Positions 1-64,000 of a stretch of DNA of 64,000 nt are shown one piece after another. The first letter of the stretch is position 1, and the number at the start of each line of letters is the position of its first letter. Location of the stretch: positions 59,458,001-59,522,000 of the forward strand of contig NW_026262690.1 of the NCBI RefSeq assembly GCF_021869535.1, written 5' to 3'. This stretch comes from Mytilus californianus. Its lineage: Eukaryota. The translations under genes were made by a program, and so were the position numbers. The notes beneath the pieces were generated by a model. The model saw only the letters and a list, made by a program, of their open reading frames with translations. It had not been told where the DNA came from and made no database searches.

Positions 1-113
1 CTGGTGTAAATGTTGCAAATATAACAAACAACTAGAATGATTGGATAATTTAGCAATAGCACTTATAGGGATATAAATCTCATCAACAAATAAATAAAAA
101 ACAACTTATAAAT

Positions 114-1102
114 AAACTGTTATCACAGAGATATGTCTCGCCTTTTTGTAATTTGATAATGCAAATGCTGAAATTAAAATAGCAATACTTTGACATGTAA
201 GTTATGCAAATATTCAAAGTCGATGAACCATGACTGAAGGTACATGGCTAAACAATCTCCACGGAATGAGATGTGCCAATGCTAATACAACTGCATACCA
301 AATACCATTGACTTATTATAAGTCGTTCCCTTTAAACAAACCTAAACACAAACATTAACTTGTAAACTATGTAAAAGTTTCAAAGTCAATGAACCATGAT
401 CAGGGATGGGGCTATATAATCTCCATGGAAACGATACTTGCAAATGCCAATGAATTTGCATACCAAATATCATTGACTTAACATTAGCAGTACATCTTAA
501 ACTGATCTAATCACAAACTAATACATGTAAACTAAGCAAAAGTTTCAAAGTAAATAGACCATGACAGAGGGGGCGGGGCCAAATATTCTCCATGGAAATG
601 AGATGTGCTAATGCTTATACAACTGAACACCAAATAACATTGGCCTACCATTAATGGTTCCCCTTGAACTGACCTAATCACAAACTAATACATGTTAACT
701 TAGCAAAATTTCCAAAGTCTATAGACCATGACTAAGGAGGCGGAGCCAAAAAATCTCCATGGAAATGAGATATGCCAATGCTTATACAACTGCATACCAA
801 ATATCATTGACCTACCACTAGTGGTTCCCCATAAATTGACCTAATCACAAACTAATGCATGTAAACTATGAAAAGTTTCAAAGTCAATAGGCCTTGACTG
901 AGGGGGCGGGGCCAAATAATCTCCATGGTAATGAGATGTGCCAATGCTAATACAACTGCATACCAAATATCATTGACTTACCACTAGTGGTTCACCATGA
1001 ACTAGACCTAATCACAAACTAATACATTGTTGATGCCGCCGCCGCCGACACTGGAAACAGCATACCTATGTCTCGCTTTTTGACTCTGTCAAAGCGAGAC
1101 AA
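114..1102 (+). mobile_element. Non-autonomous Helentron/HINE (pearl-like) element, family A copy 1 (5 core repeats of ~166 bp)
   Basis: 5' aaactgttatcacagagatatgtctcgcc; tandem core; GCC microsatellite; 3' hairpin tgtctcgc..gcgagaca re-using the 5' subterminal motif. Confidence 0.8.
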
Positions 1103-2665
1103 TTAAAATGGTGAACCAGTGGTTACATTCCTAACTGATAAGGGCATCTGGTTTGTGATGGTGAAATATAACTTCTATACCATAATGGGCATCAAAGGTA
1201 TTTATCTAAATTTAAAACTTAAAAGTTACTTTACCAAAGTCACTAAACAATAGATGAAGTCGAAGTTACCCAAATGGTATCATCAATATATCACTTTAGG
1301 TGTCTGATTGATTGATTGTTTATTCATTTACATCCAGTGGCAAATTTGTCATGCATTTTCAGGATGACTTTATATTGAAATTAACCGAAGCAGATAGACA
1401 TAAAGATATGCAATATACAAAAGTGAATTTATATACTTTATCCAATTTCATGAATAAACATAGGCACTATTTCTATACACAGTTCTCTGACATTTTTTTT
1501 GCCTACTTGAGACTATTTAGAATGATGACTTATGATAGGCTCACTTGCCCAACAGGGAAGACTTTGGAAAAGAGGGTTTATTTAAAAATGAATAAAAAAA
1601 GTAATATGGAAAAAAAAGAGATACTGAAGCTAACTATTCACCCCTATGTTAACAATAACAATTGCACATTCATACTAAAAAATAACTGGTCCCATAATAC
1701 CTTGAACTTCATGAAAGCAACAATCAAATCTCTAAAATTATTGAATTTGTTATTACACATGATATTAATTACCAATAAAGTATTTTCATCAAAAGGTAAA
1801 CACATTGGCAAACCGTCACCAATAAATTAACCACAGAGTATTTTGAGAACATACAATACAGGTTTGATATAACAAAATTTTTGTGAAAATTGTAATTTAT
1901 CAAACTTGAAAGATGTTTAACAGTACAACTGAGTTTTATGCCAAACACGCTTCAAACTGTAAAATTTTCAACATTTAAAGTCCTAAAACTTTGTTACAAC
2001 AAACCAACAAAATTGGAAGGGATCTGTCCTTTTAGAAGTCACCGTTGTATAGAATTTGTGAAACACTCAGTTTAAGCATAATTTAAGGAAAGATATAGTT
2101 GAACAGATGGACAGAAGCATAACAGTATATCATAACATGCCTCAAAGTGATTTGTGTCTACAGATGTAGTAAAACAATGAAGATGAAAATTTCAATTATT
2201 TTTCCAATTTCACACTTAACTTTTTATTACAAACTTACACTGTTTTCATTTACTAAATTTGTCATAGCGTTAGTGATTACAATTAAAGTCCCCCTTGTAC
2301 AATCATAACTGTGTCCTATTACTACTACCCATGAATAATAGTATTTCTTAATTTTAATACTTTCATACAAAATATGTTAAAGTATTCCCACTGAAGCAGA
2401 TAAAAACTAGTATAAATTTCTATGTTGTTATTTTCTTATCAACTAAATATTTTTGTAACTGTCTTTATATGCATTTTTAATGTAAACGTAAATTAGAGAC
2501 ATTGTGGGGATCTACCGGTTTCCAAAGTTTAGAAAGTTTATTCAATTAACTTCAAAGACAAGCTTAACTTGTTACAATAAAACTTTCTCTTAACATTTAT
2601 TTTATGAAAGATTATAAGATTCTCTGTTTGCATATAAGATATTTAGTTTGCATGCTTGTATTCCA

Positions 2666-2883
2666 TTGATTGATTGATTGAATGATTGGTGTTTAATGCC
2701 AGTTTCAGCATTATTAGCTATTTCGTGGCAATCAGTTTATATTGGTGGAGGAAGCTGAAGTGCCCGGAGAGAACCACAACATTTAGTAGGAAAACTGACA
2801 ATCCTAGTCAATTGAGATTGGAGTCAAACGCACCTGCTATGTATGGGGTTCTACTCACGACCTCTATGTTGACAGGCTAGTGA
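2666..2883 (-). mobile_element. tRNA-derived SINE, same family, head truncated
   Basis: Same body and (GATT)n tail as 24669 and 31785. Confidence 0.68.
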
Positions 2884-3755
2884 CTTGTATTCCAGTAGCT
2901 GTATATTGGTGATGGTATGAAGGCATTAATGTTAATTATGCAATGTATTACTAGTAAGTAAAGTTGAAGCAATATAAATCTAATAAGTGAAAAATAGAGA
3001 AATGAATTTGGAAATGAAATGAAACCAAATTTGAAGCACCAGCCTTGAACATAGCATTTATGGCATTTTAAGCTAGTTGTCCATTACTAAAAAAATACAC
3101 TCAAACTTAAAAGTAAAACCACAGCAAAATATTTCATACTTTATAAATTAGTTTTCAAAGAAGAATGAAAAATGATATGGATGAATATTTGAATTTTCAC
3201 TGCAGATCACAATAATATTATGCATTTCTATCAAATTATACAAATGATCAAAAGTGAAATATCTTTTGGTGAAGGCTAACAGCAATTACAAAAGTAAATG
3301 TCTGCATCAAACTTTTTCAGTTGAACATAGTTTTTAAATGTATTACACAAAAAAATTAAACAAGTCAAACATAATTTCTCATCATCTATAAAAAAAACAT
3401 TGTGTGAGTTTAAACTACATCGTACTTTCTAAAAATGACACATGTGTTCACCATGAACTCTGGGCTGACCTAATCTATAACATTTTGGCAAAGCTACAAA
3501 GCTCTTTTCAGTATGTATCATTCACTATGTATCATCATACCCATTGAATCTCAAAAATGTGTATTGCACTGTTCCCAAATGACTTTCCATCCACAAAACT
3601 GGAAACAGTCTAGCGGGAGTAATCATTAATAATGATATGAGCAAAGAAATAACAAATGGAAAGCAATCATCACATCAACAAGCATCGCAGTCACACTTAA
3701 ATCTCCATATCATAGAAAAAATTGTTATTCCTTGTAACATCCATTCTTCCTTCCT

Positions 3756-4116
3756 TCATACATACCATTCCTTTACATCTTTCTTCTTTCCTGGCTTAAT
3801 ATTAGATGCCCCTATTATTGCACCGTTACCTTGTAAACTTTTAGATTCTAAGTAAGCAAAGTTTTTACTTTCATCTACTTTATATGTTCCTTCGTCTCTA
3901 CTTCGGAATTTATACAATGCTATAATTAGAATAATTACAGTAAATGCCACACCTACACCTATTCCGATAAATAACGCTAACTTTTTCTTATCATCTTCAC
4001 GGTCTGGTGGACCCTGGGATTCTGTTCTTAAAGTAGTCACAATTATGTTAGGCTGACTTGTTTCTATGCATCCTTCAGCCCCACCTTCACATATTCTATT
4101 CATATTCTTTAATGTA
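3756..4116 (-). CDS. Nrx-1: Neurexin exon 16: TM and cytoplasmic tail with PDZ-binding motif
   Basis: ctttttttag|T ACA..; [25 protein letters not shown]; [13 protein letters not shown]; KDVKEWYV stop. Confidence 0.96.
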
Positions 4117-4656
4117 CTAAAAAAAGATAAAAACAATTAATTATTCTTTATCTGATTATTTCATAGCAACACAATAACAAGTCATAATGTGCAAAAATAC
4201 GTACTTTTAAGTTTGAATGAATTTTCTAACATGCTTACAGAAATATTTCACAATAAATGCAAGTACATAATTCATAACAACACATTAGTAAATTTCAGCA
4301 GCATAAAATAAAAATCTGTCAGCTTGACTCATCATATCGCCACTTAGCGCAAAAAAAAAAGACACAAAATACCAATGTGAGCACACTGGAAGTTACTAAA
4401 AGCTAGTACAAAAATCAGTTTCAACTAATAGATAGACAATGTTTCCAATATTTACACCTACAATGAATTTATGTAAAGACATGTTGTGTATTTTCTTTCT
4501 GTGCTTAAATAATCGTACCAATGCGCTAGTACAGCTGGTACAGTTGGTGAGTCCTTATTTTGTGAATGCTCTTTAATTTACCTTGGCCGATGTGTGTCTA
4601 GTTGTTTTGGCTGTAATTTTTGATGTGGCCTTTGTTGATGGTAGATATTTAAGTAC

Positions 4657-4847
4657 CTTGGCTGAGGGGTTTCTGGTGGTTTTGGCGTTGAGAATGTTAT
4701 GATTGTTGATGTTGGTAGAATGATGTCATCAGCTGACCCAGCACCACTGAACGTTACACATTCATCTTCATCATCACTCATGCATTCCAAGCCATCTTCA
4801 GTTGATACTATGATTTCGTCAGCAATTCCTTGCATGGGAGTTGTCTG
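4657..4847 (-). CDS. Nrx-1: Neurexin exon 15: Cys-loop and stalk
   Basis: tttttttctgcag|QTTPMQGIADEIIVSTEDGLECMSDDEDECVTFSGAGSADDII..TPQP AG|gtactt; 191 nt, phase 0 to 2; alternative in-frame donor at 4582. Confidence 0.9.
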
Positions 4848-5467
4848 CTGCAGAAAAAAAAGACTTGTAAGACAATTAAATTGACTGTAAATAGCCTTAT
4901 CTTTTTTAATTCTGTAAAATATTTGAGAATTCATGTTACAAATTACTTTCAACCTTTATAACAATAAATTTACCAAGGATTCTTTCTAGTTAATATCATA
5001 AAAACTCCATCCTACATTTTAAAACTTTACTTTTAAATGTTTGTCAAACATGCTGAAAAACAACACTGATACTCTTTAAAGCATATTATAGCATACTTCT
5101 GATAAAGTGAAGACACTGCAATAATATTGAAAATGTAAATTAATTTACTACTTGCTTCATAATTCAGGTCGATAGTTAAACTCATGCACAATCTATATTA
5201 ATGTTGATTATGTCTAATTGAAATTGTAACCCTTTATAATTAGCAGCATGCCAACAAGTTATTCATGGCTGCAATTTAGGTTTGTCTAGTTAGTGATTGT
5301 AAACATAAATTATGGTAAAACTATGGAACTTTTATAAGCCTGTTCAGATAAAAATTCTGTTAAAAAATAAATAAGTGAATACTAAATTTTTGGATTGTTA
5401 GGAAGGACTATAAATATGTAGTTTCTTGAATTTATTCATTTTTTTAAATGACTACCACTACAACTAT

Positions 5468-6616
5468 AAACTGTTAACACAGAGATATGTCTCGCCTATT
5501 TGTTATTTTTATAATGCATATGTTGAAATTAAAATAGCAATACTTTAACATGTAAGTTATGCAAATATTTAAAGTCAATGAACCATGACTGAAGGTACAG
5601 GGCTAAACAATATCCATGGAAATCAGATGTGCCAATGCTAATACAACTGCATACCAAATATCATTGACTTTTCATATTTCGTTCTCTTTAAACAAACCTA
5701 AACACAAACATTAACTTGTAAACTATGCAAAAGTTTCAAAGTCAATAAACCGTAATGAGGAGGTGGGGTTATATAATATTAGTGGAAACGAAACTTGCAA
5801 ATACCAATACTTTTGCATACCAAATATCAATGACTTATGATTAATGGTTCATCTTAAACTGACCTAATCACAAACTAATACATGTAAACTAAGCAAAAGT
5901 TTCAAGGTAAATAGACCATGACTGAGGGGTAAGGACCAAATATACTCCATGGAAATGAGATCTGCTAATGATTATACAACTGCATACCAATTATCATTGA
6001 CCTACCACTAACAGTTCCCCTTAAACTGATCTAATCACAAACTAATACATGAAAACTAAGCAAAAATTTAAAAGTCAATAGACCATGACAGAGGGGGCGT
6101 GGCTAAATAATCTCCATGGAAATGAGATAATCCAATGCTTATACAACTGTATACAAAATATCATTTACCTACCACTAATGGTTCAACAGAAACTGACCTA
6201 ATCACAAACTAATACATGAAAACTAAGCAAAAATGTCAAAGTCAATAGACCATGACAGAGGGGGTGTGGCCAAATTATCTCCATGGAAATGAGATATGCC
6301 AATGCTTATACAACTGCATACCAAATATCATTGACCTAACACTAGTGGTTCCGCAGAAACTGACCTAATCACAAACTAATACATGTAAACTAAGCAAAGT
6401 TCAAAGTCAATAAACCATGACTGAGGAGGCGGGACCAAATAATCTCCATGGTAATGAGATGTGCCAATGCTTATACAACTGCATACCAAATATCATTGAC
6501 CTACCACTAGTGGTTCACCATAAACTAGACCTAATCACAAACTAATACATTGTTGACGCCGCCGCCAGAAACAGCATACCTATGTCTCACTTTTTGACTC
6601 CGTCAAGGCGAGACAA
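5468..6616 (+). mobile_element. HINE/pearl-like family A copy 2 (6 core repeats)
   Basis: Same termini, core and hairpin as 114-1102. Confidence 0.8.
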
Positions 6617-7175
6617 AAATCAATTTAATGTTGACCATTACCTTGCAAGTGTTCAATTCTCATTTTATTCAAGAAATTGTGTTGTTTTAATATCTGATGA
6701 TGGAACCAAAATTACCCAGGTAATTCTATGGTAAGCGAGTTACTTCACCAGAACAATATTCATTTGTCTATGCTAGGGTTATTTAATTACTTGTCTTTAG
6801 AAATATTATATAACCTCAGTAATTCAAGAATTACAACATAACTCACTGTTTTAAATATTTCCTTTATTGATTAAGCCATAAAAATTCTGCTGTTTTACAG
6901 AAAGTGACGTGAAAAACTTGAACATTTATACAAAAATGATTAATTGGTTAATTCAAACTTGAACCATTCTTTAACATTCTATGTTATATTCTCTAAGACA
7001 TTTAATAAATAATGACATGTTCTACTCATTGTTAGTACATCTCAGCAGATAAATGTTATCCTATGGTTATCGATTGGATTATAAATCATATTCCAAGAAA
7101 GCAGCAACATTCCTCATCTTAAACAACAGAACATAAAGTCATTCTGGATTAGTCATTCCCACGCTAACAACTTAC

Positions 7176-7664
7176 AACAGGAGATATTTCAATGTTCAAC
7201 TTATCAGTACCATCAATAACAACAGATTGTTCTCTCCCTCTGTCTTTTGGATATTTAGCTGGATCCGGCAATTTCAGTTTATTAGATATTGTTGTAGGAG
7301 ACATTGGTGGGTTTGCTATAGGAATTACTTTATGTATTGAATCTTCGTGTAAGCTAATATCAGTCTCGACTATACTAGTATCCTTAAACTGATTTATTTG
7401 TGGAAATAGAGTAATAGCGGGATCCTCCTCTCTTAAAGGAATGTAAACTGAGTCTCCACTAAAATCGTCAATATGTGTATTTTTAACATCATCTTCATCA
7501 TCCACAGTTAGTATGATGGAAAAGTCGTCATAATAAGAGACATCTGTATTGTCATTACTTATCTCCCTTTTTTCAATTCTAGACTTTGTATTTACAATGG
7601 AATTAATTTCATTGTTATTGAGCACAGTGTCTTTACGGAATGTTTTTTGCTTGATGAATGTTTT
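7176..7664 (-). CDS. Nrx-1: Candidate 489-nt (163 aa) stalk exon: cassette exon or gamma-type isoform exon
   Basis: Open frame bounded by ttattgtag| and GTT|gtaagt, phase 0 to 0; acidic and Ser/Thr/Pro-rich; contains EKR and DDFSGD motifs. Confidence 0.65.
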
Positions 7665-7969
7665 CTACAATAAATGTTAAAATAAGAAAAAAAACTTTTC
7701 TGGCAATCATATTGCAACCTAGAAGCAAGGAGACAATGCATCACATCAATTTCCTTGGTTATACTTTTAAGTACATTACACTATTAATTTTTTTCTTTTA
7801 AAATTAACATAATAAAACTTGATTGTGTAAACACATGAAAATTAATATTGTGAATCAGTGTGCACATTGCTATAAAGTAGTGTGTTTGTCACCACTGTGA
7901 GAGGATGTGAACAAAGCAATATACTTGGTGATTAAAAAATTGATATAAATAATTCTGATTAAAACTTAC

Positions 7970-8003
7970 TCTAGTTTCTCTAGTTGACTGCATTACTTCT
8001 CTC
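7970..8003 (-). CDS. Nrx-1: Neurexin exon 14: 34-nt bridging stalk exon (REVMQSTRETR)
   Basis: cccttttttttaag-type tract|G AGA GAA GTA ATG CAG TCA ACT AGA GAA ACT AGA|gtaagt; the only good phase 2 to 0 exon I found linking exon 13 to exon 15. Confidence 0.72.
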
Positions 8004-8104
8004 CTTAAAAAAAGGGTAAACTAATTTATAGAAAATGTTATTTATATTTAGGATCATAATGCAAGTGATATTCTTTAAAAGTTCTAATATAACATGATGT
8101 GACA

Positions 8105-8532
8105 CAACTGGCCCAAGACCACAATTAATGACCGTTATCTTTGTTGGCCACTAATATAGTTCTCTGTAGTTGTAGTGTTTTTTGTTTTTTTCTTTCCTTC
8201 CCTTTCTCATTCATTTCTAAATTTCTATGAGGTGGAAATGAAAGAAAAGAGTTCAAATAAATTTTTGGATGTTTATCTTAACTATTCAGTAGCTGGAAAG
8301 AGTGATAAGGTCAGGTGCACAAAGGTAGTAATTTTAATTTTTAGAACATCTGTCAACTTTTTCATACAGTATGGATGTGTGTGGGCTGAATTAGAAAATG
8401 TCTCTATAGAATAATTTTTTCTAAATATTAGACACATTTTGTGACTTGTACGGTACGGAAGACATACAATAACTTTTGCCAAAATGTTATAAAGAACTAA
8501 TAGGAAAATTAATTGTGGTCCTGGGCCAGCTG
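8105..8532. mobile_element. Putative MITE with 24-bp inverted termini
   Basis: caactggcccaagaccacaattaa versus ttaattgtggtcctgggccagctg (2 mismatches); no TSD seen. Confidence 0.45.
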
Positions 8533-9241
8533 CCCTCTCCTGTAAAAGTAGGAACTTGATTAGTAACTCACTAGTATACAGTTATACAGTTATAACGGAC
8601 GCATTACATTTGTGTGCATTAGGGGATTAAATTTTTTTACATTTGTCTGCAGTTTTTGATTACATTTGTACATTTTGCACACATTCATTTTACAGGTAAT
8701 AGGTTAAAATAAAGATAATGCATAATAAACATGACTATAGTTATTAAATTTGAACTCATTTGTAAATTTGAACTACATATTTATATATATATTCTGAAAA
8801 AAAAATATGAAGAGATCATGTGAAATCCCGTAACAGCTTAAGCCATATATCTAACTTAATTGCGAATATTTCAGAGTGAATAGTATTCTTATTCCAAATT
8901 TTACCGAATAGTGATTGCTTTAGTAAATGATGTAAAGTTGCGTCAAGGCAGACACATGTAGTTTCGATTGACAGAAACAAATAGGGGGAAGAATCTTTAG
9001 ATTAATATATGATGGTTTTACTTTCCATATCGTCAGAACACTCAAGTCAGGGGATATTTCATGACTATGTACTATAAAAAATTACAAAGGGACTTGGACT
9101 AACGGACGGGGTACTTGTAGTTGTTTATATTTAAACATGGAAGTATTATATTGTCAATATGATACTTTCATGGTTAAATAAATATATAAAAAAAATATAA
9201 TCTATCTGCATTTACCTGTATTTATCCGAGTTTACCTGTAA

Positions 9242-9717
9242 AACTAGATATCATTGAGATGGGAGCCATCTCTGTGGGCCCCGCTGTGAATAATGTGTGG
9301 TAAAAAATTTGTATCTTTATCATTGGACATGGGGTTGTCAAATGAAACCGAAGTTTATGACCTTGACCTTTGACCTAGGAAGTTGTACATAAATTATGAC
9401 ACACCCTCTGGTGTTGGTTTATATACATGTCAAGTATAAACATTGAAATCATAATGGTTCTCAAGATATAGAGCGGACACAATCTTTACCATAGGACATG
9501 GGGTTGTCAACTAAAACCAAAGTTTTAGACCTTGACCTTTGACCTAGGAAGTTGTACATACATTATGACACACCCTCTGGTGTTGGTTTATATACATGTC
9601 AAGTATAAACTTTGAAATCATAACGGTTCTCTAGATATAGAGCGGACACAATTTGTTAAGGACGGACGGACGGACAGACTGATCACTATAGGGCGTCCGC
9701 CATTCGACAAGGCCCTA
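9242..9717 (+). mobile_element. HINE/pearl-like element, different family (2 cores of ~170 bp)
   Basis: aactag start; ccttgacctttgacc core; (GGAC)n; terminal agggc..gccct hairpin. Confidence 0.7.
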
Positions 9718-10078
9718 ATGAATGCTAGATAATGTAATCAAAAGCTGCACGCAAAGGTAATGATTTTTATGTGCAAATGTAATGATAATGCTTGCAAACA
9801 TAATGCACCGGTTATAACCCCCAATTCAGCTCAAATTATATAGGTGTTAATAACTTGAAAAGGTCAGAACAAGTACAATATTCAAGACATTTTCTATGCC
9901 CAATAGTTGTAACTATATTAGAAGTCATAAAAGCACATAATCCAGAGTGAAAAGTGAACAGGATCTGTAACACACAAAGAGTGTCAAATTAAGGTAAAGA
10001 TATACTATTGTTATCCTTGACCTTTTTTTCCTACAGCTCTCTCTATCATTTTCATCTCCTCTCTATTTTTATCCTCAC

Positions 10079-10169
10079 CTTTTTAGCCTTACATCACCCT
10101 CTATAGATATTCTTCTATCTCCCCCTTCTGCTGCCTTTTCTAGTAAAGGAAGACCATTAAATACAAGAC
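10079..10169 (-). CDS. Nrx-1: Neurexin exon 13: end of LNS6 (not in ORF track)
   Basis: catttgtag|(G)LVFNGLPLLEKAAEGGDRRISIEGDVRLK AG|gtgagg; 91 nt, phase 1 to 2. Confidence 0.9.
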
Positions 10170-11541
10170 CTACAAATGTAAAATATAATGGGTTTCTGAT
10201 ACATAAAAAAGCCCATTAATTATAAAACAAGGAAATATAAAATTCTTATGACATTCAGTAAAGTTTTTATATTGCATGTCTACCTTAAAATTAATGTTTA
10301 CAGTTGCTGCTCTCTATTAAAAATATCAAGATTGCTTTTATAAATCCTTTATCTTAGAAAATAGTAAAAGATCCTTTATAGTCATATTCTTTTAAAAAAA
10401 TCAACACCGTTTTTTTTTATTAATGTAAATTACAGTAACAGGTAAATGTTTTCTACATACAAGATCAACACAACCGTCACAAATATTAAAATTACTGAAT
10501 CTATAAAAGTTCCAATTTCTACTTTAAGAAGAATTCTGGGTCATAGGCTTATATTTCTAATATTCTCTAAATACAACACCTGAACTACTTTTGAAGTCTT
10601 TAATAAGTTTACTATAACTCTCATTCAAAAGCATTAGTAATTACCATTGCAAAAAGTTTGTTTCATTGATTAAAAATATAGCCAGAAATAGCTTTAAAGT
10701 TACAACTCCATACAAAGTAATTCTGAAAGTTAAATTTATATATGATATAATCTCACTTTGTTAATCTAGGAAGTTAACCATTGAAATCAGATCAATTAAA
10801 CCTATTCAAATCTGCCTGCTGAGCTATTTACTAAGTCACAAGTTAGATAATCTAACATAAAAACCAGGGGTAAGAGCTTTTCTGCAAGATCAATGTATCT
10901 GTAAAGCATGAACATAAATCATATATTTTCACCTTAATGCTGACCTATTCACACAGCCTCATTTTCAAGCAACTAATAGAATCTGTCCCTTAATATGGTA
11001 CCCTCAATCTAACTGGTTTCATAGATATCACAATAGATAAAAACTTTATACACAGTAAGAGAAGCATGAAAGTAGCTCAAACTATTTTTAAACTCTATTT
11101 TTACCTTGGTATTGATATTTCAAAAATTGAAAGTCACTCAATATAAAAATAAGAAGATGTGGTATGATTCAAGCCTGATTGATAGGTGAAACTGGTTTAC
11201 TTTTGATATGATATGCAACTTCATAATAAGACTCATATGCATGTGAACTAAAATTACCCTATCTCTTTAAGTTATACAGATATGTCTTTGAATACATACA
11301 CAGGTGAAAATACTGATGTGCTTGCACAAAGACAGTGTTGCTAAAAATACTTTTATACTCTAATAAAGAAAACTGTACAGAAAAACAAACTGCTCCTCTG
11401 AAGCATTTGCTTACTTCACCATAATCAACTGATTGGTTGAAGTAAAGCTTCATAAGATCAGTTGAAAATGAGGATTAAAAAAACAAGAACACCATGATTA
11501 TTCACACACCATTCTTTGTTAGGAGGTAAAACATCATTTAA

Positions 11542-11934
11542 GGATGTACTTAGGTGAAATTAAAAAAATCTAGAATTTAAAATTGATACTACAAGTCAGA
11601 AGAGCATAAGATAAGGAACAGAATAAGCTAAAATTATTGATAGGTTATGGAGCTCCTTTTTCGAGATATTTAATTTATAAAAAAAATGGCGGGAAAAGGC
11701 TGACTCTGGCTTTTACCTTATACTTGCATTTGTATTATTTGGGTCTAAAATCAAAAGAAAAGAAATCTAGAATCTGCTTAAATTTAGGCAAATGACCTTT
11801 TATGAGCTATTGAAGTCTTATATGAAAAAAAAATGGGTGTTATGGGGCAAAATATTTTACCCTGTATCGTAGGAAAAATAACCAAGGAGTCCGAACATCT
11901 GAAAAAAATTCCTAAACCTGACCTAAGTACATCC
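11542..11934. mobile_element. Kolobok-like MITE with TTAA TSD
   Basis: TTAA|GGATGTACTTAGGT ... ACCTAAGTACATCC|TTAA; purine-purine terminus rather than piggyBac CC. Confidence 0.75.
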
Positions 11935-11974
11935 TTAAGTAGGATTTGCTCAGAATTACAGACATAATATTTAC

Positions 11975-12082
11975 CAGAAATGGTCCCATGGAATGTTTTC
12001 TCTAAACGTCCTTTATTTCTTTTCATACCACCAATATATATTCTGGCCTGGTTGTTAAAAATATTCCATCTTTGTTTGTGAA
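11975..12082 (-). CDS. Nrx-1: Neurexin exon 12: LNS6
   Basis: ctttcag|(I)HKQRWNIFNNQARIYIGGMKRNKGRLEKTFHGTIS G|gtaaat; 108 nt, phase 1 to 1; IFNxQ motif of the Ca2+/neuroligin-binding surface is retained. Confidence 0.93.
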
Positions 12083-13218
12083 CTGAAAGTACAAATAAGC
12101 TATTAATAATAGAAATATTACAATCAAACATAAAAATAGACTTATGTTAACATATTTTGACCCTTATAACACCATTTTCAACTATTTTTATAGGAATTCA
12201 ATGATCTGAAGGCTGGCTTGAGTCTGCACCAGATCAAATTTTGAAGTACACTGCAGATAGTTTCCTCCTAGTAACTCTCAAACATTACTATCCTTTTGAC
12301 GATTAAAGAAGCAATACATGAACTTGCTTAGGATCTTAAAAAACACTATGATCTGACATATTTTCAATATCAACTGGCACAGAAGATTTCAGAAGATTCA
12401 TGTCTGTATATTCCACACACTCCATTGTACAATTCAATCAACAAAGCCATATTGGTTGGCCAATCAGAAAATGGTTTACTAACAGCAGGAATCTATGATG
12501 AAACACAATTGTATCAATCAATTTCCTTAAATTTCAAACATGCAATCTGCTTGCAGTCAGTTAAGATCTGTTCAGTCTATGTTCAGACAGTTCAGTAGTT
12601 CTGAAATGTCTGGAAACTTAATAGACTGCAAGTGAATTATCTGAACAGTACAGAATTTACTGCAGTTGATAAATCTGAAAATTGACTGAAAACTGAAAAT
12701 GGCTGAATAATTTATTTTTCAGAATTTTCAGATGAAGATAAGATCAAAATGACCATTTAAGACTACAATTCATTTACTGGTGATATTTCGTAAACATTTC
12801 TTATTTAATCTTCTGTCTGTAAAACTGTACCTTCTTCATCATCCAGCTGTAGATCATACAGATCAGATTCCAGACTGACTATGGAGCATTAAAAAGTTTA
12901 TGTAATCATTGTACAATATTTGTATGTTTGAAATGGACAGCTAAACCTACTACACAGTACTGTTTCAATAACTTTTTCTTATGATCAATGCTAACAATAT
13001 ATGTATAATCATTCTGAATTTAAAAAAATATATGATATTAAGTTTCCCTCTTACTCCCAAATAAAAAGTAGGTAAGGCCAAAACAAATAGTTAACAGAAC
13101 CTGGTGATAATCATAGTCTGACCATTTCTGTTTGACCGTCTTCAGAGGCACAATGATGGATTAAAAGAGGCCATACTCTCATTTTCTCTTAGATTCATTC
13201 AATAATCACCAAAAACAT

Positions 13219-14038
13219 AAACTGTTATCACAGAGATATGTCTCGCTTTTTTGTAATTTTGAATATGCAAATGTTGAAATTAAAATGGCAATACTTAACA
13301 AGTTAGGCTAATATTCAAAGTCAATAAACCATGACTGAGGTACGTGGCTAAACCATCTCCATGTAAATGAGATGCGCCAATGCTAATACAACTGCATACC
13401 AAATATCATTGACTTAACATTAGCAGTTCATCTTAAATTGATCTTATCACAAACTAATACATGTAAACTAAGCAAAAGTTTCAAAGTCAATAGGCCATGA
13501 CTGAGAGGATGGGGCCAAATATTCTCCACTGAAATGAGATGTGCTTATACTTATACAACTGAATAACAATTATCATTGGCCTACCACTAATGGTTCCCCT
13601 TGAACTGACCTAATCACAAACTAATACATGTTAACTAAGCAAAATTTTCAAAGTCAATAGACCATGACTAAGGGGGCTGAGTCAAATAATCTCCATGGAA
13701 ATGAGATATGCCAATGCTTATACAACTGCATACCAAATATCATTGACCTACCACTGATGGTTCCTCATAAACTGACCTAATCACAAACTAATACATGTAA
13801 AATAAGCAAAAGTTTCAAAGTCAATAGACCATGAATGAAGGAGCAGGGCCAAATAATCTCCATGGAAATGAGATGTGCCAATGCTAATACAACTGTATAC
13901 TAAATATGATTGACCTACAACTTGTGGTTCACCACAAACTAGACCTAATCACAAACTACTACATTGTTGATGCCCCCGTCGCAGACACTGGAAACAGCAT
14001 ACCTATGTCTCGCTTTTTGACTCCGTCATGCGAGACAA
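13219..14038 (+). mobile_element. HINE/pearl-like family A copy 3 (4 core repeats)
   Basis: Same termini, core and hairpin as 114-1102. Confidence 0.8.
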
Positions 14039-16418
14039 AAATCAGTCAAACGTTAACATAGTGTTGAGAAATTGAAAGAACTTCTTTTGTCACACATGTA
14101 TTAGAAGACCCAAAGTACCTTCTAAAATCCACATGCTTATTTAAATGGTTTTTAGGATCCACTGAATCAAAAATCTAAACTTAGTCGTTTCCACATGAAA
14201 ATAAGTAAAGGTATCCCCAATCATGTTTTGGTTTGAATTTATTTTTGTAAAATCTATCAAAACAATAAATAAAATGTGTGAGTCTTCCAGGGAAGATGTG
14301 TGTTGCCCTTCCTCTCTAAATAATATAAACAGAAATGGGTAAGTTCATGTTTTAGTATTGAAAACCCAAATAATCACTTAGATCAAAACATAAAGTGAGA
14401 TACAGGGGACAAGGGAAGACTTCAGAAATGATATATATATGTGTCCCTAGAGAGAGCTGGATGCTGTCAGGCCATACAAAATACTGTTCCAATATCGGAA
14501 ATGACTGTTATATGCCAAACAATATATGCCAAGGTGACAGACTTAAAATTAACATAAAACTATAAATTTAATACTTTAAAACAAGGAATTATCTGGAATA
14601 ATTTTGAATTCTGAAAAATTAATAAGAAACTTATGATGAAAACTAACCAACTATGGAGGGTTAGCCATCATGGCTAAGGTTCAGGTCTCTTCCACTGATG
14701 TTTCAGTATGAACTAACTAACATTCATAAACTGTGTTAGTTTTCATCATACATTTCCAGAATTCAAAAATTTCCTGCTTCAAATAATTCCTAATTGTAAA
14801 AGACATACATCATTATCACAGTACATTTTCAGCTCCAATGATAATGTAATGCAATAACTGCACATATTACATGATATTTTTTTCACAATCAAAACAATAA
14901 ATAAATTCTAACGATTTTATCTTGTACAAAACAGTTAAACATTGTTATATGAAATTTTATCATTCTATCAAAAAGTAACTTTTTACACTCAAACACTTTT
15001 ACAAACATTTTATTATTTTCTAATGTCTTGTTTAGAAGGGAAAAAATAGCAATCAATAGTTATACAGCAAATTTATGACAAATATACAATAATGGTCACA
15101 TAAATTTCTACACATAAAAGCTTTCCTTCATAAAATGGCTCTATTTCAGGTTTCTCTCACCTATGCACTGATTATAAAATTGGTCAATCAATACACACAC
15201 CTACATGAAATTATTGGCCACTGTTGAAGGCTTAAATGTGTTGGATTTAAAAGAATAAATTAAGGGTTTTTAAAAAAAAAAATAAGTATCAGAGAAATAA
15301 GTATATATTAAAAGTATTATTATACTTTTCTACAGCAACCACTAATAAAATAAACCAAAAAAATAACCCCTTTTTCCTGCGGGAAACTGCACGTAGGCAA
15401 AATAACTGTTTGGAAATGTGCATGAAGTAAAAATAACCCTTTTAAATTTGGCTGACTTTTCAAGGAATAATTAGTTGACGTCTGGTGAGATTGGCAGCAG
15501 CTGCAAATTCAGTTGCGGTTCTGATTTAGACATAGAAAATATTCTTCAACAAAAAGACTTTTAAAACACAAAATTTACAACAAAAGTAGCATATCTCCAT
15601 ATTTAATTCAGAATAATAATACAATTATGGCCTTCATAAAATGTTGATATAAAAAATTATCAAATCTAGAAAAGGTAATTTTGACACAGTCCCAAGTCAG
15701 GAACCTCATCAGTGGTTCAGTTTAGTTATATCTGAATAGTTGATATTTCCTCTAGGGAATTATCAATGGCAGGTCTTTTGCAATCTATGTTTTCTCCTAA
15801 CAAATGATTTTGCACTTGACATACTGTATCAACACCTGTCTATTGATGAAGACTGCATGTTCATTTCTTTTTATTCATGACATATTCAAGTTTTAGGCCC
15901 AAACATGTGTCTTTGCGCTCTTATCCTTTAAAAGGTAATCATCTTCTCGTAACATTCCAATGCAACTAATGGTAGACAACATTTTGTTGCAACAGGTATT
16001 GATTGTTACAAGTTGGTTGGTCAGGAAATTCGTATAAATCTAAAAATGTATTATATATTCAAGATAAGTTTTGGTCAACTTGGTTAAAGGTTATAATTTT
16101 GTTTTAATTCTATTTAAACTGAAAATGACAAATTGAAGCACTGATTGTAAAAAATAACACATACTAGAATGAACCTTTGCAGCACTTCAAAATACATGTA
16201 CTTTTAAATTTCCTAAATACATGAAGCTGTCCATTTCAAACAAAATTTTAAATAAATAGATATTTTGCAATTGCTTCACTACCCAAAGCAACTTCTATTT
16301 TACATAATTAAAGCTATAACTTCATATGTTACATGAACTATAGTTGACTACTCTCACTCTCATTATGTCAAAAACTTTCATAGGTCAATCTTCTTTATAC
16401 AATGTTGATTGTTTAATA

Positions 16419-16838
16419 AACAAGTAAAATGCTGGCACTTCCAACTGATGCTCCCCGAACTGCACATTTATTGAGAGTAAACATTGTTATTTCAAGGGTT
16501 CAAAATACATGTATTTTCTTTTTTTTTAATAACAGTGACCTTGACCTTTGAACTGTTGACCCCAAAATCATCGATCCATCTGAATATTTAGTTTCATTCC
16601 AATCAAGCAAGGGAAGGTTACTATTCTGGAACCATTTTTCCAAAAATTAATAACAGTGACCTTGACCTTTGACACCAAAATCAATAGTCTTCTTCCTCTT
16701 CCCTGTGTAAGTTTAATTCCAATCAAGCAGGGGTAATTAAGTTATCATACAGAAACCATTTGTTTTTGAGTCATTGACAGACTGAGAACAGACAAATAAA
16801 TTACTATATGCTCCCAAAATTATTTTTCAGGTAACATA
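16419..16838 (+). mobile_element. Degenerate HINE/pearl-like element
   Basis: aacaag start; atgctccc motif near both ends; gaccttgacctttga core; degenerate GACA tract. Confidence 0.55.
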
Positions 16839-18400
16839 AAAATCTAATTGATAGAATATTTATCTAATTTGTTATGACAGTGTATTCTTTTTTCAAAACT
16901 CTAAGATTAGATAAAAATGTCATGTCCAGAAAAAGGAGAATGAGTAATTAGAAATGTATAGTGAACTTCAAAGTATATCAAAAAAAATTATATCAATGTT
17001 TCCTGATCAATTTCGAGGAAAAATCTCTTGACATTGACTGTTATTTCCCTAACTTTTTACTAGTGTATCTGTTAATAAATGTGGTGGGTTGAACCTGATT
17101 TTACAGCATGCCCAATCTCCCACTTTAATGACAGTCATTTCCAGTCCCAATTTACTTTGCATTTTGATGTTTAAATTCCCAATCATTTCAGATTTCAGAT
17201 TTTCACAAGAGTTCCTGTAAGGGGTCCTCCAAGTTCAGGGAAAATTTATTTAACATGCCTGATCGAATGGGAGAGAAAAAACATGAGAGTCAGCTGTTGT
17301 GAAAAAAAGTTTCACTATATGGACATTGTTTTTAATAAAATAGGAATATAATGAAATTGGCACATTCTGATACATCTCATCTCTATCATTTTGTATGCAA
17401 TATCAAATGAGCTACAACAGCATTTGTAAAAAAATCCATTCTTATTTTGAAACCTTACATGCAAGGCAGATAAGGGGTGTTGGAATTTTTACTTCTATCA
17501 AAAAGCTTTGAAAATACATTTTCCACTGGCCAAATTTAGTTTAAATAAAAGAAGAATGTGTCTGAGGACATGAATGCCGCATGTTATTCCATATTTCAGA
17601 ATGAAAAATCTGAGCATTGTGTATAGCATTGTGTATGAGTTTCACAAACTTTAAATGAGGCAAAATTAAGTAAGAGTTTGGAAACAAAAAAATTGCAATT
17701 TTCCAAATTATAAAGGGGCATATTTGTTACATTTTTACGGGTAACTTGTTTATTCTTAAAACATTTATAAAATGCTGAATATTTTCTCATCAATATACCA
17801 TACAGAGTAAAAGCAAAAAATATGAATCACATAAACATTGTATATAAAATAGTTGACACATATTATTCCCGGTTGCAAACAAAAGAAAATTGTGTTATAG
17901 TACAATAAAGTATTGAGGCATGTAATATAAATCTATATACACTGTCAATTGATTATTACTTGTAGAAAATTAATTTTCATTGACTTGAAGGCAGATGCAA
18001 TGGTTCTAAGTATAAAAGGAACAAGATTTGCATGTTGCTTTGATAAAGTCAAAGAACTCTACTGAAATAGCAAGATATTTTCAAACCATCAATACAGATG
18101 TGTACCAACAAATTCAATGAATTTCCAAACAAAATTTAATTTCAGAATGAGGCTGTTACCTTTTTCCCTTGGGAAATCAATATTGTTGGAGCCAAGGGGA
18201 AATGCATTATTTTTTCCTTCAAACTCAAATGAATAGCAAAAATGTGAACATAACCATCATGCTCATATTTCACAAAGATATATAAATGATGAATCAACAA
18301 AAAACATATGATAATAATAAACATGGATTTAACAAAGTTAATGGCTTAATGTATAAATAACCGAGACAACTAAAATTCTCCTTAAATTATAAGAACTTAC

Positions 18401-18575
18401 TGTCTGGTATCTTTACAATAGGTTTATCATCATCTATGGTAAGTGTGGCGTTAGATCCAGACCGTTTAAATCGGACCACATGATACTTCCTGTCATTGAA
18501 TGTTTTCAGCATTTCACCAATAGGAATTTCTCTTTGTGTTCCCATGTTGTAATATATTAAAATATTCCCCATATT
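18401..18575 (-). CDS. Nrx-1: Neurexin exon 11: LNS6, ending at the SS4-equivalent intron
   Basis: cattgtag|NMGNILIYYNMGT..FNDRKYHVVRFKRSGSNATLTIDD..KIPD A|gtaagt; 175 nt, phase 0 to 1. Confidence 0.93.
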
Positions 18576-18844
18576 CTACAATGAACAGTAAAAGTGGCAA
18601 TTTTTAATTGGATAATTTCAAGTAATACCAGAATCTCCTAATGGAACAAAGGAAACAAAGTAAATTTTATATTTAGAATTCATGTTTTATAAAATCAAAT
18701 AAACAATGTTTTTACCAAAATTTTCATGACAAGAATATAGTTTGCATCATTCCTAAATCTGTCAGCATACTTTATTACAAAATTTTAAACTCATAAAGAA
18801 ATTTACATCTTTTAAATTAGTGTGTTGTCAAAAACAATGTTTAC

Positions 18845-19023
18845 CAATGAAAACTCAATGAAGTCTTTAGAATTTTCACTTTCTACTCTAAAAAGACAGG
18901 CATTAAGTTGTGATGTAGCAAATCCTAATGCAAACTGGTCCTCAGTAGTGTCATAGTATTTCCCTTTTGGTCTCTCATATGTTATCAGTCCTCCTCTACG
19001 ACCAAAGGAAAAGGATACACTCT
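18845..19023 (-). CDS. Nrx-1: Neurexin exon 10: start of LNS6
   Basis: ttttttcag|(E)SVSFSFGRRGGLITY..EDQFALGFAT..RVESENSKDFIEFSL|gtaaac; 179 nt, phase 1 to 0. Confidence 0.93.
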
Positions 19024-19213
19024 CTGAAAAAAATGATTGTAAATATTCATACATTGGAGTAGATGTGGCTGTCATTTATACTACAGAAGAATTTGTAAGA
19101 TGAAACTGTGCATAAGTTTAAATACTTGCTTTTGACCAAATATGAAGTCATTCTGCAAAGTGGAACTTGAAAAATATGTGATGAAATTTTTTAAGTTCCA
19201 TCAACCTATTTGA

Positions 19214-19410
19214 AACTACAAACAGGAAGTAGGTGTCTGACAGATCCCAAAATGGCTCATACAATACAAATCATCACTGTCAAACTGCTGACAATTGTGA
19301 AGTCATTCAGTTTCGTACTATTAGAGAAAAGTTACGGTAATATTTGTTGGGTGAATGGACGGACGGACAAGATGTACAATATAGCCCCACTCCTTGAGTC
19401 GGTATTATGA
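19214..19410 (+). mobile_element. 3' fragment of a HINE/pearl-like element
   Basis: (GGAC)n tract followed by atagcccc..gtcggtattat terminal structure. Confidence 0.45.
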
Positions 19411-19969
19411 GTACAAGCTGGTTTTAAAAATGTTTAGAAATCCTTGGCATTAGTGAGATGAAATTGTGAATAAGTTGAATATATTTAAGAAGTTATTTGC
19501 ACTCAAATCTTATAAGTATAGGAAACAGTGGCCTAAATACTATATAATTTTCATACACAAGAAGGTAATTGAAATTATAACATATGATTACTACAGATAT
19601 TGTCACATGATTTTTTATAGATATTTCATATCTCAAAGAAAGACATCATTAGTTTCTAAGTCATGTTTGGTTTGAGATTGAGTTATATGAATTGGATGCA
19701 TTTTTTCCCCTTTTTTCATGGACATGTTAAAATGTGGACAATAGCAAATTCTGCTTCATACTTAAAGCTGGTATACATAGGAAATTATATTCAGTCCATG
19801 CTTTGCGCCTGGTTAAACTGTGCTTCACACAACCATGACAGCATGGGCTTTGGTCTGCACTATATAAATGATTGTAAAACTACAAACTACAGAAATTGCA
19901 TTCTGTTCTTTATCTATATGTTTTATGGTAAAACAATCTCACAAGATTTGACAAAGTGTGACTACCTAC

Positions 19970-20089
19970 CATCAACACAAGTAGGACCAGTAAATGAAGT
20001 CATATCACAGTCACATGTATAAGAATTCCAGTGAGGTACACATCTTCCATGGTTGCGACAAGAGTCTACTTTACAACCACTACTGGGAC
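19970..20089 (-). CDS. Nrx-1: Neurexin exon 9: EGF3 (not in ORF track)
   Basis: atttcag|(G)PSSGCKVDSCRNHGRCVPHWNSYTCDCDMTSFTGPTCVD G|gtaggt; 120 nt, phase 1 to 1. Confidence 0.95.
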
Positions 20090-20613
20090 CTGAAATGTAC
20101 CAATAACATCATAAAAAAAAGTCAGCAGTTTAAATTAATAAAATTCAAATAGTAATACTTTAGAAAAAACAATTTAGAATATGTGTCTCTAAGTGTTTTT
20201 AAATTGTATTACTTAGCTTTCAAAATATTTTTTCATGTTGTAGAAATTTAAAATAGACACCTTTTTTAAGTCTATAATTGTTTAGGGTGACGTTTTATAT
20301 AAGAACATACACAGAAATCTGATTACCAGACCAATCTGAACAAAACTTATATCCTAAAGGAACCTGTTTTAGCAACATTCATTTATTCAAATATAATTTC
20401 TGTGCTGCTTCTAATATGTTCTATGCTTTGGAAGGCAACATTTGACCAACAAATTATTGTAATCAATAAAAACAACCTCAATGCTATCCTAGTTATTTTG
20501 GATTTTATGTCGTAAGACAGCAATATTACTTGAGGCTTACAAATAATGCTCTATTTTGCCTTTTTGATTACTTCTTCATAAAACCATCAACAAAAGTAAT
20601 CTTCTATACAAAC

Positions 20614-21363
20614 CTTGACAGTTTTTGGCTATACCATTGTTGTTTTGTCCTGCTAATGTGTACAGGTTTGGTCTAAATCCATTTAAATCTATTGAAGCTA
20701 GACATCCTTGGAATCCATGTCTAGATGAAATACGACTCGGTAAAGTATTGAACATTGTCCTCTTCACACCACCTATATAAAGGTCATCGTCAAGGTTAAA
20801 GTGTACAGATGGGAAATCATTCATGTCTTCCATTGTAGGAGGATTGTCATCTACCCTGATCAGCTGTCGTTCTACACTTGTCCTTATTAATGAGACATCA
20901 TGCCACAAATTGTCGTTGAGTTTCTTACGTGTGTTGACAAATATTCTCCTGGCACCATTTCCAGTATTATAAATATAATGTAAGTTTCCATCTTGAAGTT
21001 CAAGGGCTAAAAAATCCTGTCTTCCTCCGTTAAAAAGTATTAATCCATCTGCTTCAGTTGTTTTGAATTTAAGATAAATAGAAAATGGAGTATTTGCATT
21101 CAATGGAGATAGTATCACATATGCATCCTTTGATTTGAATGTCACTGGGTCTATCAATACAGGGTTCTCTGTGTCAAATTTTGCAGTCACTTCAATATTT
21201 TCCATTTTCCTTGATTTGGCTAGGTCAAAAAAGTGATTGTTGTTAAAAATAAATTGTTGCATAGCACCTACATATCCAGTGTGACGCCTGAGTATATTAT
21301 CTTCCTGTTGCATTCTTGTGATCTCTGACTTGGTGAAATCAGACTCACTGTGTATATACTCAT
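20614..21363 (-). CDS. Nrx-1: Neurexin exon 8: end of LNS4 and LNS5
   Basis: attttag|(D)EYIHSESDFTKSEI..DPVTFKSKDAY..FKTTEADGLILFNGG..HGFQGCLASIDLNG..KNCQ G|gtttgt; 750 nt, phase 1 to 1. Confidence 0.94.
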
Positions 21364-23257
21364 CTAAAATATAACATTGAAACACTGATCAATATGTTTT
21401 AAATGGACATGAGATATGAACTTATTTTCTTTTATCAAAACAAACCATAATAATGTATTGTACCTTAAGTGTATAAAGAAGCTAGCAATCATTGTAACCT
21501 GATGGGCAAATTCCTGTGCTTCTTTGTGGAATAAACAAAATCATCATTCTCAATTCATTAAACAACAAAATGAATTACCACTGTAAGGTCTTTTTTATCA
21601 AGTTTGTCAGTTGCCATCAGGTTATGCAGAAAATTTGTATGTTTAAGGAAACAAACGGCATCAACACCGTGTATTAAGGAATTTTCTGGCTAAAACTGAA
21701 ATCGGTTTTGAGGAAATACAGAAAATCATTTTTTGTAAATATAAACTATAAGAATGAATTAAGTAACAAAAAAGAAAATAGTGCTGCACCTTTGAATAAA
21801 TAAGACAGCCTTTTCTAAGTAAACATGTTTCAGTGCATTTTTCCTCCAATTACTCTCCAGATTGAAAGTTATCCCTTAACAGTAAGTTCAATTAATTACA
21901 CGTAAGATCAAGTCAAAATCAACTTGTACAGTGCCTTTTCTTTGTCAACTTAGTTTTCATAGACTTAATTGCCTTAATTAAAATGGAATTATATTGTATT
22001 AGCAAATGCATTTGAATCTTATATGCAAACCTTAAAATAACATGTACTTCTTAAGCTCTGTTGCTGAAAACTTGATACTCAATAAGACAGAAAAGTCAAT
22101 ATTATAATAGGATTCAAACCTAATAATTGAACTTGATGACTTACAGATATCTAAATTAAAAGCTTATAAAAAACAATTGTTTTAATTATGTGAATACAAG
22201 CTTGGGGAGACAATATATATTCTAATATAGACAAATATACTGTGGTTAACCAATGATTTAAAATAGCAGAAAAGTTACAATTGATGAAATGTGTCACCTA
22301 GCCTCAGAGAGTTTGACAAATTAAGACTATCGAATAAGCAAAGTGAATCAGGAAATGAAGAAAATCTCTTCTTTTAGCTCCAATTTAACACGTCAATTTG
22401 AATTAAAATAAGATTCAAACTGATTACTGCTCTGTGATAAATGTCAGGATTCTTAAATCAATATTACCGATCTAAAATTAACCTAAAAAAAACAACCATA
22501 TTAATGCCATTAGAAAACAAATATAAAATCTCTAACATTGTCATATAATATCACTTTAAATTATTTAATTGTGATATCAATTCTACGATTAAATAATTTC
22601 AAATTTCGATAGAACAAAACCACTTCATTAACAACCGTTGAGCAAATGATAATATTTACAAAGCTACATCAATATATTGCACCAACATGCATGCCATCAA
22701 GAAGACATCAAAGTGGTATTGAAATATATCAAGTAAGAAAATCGATATACTTATTTTGTAAAACAAAAGTCTTCTGTATCTATTAAGATTATCATTAAGC
22801 TTAATTTACATAAAACCTTGTATATGATCTCCTGTTAAATAATGTGTACCAGGCACAGATTACTGGACATTGACCTTTAACTTTGACCTGATAAATAACA
22901 ATCTTCACTATTGGAAAAGACAATTACAACTTCAATCAAACCATGTAAAATTACACAAAGTGTAAAATTACTCTGTCAAATCCCTCCATCTGTTGAAATA
23001 ACACTCAATTTTGGTTTTCAATAAAGCATTCCAAATTACTTTGTTAAGCAAAATAACCATTAATTATCTATCAATGCATTAGAAAATGAACTCATTCTAT
23101 TCTTGATCTAGTCACTGCATCAAAATCAATGAACAGAAAACAATGTCATTTAACATAGCATTAATAGCAGGATTTTGAATAATGAGAGACAAATATACAA
23201 TATATATAGAGTAAACCTTTTTAATATATAGTGTCATTTACAAGGAAAAACAATGTA

Positions 23258-23453
23258 CTGTGGATTCATTCATTTTTGTGAGTACCAATTTTCGTGGATT
23301 GAGAAAAACTTTTTCATGGGTATTTGATTTCGTTGTTTTGCAAATGTCTGCATACAAGCCCATAGAAAATTTCTAATTCGTTAAACATTTAAAATTCCTG
23401 GTTCACCTACACCCACAAAAATTAGTATACTACAAATAATAATGAATCCACAG
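23258..23453. mobile_element. Tc1/mariner-type MITE with TA TSD
   Basis: TA|CTGTGGATTCATT ... AATGAATCCACAG|TA. Confidence 0.8.
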
Positions 23454-24668
23454 TAATTAAAATATAACTAATATACACTTTACATATATACAATTAACTA
23501 TGACCAAACAAATCCCAGAGTAACTTTAATTCAACCATGGCATTTGATAATGTGAATAAAAGGAGATGTGGGATATACATCAATGAAACAATCACCATTC
23601 TAACCTACTTTCCAACATTGTAATTAACAATGACTGTTCATTCACCATTGTCATGTTAATTCCACAATGGCAATTAGAAATTTAATGCTTGTGAGGAAAA
23701 AGGTAACCTCAATTCCATATGACAATATGGCATGAATAGGATCTAATGAATATTCCCCCCACTCAGATCACTGTACTATTACTCAATACTATGTTGTGTG
23801 CACTCACAAAACACAGGTTGAGAAGATGCAGACATTGCAGCTGATAGTGGAATCTAAGATCACTATGCCTTGCTTTGTGACATAAATGTCACATGCTTTA
23901 CAAAAACAAAGAAAGTAGTATGATTGCGAATGAGAGAAATATACACTTGAGACCAAGAGAATATAAACAACTATAAGTCACTGTTCTGCCTTCAACAATG
24001 AGCTAAAAAAAAGTCCCTGGAATTACAAAATGTGAGATAATTAAATAGGTAAACCAAATTCATAAATCAATAAACAAAAAACAAATATGGCAGATAGTAA
24101 CCAATTGAAATCACTGAAATTACAGGCTCCTGGCTTGGGACAGGCACATATAGAATGTGGCAGGGTTGAAAAACATTGTTGGTGCTCAATACTCCCCCTA
24201 AACTTAGACAGTGGGGTAACAGCACAACATATGAACAAACTGTAAAACTCAATTGGAAATGGCTTGACTAATCAGTCTATCCAACCAAATCTTTGTATAT
24301 ATGAAAGAATTCAGTAAAGGTTTCAGGTAATTTGTGATAACAAAATTCCTGACTTAATCACGTCAATTTGAATTAAACTGATTTACCAGGTTTTATATAG
24401 ATTATGTAAATACATGCACTACAAGAAGGGACCACAGGAACATCACTGTCCAAATAATATAATTACCTGATAACATGGGACTGACTGATCCTAACACTAT
24501 CTGTTTTATATTCAGCGTCTTTTCAACAAGATTCTCTGAAAAAAAATCATTGCATCATTAATTAATGAAGTTATTTGACTGTACTTAAAACTCATAACTC
24601 CTATAACACTGAAATGAAATAATGCTCATCAAATGCCTTCTCCCAAGATTATCTTTTCCTTTATATTA

Positions 24669-24917
24669 TTGATTGATTGATGTTTAATGCCACTTTCAGC
24701 ACTATTGTGCTATTTTGTGGCTATCAGCTTTTATTGTTGGAGGAAGCCTGATTGCCCCAAGAGAACCACAACCTTCAGTAGGAAAATTGACAATCCTAGT
24801 CAATTCAGATTGGAGTCAAGCACACCTGCCAGGTGCCAGATTTGAACTCACAACCTCAGTATTTACAGGCTAGTGATACAATAGCTCAACTACATAGACC
24901 ACTCGGCTACCAAGGCC
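24669..24917 (-). mobile_element. tRNA-derived SINE, near full length
   Basis: Minus strand: A box TAGCCGAGTGG, B box GAGTTCAAATC, shared body, (AATC)n tail. Confidence 0.75.
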
Positions 24918-25713
24918 TCTCCTTTGAATTATGATTAAATAATAGAAATCAAATGAAAATTTTGTAATATATTACAACAATACAACAAAATGGTTCCTTT
25001 GATATGTGTAAAGCTAGACTGTCACTGTGTTGCTTAATAAGAATGCTTTAGCTTCTCAAGGAGAGGGGGAAGGGGCAGCATTTACTATATACTGAGTTTT
25101 AGGGGTGAGCCACTGGAATACAAAATGTAGGTCACTATTTCAAGCTTCGATAAAGGCAAGAAATTAACATTTAATATATGATAAGATTGCTGATTATATC
25201 ATTAGTATCTTTAACTGCTGAATCAGATGTAAGGTTTTTTTTAAAGATACTCTTAAAACCAGTCATAAATGCATCAGATATTTGTAAAATCTATTCAAAC
25301 ACTTCATGAAATAGTGTAATATAGCTAAAGGTCTATTTTCATAAAAGAACAAATATAAGATAGGGTATGTGTTTTAATGTTAAAAATATATGAAAAGGGT
25401 GGGGTACTGGATGTATCAGCTGCCCACCCCTACCACAAAAGGATTGAAGAATTGAGCTGGACATGCAGTGAATTGTTCTATTAAGCCAGGTAGATTTGTA
25501 TTATGTGAACAGAGGAAAAGTGAAAAATGGAAAATAAGAATAAAAACTAATTTTCTTTTAATGAGAGATCTTTGTATACATTTTTGTCCATTCTGAATCA
25601 TTTAGATATACCATGGTTATAGCTTCAAAATGAGAGTTTTCATCTTATTTAACAAGAGATCTCTGTATACATTTTTGTCCATTCTGATTCATTTAGATGA
25701 ACCATGGTTATAC

Positions 25714-25822
25714 CTTCAATATAAGGGTTTTCATCTAATTTCAGCTGGATTATCTCTCCTCTTCTTTTTATGTAAACAGTATGCCATCGATCATCATTTA
25801 CTCTTCTACGAAAACTTAATGC
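25714..25822 (-). CDS. Nrx-1: Neurexin exon 7: LNS4 (not in ORF track)
   Basis: ttttttcag|ALSFRRRVNDDRWHTVYIKRRGEIIQLKLDENPYIE G|gtataa; 109 nt, phase 0 to 1; carries the LNS NDxxWH motif. Confidence 0.92.
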
Positions 25823-26921
25823 CTGAAAAAATAAGTAGTAAACTAGTTATAATCAATGTTATTTCAGCAATATAAGGAGCAATCTGACAGTTTTGTCCCC
25901 AACCAGTCTCTCCAGTATCCAGAAATATATATTTGTCCATATAAATAAAAACATTCAGTGAAAAAATTGTCAAATATAATAAAATCAATTTTTATCTCTA
26001 AGTGTCCAACTTGTATCTCTAACTTTTTAGAAGATTTATATACACCAAAAAACAGTTATATCTATCCATTCCAAAAAGGAAATGTTGATTAACTCAGTTT
26101 TTCCTAAGTCAACAAGGCACAAAACAAATTTATACAATTGATCAGCTTTATTTAATGATAAGGATTGCAATGTCATAAAATTGTTATCAGACTACAAAAA
26201 CAGGACATAACACTTAAAAGTAAAGCCAAAGTAAGACAACATTATATAATACAAAATGATGTCAGTTGTGTGCTTATTAGTACAAGCCAATCAACTAACA
26301 TGAAGTTGCAAGCAATGTTCTGCAAAGTATACTCCCACTTATGATAAGACATTGACAAACTATGAAACAATCAAATTATCTTTAAACAGGAAGTAACTGC
26401 GTGGCAGATCTAAAAATTGCTTACAGGATACTACTCATCATATAAAGTTACAGTTCAAATATTGAATCTTTCCTTGTAAAATTCTATGCTCAATAGGTAT
26501 ACATTTTTTTTAAATATAGCCAAACAGGAAGTAGCATTGAGGCAGATCGAGAAAGGATTACATGAACAAACAGCCAGACAAGGCCAATGCAGTATACTGA
26601 CCATGCAGTGACATCGGTGTAATTATTAATAAAAACTGATATGGGGTATATGTCTACAATACATTCAAACCAGAAAAATCATCGTGGAAAAATACAGTTT
26701 CCAATCAAAGACAATAATCCGTTAAATATGTCAAGCTGCATATTGTCCAATGTAAATAATCCAATGTATACTTATATTACTAGCAAATTTGTAACTGGTT
26801 AACAATGCCGTAAACAATGTCTTAAGTAATGGATATCAAACCAATGACATATTGAGCTTTTATTTTTGGTGAACGATTAATTAACTCACCCACAAACCCT
26901 TTACATTCTGAAACAGGGAAT

Positions 26922-27435
26922 TATTAACTCTGTTATCAATGCTATTACACAGAGGTGGTATTAACTCTGTTATCAATGCTATTACACAGAGGTGGTATTA
27001 ACTCTGTTATCAATGCTATTACACAGAGGTGGTATTAACTATATTATCAATGCTATTAGGTTCACAGAGGTGGTATTAACTCTGTTATCAATGCTATTAC
27101 ACAGAGGTGGTATTAACTCTGTTATCAATGCTATTAGTTTCACAGAGGTGGTATTAACTCTGTTATCAATGCTATTAGTTTCACAGAGGTGGTATTAACT
27201 CTGTTATCAATGCTATTAGTTTCACAGAGGTGGTATTAACTCTGTTATCAATGCTAGTAGTTTCACAGAGGTGGTATTAACTCTGTTATCAATGCTATTA
27301 CACAAAGGTGGTATTAACTCTGTTATCAATGCTATTAGTTTCACAGAGGTGGTATTAACTCTGTTATCAATACTATTAGTTTCACAGAGGTGGTTTTAAC
27401 TCTGTTATCAATGCTATTAGTTTCACAGAGGTGGT
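26922..27435. repeat. Minisatellite, 37/41-bp unit, about 13 copies
   Basis: cacagaggtggtattaactctgttatcaatgctatta with or without gttt. Confidence 0.92.
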
Positions 27436-28032
27436 CTTTACATTTTCCAGGACGTAATTGAGGATTGTAACACTATTAGAAACCTGAGCAATAGTAATTG
27501 ATCTGTGACTGAGAGCCATTCTTTATTAGACTCATTTACATAATATTTTGTCACTTGATGTTTGACATTCAATAATGCATAATTAGGCATGGTTCGATAA
27601 TTAACCAATTAAAAATCAATATGGCTGATGTTTAACCACCTGAAATCTGAGATATGATAAGCAATCTATTACAAATTAATGTTAGAAATGGACTTTTTAA
27701 TTAATATCGTAGCTGAGATAACGTTTTATACCATCTTTTCACGCGACTATGATAGCTGCTCATGTAAAATTCAAACATCACCGAGTTAATTGATTCAGTG
27801 ATTATTAGGAAATACATATTTAACACACCTTTCAAGTTTTTTCCCCTCAGAATTCTTTTGAACTATTGACCTAGTATTCTAAAGTACAGAATAATTATTC
27901 AACAACAGTTTACTAGTACGAGAAACATTATCCTTAATTATATCCTTTATTAGAATTGTCTTCAAGGCATCCCATACATGGAAATTATATTAAACAGCTA
28001 TAAAATCTCTCACAACAATATTCTATCAATAC

Positions 28033-28250
28033 CTTGGAGCTTTGGCCTATCTTGATATCTAGCTTCACGGAACCAGATTCCAAATACAGCTCCATCTTAT
28101 CAGGGGAGTCATCTGACGATGTAATAAACAATAATCCATTTTTGTGAGTTGTCCTGAATCGTAATGAGATATCTTCGGCTTCTGTTATTGATGTGTCATC
28201 CATAGTAATCTTCAGGAACTGGTTCCCATTAAATTCAAGCGTCGTGGCAC
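28033..28250 (-). CDS. Nrx-1: Neurexin exon 6: start of LNS4
   Basis: tttttgttaag|(G)ATTLEFNGNQFLKITMDDTSITEAEDISLRFRT..KLDIKIGQSSK|gtattg; 218 nt, phase 1 to 0. Confidence 0.92.
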
Positions 28251-29577
28251 CTTAACAAAAATTTAAACCTTAATCAGTTTTGTATGTTTTTAAATGAACA
28301 TATCAATTCTCAAAGGGCAAGTTAACAGACAGATTGAAACAGAAAAATATGTAATTTTACTGGGTTAAAAAATATCTTAAGTATCTTAGAAGTTTGAACT
28401 GAAGGAAATCTACCTCCAAATTGATTTTTAGTCTTTTAAGCTGTTAGGTTTAGGAATTTTAAGTGCCTAATTATTTGTCCTCAAACTGCTTAGGTAATGT
28501 TTATACATATTCTTTATAATTCAGAAGATAAAAATTCTATTTTGGAAAGAAATTTCCTGAAATAATTTTCATCATCAGAAAAATAAATGTGTCATGTAAA
28601 TTCTTGAAATCCATGAATCCAAAATGAAACCAGAGGTACTGTGAGCAAAACTCACAAAATGATGCTCCAGTCCACAGTCCTATGTAAAGGCCATGATTTG
28701 ATTTGGGAACCCCAAAAAAATAATTCAGACAAAACAAAAAAATAGGAGGTGCACAATGGCATTTTATGGTTAAGACTGTGAAAAATGTTCAATAAATTGT
28801 AAGAAGGGGATAAGTAGGAGTTACTGATACAAAATGGGAAACCCCAAATAAAAAGCAATGGCAAAGTACACCCAAATGATAATTTGGACCAAAAACAAGA
28901 TTGATCAAATTATGATTAGATGTTAAAGAGAAGTGATACAGATGTCATGTGTACTTTAGAGTGCAGATATGTAGAAGTCAATTTCATCCCAAAGTAAACT
29001 CAAAAACTTATTCAGATGAAGAAATGAAATAGGTGGTGTAAAAGTGCATTATGCGAGTATGTGCCTCGCGATTCTGGAGCAAAGTCCAATGTATGACAGA
29101 AGGATGAAAAACAAAAGGACAAATGAAGGAACAAACTGGCTCCCCCATCACTATATACTGGCCACTTGGGCAGCAGATATTTTTCTAGTATCTAAGCTTC
29201 TAATTCATATACTGCACATATTTGGCTCATCAACTTTATTGAATCACGTCCTGTCTACTTTTTTTAGTCTTTATCTGCTTTTAGCAGAATTCTTTGGAGT
29301 AATTGTATATGTTCTGAATTTCTAAAAGATTGGTAAATTGTCTATTACCAAAATTCCAGTGGGAAATATTTCATGCCTATTTTGAAAGAACAATTTGACT
29401 TTCAACTGATAACTTTTGAGCGCAATGAGAGAAGAGGGCAGATAAAAATGAGTTTTATTGCAATTTGTTTTGTAATTAGAAAGATCTAGTGTAGCAGCAT
29501 TCAGAAATTCATAAAAATGTATAGCCTCTTTATGTTATTTTTGGAATATTTCTGATAACAGCTTTAAAAATGATTAC

Positions 29578-30355
29578 CTTTCTGACAGATAGGTCCAGTG
29601 TAATCAGTCCCACGACAGTCACACATATATCGATTCCATCCTTCATGACACACACCATGATGAAGACAGGATCCCTGGTTACACTGAGGCTCCATTACTT
29701 TACAGAAATCCTTGATGGTTGATATCATCTGTTTTCTTGCAGCTGTGATCAGATCTATCTTATTACCATTCATAACTAAGTCATGTAGACAACCAACAAA
29801 ACCATTGCTCAAAATGGCAGCCCATATTCCTGTTGGCATTGTTCTTTGTTTAATAGATCTGTCAATACCTCCAACATACAGCTTACTATCCAGATCTAAA
29901 TGATTGCTATCACCTCCTAGTGCATAAGTAATTTTATTTCCATCTAGAAGAATGTGACCATTTTTACCAGCATGATGTAAAGAGACTGAGTGTGGTTTCC
30001 CATCACTAATATACTTCATTTTCACTTTTTCTGTTCCTGAGCCTAAATTTATCAAGAAATTCAGATAACCGTCTAAAATTTCAAAAGCAAAAAAGTCTAA
30101 ATTAGTTAAACCATAATTATATATTAGAACACCGCTAAGCTCATTAGTTTGGAAAGTAAATGAGATACTCCCACCATGTATACCAACTTCCCACCTGGGT
30201 AATACGATGTAAGAATCTGGTGTTGTAAATGTTACCGGCTGGGATTCTACCATGTCCTGACATTGATTGAAGATCACATCACCAAATACTGTCAATTCAC
30301 CATCCATCGCCATTGTTGTGATATCCATAGATATTTTATTACTACTGTATACAAC
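29578..30355 (-). CDS. Nrx-1: Neurexin exon 5: end of LNS2, LNS3, EGF2
   Basis: ttttag|VVYSSNKISMDITT..PVTFTTPDSY..FVGCLHDLVMNG..CHEGWNRYMCDC..YTGPICQK G|gtaatc; 778 nt, phase 0 to 1. Confidence 0.95.
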
Positions 30356-31784
30356 CTAAAACAAAAGAGTTGACATTAGTAGTTGACTGTTGTTAGAGGG
30401 CATAACTCTAGATTTAAAAGTACTTTGAGCTTGCTTTCAACAACTGTGAGCAATCTTCAATATTGTATTATCTAGTTTTGTTTTGCTTCTACCTAATACA
30501 TGAAGCATCTATTATACTGATATATGTTTTATAGAGTTAAGAAACTTTTTCTAGACTGATTCTTACTGTACATTTTTTAATGTACCTTTTGACATTTCTC
30601 TGATCTAGATAACATAATTTGGTTTTGATAGCTTATCTTTATTAGAAAATTTAATAATTTGTCTTTACAAAGGGGGCATTTAGCACGCAATAATCATATG
30701 TCTTTACTAACGATAGTTTAAAACTGGTCCTTTGATGAAGATCATATGCTCCATTCTAGATGTCTTTTTTTTACTTTATTACTTTATACCTGTAGGCTTT
30801 ATAAACTTTTAAACAATCTATGCAGTATTCAATTAGGCAGAAGAAAGGTATGAGTGGAGAACAAAGGAGGAAGCGGTGTAGTTAACAGCTAAATTACCTG
30901 TGTTTTACAATTGCACTAATCAGCATTTCATTTGTGCCAATATTTTGTTCATTTGAACTTATAAATTTTTTTAAAAGCACCCATTTACCTATAAACACAT
31001 GCGAAACATACTTTTGTTTTAATATAATTTGTTGAAGTAATTAAAGCTTAAACCATTTTCAGCTGCCGATATAATTATCCTTCTGTCCATTGCATGGAAG
31101 TGGTAGTGGGATTAAAAGACGGCAATTTATTTTAAAGTTTCTTAAGCTATTTACATAATTACAAAAAAAAGCACTAAAATTTTTGTTGGCAATGTAACAG
31201 CAAACACAATGACTTCATATGTACATGAATTGTTTTACATTTATCATTTCAGGGCCTTTTATAGCTTACTATGCAGTATCACTGTATCATGTATGAGTTT
31301 TGCTCATTGTTGAAGGCCAAACGGTGACCTATTTGTCATTTCGTATTTGGTGGAGAGTTGTCTCAATGGCAATCATATCACATCTTCTTATTTTTATATT
31401 AATGCATTAAGAAGTCCACTCTGGCAGAGTTTTTGTAAGCGACACTTCTAATGAACTGTGATCATATAATTTTCCCTCTTACCTACATCTGATACTTTTC
31501 AAGAACATTCTTTGTATTGCCAATTAGAATGTTCATCAAATATTATTCATTTATTTGATCTGTTAGTGATTCAGTGTGTAAAAGATACATTTTGTAGTAG
31601 CAACAAAAACCAAATGTAATCTACCATTGAGGAAAATATGAAACATTTTACCTAATCAACCAAAGCAACAAATGATCAACATATTTGTGACTTGATTAAA
31701 ACCTATTTCAACAGAAAAAGTGGAGGGTAGAACCTCTAGTTTGTATAAAGTGTGTATACTTAGGACGACTTACAAGATAAAATA

Positions 31785-32029
31785 TTGATTGATTGATTGA
31801 TTGGTGTTTAATGCCACTTTCAGCACTATTGGCTATTTCGTTGCAGGTTTTTGTTGGGAGAAGAAACCATAGTGCCCAGAGATAACCACTACTCTCAATA
31901 GAAAAACTGACAATCCTAGTCAATTAAGATTGGAGTCAAAATACACCTGCCACGTACGGGCTTTGAACTCACAACTTCAGTGTTAACAAGCTAGTGATAC
32001 AGGAGTTGGACAATTTAGCCACAGAGGCC
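31785..32029 (-). mobile_element. tRNA-derived SINE, same family
   Basis: Same body (gaaaactgacaatcctagtcaatt..gattggagtcaa), (GATT)n tail, GAGTTCAAA B box. Confidence 0.7.
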
Positions 32030-33204
32030 CCCACAAGAAAAATATAAAGTACCTAATAAGTATCAAGCAAACACTGATTTAAAAAAGGAAATAATATTTT
32101 AATGTGTTAATTCAAAGTGTTTTTCATGCTATGTTTTCATTAGTTCATTATTTGTTCATTTATTTGAAGAATTACTGCATATAATGAATTGATCAATGTG
32201 CCATGACATTTGATTAAAACTTTTTGAAGATCCAGTCTTGCATTAGTTGTTTTCTAAGGAAAATATTCCCTTGTGACATGTCTATTCTTATCACCATTCC
32301 TCATGTTGTACATGTTTCACTTTGTTACAAATAGTTAAAAAACAAATGAAAGAATGCTTCATTAACAAATTTCATAGGCAGTATTCTCATTAGAAACTTA
32401 AATGCAAATGGCTGTTCGCCCACAGGGATGAACAACATTCCTAAATGTTTATCATGATGACAAAATCGTAGGGCATGGCTTTAAAAAAATTGTGAGAAAA
32501 GGCAACTTATTCGAGAATAATTTACTTTTGAAGAGCTTTTTTCTTTTATATCTAATTTGAAAGAAAATATTATGTAATTTATTTAATATGCATTAGTCAC
32601 AAAACTCATAACGCTTTTCTTCTTTTGAAGAGTACTACTTTTTAATTTTCATATTTCAAAATAATTAGAACTGCATGCTGTTTAATTGGAATCTGTGGTT
32701 TCATTTCATCTTGATTAAAAAATGCAGTCAGTCAATAAAATAATTTCTAATGTTTTAATAATGACTAACATTCACAGATAAAATCAAAAATCCACAAGCA
32801 GAATGAAATTTCAAACAGTGGTAAATACCCAGTCAAGGATTCAATCACCTTTAAAATCCAATTTTCATATAAACACCTGATGCTCACTTGTCTACCTATC
32901 TATTTTGTCTGCCTGTGTGGTTGCTTATTTTCTAAGTTAATCCATAAAAGTACAGACAAACTTGGAAACTTAAAAATAGAAGCAGAACACAAAAAATTCA
33001 AATCCAGGATAATGATGTGAAAGACAATAGCAAAGTACAATGGTACTCTGATTACATTTACATTTATTAAAAGTACAAGCTTTCCTTGTGGGAATTAGTA
33101 ATGTTCTGACCTTTTGTCTCTAATCTAGTGTTATTCTCCTTATAGCTCAAAAGGTGGATTTGTCTAATGTCAATATCTCTTTCTTCAACAAATTTTCCAC
33201 CCCA

Positions 33205-33306
33205 TAGGGAGAAATCAAAAGTCCATTACATAACAACATGAAGCAAAAAACAAGTTAGGGAGAAATCAAAAGTTCAAAACTTAATAACATGAAGCAAAAA
33301 ACAAGT
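33205..33306. repeat. ~51-bp tandem duplication
   Basis: agggagaaatcaaaagt..aacatgaagcaaaaaacaagtt present twice. Confidence 0.75.
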
Positions 33307-33461
33307 TATCTTTTTTTTTTAAATTGAGATTTTTCTAAGCCTTAAAACAATCAACATTCAAGGCATGTTGGAATTAAACAATCACAGTTAAAACAAAGAT
33401 GTATGACCAAATAATACTTTACTTTTCACTGCCTCTTATGACAAACAATTTGAAACTTTAC

Positions 33462-33614
33462 CTTTTTTAGACATCCTTTAAAATTGTGTGTAGGCCTGTT
33501 TTTGTAAAGTGGACTAGGACCTCCACCAACATACAATGTAATGATATGCAACATGACATATGACCCTAAAGTAGTCCCGTCTAGTCTATGTGAACCATCT
33601 ACCTCTACATGGAT
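33462..33614 (-). CDS. Nrx-1: Neurexin exon 4: LNS2 C-terminal part (not in ORF track)
   Basis: tttatttcag|IHVEVDGSHRLDGTTLGSYVMLHIITLYVGGGPSPLYKNRPTHNFKGCLKK|gtaaag; 153 nt, phase 0 to 0. Confidence 0.93.
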
Positions 33615-33862
33615 CTGAAATAAAGAATAAAACTTTATGACAAAGTTAAATGTTGAATTATTAACAAATCAGCCAAGAAAAAAATGTTCTTGTCTTTCCA
33701 TCTTGCATACTGACAGTTTTTTTTGTAAATCATAGAGTATTTATCCTATTCTTTACTTCTTCTGAATTCATTAAGTCCACTGTTTTTACTGCAGAAGATA
33801 TTCATAAACAAACCGTTCTTCTAACTAATGGTCAAGTTACAAAATCATTCAAAAAATTGTTA

Positions 33863-34059
33863 GAGTAGATTCATTAATTTTTGTGGGTACTAAATTTTGT
33901 GGATTGAGGAAAATTTGATTATTTTATGGTTTTTCCAAAGTTTAAATACAAGCCTAAGAGAAATTTATACTATGTTGAACATTTAAATTTGTGGTTCATT
34001 TTTACCCATGATATCCATGAAACTTGGTACCCAGCGAATATATAATAATGAATCCACTG
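33863..34059. mobile_element. Second, more degenerate copy of the 23258 MITE family
   Basis: Shared internal sequence (ttttgtggattgag, aacatttaaa); right TIR aatgaatccactg|TA. Confidence 0.65.
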
Positions 34060-34302
34060 TAATTGTTATTTTATCACAATACCCTTCAGTGTTTTGTCTT
34101 ATATATGCTTCAAGTTTAAGCCTTCTAAAGCTGGGTCAAAGATTAACTTTTAATGCTCTTATTCATCTAAATCACATGCTGATGACACAAGCAAAACCAA
34201 CCAAAAGCCATTTGCTAAGGAAGTGAACATCTTACATTCACTGTCAAGTCTCAAACAATGAGCAACAGCCCACATTGTATTACTAGGCACACCTTTCTCC
34301 AT

Positions 34303-35398
34303 AAACTGTTATCACAGAGATATGTCTCGCCTTTTTGTCGAAGTCGATGAACCATGACTGAAGGTACATGGCTAAACAATCTCCATGGAATGAGATGTGC
34401 CAATGCTAATACAACTGCATACCAAATACCATTGACTTATTATAAGTCGTTCCCTTTAAACAAACCTAAACACAAACATTAACTTGTAAACTATGTAAAA
34501 GTTTAAAAGTCAATGAACCATGATCAGGGGTGGGGCTATATAATCTCCATGGAAACGATACTTGCAAATGCCAATAAATTTGCATACCAAATATCATTGA
34601 CTTAACATTAACAGTTCATCTTAAACTGATCTAATCACAAACTAATACATGAATACTAAGCAAAAGTTTCAAAGTAAATAGACCATGACTGAGGGGGCGG
34701 GGCCAAATATTCTCCATGGAAATAAGATGTGCTAATGCTTATACAACTGAACACCAATTAACATTGGCCTACCACTAATGGTTCCCCTTGAACTGACCTG
34801 ATCACAAACTAATACATGTTAACTTAGCAAAATTTTCAAAGTCTATAGACCATGACTAAGGGGGCGGAGCCATATAATCTCCATGGAAATGAGATATGCT
34901 AATGCTTATACAACTACATACCAAATATTATTGACCTACCACTAGTGGTTCCCCATAAATTGACCTAACCACAAACTAATACATGTAAACTATGAAAAGT
35001 TTCAAAGTCAATAGACCTTGACTGAGGGGGCAGGGCCAAATAAACCTCATGGTAATGAGATGTGCCAATGCTTATACAACTGCATACTAAATATCATTGA
35101 CCTACCACTAGTGGTTTCCCATAAATTGACCTAATCACAAACTAATACATGTAAACTATGAAAAGTTTCAGGGTCAATAGACCTTGACTGAGGGGGCGGG
35201 GCCAAATAATCTCCAAGGTAATGAGATGTGCCAATGCTAATACAACTGCATACCAAATATCATTGACCTACCATTAGTGGTTCACCATGAACTAGACCTA
35301 ATCACAAACTAATACATTGTTGAGGCCAATACTGCCGTCGCTGACGCTGGAAACAGCATACCTATGTCTCGCTTTTTGACTCCATCAAGGCGAGACAA
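34303..35398 (+). mobile_element. HINE/pearl-like family A copy 4 (6 core repeats, 5' internal deletion)
   Basis: Same termini; core units very close to copy 1; lacks the ~75-bp segment after the 5' subterminal motif. Confidence 0.8.
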
Positions 35399-36202
35399 AA
35401 AAGTAAAATAAAACAATTAAGAATTTAATTTGTACCTCTATATGTTTCTTCCAAACTTAACACAAAAAAGCAACAACTGAAACATCAAAATGAAGCTGTA
35501 TCTCCTATTGCCACAAACACAAAGTCTTTCAGTTTTGTAAAGGTAAATGTTGGTAGAAATTGTGCAGAAGTGTAAAAAGTTATACTTATTACTATAGTTA
35601 TTTTAATACTATGATTTGATATGGATTAAATGCAAGGGGTTTTCTGGTCAAGGAAAGTAGTTGCTGATCTGATTCACATTAGACCCAGATTACAGCATCA
35701 ATGGCCCACTGTATAACAATTTTTCATAACACTTCTATAGTTTTAACTGACAATTTTAGTAAATAGAATTGAAGTGTTTGAAAATTTGTCACCAGCACTG
35801 AAAGTTCCAATTGCTCTATAAGTCTGTAAATCTCCTAAATAACCTAAATTTGAAATGTGTCAAATATCTCGATTCCCCTGTAAAAAGTTGTATTTTGAGT
35901 GGATTAAATGTGGTGATATAACAGCTTTAAACAGGACAAAGTATACTTTCCTAATTGATTTTTGTACATCTGACAGATAAAGACAATGCTTGATAGAAAT
36001 AGAGAAAATGATCTTTTAAATCAATTAAATAATTGTCAGACATAGATAAATTACTGTTTGTTTTCCCCCATGGTACTGTTCTAATACTATATAACTCATC
36101 AATCTTAATGCTGAAAAATGAAAGACCTGTTTTCCTTTTCTTGATAGTAATCATTGTAAAATGTAAAAATATCCATACAAACTAATGCTTTCTTCTTGAG
36201 TA

Positions 36203-36411
36203 CTGTAAATTCAGAAATTATTGCATTGTATTTATTAATGGGAATTATGCGACTGGGCGAGTATCGCAATAATAAGAACTCGCATTCTGATATTTGATAC
36301 ATATATATCTGCCTTCAGATTTTCCCGCAATGGCAATAATTAATCTCACATTTTTGTCCTTTCTTAAAAATTCGCAATAATAAATGGACACAACAATTTC
36401 TGAATTTACAG
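36203..36411. mobile_element. Tc1/mariner-type MITE with TA TSD
   Basis: TA|CTGTAAATTCAGAAATT ... AATTTCTGAATTTACAG|TA. Confidence 0.8.
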
Positions 36412-36486
36412 TATAACATACCCGTAATCATATATTTACTTAGCTGGACTATGGTTTTGAATGTATGATAAAGATGATTGTTACAT

Positions 36487-36855
36487 CATCACAAGTTGGT
36501 TGACCGTTATGGAATATCCATTTCACAGATGAGAGCAGATATGTTCCAATTGTTGTAACTACAATCCAGTCCCCTTTTCCCCTAATGTGACCTACCAAAT
36601 TAGACTTATTACAGGGTTTGTACTAACATGAGCAACACAACAGGTGTCACATGTGGAGAAGGATCTGCTTACCCTTCCGGAGCACATGAGATTACCCCAA
36701 TTTTTGGTGCGGTTCGTGTTACTCAGTCTTTAGTTTTCTATGTTGTTTGTCGGTTTGTCTGTTGGTCTTTTTCTTTTTTAGCCATGACGTTTTTATCAGT
36801 TTATTTTCAACTTATGAGTTTGAATGTCCCTTTGGTATCTTTTGCGTCTCTTTTA
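36487..36855 (+). mobile_element. 3' fragment of a retroelement (end of ORF plus 3' UTR); family not firmly assigned
   Basis: Encodes HHKLVDRYGISISQMRADMFQLL*, then ggatctgcttaccc..gagcac; a partial second copy lies at 45486-45660. Confidence 0.5.
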
Positions 36856-39473
36856 CATCATATATATACCTTGATCCAAGTCACTTGCATTATCGCTATT
36901 TATCGCTATTCAATATTTATATGCTAGTGTTCTAGCTAGGATAAGGGCAGAGGGCAGTTTCAAGATGGTTTCTTGTCGTAGAAGCAACAAGTTGATCATG
37001 TTTATAGATAAAAGTTAAAAAATTAAATGAATTAATGTATTTTTGCTTGATTTTTAGTATTTTAGGGTTGTATAAAGCTTTTTCAGTAGTAAAATAATTT
37101 TATTTGCATTAAAAAGATATCTATTTATTTTCAGAAAACAAAAATGCATAGGCCATCAAGGAGCAGAGAAAAGGCAGAGGGGTACAGTACCTTTTATTTA
37201 GGGCAAGCTAGGCCACTGGATATGATAAAGGAAACAGTACATGCAAAAATGTGTATAACACCTGCTGTATCAATCCTAGGTCAATATAATTGCTCCTGGG
37301 TATTCTTTCTGTTATTGGTGAGTCAATTTGATATAGCAGGTTACTGATGCAGATTTTGCTATGTATGATCAATTTTGATATTGCCTGATAGTCACTTCAG
37401 CTGTTCTTAATAGTCAATACCAGTAATATATTCATGTGAGTATGTGGAGCTTAGCACAATTGCAAATAGAACGTTGTACCGAAATTAATAAAAGGAGTGT
37501 GTTATGTCTTTTACTTTTGCTATTTTTTTTGCATAGTCAATGCTAATCACAACATTAAGTTTTATTACTCCATTGTGCTCCGTTTATTTGTGATATTCAC
37601 AAATTATTTAAGAAAATTAACGCCTCTATTTTGTGTTCTTTCATTCATTAGAATTTCAAGTGCATGAAATGAACTAGTGTATTTCTACCTTACATTAGTG
37701 TGTTCATTTTGTCAAAAATAAAACCCCTGGAAAACACAAGTATTTTGCTTTCAAATGGAAAGAGTACACTGCCAAAAAATATTCATTGTTATATTAAAGT
37801 TCTTAAATATCAATAAAGAACAGTAATAACTGTATATTACTCAAGGTTCATTTTAAAAAGCATCAAAGGACCCTTATGCTATAATTTAAAATAAGTAAAG
37901 GTGATGAATGTTTTGTGGAAGGCTACCCTAAACAATGGTCATATCAGTTACAGGATCCTGACGAGTCATAAGGAACAAACATTTCTACAATACTTCTGAC
38001 ACAGTGTACAAGACAACTAACATGCAATGGTTGCAGATCACTGTTATTAACTATGCAAGACTATGTCATCTCTACTAGCATACACTTGTTTAGATCAATG
38101 GGAGTAAAACAGGAAAGAAACACACTTAGATTTAATAATTCAAACCAATGTACAATAAGACAATGGTCTTAATTAAGATAGATAACCATGTGAATTCCTT
38201 AAAAAATAAATAAACCTTATATTTTTTTACTATCCTTGATTTTGCATGAAGTTATTAAGTCAGCTAAAATCTATTCTCTTTTTTCCTTAAATGTAAGTAA
38301 AAACTAATTAAATTTATCCATAGCTCAAAGATATCAGGAGTGTTTCTGATTGTAATCTGAACAACTGAGGCTAATTATAATGTCCATTCTATATCAGAAA
38401 ACATCCATATTGTATGAGCACAGCATCAGAACAAGTTTCCTGTTGAGATTTGAAATCACCGACTTTTGCCTCATTACATCTTATTTTTTCCACACAAGGA
38501 GTAAATAATGTGATTTAATTTCAGCCTGACCAGAAATACTGTTGAAGTGTACAGTGACAAGTATAGGTGCCAACACTAATGGATAAAACAATTAAATCTA
38601 AAAGCAACTACTAGAAATAACCATTCTGCATGAAAAACATTGTAGTGAGCCATACTTATCTGACACTTGTATTCTAAATGTTCATTATACTTTTAAATGC
38701 TTTTTAGCATTGTCCTTGTATAACACAATACTAATTGTAACTGAAAATTAAAAAAGATTCATATTCTGTTTGGTATATTTTACAGTGTTTGCCAATGTGT
38801 CCAAGATATCAGTACTGGCAAAAATGTGTTTAAGACAAGATTTGTTCTGATATAGCATAACAGTAACAGTTATTTATCTTTTGTTTATAAATGTTTCAGA
38901 ATTACATAGGCTCTGCTGTCTCCATATTTTTTTAAGATGGAAGTTTATAATCAACTCAATAAGACAAGGGATTTATCTTATTATAATTTTATGAAGTAGC
39001 AGAAAAAAGAAAGACAAAAATGAGCAGAATTCAATTTAGTTTGTGACAAACTTCAATAAAACAGCTAGGGTATAATATCAAGAGAAAATGATAAAAAAGG
39101 AAAATAAAAATAATAATTGGATTCATAGCATAATTACCTGTTCAAAATTATGTTCTCAAGTTACTAAGGTTATATAGATTTTCTCTTGTTTATCCCCATT
39201 TAACAGACTTTTTACTCTGTTTTCATCTAATTATATATAGGTCCAATAAAATTACAGCCTTCTTTCTGATAATTATTAGTTCTGTTAATGGCATTATCAC
39301 AACTCAATTCACTGATTCAGAAAAAAAGACTATAACTTCTGTCACAGTTAGTGACACTTTGCCTACAGTTTGAATTGACAATCACATGAAACACAAGTTA
39401 TTTGGGTAATGACCATGCAGGATTACACAAACATAAGACAAAGCGTGCAGTGTTGGGGGACATGCTTACTTAC

Positions 39474-39500
39474 TACCGCTTTAGCATTCCCTGTAGTGAG
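39474..39500 (-). CDS. Nrx-1: Candidate 27-nt alternative microexon (LTTGNAKAV) at SS2-equivalent position
   Basis: tttttacttttttgccatcag|CTCACTACAGGGAATGCTAAAGCGGTA|gtaagt; phase 0 to 0; GCATG and TGCATG downstream. Confidence 0.7.
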
Positions 39501-41712
39501 CTGATGGCAAAAAAGTAAAAACTCAAACATGATGCAACTATACAATACTACTGTGGTTTCAAATTAAATATGTGCAATATTTAGCAATTGCAATAAGAGG
39601 TGCCCATAATTTGAACATGCAAGCAATATTTAGGATAAAAAACTGCTGAAATCACTTTTCACATCTGCATACACATATTACTTCCATTCTATTTTACACA
39701 TTTCTTACATAACTTTCTTTTCCTCTATATTTTTGTATTTTGATATATTTAAACAAAGTTATCAACTACATCATTTTGATCAGAAATAAGTACAGGACAA
39801 TAACCTTAGAACCATCCTTAAAATAAAGGCTTTATCATATATTTATTGGATTTTTTTAATGGGGACCAATCCTTTAATAAAAGTTCAATATAAAACGTAA
39901 AATTTCAAGACAGATTTTTTCTTTTATATTACATGCTAATAGCTAAATTTGATATCTATGTTTTCCCAAATTTTTATCTTTTAAATCAGTGATACCAATT
40001 TTATTGTCAAGTTTCATCAAAAATATATATAGTGAGTTCCAGGGCTTTACACAGAACCAGTTCCTTGATATATCACCAAGGTTAATGCCTAGTGGGTAAA
40101 TGTTTTAAGCAACCCAGCTTATAAGGATATGGCACCATACAGTACAACAAACTTCAGGAAGGCATTATTATTTTTCATTGACTTGAATCACAATTGTAAT
40201 ATTTCCTTCACCTTTTACTATACCAGCTGGTATTTCCAACAACTTTATGTAAATGTGACTTGACTAAGTATTTCTCTCCATCTATAGCAGTAACTATAAT
40301 ATACCTTGTTCTTCAGAAATTTTCACTTCTAGTAAACATTCAACATTAAGTCATCTCATTATTAAAAGAGTTACTACAAAGTGGTTGACTTTCGCAGAGT
40401 TTTAATGGCCAATTAACCTGTTAGTCAGGTTTATTTTCAAGTCTTCCTTGTCTTTGATTCTGATCTTAATTAAAAGATTGCAATTACATGAGATGATGTT
40501 TTAGCAATTTTATCACAATTGCGAAAATAGCAAAAATAAAAACCTCAAAAAATTATCCACTTTACATTACTGATGCTAAAGTACTGGTATAATATGTGGT
40601 TTAAAATACTTGTAATTATTACATCATATAATCTATTAAATTAAGTATAAAGAATAATAATAAATAATAAAGCTTGCAGATAACAATGTTTTACAGTGCT
40701 GACTCCAAATGACCAATGTTTATCTCAAACAGGAAATGAATGAACAGTTGCTCTATGATCATTTTAACATGGTAGGCATATGTTTGTCAACATTTTACAT
40801 TTCGCTAACGCTTGGTATAAAGATATTGACAAATATGATGCCTACCTATGTTAAAATGAGCATAGAGCATGGCATGAATTATGTCTTAAACAAATAGATC
40901 ATATCAAATATTAAATTTCATTTCACTACAATAATAAAGCATATCTGTTACTAATATGCCAATATTTTTCACCTTTTATGTTGATTTTCTTCTGGAGGAT
41001 ATTAATTTTCTCTGACAGAATTTAGAGAGAATTAATTTCCTGCAGACAATATTATTAATTTTGGGGTCTTGCACTTATAAAGTAGATACAGTCCAATTAA
41101 AAGGACGTCTAGATTTCTGATTCTAGACGATATAATTGACAAAGTTATCATAACATCCTAAATCCATTAGATTTATTTCTCTTTATTAATTTACTTATGA
41201 AATCTTAAGGTGATAATGTTTATTCTGTCAGTTCCATCAGTAAGTATCATTTTTCTCTTTTCCTATACACATGGGGTAATCCACCACTAAGTCATTATTT
41301 GAAAGTAGTGCTAAAATAATTCATAGTTGCTAGTAATTTGTATGAGACCAATTTATTTACCATCTTATTGTCCCTTTTTCTCTCAATTTGTACAGAAGGA
41401 TCAAAGACAAGGTAGCAACTGCTAACAGAGCATAGAAATCTTGTGTTTCACTATGGGACTCATCAATTTGGCACTCAGACTCGGAGTCAAAATAATGTGT
41501 CCGGGTAGAGTGACATGTTTTCCTGCAGACTGTTACCTTGTGAACTAGCACAATAAATCCAGCTCAGTACAAAGCAGGGTTCATTACCATATTGCTCTAA
41601 CATGTTCTCATCCTGAAAGTGCATTTTATTTGCCACTGGACATTAAGCAACCAAACATCTATCCATCAATCTCTCAGGAATGCTTGTCACAGTGACTAGG
41701 GAGGAAATCAAT

Positions 41713-44706
41713 CACTGGTGTTAAACTGATAATCGTAACTGGAATTACGACAATCCCAATATAGCGACGGCAGAAATAGGTAAAATTGTTTCAGTCATTT
41801 TTCTCAAATTTAGCCCGTTGTTGTCAAGAGTTACTCAGCTGCAAGGTTTTTCTATACCATTACATCATATTTGAATCGTAACGGTGCACTATAATTGTCA
41901 AAGCGCTTAGAAAATTGCCGTCGAAAAATTCGGGATGATAATCGTAATTCGATGGCATTTTTCTTGTTTGATAATCGTAATTTCTTTATGGGATAATAGT
42001 AACTGAAAATAATAAATGTGTCTTCCAGCTTGTCAATGGTATTTTGTGTGTAAAAATGGCAATGTCCAGTTAAACGATGACATTAACGTGCAAAATAAAA
42101 AATAATGAAGCAACTTACAGGTTAATATTTAGGACAAATTTATCTACATGTATATATATCTCGATTTATAACTGACAACAATATGCATAACCTTTTAATA
42201 TATACATGTACCTGTTAAAGATATGGAAAATGAAGCAGCTGTCGAGGCAGTTATTGTGGTAAATAGATAATTTAAATTCTTTCAAAGTTTCAATGTTGTT
42301 TTCAAGTTTAGGGTTTTTTTTGGAAGTGGGGAAAAGGGGGGGGTATTAGCATTATCCCATATCCCAAAAGTGCAATCCTTTCAAATGAAAGTCCTGTATA
42401 CCACATTTCAATATGCCATATGTTTTGCCTCAAATATTGCATATATCCAATCAACTTTTAAATCAATAAAAAGGGCAGGTTAACCTCCCCTATCTCAACA
42501 TTCCCTATACCACCGGGGTGGCTGTGGGTTACTTCCTATATAAATATATAAGTTATAACATGGATCAGATTTTTGGTCTACGGCAATATATGAAAGGGGA
42601 TATTTTTTTTTAATTTCAGCAGCACGCCAGAAGTGACACCACCCCTTCCCCCGTGCCTTATACAGACCTCATTTATCATAAGATTGCTGTCAGTTTAGAG
42701 TTCCCTGTTGTTTATATTCGGGGATGGGTCCACAATGTAAAAGGGAAATAGGGGTGGGGGGTGGGGTGCTATAAACTGAACATTTATACTAAATTTCTGC
42801 GAGAAATGAACAAAATTTTCCATCAGTTACTTAGCTGCATTATTGGATTTAACAGTTGATACTTTGATTGGTGGATATGAGTTTTCATTTTGCCCTTTTC
42901 CTTATATTTCAATAGAAATACATATAGTTGAATTTTGGAGTGAAATGTATCCCGGTTAAAATAGCCGTTCATATTTTTCAAGTGAATTCACTTTTGTTCT
43001 GTTTTACACTGATATTTCATATGATTTTAAAAATTAAATTCAAGTATTTTGATTAAATACCTATGTATTTTAGGACGTTTTTTTAAACAGGGTGGATGGT
43101 AAAGGATCTAGAATAGTTACCAGTTTATTGTTACTATTGTTTATTGTTACTTGTGTTTATTGTTCCTTGTGTTAATTGTTCCTTGTGTTTATTGTTACTT
43201 GTGTTTATTGTTCCTTGTGTTTATTGTTACTTGTGTTTATTGTTCCATGTTTATTGTTACTTGTGTTTATTGTTACTTGTGTTTATTGTTTTTATTAGCC
43301 TTAACTAAATGGCGCGTATAGTCTTGCGAAGTATTTGAAGGACTGAAAAAAAAACCACAAATATATATTATCAAATTGAGAATGGAAATATATGTGTATT
43401 GGTCCTCAGAAGGCATAATATGTAGATCATCACGGTCGAAACTGGTTTAATTACAAAGACTTTAATAGATAATCAATCAAATATTTTGAGCTTCAGAAAA
43501 ATGCATGACAATTATGAAAGGCTAATTTTTGTTTTCATTTGATAGAAAAGTATTAAGTATATGGTAATTATGCAAGTACAAAAATGTTCTTTGTTACCTT
43601 TAATATTTTTTCTCTACAATAACTTCCATGCATATGTATGCAGCATATTTTTCATATACCAAGTATTTATGATTTCTTAAGTTGCAGTCATTCTTTGAAT
43701 AAATATAGCTTGTAAGGTAAATTAAGGCCACATCAATTTGATTTCTTGATCTTCTGGCTTTTGGCCAAACTATTAAAGAACACAAATCCATGTTTGCCAA
43801 TGAACTCCACGTCACCATGTGCTTAACTCCATAACAAACAAAGCATTCCAACTTTTCTCTACTCTTATATTATCTTTAAACGTTTAAAGGATGTCATATT
43901 ATTAGAATGCCAAACTAAATTGGTGTTGTTAAAATTTATAGTTATTTTCTGAGATATCGAAATGTCAGTGACGGTCATGAAGTAGCTAAGCATTTTTATA
44001 GTATTTATGGGCTATACAACTTTTTGCACATTCAAAAAGGTGTGACATTTGTTTTCAAGTCCGTATTTAAATAGAATACCAAACAATATTTCTTTTTAAC
44101 TCTAAACATGAAGAGATCATGATGACATTTTTTTAAATTTTCTCCCATATTTTGTGACGGTCTTAGTTCCTGGAGTTTTCAGTATTTTAACATAGTTCGT
44201 GTTTCCCCATTTACAAATTTATAGAAGTAGTCCCCCTTCCAATTTTATGATATATACTAGTATGTAGCTGTTTACATTTGAACTGTTAATCATATATGCA
44301 CAAAAAGAAATGTCATAAGATGTGGGAACGTTTTCGTGATTAATTCATCACCATATTTTCATCATATGCTTTTATGTAGACGTATTTCGTGTCAATACCA
44401 ATCAAACACTATCCAGTTACGATTATCTTTTTATTTATTAATACCGAAATTACGATTATCATTTTTGAGAGTTACAATTATCATCCCGAATTTTTCGACG
44501 GCAATTTTCTAAGCGCTTAGGCAATTATAGTGCACCATTACGATTCAAATATGATGTAATGGTATAGAAAAACCTTGCAGCTGAGTAACTCTTGACAACA
44601 ATGGGCTACATTTGAGAAAAATGACCGAAAAGATTTTACCTATTTCTGCCGTCGCCATATTGGGATCGTCGGAATTCCAATTACGATTATCAGTTTAACA
44701 CCAGTG
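41713..44706. mobile_element. ~3-kb non-autonomous DNA transposon with CACTG termini and ~235-bp TIRs
   Basis: 41713-41947 is the reverse complement of ~44470-44706 (about a dozen mismatches); ATCAAT lies directly on both flanks; repeated GATAATCGTAA subterminal motifs; no transposase ORF. Confidence 0.85.
43123..43290. repeat. 16-bp minisatellite, about 10 copies, inside the 3-kb element
   Basis: tttattgtt(a/c)cttgtg repeated. Confidence 0.9.
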
Positions 44707-45141
44707 ATCAATGCAGTCATGGAAAAGTCACTTTATGCCTTAATGACATGTAGAATATAAGTTTAGGAAAATTCCTCAATTGATGTTTTAACTTAGGTGT
44801 ATCAAATTTTAAGTTGACTGTTAAGAGTTTTATCACAGAAAGAAGTACAGTTTAATCTTTTTAACCAGACATGCATGAAGCTATTTAACAGTTAATTCCA
44901 TCAAGTATTTGTTTTTGAACAGTTTACTTAAAAGTATATGAAAACAATGATTACATTTGATTACATTTGGTATATGGAAAACTAAAGCCACAGTATGTAA
45001 TTCTGTAGACTATTTTTTTCATTACAAAAGATTCTAGCTATTACTATACTGGTATATTTGGAATGAGCACTATGAATACTTTAAAGTGAGGTAATAAAAT
45101 GTGCATCTTTAAGACTAAAAGTGTACTCATTTTTTCGTTAC

Positions 45142-45302
45142 CTCTCTCGATTTTCTTTTAACCACTAGATGGTGCCACTGGTTATCATCAAATCTGTAGC
45201 CATTGGCTGGCAAAAGTTCTTCCCATGGGCCAGATCCTAAGTTGACTCGGACAAACACACCTCCATTTCTTAGAGTGATGATGATATGGTCTGTCTTATC
45301 AC
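45142..45302 (-). CDS. Nrx-1: Neurexin exon 3: LNS2 (not in ORF track)
   Basis: tttag|(G)DKTDHIIITLRNGGVFVRVNLGSGPWEELLPANGYRFDDNQWHHLVVKRKSRE|gtaacg; 161 nt, phase 1 to 0. Confidence 0.93.
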
Positions 45303-46886
45303 CTAAACAAATGACAATACAAGTCTGACTTATTTTGATGCAATCAACAAAAATGTAAACTGTAATGTATTACACCAGAAAAATAATTTTTCTTCTTTGC
45401 TAACATTAACAAAACTTATAGCTTCCATACCAATTAAAAGAGCATACTTGTTGAAATGCTATTTTAAAATAATATGAGCCATATGTGGAGCAGGATCTGC
45501 TTACCTCTCCAGAGCACCTGACGTCACCGTGGTTCTTTTGGTTGGGTTTTTGTTGCTCAGTCTTTAGTTTTCTATGTTGTGTTTTTTTATGCCATGGCAT
45601 TGTCAGTTCATTTTTGACTTATGAGTTCAAATGTCCCTTTGGTAGCTTTCACCTCTCTTTTTGAAAATTATTGAGAACAAATTCTTCAGGTATTGCAAAA
45701 ATATTTTGACCATAATTCATCTTTATACATAATATGGATTATCAAGCTCCTCTAAAAATCTAAAAATATTAAACTTCATAAAAATAGTTACCACAGTCAC
45801 CACTGCATATTTATGTGCTTGTGGTGTATGCATAGGAATGTGTCCCTGTGCTTGTGGTGTATGCCCTTATGTAGTTAAGGTTGTCTGCTTGTGAAATTAA
45901 TATGAGAACAGCTGTACTTAAAAAAGATATTTAATCCATATCAATAATTTTGTATATGAAATCTTGTGGCAAAGTATCTTTTGAGGTAAGGCTGTTGTTC
46001 ATATCTAAATATTAACTGGAAGACCACAAAATAAAGCAGTTTTGGCAACTTTCCTCAACTGCTAGAAGTTTGAAAGTCTTAAGCAGATATCAAAGTCAAA
46101 ATTAATTGTTTTTGTTACTGATATCTAATTGACTAATGTTATATAAACATCTAAAGAATGTAATTTGATAGATTTATAGAACTTTGTAAATTTGGGATTA
46201 TAGTCTTTTTTACCTTATCCTTGTTCTGTAAAAGTCTTCCAGAGAGGAGGATAAGGGTAAATACAATTAAACAAAGATTCTTAGAACTAATTCAAATCTG
46301 TACTTCAATTTTACGCATTTATAAAACTGTATTGGACATGCAGATTTAAAAAAAATTAACTGTAACAGTGTGTTTTATTGGAAGAAAATAGTTTCAGAGC
46401 AATAAATCTGACTGATATCTTTCAAAGTTAATTAACGTCAAACAATATAACAATAAATGACATATTTTATAAAGGTTTCCATTAACTTAATTACTCTACA
46501 TTTCAACAGATAGTATTTCACAGAGAAGAATCTCTTATAAAATCAAGATTCAAATAAAATCAACATGCAAATTATAAAACAATATAAAATACTGTATCTT
46601 TTTATTGACATTAATGCTTTGAGGAAGATTTATGTACATTGAAAATTGTTTCCAAATAATTCATGACAAATAATTTATAGAAACCTGCTTAAAAATCAAT
46701 AAAATAGAACTAGCTTTATAATTTGAGCTGTATCTATTTTGTTCACCATAAGTAGGCTCTTTGTACTGCAACGAACCTGATCAGACTTTTATCAAACGAA
46801 AACAGGGGATTACAACAACAGAGAAAATCCTCTGTATTGTTGTTGATTAATATAAGCTATTCTTACACACATATAAAGCTTCTTAC

Positions 46887-47042
46887 CTATAAAAAATAGT
46901 AATCCATCAGGTTGCTGAGTACGGAAATAAAGATCAATCTCATCTTCGTTGCTCTGTAGACCATCATCAGTGTTGTTATCTTTCACAAAATTATACATGA
47001 GGTACTGTGTTCCAAGCAAAGTTACTTCTGTTGGAGTTTTTT
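46887..47042 (-). CDS. Nrx-1: Neurexin exon 2: start of LNS2
   Basis: ttttcag|AA..(E)KTPTEVTLLGTQYLMYNF..DEIDLYFRTQQPDGLLFFI G|gtaaga; 156 nt, phase 1 to 1. Confidence 0.93.
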
Positions 47043-47096
47043 CTGAAAAGAAAAACATAATATTTATCAGATATTGAACTTTTCTATCAAACACAT

Positions 47097-47293
47097 GAGG
47101 GGGGTAGGACCTTTATCGGGACTCCGGGATCGGGTGTTTTTAAGCTCGGGATTTCGGGATTGATCCTTTCGGGATCCGGGAATTCTTTTTCGAAATTTCG
47201 GGATGTCGGATTTATTTTTTTAAATTCGGGACATCGGGATTCCATGTTTTTAAGCCCGGGATTTTGGGATCAGGACCCCTCCTACCCCCCCTC
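47097..47293. mobile_element. 197-bp MITE with internal CGGGA repeats
   Basis: TIR GAGGGGGGTAGGA / TCCTACCCCCCCTC; ACACAT on both flanks; 10 exact CGGGA copies. Confidence 0.8.
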
Positions 47294-50200
47294 ACACATG
47301 TAAACATGCATGTTCTGGATTTTTAATAAACAGCAAAAACCATACATGTGTTCAATCAATTTCTTTCAAAGGTCAATTTAATTCTTGATTTTTAGAGCTT
47401 TTAAAAATATGTTAGCTGTTGAAATTAGATTGTATGGTTCATGTGACACTCCTCGAATCAGGTAGCATTATCTGAGAGTTCCCAAGGCAAGTGTCACTTC
47501 AACACCAATCATTATTATAACTGTCATGAAAGTCAAAGGGGCATATTCTAAAATTTGCAACCAATCTCCATCTATTAGATTTAGTTAATTTTTCTTTGAG
47601 GTTTAATACTGAGAAACCCAATGATGCATATCAATCTTTTGCCAATATAAAGTATACTTGAGTGACTCTGGATAAATTTCATGTGTAGGATATAATCTTC
47701 CATAGAATCAACATATTGTGATAATTCTCCCACTACAGTAAAAATGTAAGGTGAAAGATAAGCCTGGAATATTTGAGTCACAATGACCTACATTTTGTGC
47801 TTCAATTGATTTGTCTAATTATTTGTATTTAGGTCCACAATGTGATTTGAAATGTCATACTCTGATATAGTAAACAAAACTTTTATTGCACAATTACCTA
47901 CATATTCATATCTAATTGAGTACATTTGGTTATGTTTTCAATTAGGGGAGCATCTGATACCTTTAGTATCATAACACTGATATATCACATATCAAAGCTA
48001 CAATCTTCTTATAAAATCTGTCTACATTCTAGAACATTTTAATGACTAGGTCTATTTCTGTGTCCAATAAGTGACTAAAAGCAAAATATAATTGGTTTTT
48101 TTTTCAGATTTTTATAAAATTTTGTATGATTTACATTTAAATACATATAAAATGATTGTAAGAAATAATTTCTACTTCTAGGGATGCAATCAGTTCAAAA
48201 GTTGTGAAATACATCTATAAATGTACAGAAATGCATATAAAAGGTGTCATAAAATGTATATCTTTCCAGTTTAAATGGTGATTTCTTGAAAAATGATATG
48301 AAATTAAAATGGTGTCCCCAGCTTCATAACTTCAGTACATTCATTTAGTCTAGATCATTGTAGAGTAATCATAAATAGGACAAAATAATCAGAATATCAT
48401 GACAGAGTCACACTGCAAAATTGTAATTTACATGTTATTCTTCACTCAAACCATCAAATGAAATTCATGTCCACAGCACAACGAAACTGATGATCTCTAA
48501 TAGCATTAAAACAGAAATGTTTACAGCAATAACATATCATTTCTAAACAAAATTACAAGGAAGGAATTTTCTAAATCGAAATAATTCTTTTACAGCACTT
48601 AAACAGTAAAAGACTTTTTTAGAAACTCTTATTATAATTGATTTTATCTCTGGAAGTTTAAACCCTGCTTGTATCTATTTGGATATTCAGATGCTGCCCT
48701 ACTAGTTCTAAAAACATAGATTTCATAAAATTATAGATGCCTACAGAAATAGAACCTAAATTGGTTGCTTTTCTATATTAATCTGCAATATAATTTTCAT
48801 ACAAATTTTTAATAAATTATAGCAAGTTAAATTTCTGCATATCAAATCATTGTAAATAATATTGCAATCAATAAAATGCAAGGTTCCAATTTCAGTGGCT
48901 TTCAGGAAAGTATTTTCTTTCAATTATTAAATTTACCTTTCTTTGAAATACAACACTTTTGTCTGATTTGTGATGATAACTGCAAATTTTGAGAAGCTAT
49001 AATCAATAGAAATTATGTAAGAAGTGAGAAGTACATCCCTTTTTTCTCAGTGTTACTCAGTCAATACATAACCTTTAACATTGTTTTTTTTTCTTTTTTC
49101 TAATTTTTGTTGAAGTCTGTTGATGAATAGCATAAATGCAGAAAAAATTCTTCACTTCTAATTCGAAATGTATTCATGTGAGAGCTTATCCCAATTACAT
49201 TTAAACCTGAATGTCAAATTTTACTACTAATTCTCTCCATTTACCACTAGAATTTTGTAATTTATAAAATGCATTGATTTTACAGGAAAAAATCATGAAA
49301 CCTATATAGTCCAAATTACAGTTAATCACCCATCATCTTCAATCAAACAATTTTCAATAAGCAGAAAATTTTGATTGAATATCTATTGTTGTGTATGCAA
49401 AGTGCAAACAGTCTTGCCTGGTGAGCTAACTTCGCCTTGCATAAAAGGTGATTAAATAACAAGTTGGCTCTGTTGACTTAATACCAATATTGGGGTTTGG
49501 AATCAATTTCTATTCAAACTATGATTTGTGAGCTTCATCAACTCCTTTTCAATACTATGAAATTGACTGGCTGATTTTTATGGGAATTTACTATAATGGC
49601 ATTCACTCCTAAATAAACTCTACTGAGCTGATTTTTTTTTCTCAATTGAAGTGGAAAAAAAACACGCATTAAAGTTTTTATATTTTTCATACCTATTTCC
49701 ATAAATGTCCACTGCTTTGTCAAACAGCGGGGAAAATGATTTTAATGTAGATTTACATGACCAAAAGAATTATTAGCTAGATTTGATTGTAAGCCATAAA
49801 ACCATTTAGTATATTGTCATTTTCTTGGTCAGAATTAATAGAATAAGTGGCTTTTATCATGCCAAAATCAAAGCCTCTTCTCATAAAAATTTGAATAAGA
49901 ATCTGATTTGATTTCTGGTTTCCTTATGTGGTTGCTGAGTTGCTGTGTTACTGAAACATCAATATAGACATAGCCTACAAGGCACTATCTAAACTCTAGG
50001 TCAGCAATTAGCCCCCCTTTTCAAAGGGCCTGTTAAATTAGTAGTAATCACAATAATGGTACGTAGGTATAATTCCTGACATTGCTGCAAGGTCTAGATA
50101 TGCTATTTAAAGATTGATTGAGTAAATAACTGTTGAATGGCCTGTCAGATCAGATTTACAAACTTTTTAAAACGACATACAAACTAAGCAAGAAATGTAG

Positions 50201-50396
50201 TTTAAAAACTATTCTACATGCTAATAAATGGAATTGTTCATCTAAAAACAAAATTTACAGTAGAAAAAGCTTGTATCAAAAATTTTTACAAACTAATTAA
50301 CTAATATAGTTTGTCAATAAAGCTGCTTTTAATTCATTAGGACTGAGTGCTGACATGATTTAATGCTAATATGACCAAAATATGTATAGATTGTCA

Positions 50397-50537
50397 GGTT
50401 TTCGACACTGATATCGTAAAATATCAGCCATGAGCCACAATGTCAACCTTTTTGGCAAGTGAGCGCAGCGAACGAATCAAAAAGCTTCAACTTGTGTCAA
50501 CTGGCTGATATTTTTCAATATCTATATGTAGAAAACC
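50397..50537. repeat. Small foldback repeat with internal inverted arms
   Basis: ggttttc..gatat..aaaatatcagcc versus ggctgatatttt..atatc..gaaaacc, around a gagcgcagcgaacga centre. Confidence 0.45.
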
Positions 50538-50589
50538 AAATAATCTGTTTCTTGTTCTATTACTGGTCTTTTTCCCCTCCCTAATATAA

Positions 50590-51000
50590 ATAAGAAGATG
50601 TGGTATGAGTGCCAATGAGACAACTCTCCATCCAAGTCACAATGTGTAAAAAGTAAACAATTATAGGTCAAAGTAAGGCCTTCAACACAGAGCCTTGGCT
50701 CACACTGAACAGCAAGCTATAAAGGGCCCCAAAATGTGTAAAACAATTCAAACAGGAAAACCAATGGTCTAATATATATAAAAAACAAGAAACGAGAAAC
50801 ACTTATGAACCACACCAACAAACGATAACCACTGAACTACAGGCTCCTGACTTCAGGCGCATACAAATGCAGTGGGTTTAAACGTTTTAACAGGCGCCAA
50901 CCTTCACACTAACCTGAAACAGTAGTGTAACATTACAACATAAAAAGACACACTATAAAATACCAATTGAAATGGCTTAACTCGATCAAAAAGACATAAG
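50590..51000. repeat. Abundant dispersed repeat (aataagaagatgtggtatga..gagacaactctcc..ggccttcaaca)
   Basis: Fragments recur at ~11147, 23915-24250, 31250-31400 (reverse), 54770-54870 (reverse) and 59480-59550 (reverse). Confidence 0.6.
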
Positions 51001-51648
51001 ACAGATTTATATTTGTCAAGCTTGAAAACGTCTCAATATACAATGTGATGACGCTAATAACTTCTCCTCACACATTGTGACGTTGCTGATAATGCCTACT
51101 CAGGCCTCAAAGCTGTAATACTATCATTACAGAGCAGAGGTGGTGTGATATAGGCAAAGGGAAGGACAATAATTAATGTAATCACCCAGTTAAAGTTTCT
51201 TTTTAAGAAATAGTTTATGTTTAGCTTACATCTGCCTACAGTTGACTGAAGAATGTATGGTGTGACCCATAATTTTGTTGTTGTCTTTTTTGTTACTGGG
51301 TTGCTGTCTCATTGATGTATACCCCACATAACCTTGGATCAAATTAACACTTCAGGTAGTTGAAAAACTATTACCTGAAATGAATTAAGCATATGGATCA
51401 TTGTTGTGAAGTGTTAAAATTGTTCCACATACATTGTCAGGTGGAAGGAAAAAAATCACACAAAGTATCAGTATTTCTCTTAAAGTAGTGTACAAGTCAG
51501 AAGCCGAAAAAAAAATATAATATAAGGTACATTCAAATGAAGGGCTTTTTTTTTTTGAACATCAAGACAGAGATTCCAACATCATGGACATAAATTTCTG
51601 TTGCTGATGAACAACAACACATGATTTAACTCCAAGAGGTGAAAAATT

Positions 51649-52202
51649 AACAAGCATTCTGTGAATATTGCATGGCAATACATAGTCCCCTACTAAAAAT
51701 TCATTGTATTGGAACAAAATTCTAACTTGATCTTTAACTTGCCATGGTGTAAACTATATTACAAATATCAAGTCAATATATTCAAGCATGACGAAAAAAA
51801 GTGTTAAAAACTGATTATTTAAGTGAATTTCTAAGTCCAAGGACCATAACTCTGCACAAAATCATCAGACCGGTACAAAATTCAAACTTGAACTGTAACT
51901 TGTCATGATAAAATTATATATCAATATCTTCAAGAATGACAAAAAAAAGTGTGGAAAACTGATTATTTGAGTGAATTTTCTAAGTCCAAGGACCATAACT
52001 CTGCACAAAATCATCAGACCGGAACAAAATTTGAACTTGATCTGTAACTTGTCATGATAAAACAATACACTAAATATCAAATCAATATCTTCAAGCATGA
52101 AGAAAAAAAGTGTGGAATATGATTTGCCCGACTGACGTATGGACAGACAGACAGACAGTCGGCAAACCTAAAGTCCCCTTCGACTTCGTCGGTAGGGGAC
52201 TA
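51649..52202 (+). mobile_element. HINE/pearl-like element (2 cores of ~150 bp)
   Basis: aacaag start; agtcccct at 5' and 3' plus inverted aggggact; (GACA)n. Confidence 0.72.
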
Positions 52203-52207
52203 ATAAG

Positions 52208-52332
52208 CCAGATTGATGGACAACCTTATTATCAGTGGTTCTTATAAGGGTGGTTAGCAGGTCTCTAAAGCCAGACTGATGGACAACCTTATTATCCTTG
52301 GTTCCTATGAGGGCTGTTCGCAGGTCTCTAAT
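52208..52332. repeat. ~62-bp imperfect tandem duplication
   Basis: gccaga(t/c)tgatggacaaccttattatc..gcaggtctctaa present twice. Confidence 0.75.
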
Positions 52333-55215
52333 AATCATTTGTTCCTTGTAATAAAAAGTCTAGTACTACCAAACCACTAAACAGACAGTGTGTATTGATG
52401 GATTCCAGTAACTAATCTGACAATATATTGATGACTAATGTCATTAAATAGACAATACCTCTTAGTTCTTCTATATTATTTTGACATCATCTACTTTGTC
52501 CAGTAAAAAGTCAGTTCTAACTTTTAGTCTAACAATCCTGGCTTGAAATTCCTTGATGAAAAATGGCCAATTATAGACAAGAGTTCCATGCAATAAAGGA
52601 TTGTGAGCATTAAGATCAGACAAGGCAAAACTATAACTATATATGACTGGTTGACGTCCCATTATACTTCCCATGACAATGACTCTTAAAAGGATTTACA
52701 CTATGCATCATAATATACAAATATCTAAATAGCATGCTTTACATCTGACTGCTGAACAACAATATACATAAAAATAAGGGAGGACTTGTCTGTATATATC
52801 CGTTCTGTATGACATTTGACACATTGCTTGATCAACAACATAAATCTTACTATACAAAATGGTCCAGACAATAAATAAACTTTCTTTGTGGTCATGAGAT
52901 TGAAGAATAAATGTTTGGTAAGACATATTCTTGTCCAGAACCATTCTTCTCTGTCAATTAATTCTATTAAAACCTGCTGACTAATGTCAATAATCTATTA
53001 GATTTGCCACCAAAAATGGTAAGACAGAGAATTTAGTTGTAGATCTCCTGCCCACTGGAACTGTAGGAGTGAGAATGGTATTAGATTACATGATCTATTG
53101 ATCCTGAGCAGAATGAACCTAATGAAAAATCTTCATACAGATAATGGAATCTACAAAAATGTTATGAAACAAATTTATTCATTTCCACAGGCTGTGATTT
53201 GGTTTCAGTTTCTGATGAAAAAATGTCATTAAAGTAAAGCCAAAAAAAATAAATACAACCAAAGTTTTAAATTTACAGTAGAGTAAGGTATGTAGATAAT
53301 GTACAGCATGTACAACATTCATCTAAATGACATCACAAAAGTACTTTGTCTGTCATCTGATGCTGGATTATTACATAATTATCTTTAAATCTTATGAATG
53401 AAATATTTTGAAAGAAAAAAAAAAACGGATAAAAATCAATCTGAAAAGTAAACCGCCTTTTCTATGATTGAAATTCCATGCATGTGTAAATATTTTTACT
53501 CATTATTTCACCAACCAATTACAGAATGACATTATTTGTTAGACACCCACTGATTCTAGGACAGAACAGATTTGAACTGATATAAATAAATGATCTATAT
53601 CTGTGTCTTCATCACCATACTATAGAATGGCAAACTCATTTCTCATCACACCACCAGTGACAAACCCATATTTTCTGCACAGTGAACTGAAAAATAACAA
53701 TTCCTAGAGTCCTGTCAATCCATAAAAAGAACAGTATCGATTTCATCTACAAATTATCACAAACTGATCTCCAACCTGGCCACTCTTTTTGTTCATTCAC
53801 ATTGATCAATCACTGAGGAGTAATAAACAACTACATCCATAGTTTTACTTCTAATTGTAATGTTTAAAGCTATAAAACTTACTACTCCTGTGTAGGAGAA
53901 CAATATGGTGGAGTTGTGGGACAGCAGTGATTATGTCATGACATGTAAGGACATAACACATCATTAATTACAACATCAAGGACCGACTTTTGTCAACTAT
54001 ATACAGAATCTGTAATCTTACTATTGTAGGCTGTAGATGTTAACCCTTAGATTATAATTGCTTATGCCAGTGATCACAGGGGACAAATATAAACTATTCT
54101 GATACATGTTCTATTTCATTACTTCTACTCGGTAGGTCCCTTGGTTACATTTATCAAATTCAATGGATTATCTGTAAAACAGAATTCTTGATAAAATTTC
54201 TAGTAATCATGTGTAAGTGAAAAACCAATTTCAAAATTCATTACTGCATTATTTTCAAACCTACTGAGATTTTCTAAATGAAATCCCACAGAAAAAAGCA
54301 AAAATAAATATTCATCCAAAATAACATCAGTAATCCAGTTCAAAAACACAAGAAGAGTACTGTGTTATAGTTAAGTCATTACTTAGTCTGAGATATACAC
54401 AATTCTAATAAAGAATCATTTCTATGGCAATTATAACTTGGACACATGTTCGGAAATACGCCAAAATCTTTTTGTAACCACACAGTGCAAATATAATTCT
54501 ATGTGATACTGTGAATAAAGCAAAGATTGAAGGACTTTTCTTTAACTTCTCTGGTGCAAAATAAATCAGAGGAAAATGGCCCTTCCTATATTCAATGTTG
54601 AATATTACAATATTTGTGAACCTAGAATCTATTTCAGCAAAAAAATTTTAAAGATTTCTTTATTCCAAATTTTATTTTTTTTTTACTTTTCTTCTATAAT
54701 TTAACAGTGAACTTATAACTAACTTATATTAACAGGTGGTAGAATAATTTTCTCAAGATCTTTATGACTATACCATATGGAATTTGCTCATTGTTGAATG
54801 CCGTAAGGTGACCTATGGTTGTTTACTTCAATGTTTTAGTCTCTGGTGGAGAGTTGTCTCATTGATTCATATTTTTATATTATATATGTATGATCTATTT
54901 CCTATCAACCCAAGCTTATATAGGAGTTCAATTTAAAGCAGAAAACAAGATTTAAATAGTTTCTGACAACAAAGCCAATGCTACTTGACAGGGATAGAAA
55001 CTGTCTAGTTTGTGATTCAATAAACCTGATGGTCTGATACAGATTAATCTTACAATGAAATCCATTACAAGAAATAGTAATAATAGTTCTGGACACTTTA
55101 CCCTATCTTATATCATATAAATATTGCTTAGGATTGAGAGACAGAATGAAATTAAACTTGCTGACCATAGAAGCAAGGTTTTAAACATATATATAAACAT
55201 TGTGCACTTATTAAA

Positions 55216-55643
55216 AACAAGAATGTGTCCATAGTACACGGATGCCCCAATTGCAATATCACTTTCTATGTTCAGTGGACCGTAAAATTGGGGTCAAAAC
55301 TCTAATTTGGCATTAAAAATAGAAAGATCATACCATAGGGAACATGTGTACTAAGTTTCAAGTTGATTGGACTTTAACTTCATCAAAACTACCTTGACCA
55401 AAAACTTTAACCTGAAGCGGGCACTATCATTTTCTATGTTCAGTGGACTGTGAAATTGGGGTCAATACTCTAATTTGGCATTAAAATTAGAAAGATCATA
55501 CCATAGGGAACATGTGTACTAAGTTTCAAGTTGATTGGACTTCAACTTCATCAAAAACTAACATGACCAAAAACTTTAACCTGAAGTGGGACAGATGGAA
55601 TAACGAACGGACCGAAAAACATAATGCCTCTAGGTGGGGCATA
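55216..55643 (+). mobile_element. HINE/pearl-like element (2 cores of ~168 bp)
   Basis: aacaagaatgtgtcc start; atgccc(c)/atgcc motif near both ends; terminal atgcc..ggcat hairpin. Confidence 0.72.
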
Positions 55644-57893
55644 AAAAGCACATTAATTATCTCTGAGCTAGTAACTACTCTAATAAACATAATGATTATA
55701 AAAATAAGATTATGCTTTGAAAACAGAATCAACTTTCAAAATGGAATTCTATGAACATATGAACATAAACTACATCTAAAGGAATTCACAGAGGGAAATA
55801 TAGTAAAAAAAAAGCTAAAACTCGTCAGAATGTCTGTTATTCATTGTTGAGACTGTTTATTGCACATATAAATTAGCATTGTGCGCGCAATAATGAAATA
55901 AGCTTAAAACAAAAGACATTCTGCCATATGGAATCAATAGTATAACTTGATATTGTGGGAAAGAAATTCAAATTGTGACAAAATAATGTGTTTTGAACTG
56001 GATAAAAAAAATACTACTCCATAGATAGTGTCACACAGGCAGCTAGTTCTCACCCACACAATTTTCACATAAATTACACTGACATATGAAAATTATCTGG
56101 ATTTTATTTTAAAATACAGTTTCGCCTTATATCGTAATGTGAGTGCTTACCCTCTTCCATTCTGAAGGGATTTTTGTTAATATTAACATTAATACTGATG
56201 CTGTTTCCTTGTACAATCTTTATCAAATATTTTGAATAACATAAAATTATTTTAAATAAAAAACTTAGCATGTTTTCTAATAAGTGTATCTGCAAACAGT
56301 TCTTCAAATCTTTCTTTTTGGTTTAACAGATAAAGATTACAACTAAAGTGTTAATGTTGTTAATCAGTGGGTCTTTGGGAAATTATGGATTTACTTGTTT
56401 ATGCCTTGAAATAAAAATAAAATGTTTCTATTATTTTTACTGAACGGAAATTCTGTACAAATGTCCTTTATATAAAGCAATTGTATCCTGCAATTGTGTT
56501 GCAGAATACTCCTTTTCAACCTGTCTAGAGCAAGATTATTTATTTTCACAATCCCCCCCCCCCCCCCTTCCCCCACGCAAAATTAAATGGTTGTCCCTTA
56601 TCCAAGTAAAAATCTTGGAGGGTTGAGTGCCACAAGATATTTTTCCTAGCCCAAATAAGGAACCTCTTTAGCTGTTGTCTTTTTAATGACAATCATGTAA
56701 CACCATTTCTTCTTTGGTCCATACTTTCTTATTATATTCTAGGAATCTCAGATTGCAATATTTTAATTAAATTGAAATTTCTTCAACTGTTTTTTTTTTT
56801 TAAACAACAAGTATGCATACATTTTGTATATAGATCCTATAAATATACATATACCTTTTGTACCATGTATCAAATATGGGCATCATGTGTTTAGAAACAA
56901 CTACTGAGAAAACATCATTAAAAAATCATCTTCATAATGTAACTTCAAAGACAACACAGACTTAGGCTATAATGCACCAAAAGATGGATATCAACATTGC
57001 ATTTATAAAATCTCATCAAATCTGAGTAATTGTTTATTGCCTGAAGACATACATAATCATACTTTGTTGTCGTATATAGCAGTATTACCCTCCTGAGACA
57101 TCAAATCCTGGCAAAATGATCTCCTGTATTTTTGTTATATATTTTTTATTTTCTTTAGTCCAATCATAAAATGAATCTGAGAACATTCTACAAGAATGAA
57201 GATATTGTGTCATTTTATTAGTCTGCACTGATTTTCTCTGCTTGACATTAAATTCTTAATATGAGAAAGGCATTTAAAATTCTTCAAATGTTTCTACTTA
57301 ATTTCAACTCTTACCACCTATGATTTCTTACATAAATGTCTGGGTTTTTTTTAAAAGGAAATGAATGTAAATAAACAAACAAGTTCTAAACCTTCATAAC
57401 ACTGTTATATGCACACAAAAATAACAAATGTTAAGCTTTTAAGATTATTTTAAAAAGTGAAACAGACTAAATAAAAGATATGAATCCATGTATAAAACCA
57501 TGATAAGCATGTATCTCTTCACAACACCCTTCTTATAAGTGTTGACATAGAGTAGTGTTTGTCTACAATATCTTTTTATAAGATTTGTTATAAGTTTTCA
57601 TTTCAGTACTGTTTGAACATATACATGTGTTTGGATTTTTTAGTTGTCTTGATCTTTATTTTTTTATTTCTAAAGTGAATCATCAATAAGATTTGTATAC
57701 AATTGATTTTTCTTTTATTTTCTTGAAATAAAGTTCACTTAACTTATTTTCAAGAAATATTTCAACAACATTTCGAATATTATATAGGGGAAATAATTTT
57801 CTGGTGAATAAAAAAAAAAACTTATCAATAGAAATCATTTTTTTTTTGTTAATTGTTCTGATCAATATCATTCACTTTCAGAAAATAACTTAA

Positions 57894-58915
57894 AACTAGA
57901 GGCTCTCAAGAGCCTGTGTCGCTCACCTGTATTTACTGATGCTTTGGAAATCATGTAAAATAAGGTTAAAATCATAATCAATAGTATTAGATATTAGATA
58001 TTATAATGATATCTAAGATAATAACAAAAAACTGCAAAATTTTTGTAAAATTACTAACTCAGGGGCAGCAACCCAACAACGAGTTGTCGGATTCGTCTGA
58101 AAATTTCAGGGCAGATAAATCTAAATCTGATGAACATTTTTGCCACCTGTCAGATTTGCTCTAAATGCTTTAGTTTCAGAGATATAAACCAAAAACTGCA
58201 TTTTACCCCTATGTTCTATTTTTAACCAAGTCGGCCATGATGGTTGGAAGGCGGGGTCATCGGACAAATTTTTTTAAAATAAATACCCTAATAATGATTA
58301 TGGCCAAGTATGGTTAAATTTGTCTCAGTAGTTTCAGAGAAGAAGATTTTTGTAAAAGATTACAAAAAAATTGACTATAAAGGGCAATAACTCCTAAAGG
58401 GGTCGACTGACAATTTTGGTCATGCGACTTATTTGTAGATCTTACTTTGCTGAACATTATTGCTGTTTACAGTTTATCTCTATCTATAATAATATTCAAG
58501 ATAATAACCAAAAACTGCAAAATTTCCTTAAAATTACAAATTCAGGGGCAGCAACCCAACAACAGATTGTAAGATTTGTCTGAAAATTTCAGGGCAGATA
58601 GATCTTGACCTGATAATCAGTTTTACCTAATGTCAGATTTACTCTAAATGCTTTGGTTTCAGAGATATAAGCCAAAATCTACATTTTACCCCTATGTTCT
58701 ATTTTTAGCCATGGCAGCCATCTTGGTTGGTTGGCGGGGTCATCTGACACATTTTTTAAACTAGATACCCTAATGATGATTGTGGCCAAGTTTGGTTAAA
58801 TTTGGCCCAGTGGTTTCAGAGGAGAAGATTTTTGTAAAAAGCTAACGACGACGACAGACACCGGACGCCAAGTGATGAGAAAAGCTCACTTGGTCCTTCG
58901 GGCCAGGTGAGCTAA
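57894..58915 (+). mobile_element. HINE/pearl-like element (long core of ~485 bp, partly duplicated)
   Basis: aactagaggctct..gctcacctg start; (GAC)n; aagctcact..ggtgagct hairpin. Confidence 0.75.
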
Positions 58916-59968
58916 AAACATATCCCTGCCCTACAATACCTTTGGGCACTGTTAATGCATTAACAATATTTTTGTTTTGTTTACCCTGCAAGTATCCGAT
59001 GTCTATAAGGCAGATTTGATGCATTGTATGAGATACATAGGTTAGAATACAGTCTATATTGGTTCTAACATTGATTTTATTTTCAATAGTTTACTACATA
59101 AATAAACATGTATTGCTATCTAATTATTAACACTTGAGGTGTTACATTCTGTCAATACCTATGTTTAGTCATGCTTTCTCAGACAGCTTGTGACATCTTT
59201 ACACTAAACAAACTGGAGGTGTACTAATTGATATTTTAGTCTGGTAAAACATGGTTTATTTGTTAGTTGTAATTGGGATTGGATCTAGCATACAGTACTG
59301 GGAGTACTTTTAGAAAAGTAATTGTGACCTTGTCATTTTGTATTTTGCTTTTACACTTTGTACAGATCTGATCAGTCAAGCCCTTTCTGTCTGAACTTAA
59401 CAGTTTGTTCAAATATTGTGCTTACAGCACAGATTAGGGGAGGGTTGAGAGCTTTCAAAACATGTCCACTATTATGGCTCACTATGTAGTATGGATTTTG
59501 CTCATTGTTGAAGGCTGTATAGTGACTTGTAGTTGTTTTTGGTCTTTGGTGGATAGTTGGCGCTCAACTAATTATTTTCCAATAGAGGAAATAGTTTATT
59601 CTAGACTAAGTTCATGCATACCTCAGAAACTGATTAACAAAAGAAAAAACCCTGACATAGTACACACATATTATATGTATATAAACATTCTATACATAGA
59701 ACTATTGTATCTTGGAAACTAGGTGTCTAATGAATAAAGTATGCATAAAATCGTAATTCTTTTTGGTGAAGACTGACAAACAATTTAGCCTCAATTGACA
59801 AAGTTCTACTTCACAAAAAATTGAATACAAAATCCTTAATTCCTCCCTCATCCCTAAAAAAATTTATACAAAAATGTCCCAGAGGCAGGAAAAAGAAAAA
59901 AAATCTTTTAATTCACTTAAACTTCAGATTGAAATTACATTAATTATAGTAATGTCTAGATAAATTAC

Positions 59969-59983
59969 CTCCCCGTGGATCAA
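59969..59983 (-). CDS. Nrx-1: Candidate 15-nt alternative microexon (VDPRG) at SS1-equivalent position
   Basis: cttttgctcatag|TTGATCCACGGGGAG|gtaatt; phase 1 to 1, frame-preserving, no stop. Confidence 0.6.
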
Positions 59984-60749
59984 CTATGAGCAAAAGTTAT
60001 CTCTCCTGGCAGAATCACAAAAAAATAAAATTGTTATTCTATTTAAATAGAACTAGTACCTGTCTTTTTTTTACTTACTATCTCTGGGTCAATTCCATTG
60101 CAGGTAAATTGTTAGTCCCTTTTGGTTTCATTATCCTAGTAGGAAATGCCATGATTTATCATATAATTTTGAATAAAACTTTTTTTATCATTTCTTTTGA
60201 GTTACCAGTTATTTGCTGATCACATTTGCTCTTGCTCAAAATACTCAAACATTTTCTATTTTTCTTACTTTCTAAGCATCTGTTCACACTATACTTACAC
60301 ATGGTTTATATGGAGATTATATGTGATATTTGGTGAATAATCTATATATATTACCCTTGATTCTATCATCACACTTTTAAGTCACTATATATTGTGTAAA
60401 TAAATCCTCTTTGGAATTTAATAATTTGTATTTAGTTGCACCATTTTTAACTTTTAAAAAATGGCCACAATGCTTAACCTGATGAACTGAAATTTATCCA
60501 AAAGAACTGCTTTCATTAAACAAAATTATTTTAAAATCACTGTATTACCTTTTGGTTTTTTTTTTTGCTATTTGGATAATGAGTCATAATTGTGTACTAA
60601 AAGAGCTGTCATGAGCATTTATATTTTACATTCATGCTTTTTAAATGCTCATAATAAAATCACCAAAATTATCATCCCAATATTAATAATAGTATCACTG
60701 ATAACAAAAGCTTTGGCATACCTAATATTCAATGTAAATGTTAACTTAC

Positions 60750-61485
60750 CTATTTCACATTTATCTCCCCTGAAGTTAGTCGATGAACAGTCACATGTAA
60801 CACCATTGTCTTCTTCAATACACACACTACCATGTAAACAAGGACTATTTGTTATACACTCCTTTGTACCCATTGTCATGTTTAATGAGTCCAATATCTT
60901 TGGTCTGAAAAGTGGACCACCACAATTACTGTAAAGAATATTTCTAATATATCCATTAAATCTGGTCTCAAAGAAAACCGAAGGCAGTGTCAAGGCCTGT
61001 GTTCTGTCTTCATAGTCTTTAGATATGCCTCCAACAAAAACATAATTATTAAATTTATTCTGAATACCAAAGAGTTGATCTTTGCCTTGGTATTTTCTAG
61101 GGTGTGTAGAATCATCGACATGTAGAGATATGTAAGAGTCTTTACGAATTATCAGTACTTTATGCCAAATATTGTCATGTAATTGTTCACCAGCGACCAG
61201 TCTCATCTTACCACTACCTAAATCAAACACTACATGTAGCTTTCCTTTTAAAAGTTTGACTTCAAAATAATCGTTAATACCCCCATCATCTGTATAAAAT
61301 AGTAAAACATTTTCAAAAGTTGTTTTAAATTCCATTTGTATTGAACCATTTCTGCAGGGCTTCCATTCCTCTATCTTAACAAATGCAAATTCCGATCCTT
61401 TAATTTCAAATCCTGCAGTGCAGACATTTATTAATATTGCTGCAATACAGAAAACAGTTGACACCATTTCTTGTAACAGAGCCAT
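60750..61485 (-). CDS. Nrx-1: Neurexin coding exon 1: signal peptide, LNS1, EGF1
   Basis: MALLQEMVSTVFCIAAILINVCTAG signal peptide; EFKTT..LLFYTDDGG..DYFEVKL; C-x4-PC..GSVC..VTCDC..FRGDKCE; donor G|GTAAGT at 60749, phase 1. Confidence 0.95.
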
Positions 61486-62422
61486 TATGAAATCACATTA
61501 TATTCTTTAAGTTAACATGTTCTTATTCAAGCAAGAATATAAAAGTAATTTTTGCTCTTTTCAGAACTCATACCAATCAACTATTTTCCGACAAATATTA
61601 CCATTCTTGATTTCCAATGGAAGAAGTAATACAAAATTGAACTGTAATGAAAAATCATTCTAATCCAGACAAAGTTTGGAATCTCTTTGATGTAACTGCT
61701 TTTTAATAAAACCGTAGTTATGATTACCATAAAAAATCATATCGTTGTGCGACCAAGAGTCTATAGTTGTCTATTCCATAAATGTAATCAGAGTTCGGAG
61801 AAAATTATTGATTACACATAACTTCTGGCACTTCAGGATATATCATTGCTATTGATGCACTGTTTGTGCTGGAGTATAACATAAAGATTTTATAAAAGTG
61901 CTTCGTGATTTCTAATGGATGACTATTTCACTACAACCAATCAACTCATAGTTAAATTCTCCACATAAATCTGTAAAAAAACAAATAATTTGTTAAATGA
62001 AATAATTCAATTAAAACTATAAATGAACAATCCATGTTAAAATAAAGTAGTGGAAAACTTTATTCTTATTAATATCTGGTGCGATTCAGATGTAATTGCA
62101 GCCTATATATTTCGGTAATCAATTGCCGTCGCACATCGTTGTTTTTTAATTTGGAAAACTGTCATATTGATGTTTATTCATTATGAAGCATATTTAAGCA
62201 CCAAAAAACTCCGAATTTCAATCTCCTGGAAAGATCATTGATTATATCTAAGTTATGAGAAGCAGGATGCTGTGATGTCTTAAATTGCGTTACAAGTCTT
62301 TAATTTCAGTACAGTAATTTGCACATTATTCAACAAGATTGTTTTATTATTAGAAAGATTTTATCACAAAAGAGAAATATAGAGAATAAAGTTTAGAATT
62401 TGATTAGTTCATATTTAAGTTA

Positions 62423-62758
62423 GGAAGTTTATTTAAAGAGGAAAAGCAAATTAAAATTTATTACATTCTATCAAGAGTCAAGATAAATATATTATGAATT
62501 ATCATGAATACCTGTGATTTTTTATATAGATAGATTTTCACATTAAGCAATTTCAACTTCTAACCTGTTAGTAGTAAAACACCCAAAAAAGGAAGTTTAT
62601 TTAAAGAGGAAATGCAAATTAAAATTTATTACATTCCATCAAGAGTCAAGATAAATATATTATGAATTATCATGAATACCTGTGATTTTTTATATAGATA
62701 GATTTTTACATTAAGCAATTTCAACTTCTAACCTGTTAGTAGTTAAACACCCAAAAAA
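62423..62758. repeat. 168-bp tandem duplication upstream of the CDS
   Basis: ggaagtttatttaaagagg..acacccaaaaaa present twice with few mismatches. Confidence 0.9.
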
Positions 62759-63385
62759 TTCTTAAACTCATTTTAAAATGAAAACTAGTATCTTGAGGAA
62801 GATGCCCATAATAGAGTTCATGAAAATCCAAGATAAGATTTAGCTAATAGTACTGGACACAGGATAAAGGAAAGATAGGAATATTGCCATAAAGATTTCT
62901 CATTCCGTTTTCTCACATTTGGATAGCTGTCTGATTGGCATTCATAACACACCTCCTCATTATTTTTTAAATAAGAGTTCATATGAGTGAAATAGACTCA
63001 TATATTCTACAATAGCTACTATACATAATAGATCTTTATAGACTTTCCTATGAACAATGCTTTATAACAAAATTACAGGAAATCAGCTATTCGGATTGTA
63101 AATGATTCCACAAGGGATGTATAAAGTAAATATTTTAAAATTGCTGCACCTTGATCTTTTAATTAATTGTTGATTGTTGTTTGCTCAACATCCCTTGGCA
63201 AATATTATGTGCATATTCAGGATGAGCTTGCACTTTTGTAATAATCAATTAGCAATATATACACTGAGAGTGGTAGACAAATACTGATTTAGATATATGA
63301 AATGTTTTGTTTTGATTGTGTTGTTTGGCTTCTGTCTCAATTACTCACTAATTTATTGTAACTGGAGAGCATGATTCTTATTTGA

Positions 63386-63540
63386 AAATCACATGTGTCT
63401 GCTCTAGGACTCAAACCAGGGATATCTGTGTTACAAGTCAGTGCTCTAACCCACTGAGCTAAAGAAGTACTTCCCTAGCTCAAACACTTATGGCTGACCA
63501 AGTATCTACTACTAAAGCAATCTTGTCACACTTCCCCCAC
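63386..63540 (-). mobile_element. Repeat with a degenerate tRNA-like head (TGT anticodon loop)
   Basis: Minus strand TAGCTCAGTGGGTTAGAGCACTGA-CTTGTAA-CACAGATATCCCTGGTTTGAGTCC; A and B boxes present, no acceptor stem. Confidence 0.55.
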
Positions 63541-63733
63541 CTTAGTGTTAACATATTTCATCATTTAAATTCAAGTTCAATAATATACACAATTAGGCAT
63601 TAATATATTAATACAACTGAATAATTAATAGGATCCGGAAACAAGTATCATCTCCAACCACAGTGGGAGTTTTAGCTGGGCGCCAAATGTAACCAGTGAG
63701 CATGACTCATAGTCACTAGAAAATCACATTGCC

Positions 63734-64000
63734 AAGACTCTAACCCAGGACCACTGCATTAAAAGTCAGCACACTAACCGACTGAGCAAAAGACTCTAAT
63801 CCAGGACCTCTGCATTAAAAGTCAGCAAACTAACTGACTGAGCAAACTCTAACCCAGGACCTCTGCATTAAAAGTCAGCACACTAACTGACTGAGCAAAA
63901 GACTCTAACAAAGGGACCTCTGCATTGAAAGTCAGCACACTAACAGACTGAGCAAAAGACTCTAACCCAGGACCTCTGCATTAAAAGTCAGTACACTAAC
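63734..64000 (-). repeat. Tandem array of ~56-bp tRNA-like units (about 5, running off the window end)
   Basis: Unit actctaacccaggacctctgcattaaaagtcagcacactaactgactgagcaaaag; one unit is 4 bp shorter. Confidence 0.85.

What the first reader, a model, noticed from the sequence alone, without database searches (positions are those of the whole stretch)
7176..7664. Hidden 163-aa in-frame exon in the neurexin stalk at the gamma-neurexin intron
Seen: a 489-nt stop-free frame in very AT-rich intron DNA, bounded by ttattgtag| and |gtaagt and phase 0 to 0, so it can be spliced in or out between exons 14 and 15. It encodes a basic N-terminal part ending in a dibasic site (SRIEKR), an acidic YYDDF/DDEDD block, an acid-flanked Ser-Gly (DDFSGD) and a Pro/Thr-rich stretch. 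Known: vertebrate Nrxn1-gamma starts in the intron just before the Cys-loop exon, and neurexins are HS proteoglycans. Inference: a lineage-specific switch that lengthens the stalk, adds a second GAG site and possibly a cleavage site.
Basis: partly seen in the sequence, partly recalled or inferred. Interest (0 to 1): 0.8.

Follow-up and report, generated by a model that had tools for sequence, protein, structure and literature searches.

The report
Real mussel neurexin stalk exon
The 489-base open frame is a genuine coding exon of a mussel-type neurexin gene: it is spliced into mRNA at exactly the predicted junctions and conserved in related species, so it looks like the gene's ordinary, lineage-restricted stalk segment, not a hidden switch.

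Summary
Window 7664..7176 (minus strand) is a 163-codon stop-free frame bounded by AG| and |GTAAGT, phase 0 to 0, single copy in a 1.65-Gb genome.

It is a real exon:
- Stranded RNA-seq of the window's own species shows the joints 7970>7664 (4 reads) and 7176>4847 (5 reads).
- Exon read depth matches that of the flanking exons.
- Two assembled transcripts of a sister species carry the exon between the same neighbours.
- Six further orthologous copies all keep the frame open, with lengths that are multiples of 3. All keep the phase-0 acceptor and the donor GTT|GTAAGT.
- dN/dS is 0.15-0.6 where dS is saturated. Against a closer relative the exon is 95% identical and the introns 81-83%.

The peptide has no Pfam family and is predicted disordered. 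A KR dipeptide and the block LPDPA-x-YPKDRGR are invariant. The Ser-Gly is present in only 4 of 7 copies.

The skipped junction 7970>4847 was never seen, and only one run hints at it. The exon is therefore best read as the main, mostly included stalk exon, taking the LNS6-to-membrane distance from 121/146 to 284/309 residues. The "switch", "second GAG site" and "cleavage" readings remain unshown.

I also found a real alternative donor in the next exon (4657 or 4582, 25 residues).

The parts
7176..7664 (-). The 489-nt (163-codon) stalk exon, phase 0 to 0. It has a basic N-terminal part with an invariant KR, an acidic core, and an invariant C-terminal block LPDPA-x-YPKDRGR...D-x-TD-x-L.
   Evidence: Sequence. 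RNA joints 7664>7970 and 4847>7176, and spliced contigs X3 record 1 and X5 record 7. Seven orthologous open frames with conserved splice sites. dN/dS 0.15-0.6. Exon 95.1% identical against introns 81-83% versus L006.
7970..8003 (-). A 34-nt micro-exon (G + REVMQSTRETR) that enters in phase 2 and leaves in phase 0. It is the upstream splice partner of the stalk exon.
   Evidence: Joint 7664>7970 with CT..AC ends, seen in X21 (4 reads), X3 and X5. It is 100% identical in L006, L007 and L012, where introns are 81-83% identical. A 31-nt counterpart encoding RELMSTRETR is present in the distant copy L014.
10079..10169 (-). Inferred exon encoding the end of LNS6 (GLVFNGLPLLEKAAEGGDRRISIEGDVRLK), ending in phase 2. 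It is the presumed partner of the micro-exon.
   Evidence: Sequence and frame. It is 82% identical to L014:307-415, which lies upstream of that copy's micro-exon and stalk exon. Its last letters AAG explain the 37-letter 'side' of the 7664>7970 joint. It lay outside the stretch given to read laying, so no junction was seen.
4657..4847 (-). Cys-loop exon, short form of 191 nt. It holds C-MSDDEDE-C and the FSGAGS Ser-Gly site, and is the downstream splice partner of the stalk exon.
   Evidence: Joint 4847>7176 in X21 (5 reads, 5 starts) and in the X3 contig. X5 record 7 and X7 record 15 end at 4657. Sequence. It is 95.1% identical to L006.
4582..4656 (-). A 75-nt extension of the Cys-loop exon, used with the alternative donor at 4582. 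It adds 25 in-frame residues that are rich in basic residues, His and Gln.
   Evidence: Joint 4116>4582 in contigs of X3 and X7. By contrast, X5 record 7 goes directly from 4657 to 4116. Both donors read CCAAG|GTA. There are 2 differences in 75 nt against L006. Both forms are in frame.
3759..4116 (-). Last coding exon. It holds a second Cys pair, the transmembrane helix, and a neurexin/syndecan-type cytoplasmic tail ending in EWYV plus the stop codon.
   Evidence: Pfam Syndecan domain, E 1.8e-07. Sequence. Contig pieces 3700-4116 appear in X3, X5 and X7, and X21 depth is 9-12.

Best explanation
The frame is a genuine internal coding exon of an alpha-type neurexin gene on the minus strand. It is spliced between a 34-nt micro-exon that follows LNS6 and the Cys-loop exon, and it supplies most of the extracellular stalk.

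Shown:
- It is present in mature mRNA of this species and of a sister species.
- It is included at about the same level as its neighbouring exons in the RNA sampled.
- It has been kept open, in phase and under purifying selection in at least four deeply diverged mussel-like lineages.

Inferred:
- It encodes an intrinsically disordered spacer with a basic head, an acidic core and a short Pro/Thr-rich stretch.
- It sets the distance of LNS6 from the membrane: 284/309 residues with the exon against 121/146 without.
- It probably plays the role of the poorly conserved O-glycosylated stalk of vertebrate neurexins.
- The invariant KR and LPDPA-x-YPKDRGR motifs probably act as short linear motifs for processing or docking.

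It is the regular stalk exon of this lineage rather than a silent or hidden one. Occasional skipping is possible because the exon is phase-symmetric, but it has not been demonstrated.
For: Gene identity:
- Laminin_G and EGF exons, and a Syndecan-type tail.
- Best solved match is neurexin-1-alpha, E 1.7e-92.

RNA:
- In stranded run X21 of the window's species, joints 4847>7176 (5 reads at 5 starts) and 7664>7970 (4 reads at 4 starts) have GT..AG ends on the minus strand.
- All of these reads are 'first mate on +'.
- Exon depth is about 4. Scaled to exon length, the micro-exon is about 5 and the Cys-loop exon about 5.
- X3 record 1 (3786 nt) and X5 record 7 (2161 nt) place 7664-7176 directly between 7970 and 4847, and run on to the last exon.

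Conservation:
- Seven copies are all open, 468-591 nt long and all multiples of 3.
- The acceptor AG is in phase 0 and the donor GTT|GTAAGT(T) is invariant.
- DNA similarity to the distant copies stops at the exon borders.
- dN/dS is 0.15-0.6 with dS of 0.9 or more between lineages.
- Against L006 the exon is 95.1% identical, the Cys-loop exon 95.1% and the last exon 95.5%, while introns are 81-83%.
- Sister species against the window: 5 synonymous changes, 3 conservative changes and one 3-nt in-frame deletion.
- Synteny with the micro-exon, Cys-loop and TM exons is kept in L006 and L014.

Other:
- Single copy in the genome.
- AlphaFold2 gives mean pLDDT 47.7 and no secondary structure.
- No Pfam family.
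Against: - Only one RNA run of the species itself was read, about 6% of it and of unknown tissue. Junction counts are therefore small (4 and 5 reads). A minority skipped form, or tissue-specific skipping, cannot be excluded.
- In run X7 the exon is seen only in a 545-nt contig that reads through the donor into the intron, at depth 4.4, similar to other intronic contigs there. Meanwhile a 2492-nt contig at depth 10.8 passes 4847 without joining 7176. This would fit skipping in that sample.
- The disorder prediction rests on a 7-sequence alignment.
- The role of the motifs is pure inference.
- The taxa of the related contigs are not known to me.
- I could not inspect annotated full-length mollusc neurexins for an equivalent segment.
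Confidence: 0.85

Rival explanations
1. The exon is a regulated cassette, an SS5-like switch, that is spliced in or out to lengthen the stalk, add a second heparan-sulfate/GAG attachment site (DDFSGD) and add a dibasic cleavage site (EKR).
For: - The exon is phase 0 to 0, and both the skipped and included forms are in frame.
- It lies between LNS6 and the Cys-loop, where vertebrate neurexins carry SS5 (position read; SS5 from PMC9812575).
- In X7 a long contig passes 4847 without joining the exon, and exon depth there is no higher than intron depth.
- The next exon does have a proven alternative donor, so this stalk is alternatively spliced.
- KR is invariant in 7 of 7 copies, and is multiplied 3-4 times by tandem duplication in L005 and L014.
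Against: - The skip joint 4847>7970 is not among the reported joints of any of the four runs.
- Inclusion is at neighbour-exon depth in the species' own RNA, and the exon is in the main contig of X3 and X5.
- The splice sites are strong: a long pyrimidine tract plus GTAAGT.
- The flanking introns show no raised conservation, 81-83% as elsewhere.
- The Ser-Gly is missing in L003, L015 and L004.
- The furin consensus R-x-K/R-R is met only in L015.
- No glycosylation or cleavage can be tested here.
Confidence: 0.25
2. The exon is the start of, or belongs to, a separate short transcript. This would be either a gamma-neurexin-like isoform starting in this intron or a nested gene, not an internal exon of the long neurexin mRNA.
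For: - Vertebrate Nrxn1-gamma and invertebrate short isoforms are known (PMC12665717).
Against: - All reads and contigs that reach 7664 are spliced to the micro-exon at 7970.
- X3 record 1 continues about 2.3 kb further upstream in the same contig.
- No place where many reads begin was found (tables 5, 6, 8).
- Depth in the intron just upstream of 7664 is essentially nil (table 2).
- The acceptor AG in phase 0 is conserved in all seven copies.
Confidence: 0.03
3. It is a chance open frame, a retained piece of intron, or an exonised or decayed mobile element with no coding role.
For: - AT-rich genomes do produce occasional long open frames. There is another one of 172 codons without a family at 1312-1827.
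- The same intron holds a very abundant dispersed repeat.
- The peptide matches no Pfam family.
Against: - The expected number of such frames per window is 0.02-0.05.
- It is single copy.
- It is spliced on both sides in RNA.
- It is open in seven copies although synonymous sites are saturated.
- All indels are multiples of 3.
- Similarity stops at the splice sites.
Confidence: 0.01

Closest known systems
Juxtamembrane stalk (O-glycosylated 'carbohydrate-attachment' region) of vertebrate neurexins
   Same: - Same position in the protein: between LNS6 and the Cys-loop / heparan-sulfate Ser-Gly site, ahead of the transmembrane helix.
- Low-complexity sequence that is predicted unstructured.
- The neighbouring Cys-loop exon (C-x7-C followed by SGAGS) and the tail ending in EWYV are clearly the neurexin ones.
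- Reviews describe the stalk as the part retained in Nrxn1-gamma and bound by CA10/CA11 and FAM19A (PMC12665717, PMC9812575).
   Different: - No detectable sequence similarity to anything outside seven mussel-like contigs.
- It is acidic rather than Ser/Thr-rich overall.
- With it the LNS6-to-membrane stretch is 284-309 residues. From memory, and unchecked here, that is about 2-3 times the length of the vertebrate Nrxn1 stalk without an SS5 insert.
- It has its own invariant motifs (KR; LPDPA-x-YPKDRGR).
Vertebrate neurexin splice site 5 (SS5) inserts, e.g. the Nrxn3 SS5 exon
   Same: - An exon lying in the stalk, after LNS6.
- It can in principle be in or out without breaking the frame.
- The same stalk in the mussel shows a proven alternative donor 25 residues long.
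   Different: - SS5 exons are demonstrably alternative. In Nrxn3 the SS5 exon carries a stop codon and yields a GPI-anchored form (PMC9812575).
- Here skipping was not observed, the exon has no stop, and no homology to SS5 inserts could be tested.
Proteolytic shedding of the neurexin ectodomain (ADAM10-type cleavage in the stalk)
   Same: The stalk is the known place of regulated cleavage of neurexins (PMC6683742, listed). The mussel exon has an invariant dibasic KR.
   Different: - A dibasic KR would point to a proprotein-convertase type of cut in the secretory pathway, not to a metalloprotease.
- The furin consensus is met in only one of seven copies.
- Nothing about cleavage is shown.

Membership tests
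Neurexin (alpha-type) gene | Ectodomain of repeated LNS (laminin G) domains interspersed with EGF-like domains | tested here: met
   Laminin_G_2 with E 1e-22 to 4e-30 in three minus-strand exons, two of them followed by EGF. The best solved relative is neurexin-1-alpha, 3qcw, E 1.7e-92.
Neurexin (alpha-type) gene | Single transmembrane helix and a short syndecan/neurexin-type cytoplasmic tail with a C-terminal PDZ-binding motif | tested here: met
   Pfam Syndecan domain, E 1.8e-07, in the last exon. A hydrophobic stretch is present and the protein ends in ...KEWYV before the stop.
Neurexin (alpha-type) gene | Stalk with a Cys-loop and an adjacent Ser-Gly (heparan sulfate) site | tested here: met
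   Read directly in exon 4847-4657: C-MSDDEDE-C followed by FSGAGS. The comparison with the vertebrate sequence is from memory.
Expressed internal coding exon | Both splice junctions present in RNA, on the right strand | tested here: met
   Joints 7664>7970 and 4847>7176 in stranded run X21, and spliced contigs in X3 and X5.
Expressed internal coding exon | Frame, phase and splice sites conserved in orthologues, with purifying selection | tested here: met
   7 of 7 copies are open, multiples of 3, with AG in phase 0 and GTAAGT in phase 0. dN/dS is 0.15-0.6. The exon is 95% identical against 81-83% for introns.
Alternatively spliced cassette exon (SS5-like switch) | Length a multiple of 3 and symmetric phase, so that skipping keeps the frame | tested here: met
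   489 nt, phase 0 to 0. The skipped forms translate to the stop codon.
Alternatively spliced cassette exon (SS5-like switch) | Skip junction (7970>4847) present in RNA beside the inclusion junctions | tested here: inconclusive
   It is not among the joints reported for four runs, but only 15 of 107 joints were listed. X7 record 15 passes 4847 without joining 7176.
Alternatively spliced cassette exon (SS5-like switch) | Sequence homology to vertebrate SS5 inserts | not tested
   No SS5 insert sequence was on hand. Pfam and the Atlas gave nothing for the peptide.
Glycosaminoglycan attachment site | Ser-Gly with acidic neighbours | tested here: met
   DDFSGDS at residues 66-72 of the exon.
Glycosaminoglycan attachment site | Site conserved among orthologues | tested here: not met
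   Ser-Gly is present in the window, L006, L005 and L014. It is replaced by TNQD, FDPD and FNGD in L003, L015 and L004.
Glycosaminoglycan attachment site | A GAG chain actually attached | not testable with these tools
   Needs biochemistry.
Proprotein-convertase cleavage site | Conserved dibasic K-R | tested here: met
   K32 and R33 are invariant in 7 of 7 copies. The unit is duplicated 3-4 times in L005 and L014.
Proprotein-convertase cleavage site | Furin-type consensus R-x-K/R-R | tested here: not met
   P4 is I in the window, L006 and L004, K in L003, and H or N in L005 and L014. Only L015 has R-V-K-R.
Intrinsically disordered linker | No stable fold predicted | tested here: met
   AlphaFold2 with 7 sequences: mean pLDDT 47.7, pTM 0.13, no helix or strand element. 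This is weak because the alignment is shallow.

The most novel reading that the evidence does not exclude
The exon is a regulated, tissue-specific cassette. It would be included in some tissues (runs X21, X3, X5) and skipped in others (X7). Together with the proven 25-residue alternative donor of the next exon, it would give mussels an SS5-like splice code in the neurexin stalk that arose independently of vertebrates. That code would toggle stalk length between 121 and 309 residues and bring in a conserved dibasic processing motif that could release the ectodomain.
Probability: 0.25. Interest if true: 0.55.

Novelty: new member of a known kind. Interest (0 to 1): 0.3.

Why it matters
The result fixes the 3' gene model of a bivalve neurexin: LNS6-end exon, 34-nt micro-exon, 489-nt stalk exon, Cys-loop exon with two donors, then the TM/tail exon. 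It shows that the stalk, the least conserved part of neurexins, has in mussels a long acidic segment with two invariant short motifs. The sequence is restricted to this lineage as far as the searches can see.

A 2025 review states that extensive alternative splicing seems exclusive to vertebrate neurexins (PMC12665717). The directly observed alternative donor in this stalk, and the possible cassette behaviour of the exon, are small counter-examples worth a proper isoform survey. Otherwise this is an ordinary, expressed exon, and any RNA-guided annotation should already contain it.

Tried and rejected
- Pfam scan of the peptide found no family.
- ESM Atlas by features gave no usable hit.
- The exhaustive HMMER search of 1.84 billion representatives found only short ORFs from unspliced contigs, plus one spurious repeat protein, P0005. 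No full-length neurexin with the segment was found. This says little, because only one representative per 50% cluster is kept.
- The word-indexed search with the 4-sequence profile was limited to proteins of 90-285 residues. It added three more genomic ORFs but no spliced fragments.
- A search of papers on bivalve or mollusc neurexin splicing found nothing specific.
- The AlphaFold2 model was too poor (pLDDT 47.7) to justify any fold search.
- Repeat or transposon origin is rejected, because the stretch is single copy.
- Chance ORF is rejected.
- I could not fetch the sister-species contigs themselves. What follows position 4847 in X7 record 15 is therefore unknown.
- I did not build or type spliced protein queries, so annotated full-length mollusc neurexins were not compared.
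The window has no N. Read laying was given 5,901 letters.

Full report
**Observation**

On the minus strand, window 7664..7176 is a 489-nt frame of 163 codons without a stop. It is preceded by a long pyrimidine tract ending in ttattgtag and followed by gtaagt. The full stop-to-stop frame is 166 codons.

In this 31% GC DNA, simulation expects 0.05 such frames per 64 kb and the analytic estimate is 0.02. That is suggestive but not decisive, since a 172-codon frame without any family also lies at 1312-1827 on the plus strand.

The stretch is single copy in the 1.65-Gb genome, both as DNA and as protein. It is therefore not a mobile element.

**Gene context**

The minus strand carries an alpha-type neurexin gene.
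- Three large exons are Laminin_G domains, two of them with EGF. The last exon has the Syndecan-type tail.
- One LNS exon matches neurexin-1-alpha structures at E 1.7e-92.

Reading 5' to 3' at the end of the gene:
- An exon at 10169..10079 encodes the end of LNS6 and ends in phase 2.
- A 34-nt micro-exon at 8003..7970 restores phase 0.
- The candidate exon follows.
- The Cys-loop exon starts at 4847, with C-x7-C and FSGAGS.
- The last exon starts at 4116, with a second Cys pair, the TM helix and a tail ending in EWYV.

All four splice combinations read through to the stop codon. The distance from LNS6 to the TM helix is 284 or 309 residues with the exon and 121 or 146 without it.

**RNA evidence**

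I laid four runs on window 3700-9600.

Run X21 is stranded RNA-seq raw reads of the window's own species, of which about 6% was read.
- Joint 4847>7176 appears in 5 reads with 5 different starts. Joint 7664>7970 appears in 4 reads with 4 starts.
- Both joints have CT..AC ends on the plus strand, which is GT..AG on the minus strand.
- All of these reads are in the orientation expected for a minus-strand RNA.
- Depth in the exon is about 4. Scaled to exon length, the micro-exon is about 5 and the Cys-loop exon about 5. The last exon is at 9-12.
- X21 shows no sequence differences from the window in the exon.

The sister species, "organism A", holds 40-48% of the exon's 31-mers in 18 runs of 8 studies.
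- X3 record 1 (3786 nt) and X5 record 7 (2161 nt) are spliced transcripts.
- In both, 7664-7176 lies directly between 7970 and 4847 and runs on to the last exon.

The skip joint 4847>7970 is not among the joints reported, but only 15 of 107 were listed. One hint of skipping exists in X7.
- The exon occurs there only in a 545-nt contig that runs through the donor into the intron (7118-7664). Its depth is 4.4, like other intronic contigs in that run.
- A 2492-nt contig at depth 10.8 starts at 4657 and passes 4847 without joining 7176.
- I could not see what follows 4847 in that contig.

**Conservation**

An exhaustive HMMER search of 1.84 billion representative proteins found four relatives, all short ORFs. 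A profile search added three more.

Their contigs are unspliced genomic pieces. DNA similarity to the distant ones stops at the exon borders, at 7159-7169 and 7675-7694.

In all six further copies:
- The frame is open.
- The exon length is a multiple of 3: 474, 543, 522, 468, 558 and 591 nt.
- The acceptor AG is in phase 0.
- The donor reads GTT|GTAAGT in phase 0.

Pairwise Nei-Gojobori dN/dS is 0.15-0.6, with dS of 0.9 or more (often saturated) between lineages. It is 0.33 and 0.29 for the two close pairs.

Against the moderately close relative L006:
- The exon is 95.1% identical, the same as the Cys-loop exon (95.1%) and the last exon (95.5%). The adjacent introns are 81-83% identical.
- L006 keeps the order micro-exon, exon, Cys-loop exon, TM exon within 4 kb.

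The distant L014 keeps the LNS6-end exon, a 31-nt micro-exon (RELMSTRETR) and the exon.

Between the window and organism A, the eight listed substitutions are 5 synonymous and 3 conservative. The only indel is a 3-nt deletion.

This is the signature of a coding exon under the same constraint as its neighbours.

**What it encodes**

No Pfam family matches and the Atlas gave no look-alike. AlphaFold2 on the 7-sequence alignment gives mean pLDDT 47.7 and no secondary-structure element. The segment is best read as an intrinsically disordered linker.

It has three parts:
- A basic head, residues 1-35, pI 10.3.
- An acidic core, residues 36-110, net charge -17.
- A tail with a short Pro/Thr-rich stretch.

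Invariant in all seven copies are K32-R33, Y74-x-P76, D81-P82, and the block L-P-D-P-A-x-Y-P-K-D-R-G-R followed by D-x-T-D-x-L.

In L005 and L014 the KR-containing unit is tandemly multiplied 3-4 times.

The acid-flanked Ser-Gly is present in only 4 of 7 copies, which is 2 of 4 deep lineages. The furin consensus is met in only one copy.

**Interpretation**

The best-supported reading is that this is the regular stalk exon of neurexin in this lineage, expressed and conserved. I take it as the local counterpart of the poorly conserved stalk of other neurexins. It acts as a long flexible spacer carrying a few short linear motifs.

It is not hidden in any biological sense. The "switch" is unproven, the "second GAG site" fails the conservation test, and "cleavage" is only a possibility.

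The gamma-neurexin link has no support:
- No cluster of read starts was found.
- There is essentially no depth in the intron just upstream of 7664.
- The reads and spliced contigs that show what lies beyond 7664 join it to 7970.

**Comparison with the known**

The closest analogues are the vertebrate neurexin stalk and the SS5 inserts in it, including the Nrxn3 SS5 exon with its stop codon and GPI anchor (PMC9812575). Stalk shedding is a further analogue (PMC6683742, listed).

A 2025 review states that extensive alternative splicing seems exclusive to vertebrate neurexins (PMC12665717). Against that background, the directly observed alternative donor of the Cys-loop exon is a small but real example of stalk splicing in a mollusc.
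- The donor is at 4657 in X5 and X7, and at 4582 in X3 and X7.
- The difference is 75 nt, or 25 in-frame residues.
- The extension is conserved in L006, with 2 differences in 75 nt.

**Limits**

- The tissue of X21 is unknown.
- The species are coded.
- The species of the related contigs are unknown; a search for their accessions in papers found nothing.
- I could not compare annotated full-length mollusc neurexins. The word-indexed search is bound to 0.55-1.75 times the query length, and I did not type spliced sequences.
- Whether existing annotations of this genome already list the exon could not be checked. Any RNA-guided annotation should include it.

Noticed in passing
window 4582-4657 (minus strand): The Cys-loop exon has two donors, both reading CCAAG|GTA, at 4657 and 4582. 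Both are used in sister-species transcripts: X5 and X7 use the short form, X3 and X7 the long form. The long form adds 25 in-frame residues rich in basic residues, His and Gln, between the Ser-Gly site and the second Cys pair. The 75-nt extension has only 2 differences against L006.
   Followed up: partly
window 7970-8003 (minus strand); L006:995-1028; L014:1228-1258: A 34-nt micro-exon (REVMQSTRETR) links LNS6 to the stalk. It is 100% identical in a relative whose introns are 81-83% identical. A 31-nt version is present in a distant relative.
   Followed up: partly
window 5470-6650: The intron holds a dispersed element of about 1.15 kb built of six tandem units of about 167 nt. The first look found at least 7,900 candidates in the genome, and the scored copies are 89-97% identical. 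It is heavily represented in RNA, with depth in the hundreds in X21 and tens of thousands in contig sets, mostly in one orientation. Another abundant repeat lies at 9216-9600.
   Followed up: partly
L006:1889-2392, against window 7113-7172: In the relative L006, the 57-60 nt of intron just downstream of the exon's donor are expanded into about ten tandem copies (a minisatellite). The window has one copy.
   Followed up: no
L005:380-937 and L014:2026-2616: In one lineage the KR-containing unit of the exon, of the type NVKREINLDGR, is tandemly repeated 3-4 times in frame.
   Followed up: no
window 1312-1827 (plus strand): A 172-codon stop-free frame lies downstream of the neurexin 3' end. It has no Pfam family. 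Its origin was not examined further.
   Followed up: partly
runs X1-X14 (organism A): The neurexin transcript carrying this exon is assembled even in very small contig sets (4-5 million letters). It has word depth of about 80 in X3. This suggests unexpectedly high expression in whatever tissues those studies sampled.
   Followed up: no

Follow-up and report, generated by a model that had tools for sequence, protein, structure and literature searches.

A candidate 27-nt alternative microexon, conserved among molluscs, at the SS2 position of an alpha-neurexin gene

The stretch of DNA analyzed here, 64,000 nucleotides in length and referred to throughout as the window, contains almost the whole of an alpha-neurexin gene, which lies on the minus strand and was traced by tblastn of neurexins from LNS1 (61452-60742) to the cytoplasmic tail (3983-3759). 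Two constitutive exons of this gene, each assigned by Pfam to the laminin G domain, flank the region of interest: exon 3 (45142-45303, minus strand), which encodes the first part of LNS2 and ends with ..VKRKSRE in phase 0, and exon 4 (33462-33614, minus strand), which encodes the second part of LNS2 and starts with IHVEVDG. Between them lies a phase 0 intron of 11,527 nt (33615-45141, minus strand), and within this intron, at positions 39474-39500 of the same strand, is a candidate 27-nt cassette microexon of phase 0-0 that encodes the residues LTTGNAKAV and divides the intron into segments of 5,641 and 5,859 nt.

A profile-free search using the upstream exon as query recovered neurexins of many animals, and the best alignment was to LNS2 of bovine and rat neurexin-1-alpha (PDB 3qcw, residues 276-327), with the exon end ..VKRKSRE placed against ..VTRNLRQ of NRXN1-alpha. 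Vertebrate proteins in the search set vary at precisely this residue, reading RNLRQ|VTISVDG, RNLRQ|HSGIGHAM|VTISVDG, or a further form with 15 additional residues, and the corresponding inserts have been described as SS2A and SS2AB (PMC6856630). Site 2 of the honeybee neurexin coincides with an exon junction as well (PMC2570956). Dozens of short genomic protein fragments belonging to very different animals end at the same residue and then run on into the intron, the read-through beginning with the 'V' encoded by GT, and since fragments from such different animals stop at one and the same residue, the position of the SS2 intron is ancient. The candidate lies in the intron context ..R.SR[EK] | [IV]....DG, between two LNS2 exons and in phase 0, and constitutes an LNS2 insert at the exon junction that follows the equivalent of vertebrate ..TRNLRQ. 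Judged by alignment, the 11,527-nt intron is the SS2 intron of vertebrate neurexins, and the placement made in the original prediction is borne out by the ..TRNLRQ alignment, the vertebrate insert forms, and the ends of the genomic fragments.

Read along the minus strand, the sequence proceeds from gagtttttacttttttgccatcag on the acceptor side through the 27-nt exon, CTCACTACAGGGAATGCTAAAGCGGTA, to gtaagtaagcatg on the donor side, and the codons of the exon (CTC ACT ACA GGG AAT GCT AAA GCG GTA) specify LTTGNAKAV. The acceptor region (39501-39525) consists of a pyrimidine tract (82% Y over positions -20 to -4), a TGC at -9, and a terminal CAG; the AG and the tract are common to the orthologs discussed below, the TGC is not. 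The exon is followed by the donor GTAAGTA (39467-39473), which is invariant in all six aligned mollusc loci, and then by AGCATG (39461-39466), in which GCATG starts at intron position +9 and which, on the basis of motif conservation, is a putative Rbfox-type downstream enhancer. A second such motif, TGCATG, is located at +55 (39414-39419; GCATG at +56), and several orthologs likewise contain two to three copies. When the minus strand was re-read, every statement in the earlier description of the acceptor, the nine-codon exon, the donor, the GCATG motifs, and the flanks was found to be correct. The additional proposal of an 8-aa form made by way of an upstream GT was rejected: the GT in question, which falls within the final codon (GCG|GTAGTA), is a weak donor that none of the orthologs shares.

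The SS2 intron also contains several repeats. An element of approximately 3 kb (41711-44708) carries 240-nt inverted repeats (41711-41950 and 44469-44708; 94% complementary) and has no open reading frame longer than 83 aa. RNA reads of run X15 extend over 41.4-44.5 kb in an orientation opposite to that of the neurexin exon reads, and a 1203-nt contig of run X7 maps there. The element resembles a non-autonomous TIR transposon with transcription from the plus strand; alternatively, the reads stem from copies located elsewhere in the genome. Within this inverted-repeat element, approximately 13 copies of a 16-nt minisatellite, GTTTATTGTTNCTTGT, occupy 43107-43312. In the part of the intron downstream of the microexon, a 167-nt unit is repeated in tandem five to six times (34335-35334). 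Lastly, two intervals (40773-40971 and 41370-41767) display contig depths of 50-340 in all three runs that supplied contigs, together with many loose ends, and are probably fragments of abundant transcribed repeats.

Gene models deposited in RefSeq and GenBank for five oyster, one scallop, and seven gastropod species include a 9-aa insert at the identical junction. Specifically, isoform X7 of Magallana gigas neurexin-1 (XP_065945350.1) reads ..LLLTRSSRK|LTVGNAKYI|VKMTVDG.., and the equivalent residues are LTIGNAKYI in Crassostrea virginica, Saccostrea cucullata, S. echinata, and Ostrea edulis (XP_056022325.1 for O. edulis) and LTRQNGYTG in the scallop Mizuhopecten (XP_021341137.1). Among the gastropods, the insert is LTRDKGVCF in four Haliotis species (XP_048259833.1 for Haliotis rufescens), LTRDRGVC[SA] in Nucella and Babylonia, LTRDEGVCY in the land snail Candidula, and LTRDRGVYY in Pomacea. 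Nucella lapillus possesses two distinct neurexin models (P0265 and P0266) on different contigs, both with the insert (LTRDRGVCS and LTRDRGVCA, respectively), and these may be duplicates of the gene or haplotypes that were assembled separately. Both kinds of isoform, with the insert and without it, are annotated in nine molluscs, namely O. edulis, S. echinata, C. virginica, Mizuhopecten, three Haliotis species, Babylonia, and Pomacea; similarly, Magallana gigas has a RefSeq isoform that carries the nine residues and transcript-assembly proteins that lack them. Inclusion in these other molluscs is taken from annotated gene models. The candidate is a further member of a cassette that is already present in public mollusc gene models, and the search of the literature returned no description of an invertebrate SS2 cassette. 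The original suggestion of a microexon is supported by these orthologous inserts in oysters, scallop, and gastropods, and the conservation in other bivalves by which it was to be checked was found, in that the 9-aa insert is present in the oyster and scallop models.

Comparison of LTTGNAKAV with the oyster exon, LT[IV]GNAKYI, reveals identity at six of nine residues (L, T, G, N, A, and K), with V in place of I at the end. At the level of codons, one is identical to that of the oysters, five differ synonymously, and three differ non-synonymously, such that five of the six shared residues are specified by different synonymous codons; the flanking exons are 37-55% identical to those of the oysters. 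This pattern of one, five, and three codons is the mark of an exon that codes for protein and is kept by purifying selection. We compared the window with the neurexin loci of five other molluscs (Saccostrea cucullata, Ostrea edulis, Candidula unifasciata, Haliotis rufescens, and Babylonia areolata), and in each of the five the insert is encoded by a separate 27-nt exon located in the same intron. The alignment of all six loci contains an invariant AG|CT.AC.A..G at the acceptor boundary in addition to the invariant donor GTAAGTA, and the candidate shares with the cassette a length of exactly 27 nt, an open frame, a Leu-Thr start, GTAAGTA, and a GCATG within 45 nt. Taken together with the evidence detailed below, these data lead us to regard the candidate, with a probability of roughly 0.85, as a real, conserved, and functional alternative 27-nt microexon of the alpha-neurexin gene at the SS2 position.

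Transcript evidence in this lineage was sought by placing the reads or contigs of four runs on 39380-45320. The only informative run is X27, from which a contig of 943 nt and depth 35, derived from a related organism with approximately 1% exon divergence, covers exon 3 and continues past 45142 with the reverse complement of TCTATGTGAACCATCTACCTCAACATGGAT, that is, ATCCATGTTGAGGTAGATGG, which, apart from one synonymous change, is how exon 4 begins. This contig is the skipping form, in which exon 4 is joined directly to 45142, and it demonstrates both expression of the gene and splicing in accordance with the model. Neither inclusion junction (45142>39500 or 39474>33614) was seen in the four runs, all of which are of low power: the raw RNA reads of X15, the sole RNA run with raw reads, cover exon 3 to a depth of approximately 5 and the microexon to a depth of 0, and so have very low power, the contigs of X35 and X7 either end before the junction or have loose ends that are unlisted, and assembled contigs drop minor isoforms. 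X27 also contains unspliced read pairs at depth 2 across 39393-39658, which are uninformative either way, and a word search of a protein collection with exon 3 matched three fragments only, all of them genomic read-throughs from other species and none a transcript of this animal. Of the two points on which the original prediction was to be judged, conservation in bivalves was found, and reads joining 45142>39500 or 39474>33614 were not found in these low-power runs. Because the reads of low power supply a skipping contig and no inclusion junction, inclusion in this species is something that we infer. That skipping should be the bulk form is to be expected, because transcript assemblies of oysters show skipping only, despite the presence of the exon in oyster gene models.

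The same observations are what could be anticipated of a relic, namely an exon orthologous to the mollusc cassette that this lineage has ceased to splice into its mRNA and that has not yet decayed, given that the X27 contig represents the skipping form, that none of the four runs yielded an inclusion junction, and that the protein collection contained no transcript fragment bearing the insert. Such a relic would nevertheless have to have retained, all intact, its open frame, AG, pyrimidine tract, GTAAGTA donor, and downstream GCATG, and the five synonymous against three non-synonymous codon differences to oysters suggest that purifying selection has continued to act upon it. Moreover, the oyster transcript assemblies mostly skip an exon that the oyster models include, and the read data available here are low-powered. 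We consider a relic exon unlikely, and favor a microexon that is still in use.

How inclusion of this microexon might be controlled is suggested by the sequences that surround it. A GCATG starts 9-42 nt after the exon in six of six mollusc loci, often in two to three copies and often as TGCATG; GCATG occurs in the 45 nt upstream of the exon in none of the six. The motif is found in only 3-12% of 45-nt windows of these introns, giving a joint chance of 3.5e-7 over five independent lineages, and this value therefore points to activation of the Rbfox type. GCAUG located downstream of a cassette exon promotes inclusion in Rbfox-regulated exons. The genome itself contains an RRM exon of this type (G000:C143:39159630-39159734; L009:1504-1599, minus strand), identified by a search whose match was then compared with PDB entries; the best PDB matches of the 32 residues that it encodes are the RRMs of RBFOX1/2 (E 1.7e-13), and the exon likely belongs to an Rbfox orthologue. 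A genome search with the Pfam Fox-1_C profile was blank and uninformative. Judged by motif conservation, Rbfox-type activation of the candidate microexon appears most likely, and the original interpretation of the downstream GCATG as an Rbfox-type motif agrees with its retention in five independent mollusc lineages. In the oysters, Saccostrea (L001:13033-13080) and Ostrea (L002:13514-13561) differ very little over approximately the first 45 bases of the intron that follows the microexon, and this conserved intronic block, gtaagta.ccatggca.tggt.agttaccatggtagcatgtgc, includes GCATG.

An alternative view of the regulation accepts a real cassette exon and attributes its inclusion mainly to an activator of the SRRM/eMIC type acting on the UGC at -9, rather than to Rbfox. 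In its favor are the length of 27 nt, the TGC situated 9 bases before the AG in the window, and a microexon programme reported for both flies and mammals (bioRxiv 10.1101/2021.02.24.432780). A TGC within 30 nt of the AG is, however, present in none of the five other loci (Saccostrea, Ostrea, Candidula, Haliotis, and Babylonia), all five of which have the downstream GCATG; the nearest TGC elsewhere is at -34 in Haliotis, and the remaining loci contain none within 40 nt of the AG. A genome search for SRRM_C (PF15230) produced no match, and its controls were equally blank, so that the search is uninformative. Because the TGC near the AG is confined to the window among the six loci, the suggestion in the original prediction that it marks the exon for SRRM/eMIC lacks the backing of conservation and was not upheld, and we hold an eMIC-type driver to be very improbable compared with Rbfox-type activation.

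Whether splice signals alone could single out the exon was assessed within the intron, where 259 frame-preserving, stop-free AG..GT segments of 9-60 nt occur and where the candidate is the only one of the 259 to combine a strong donor, a pyrimidine tract of at least 75%, and Y at -3. Dinucleotide-shuffled introns contained one or more such sites in 4.7% of trials, or in 0.3% when a GCATG within 100 nt was also required. The rest of the window, both strands considered, holds three comparable sites, which corresponds to approximately 0.3 expected per 11.5 kb, and because real sequence yields comparable sites at this rate the splice signals by themselves are not decisive. By comparison, when the 64-kb window is translated in all six frames, LTTGNAKAV alone among the 9-mers attains six or more of nine identities to the oyster microexon peptide, and a degenerate pattern of the exon plus donor has a single match in the 1.65-Gb genome, at the candidate site, and 0 matches in JGI metagenomes. 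At the level of sequence, it is the comparison of the peptide with the oyster exon that settles the reality of the candidate exon. A chance pseudo-exon, in which an AG..GT pair and a pyrimidine tract in a long AT-rich intron are never used by the spliceosome, would accord with the background of approximately 0.3 equally good sites per 11.5 kb and with the lack of inclusion reads, but six of nine oyster-exon residues in the same intron, phase, and length are not expected of it, the invariant GTAAGTA and downstream GCATG are common to five other mollusc lineages, and its probability is very low.

The likely consequence of inclusion for the protein was explored with an AlphaFold model of the oyster LNS2 with its insert (mean pLDDT 89.8), in which the insert residues, 102-110, lie in an extended hairpin composed of a strand (91-103), a turn (104-105), and a second strand (106-115). 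Specifically, the strand preceding the junction runs through L-T, the turn falls at V-G, and N-A-K-Y-I lengthens the strand that follows. As modelled, the insert lengthens a beta hairpin of LNS2, which accounts for the conservation of the central Gly (or Gly-Asn). In vertebrates, the SS2A insert extends beta9 beside the surface that contacts ligands, and its presence makes neurexophilin bind more strongly and prevents the binding of dystroglycan; invertebrates have no neurexophilins (PMC6856630, PMC12665717). Because invertebrates lack neurexophilins, a ligand of the dystroglycan type, or an unknown one, is the likely target of the molluscan insert.

These considerations suggest the following mechanism for the microexon. 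By default, the exon would be skipped, giving ..VKRKSRE|IHVEVDG.. in the protein. In a subset of cells, presumably neurons, the exon would be included and LTTGNAKAV added, most likely through an Rbfox-type protein bound to the conserved GCAUG near the strong GUAAGUA donor. At the rim of LNS2, the nine added residues would then form a longer beta hairpin that turns at the central G-N, and could in this way alter the choice of ligand by LNS2, dystroglycan-type ligands being the obvious candidates by analogy with vertebrate SS2. A change in LNS2 binding is to be expected because the vertebrate SS2 insert, located at the same spot, switches ligand binding.

Related segments at the same junction are also found in arthropods, where nine residues read ITRATGFCH in a spider, ISGPESLCH in Daphnia, ISSGTSFCR in a locust, and ISSITSFCR in Drosophila, and where a barnacle has a segment of 10 aa, LVDSGHSVCY. 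The arthropod segments and the gastropod LTRD.GVC. versions fit the common pattern [LI][TS]xxx[GS]xCx. The segment is a separate 27-nt exon in Daphnia pulex (L004:13501-13527), between introns of 320 and 169 nt, and lacks a GCATG in its vicinity; in Drosophila grimshawi (L005:2770-2796), it has merged with the exon upstream. As it is present in every isoform seen, it is apparently constitutive. Because arthropods carry this related segment at the same junction, the exon is probably older than the split between molluscs and arthropods, with alternative use in molluscs, and, of the two origins in molluscs that the original proposal offered for SS2-type regulation, ancestral or convergent, the ancestral one holds for bivalves and gastropods and is probably extended further back by the arthropod segment. 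The versions in the window, the oysters, and the scallop do not contain the Cys found in most gastropod versions, and as the pattern reads, oysters, scallop, and this animal have lost the insert cysteine. No insert is annotated in the models seen of Asterias, Lingula, Owenia, and Patella, an observation that concerns annotation only and does not show the insert to be absent. A possible link between the cysteine of protostomes and the 7-aa SS2B piece of vertebrates was rejected, as the 15-aa form in the search set reads ..VNKLHYL and contains no Cys.

A broader and decidedly tentative scenario is that a microexon of approximately 27 nt, extending the hairpin at SS2, existed in the protostome (possibly bilaterian) ancestor and gave rise to the vertebrate inserts, to the arthropod segment that is now constitutive, and to the Rbfox-flanked cassette of molluscs, with the cysteine lost secondarily in pteriomorph bivalves, including this animal. 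Were a common ancestral SS2 microexon of this kind to be confirmed, alternative splicing of neurexins at SS2 would not be a vertebrate invention. Extensive alternative splicing of neurexins has been regarded as exclusive to vertebrates in a 2025 review (PMC12665717), and a 2011 review held that vertebrate neurexins acquired their splice sites (PMC3229692). Together, the window and public gene models show that molluscs possess, at the SS2 position, a conserved microexon in alternative use, accompanied by a conserved downstream GCAUG. Oysters, snails of the Aplysia type, and abalone are systems in which one could ask whether an SS2-type switch in LNS2 is an ancient means of tuning synaptic adhesion, and the question is thereby raised of what an SS2-type insert switches in animals that have no neurexophilins. 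For the annotation of this genome, the candidate marks an exon of 27 nt that will escape standard pipelines.

Set beside known systems, the candidate most closely resembles the 27-nt cassette of other molluscs, with which it shares intron, phase, length, the Leu-Thr start, the GTAAGTA donor, and the downstream GCATG; the introns that flank it measure 5.6 and 5.9 kb, as opposed to 0.46 and 2.5-4.2 kb in oysters. Its peptide, LTTGNAKAV, differs from all the other mollusc versions, and neither an annotation nor a transcript containing it turned up for this species. The arthropod segment has the same position and, with the exception of the barnacle, the same length, and differs in being apparently constitutive where the mollusc cassette is alternative. 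Like Rbfox-activated exons, the cassette is followed within 60 nt by copies of GCATG that have been kept across lineages, and an Rbfox-type RRM is encoded in the genome, although the position of the motif drifts from +9 to +42 between mollusc lineages. With the neural microexons governed by SRRM4/eMIC, the candidate has in common its 27 nt, its residence in a neural gene, and, in the window, a UGC near the AG, a UGC that is not conserved at any other mollusc locus examined. Finally, the likeness to vertebrate SS2 (SS2A, the 8 aa HSGIGHAM, and SS2AB, 15 aa) comprises a phase 0 intron after ..R-x-x-R-[QE] in LNS2, a small frame-preserving insert, the same hairpin, and alternative use. The vertebrate 8-aa part was reportedly traced by Tabuchi and Sudhof in 2002 to an alternative donor, not to a cassette. 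The two further differ in that LTTGNAKAV has no similarity to the HSGIGHAM(+7) inserts, so that the insert sequences themselves do not match, and in that the vertebrate ligand neurexophilin is lacking in invertebrates.
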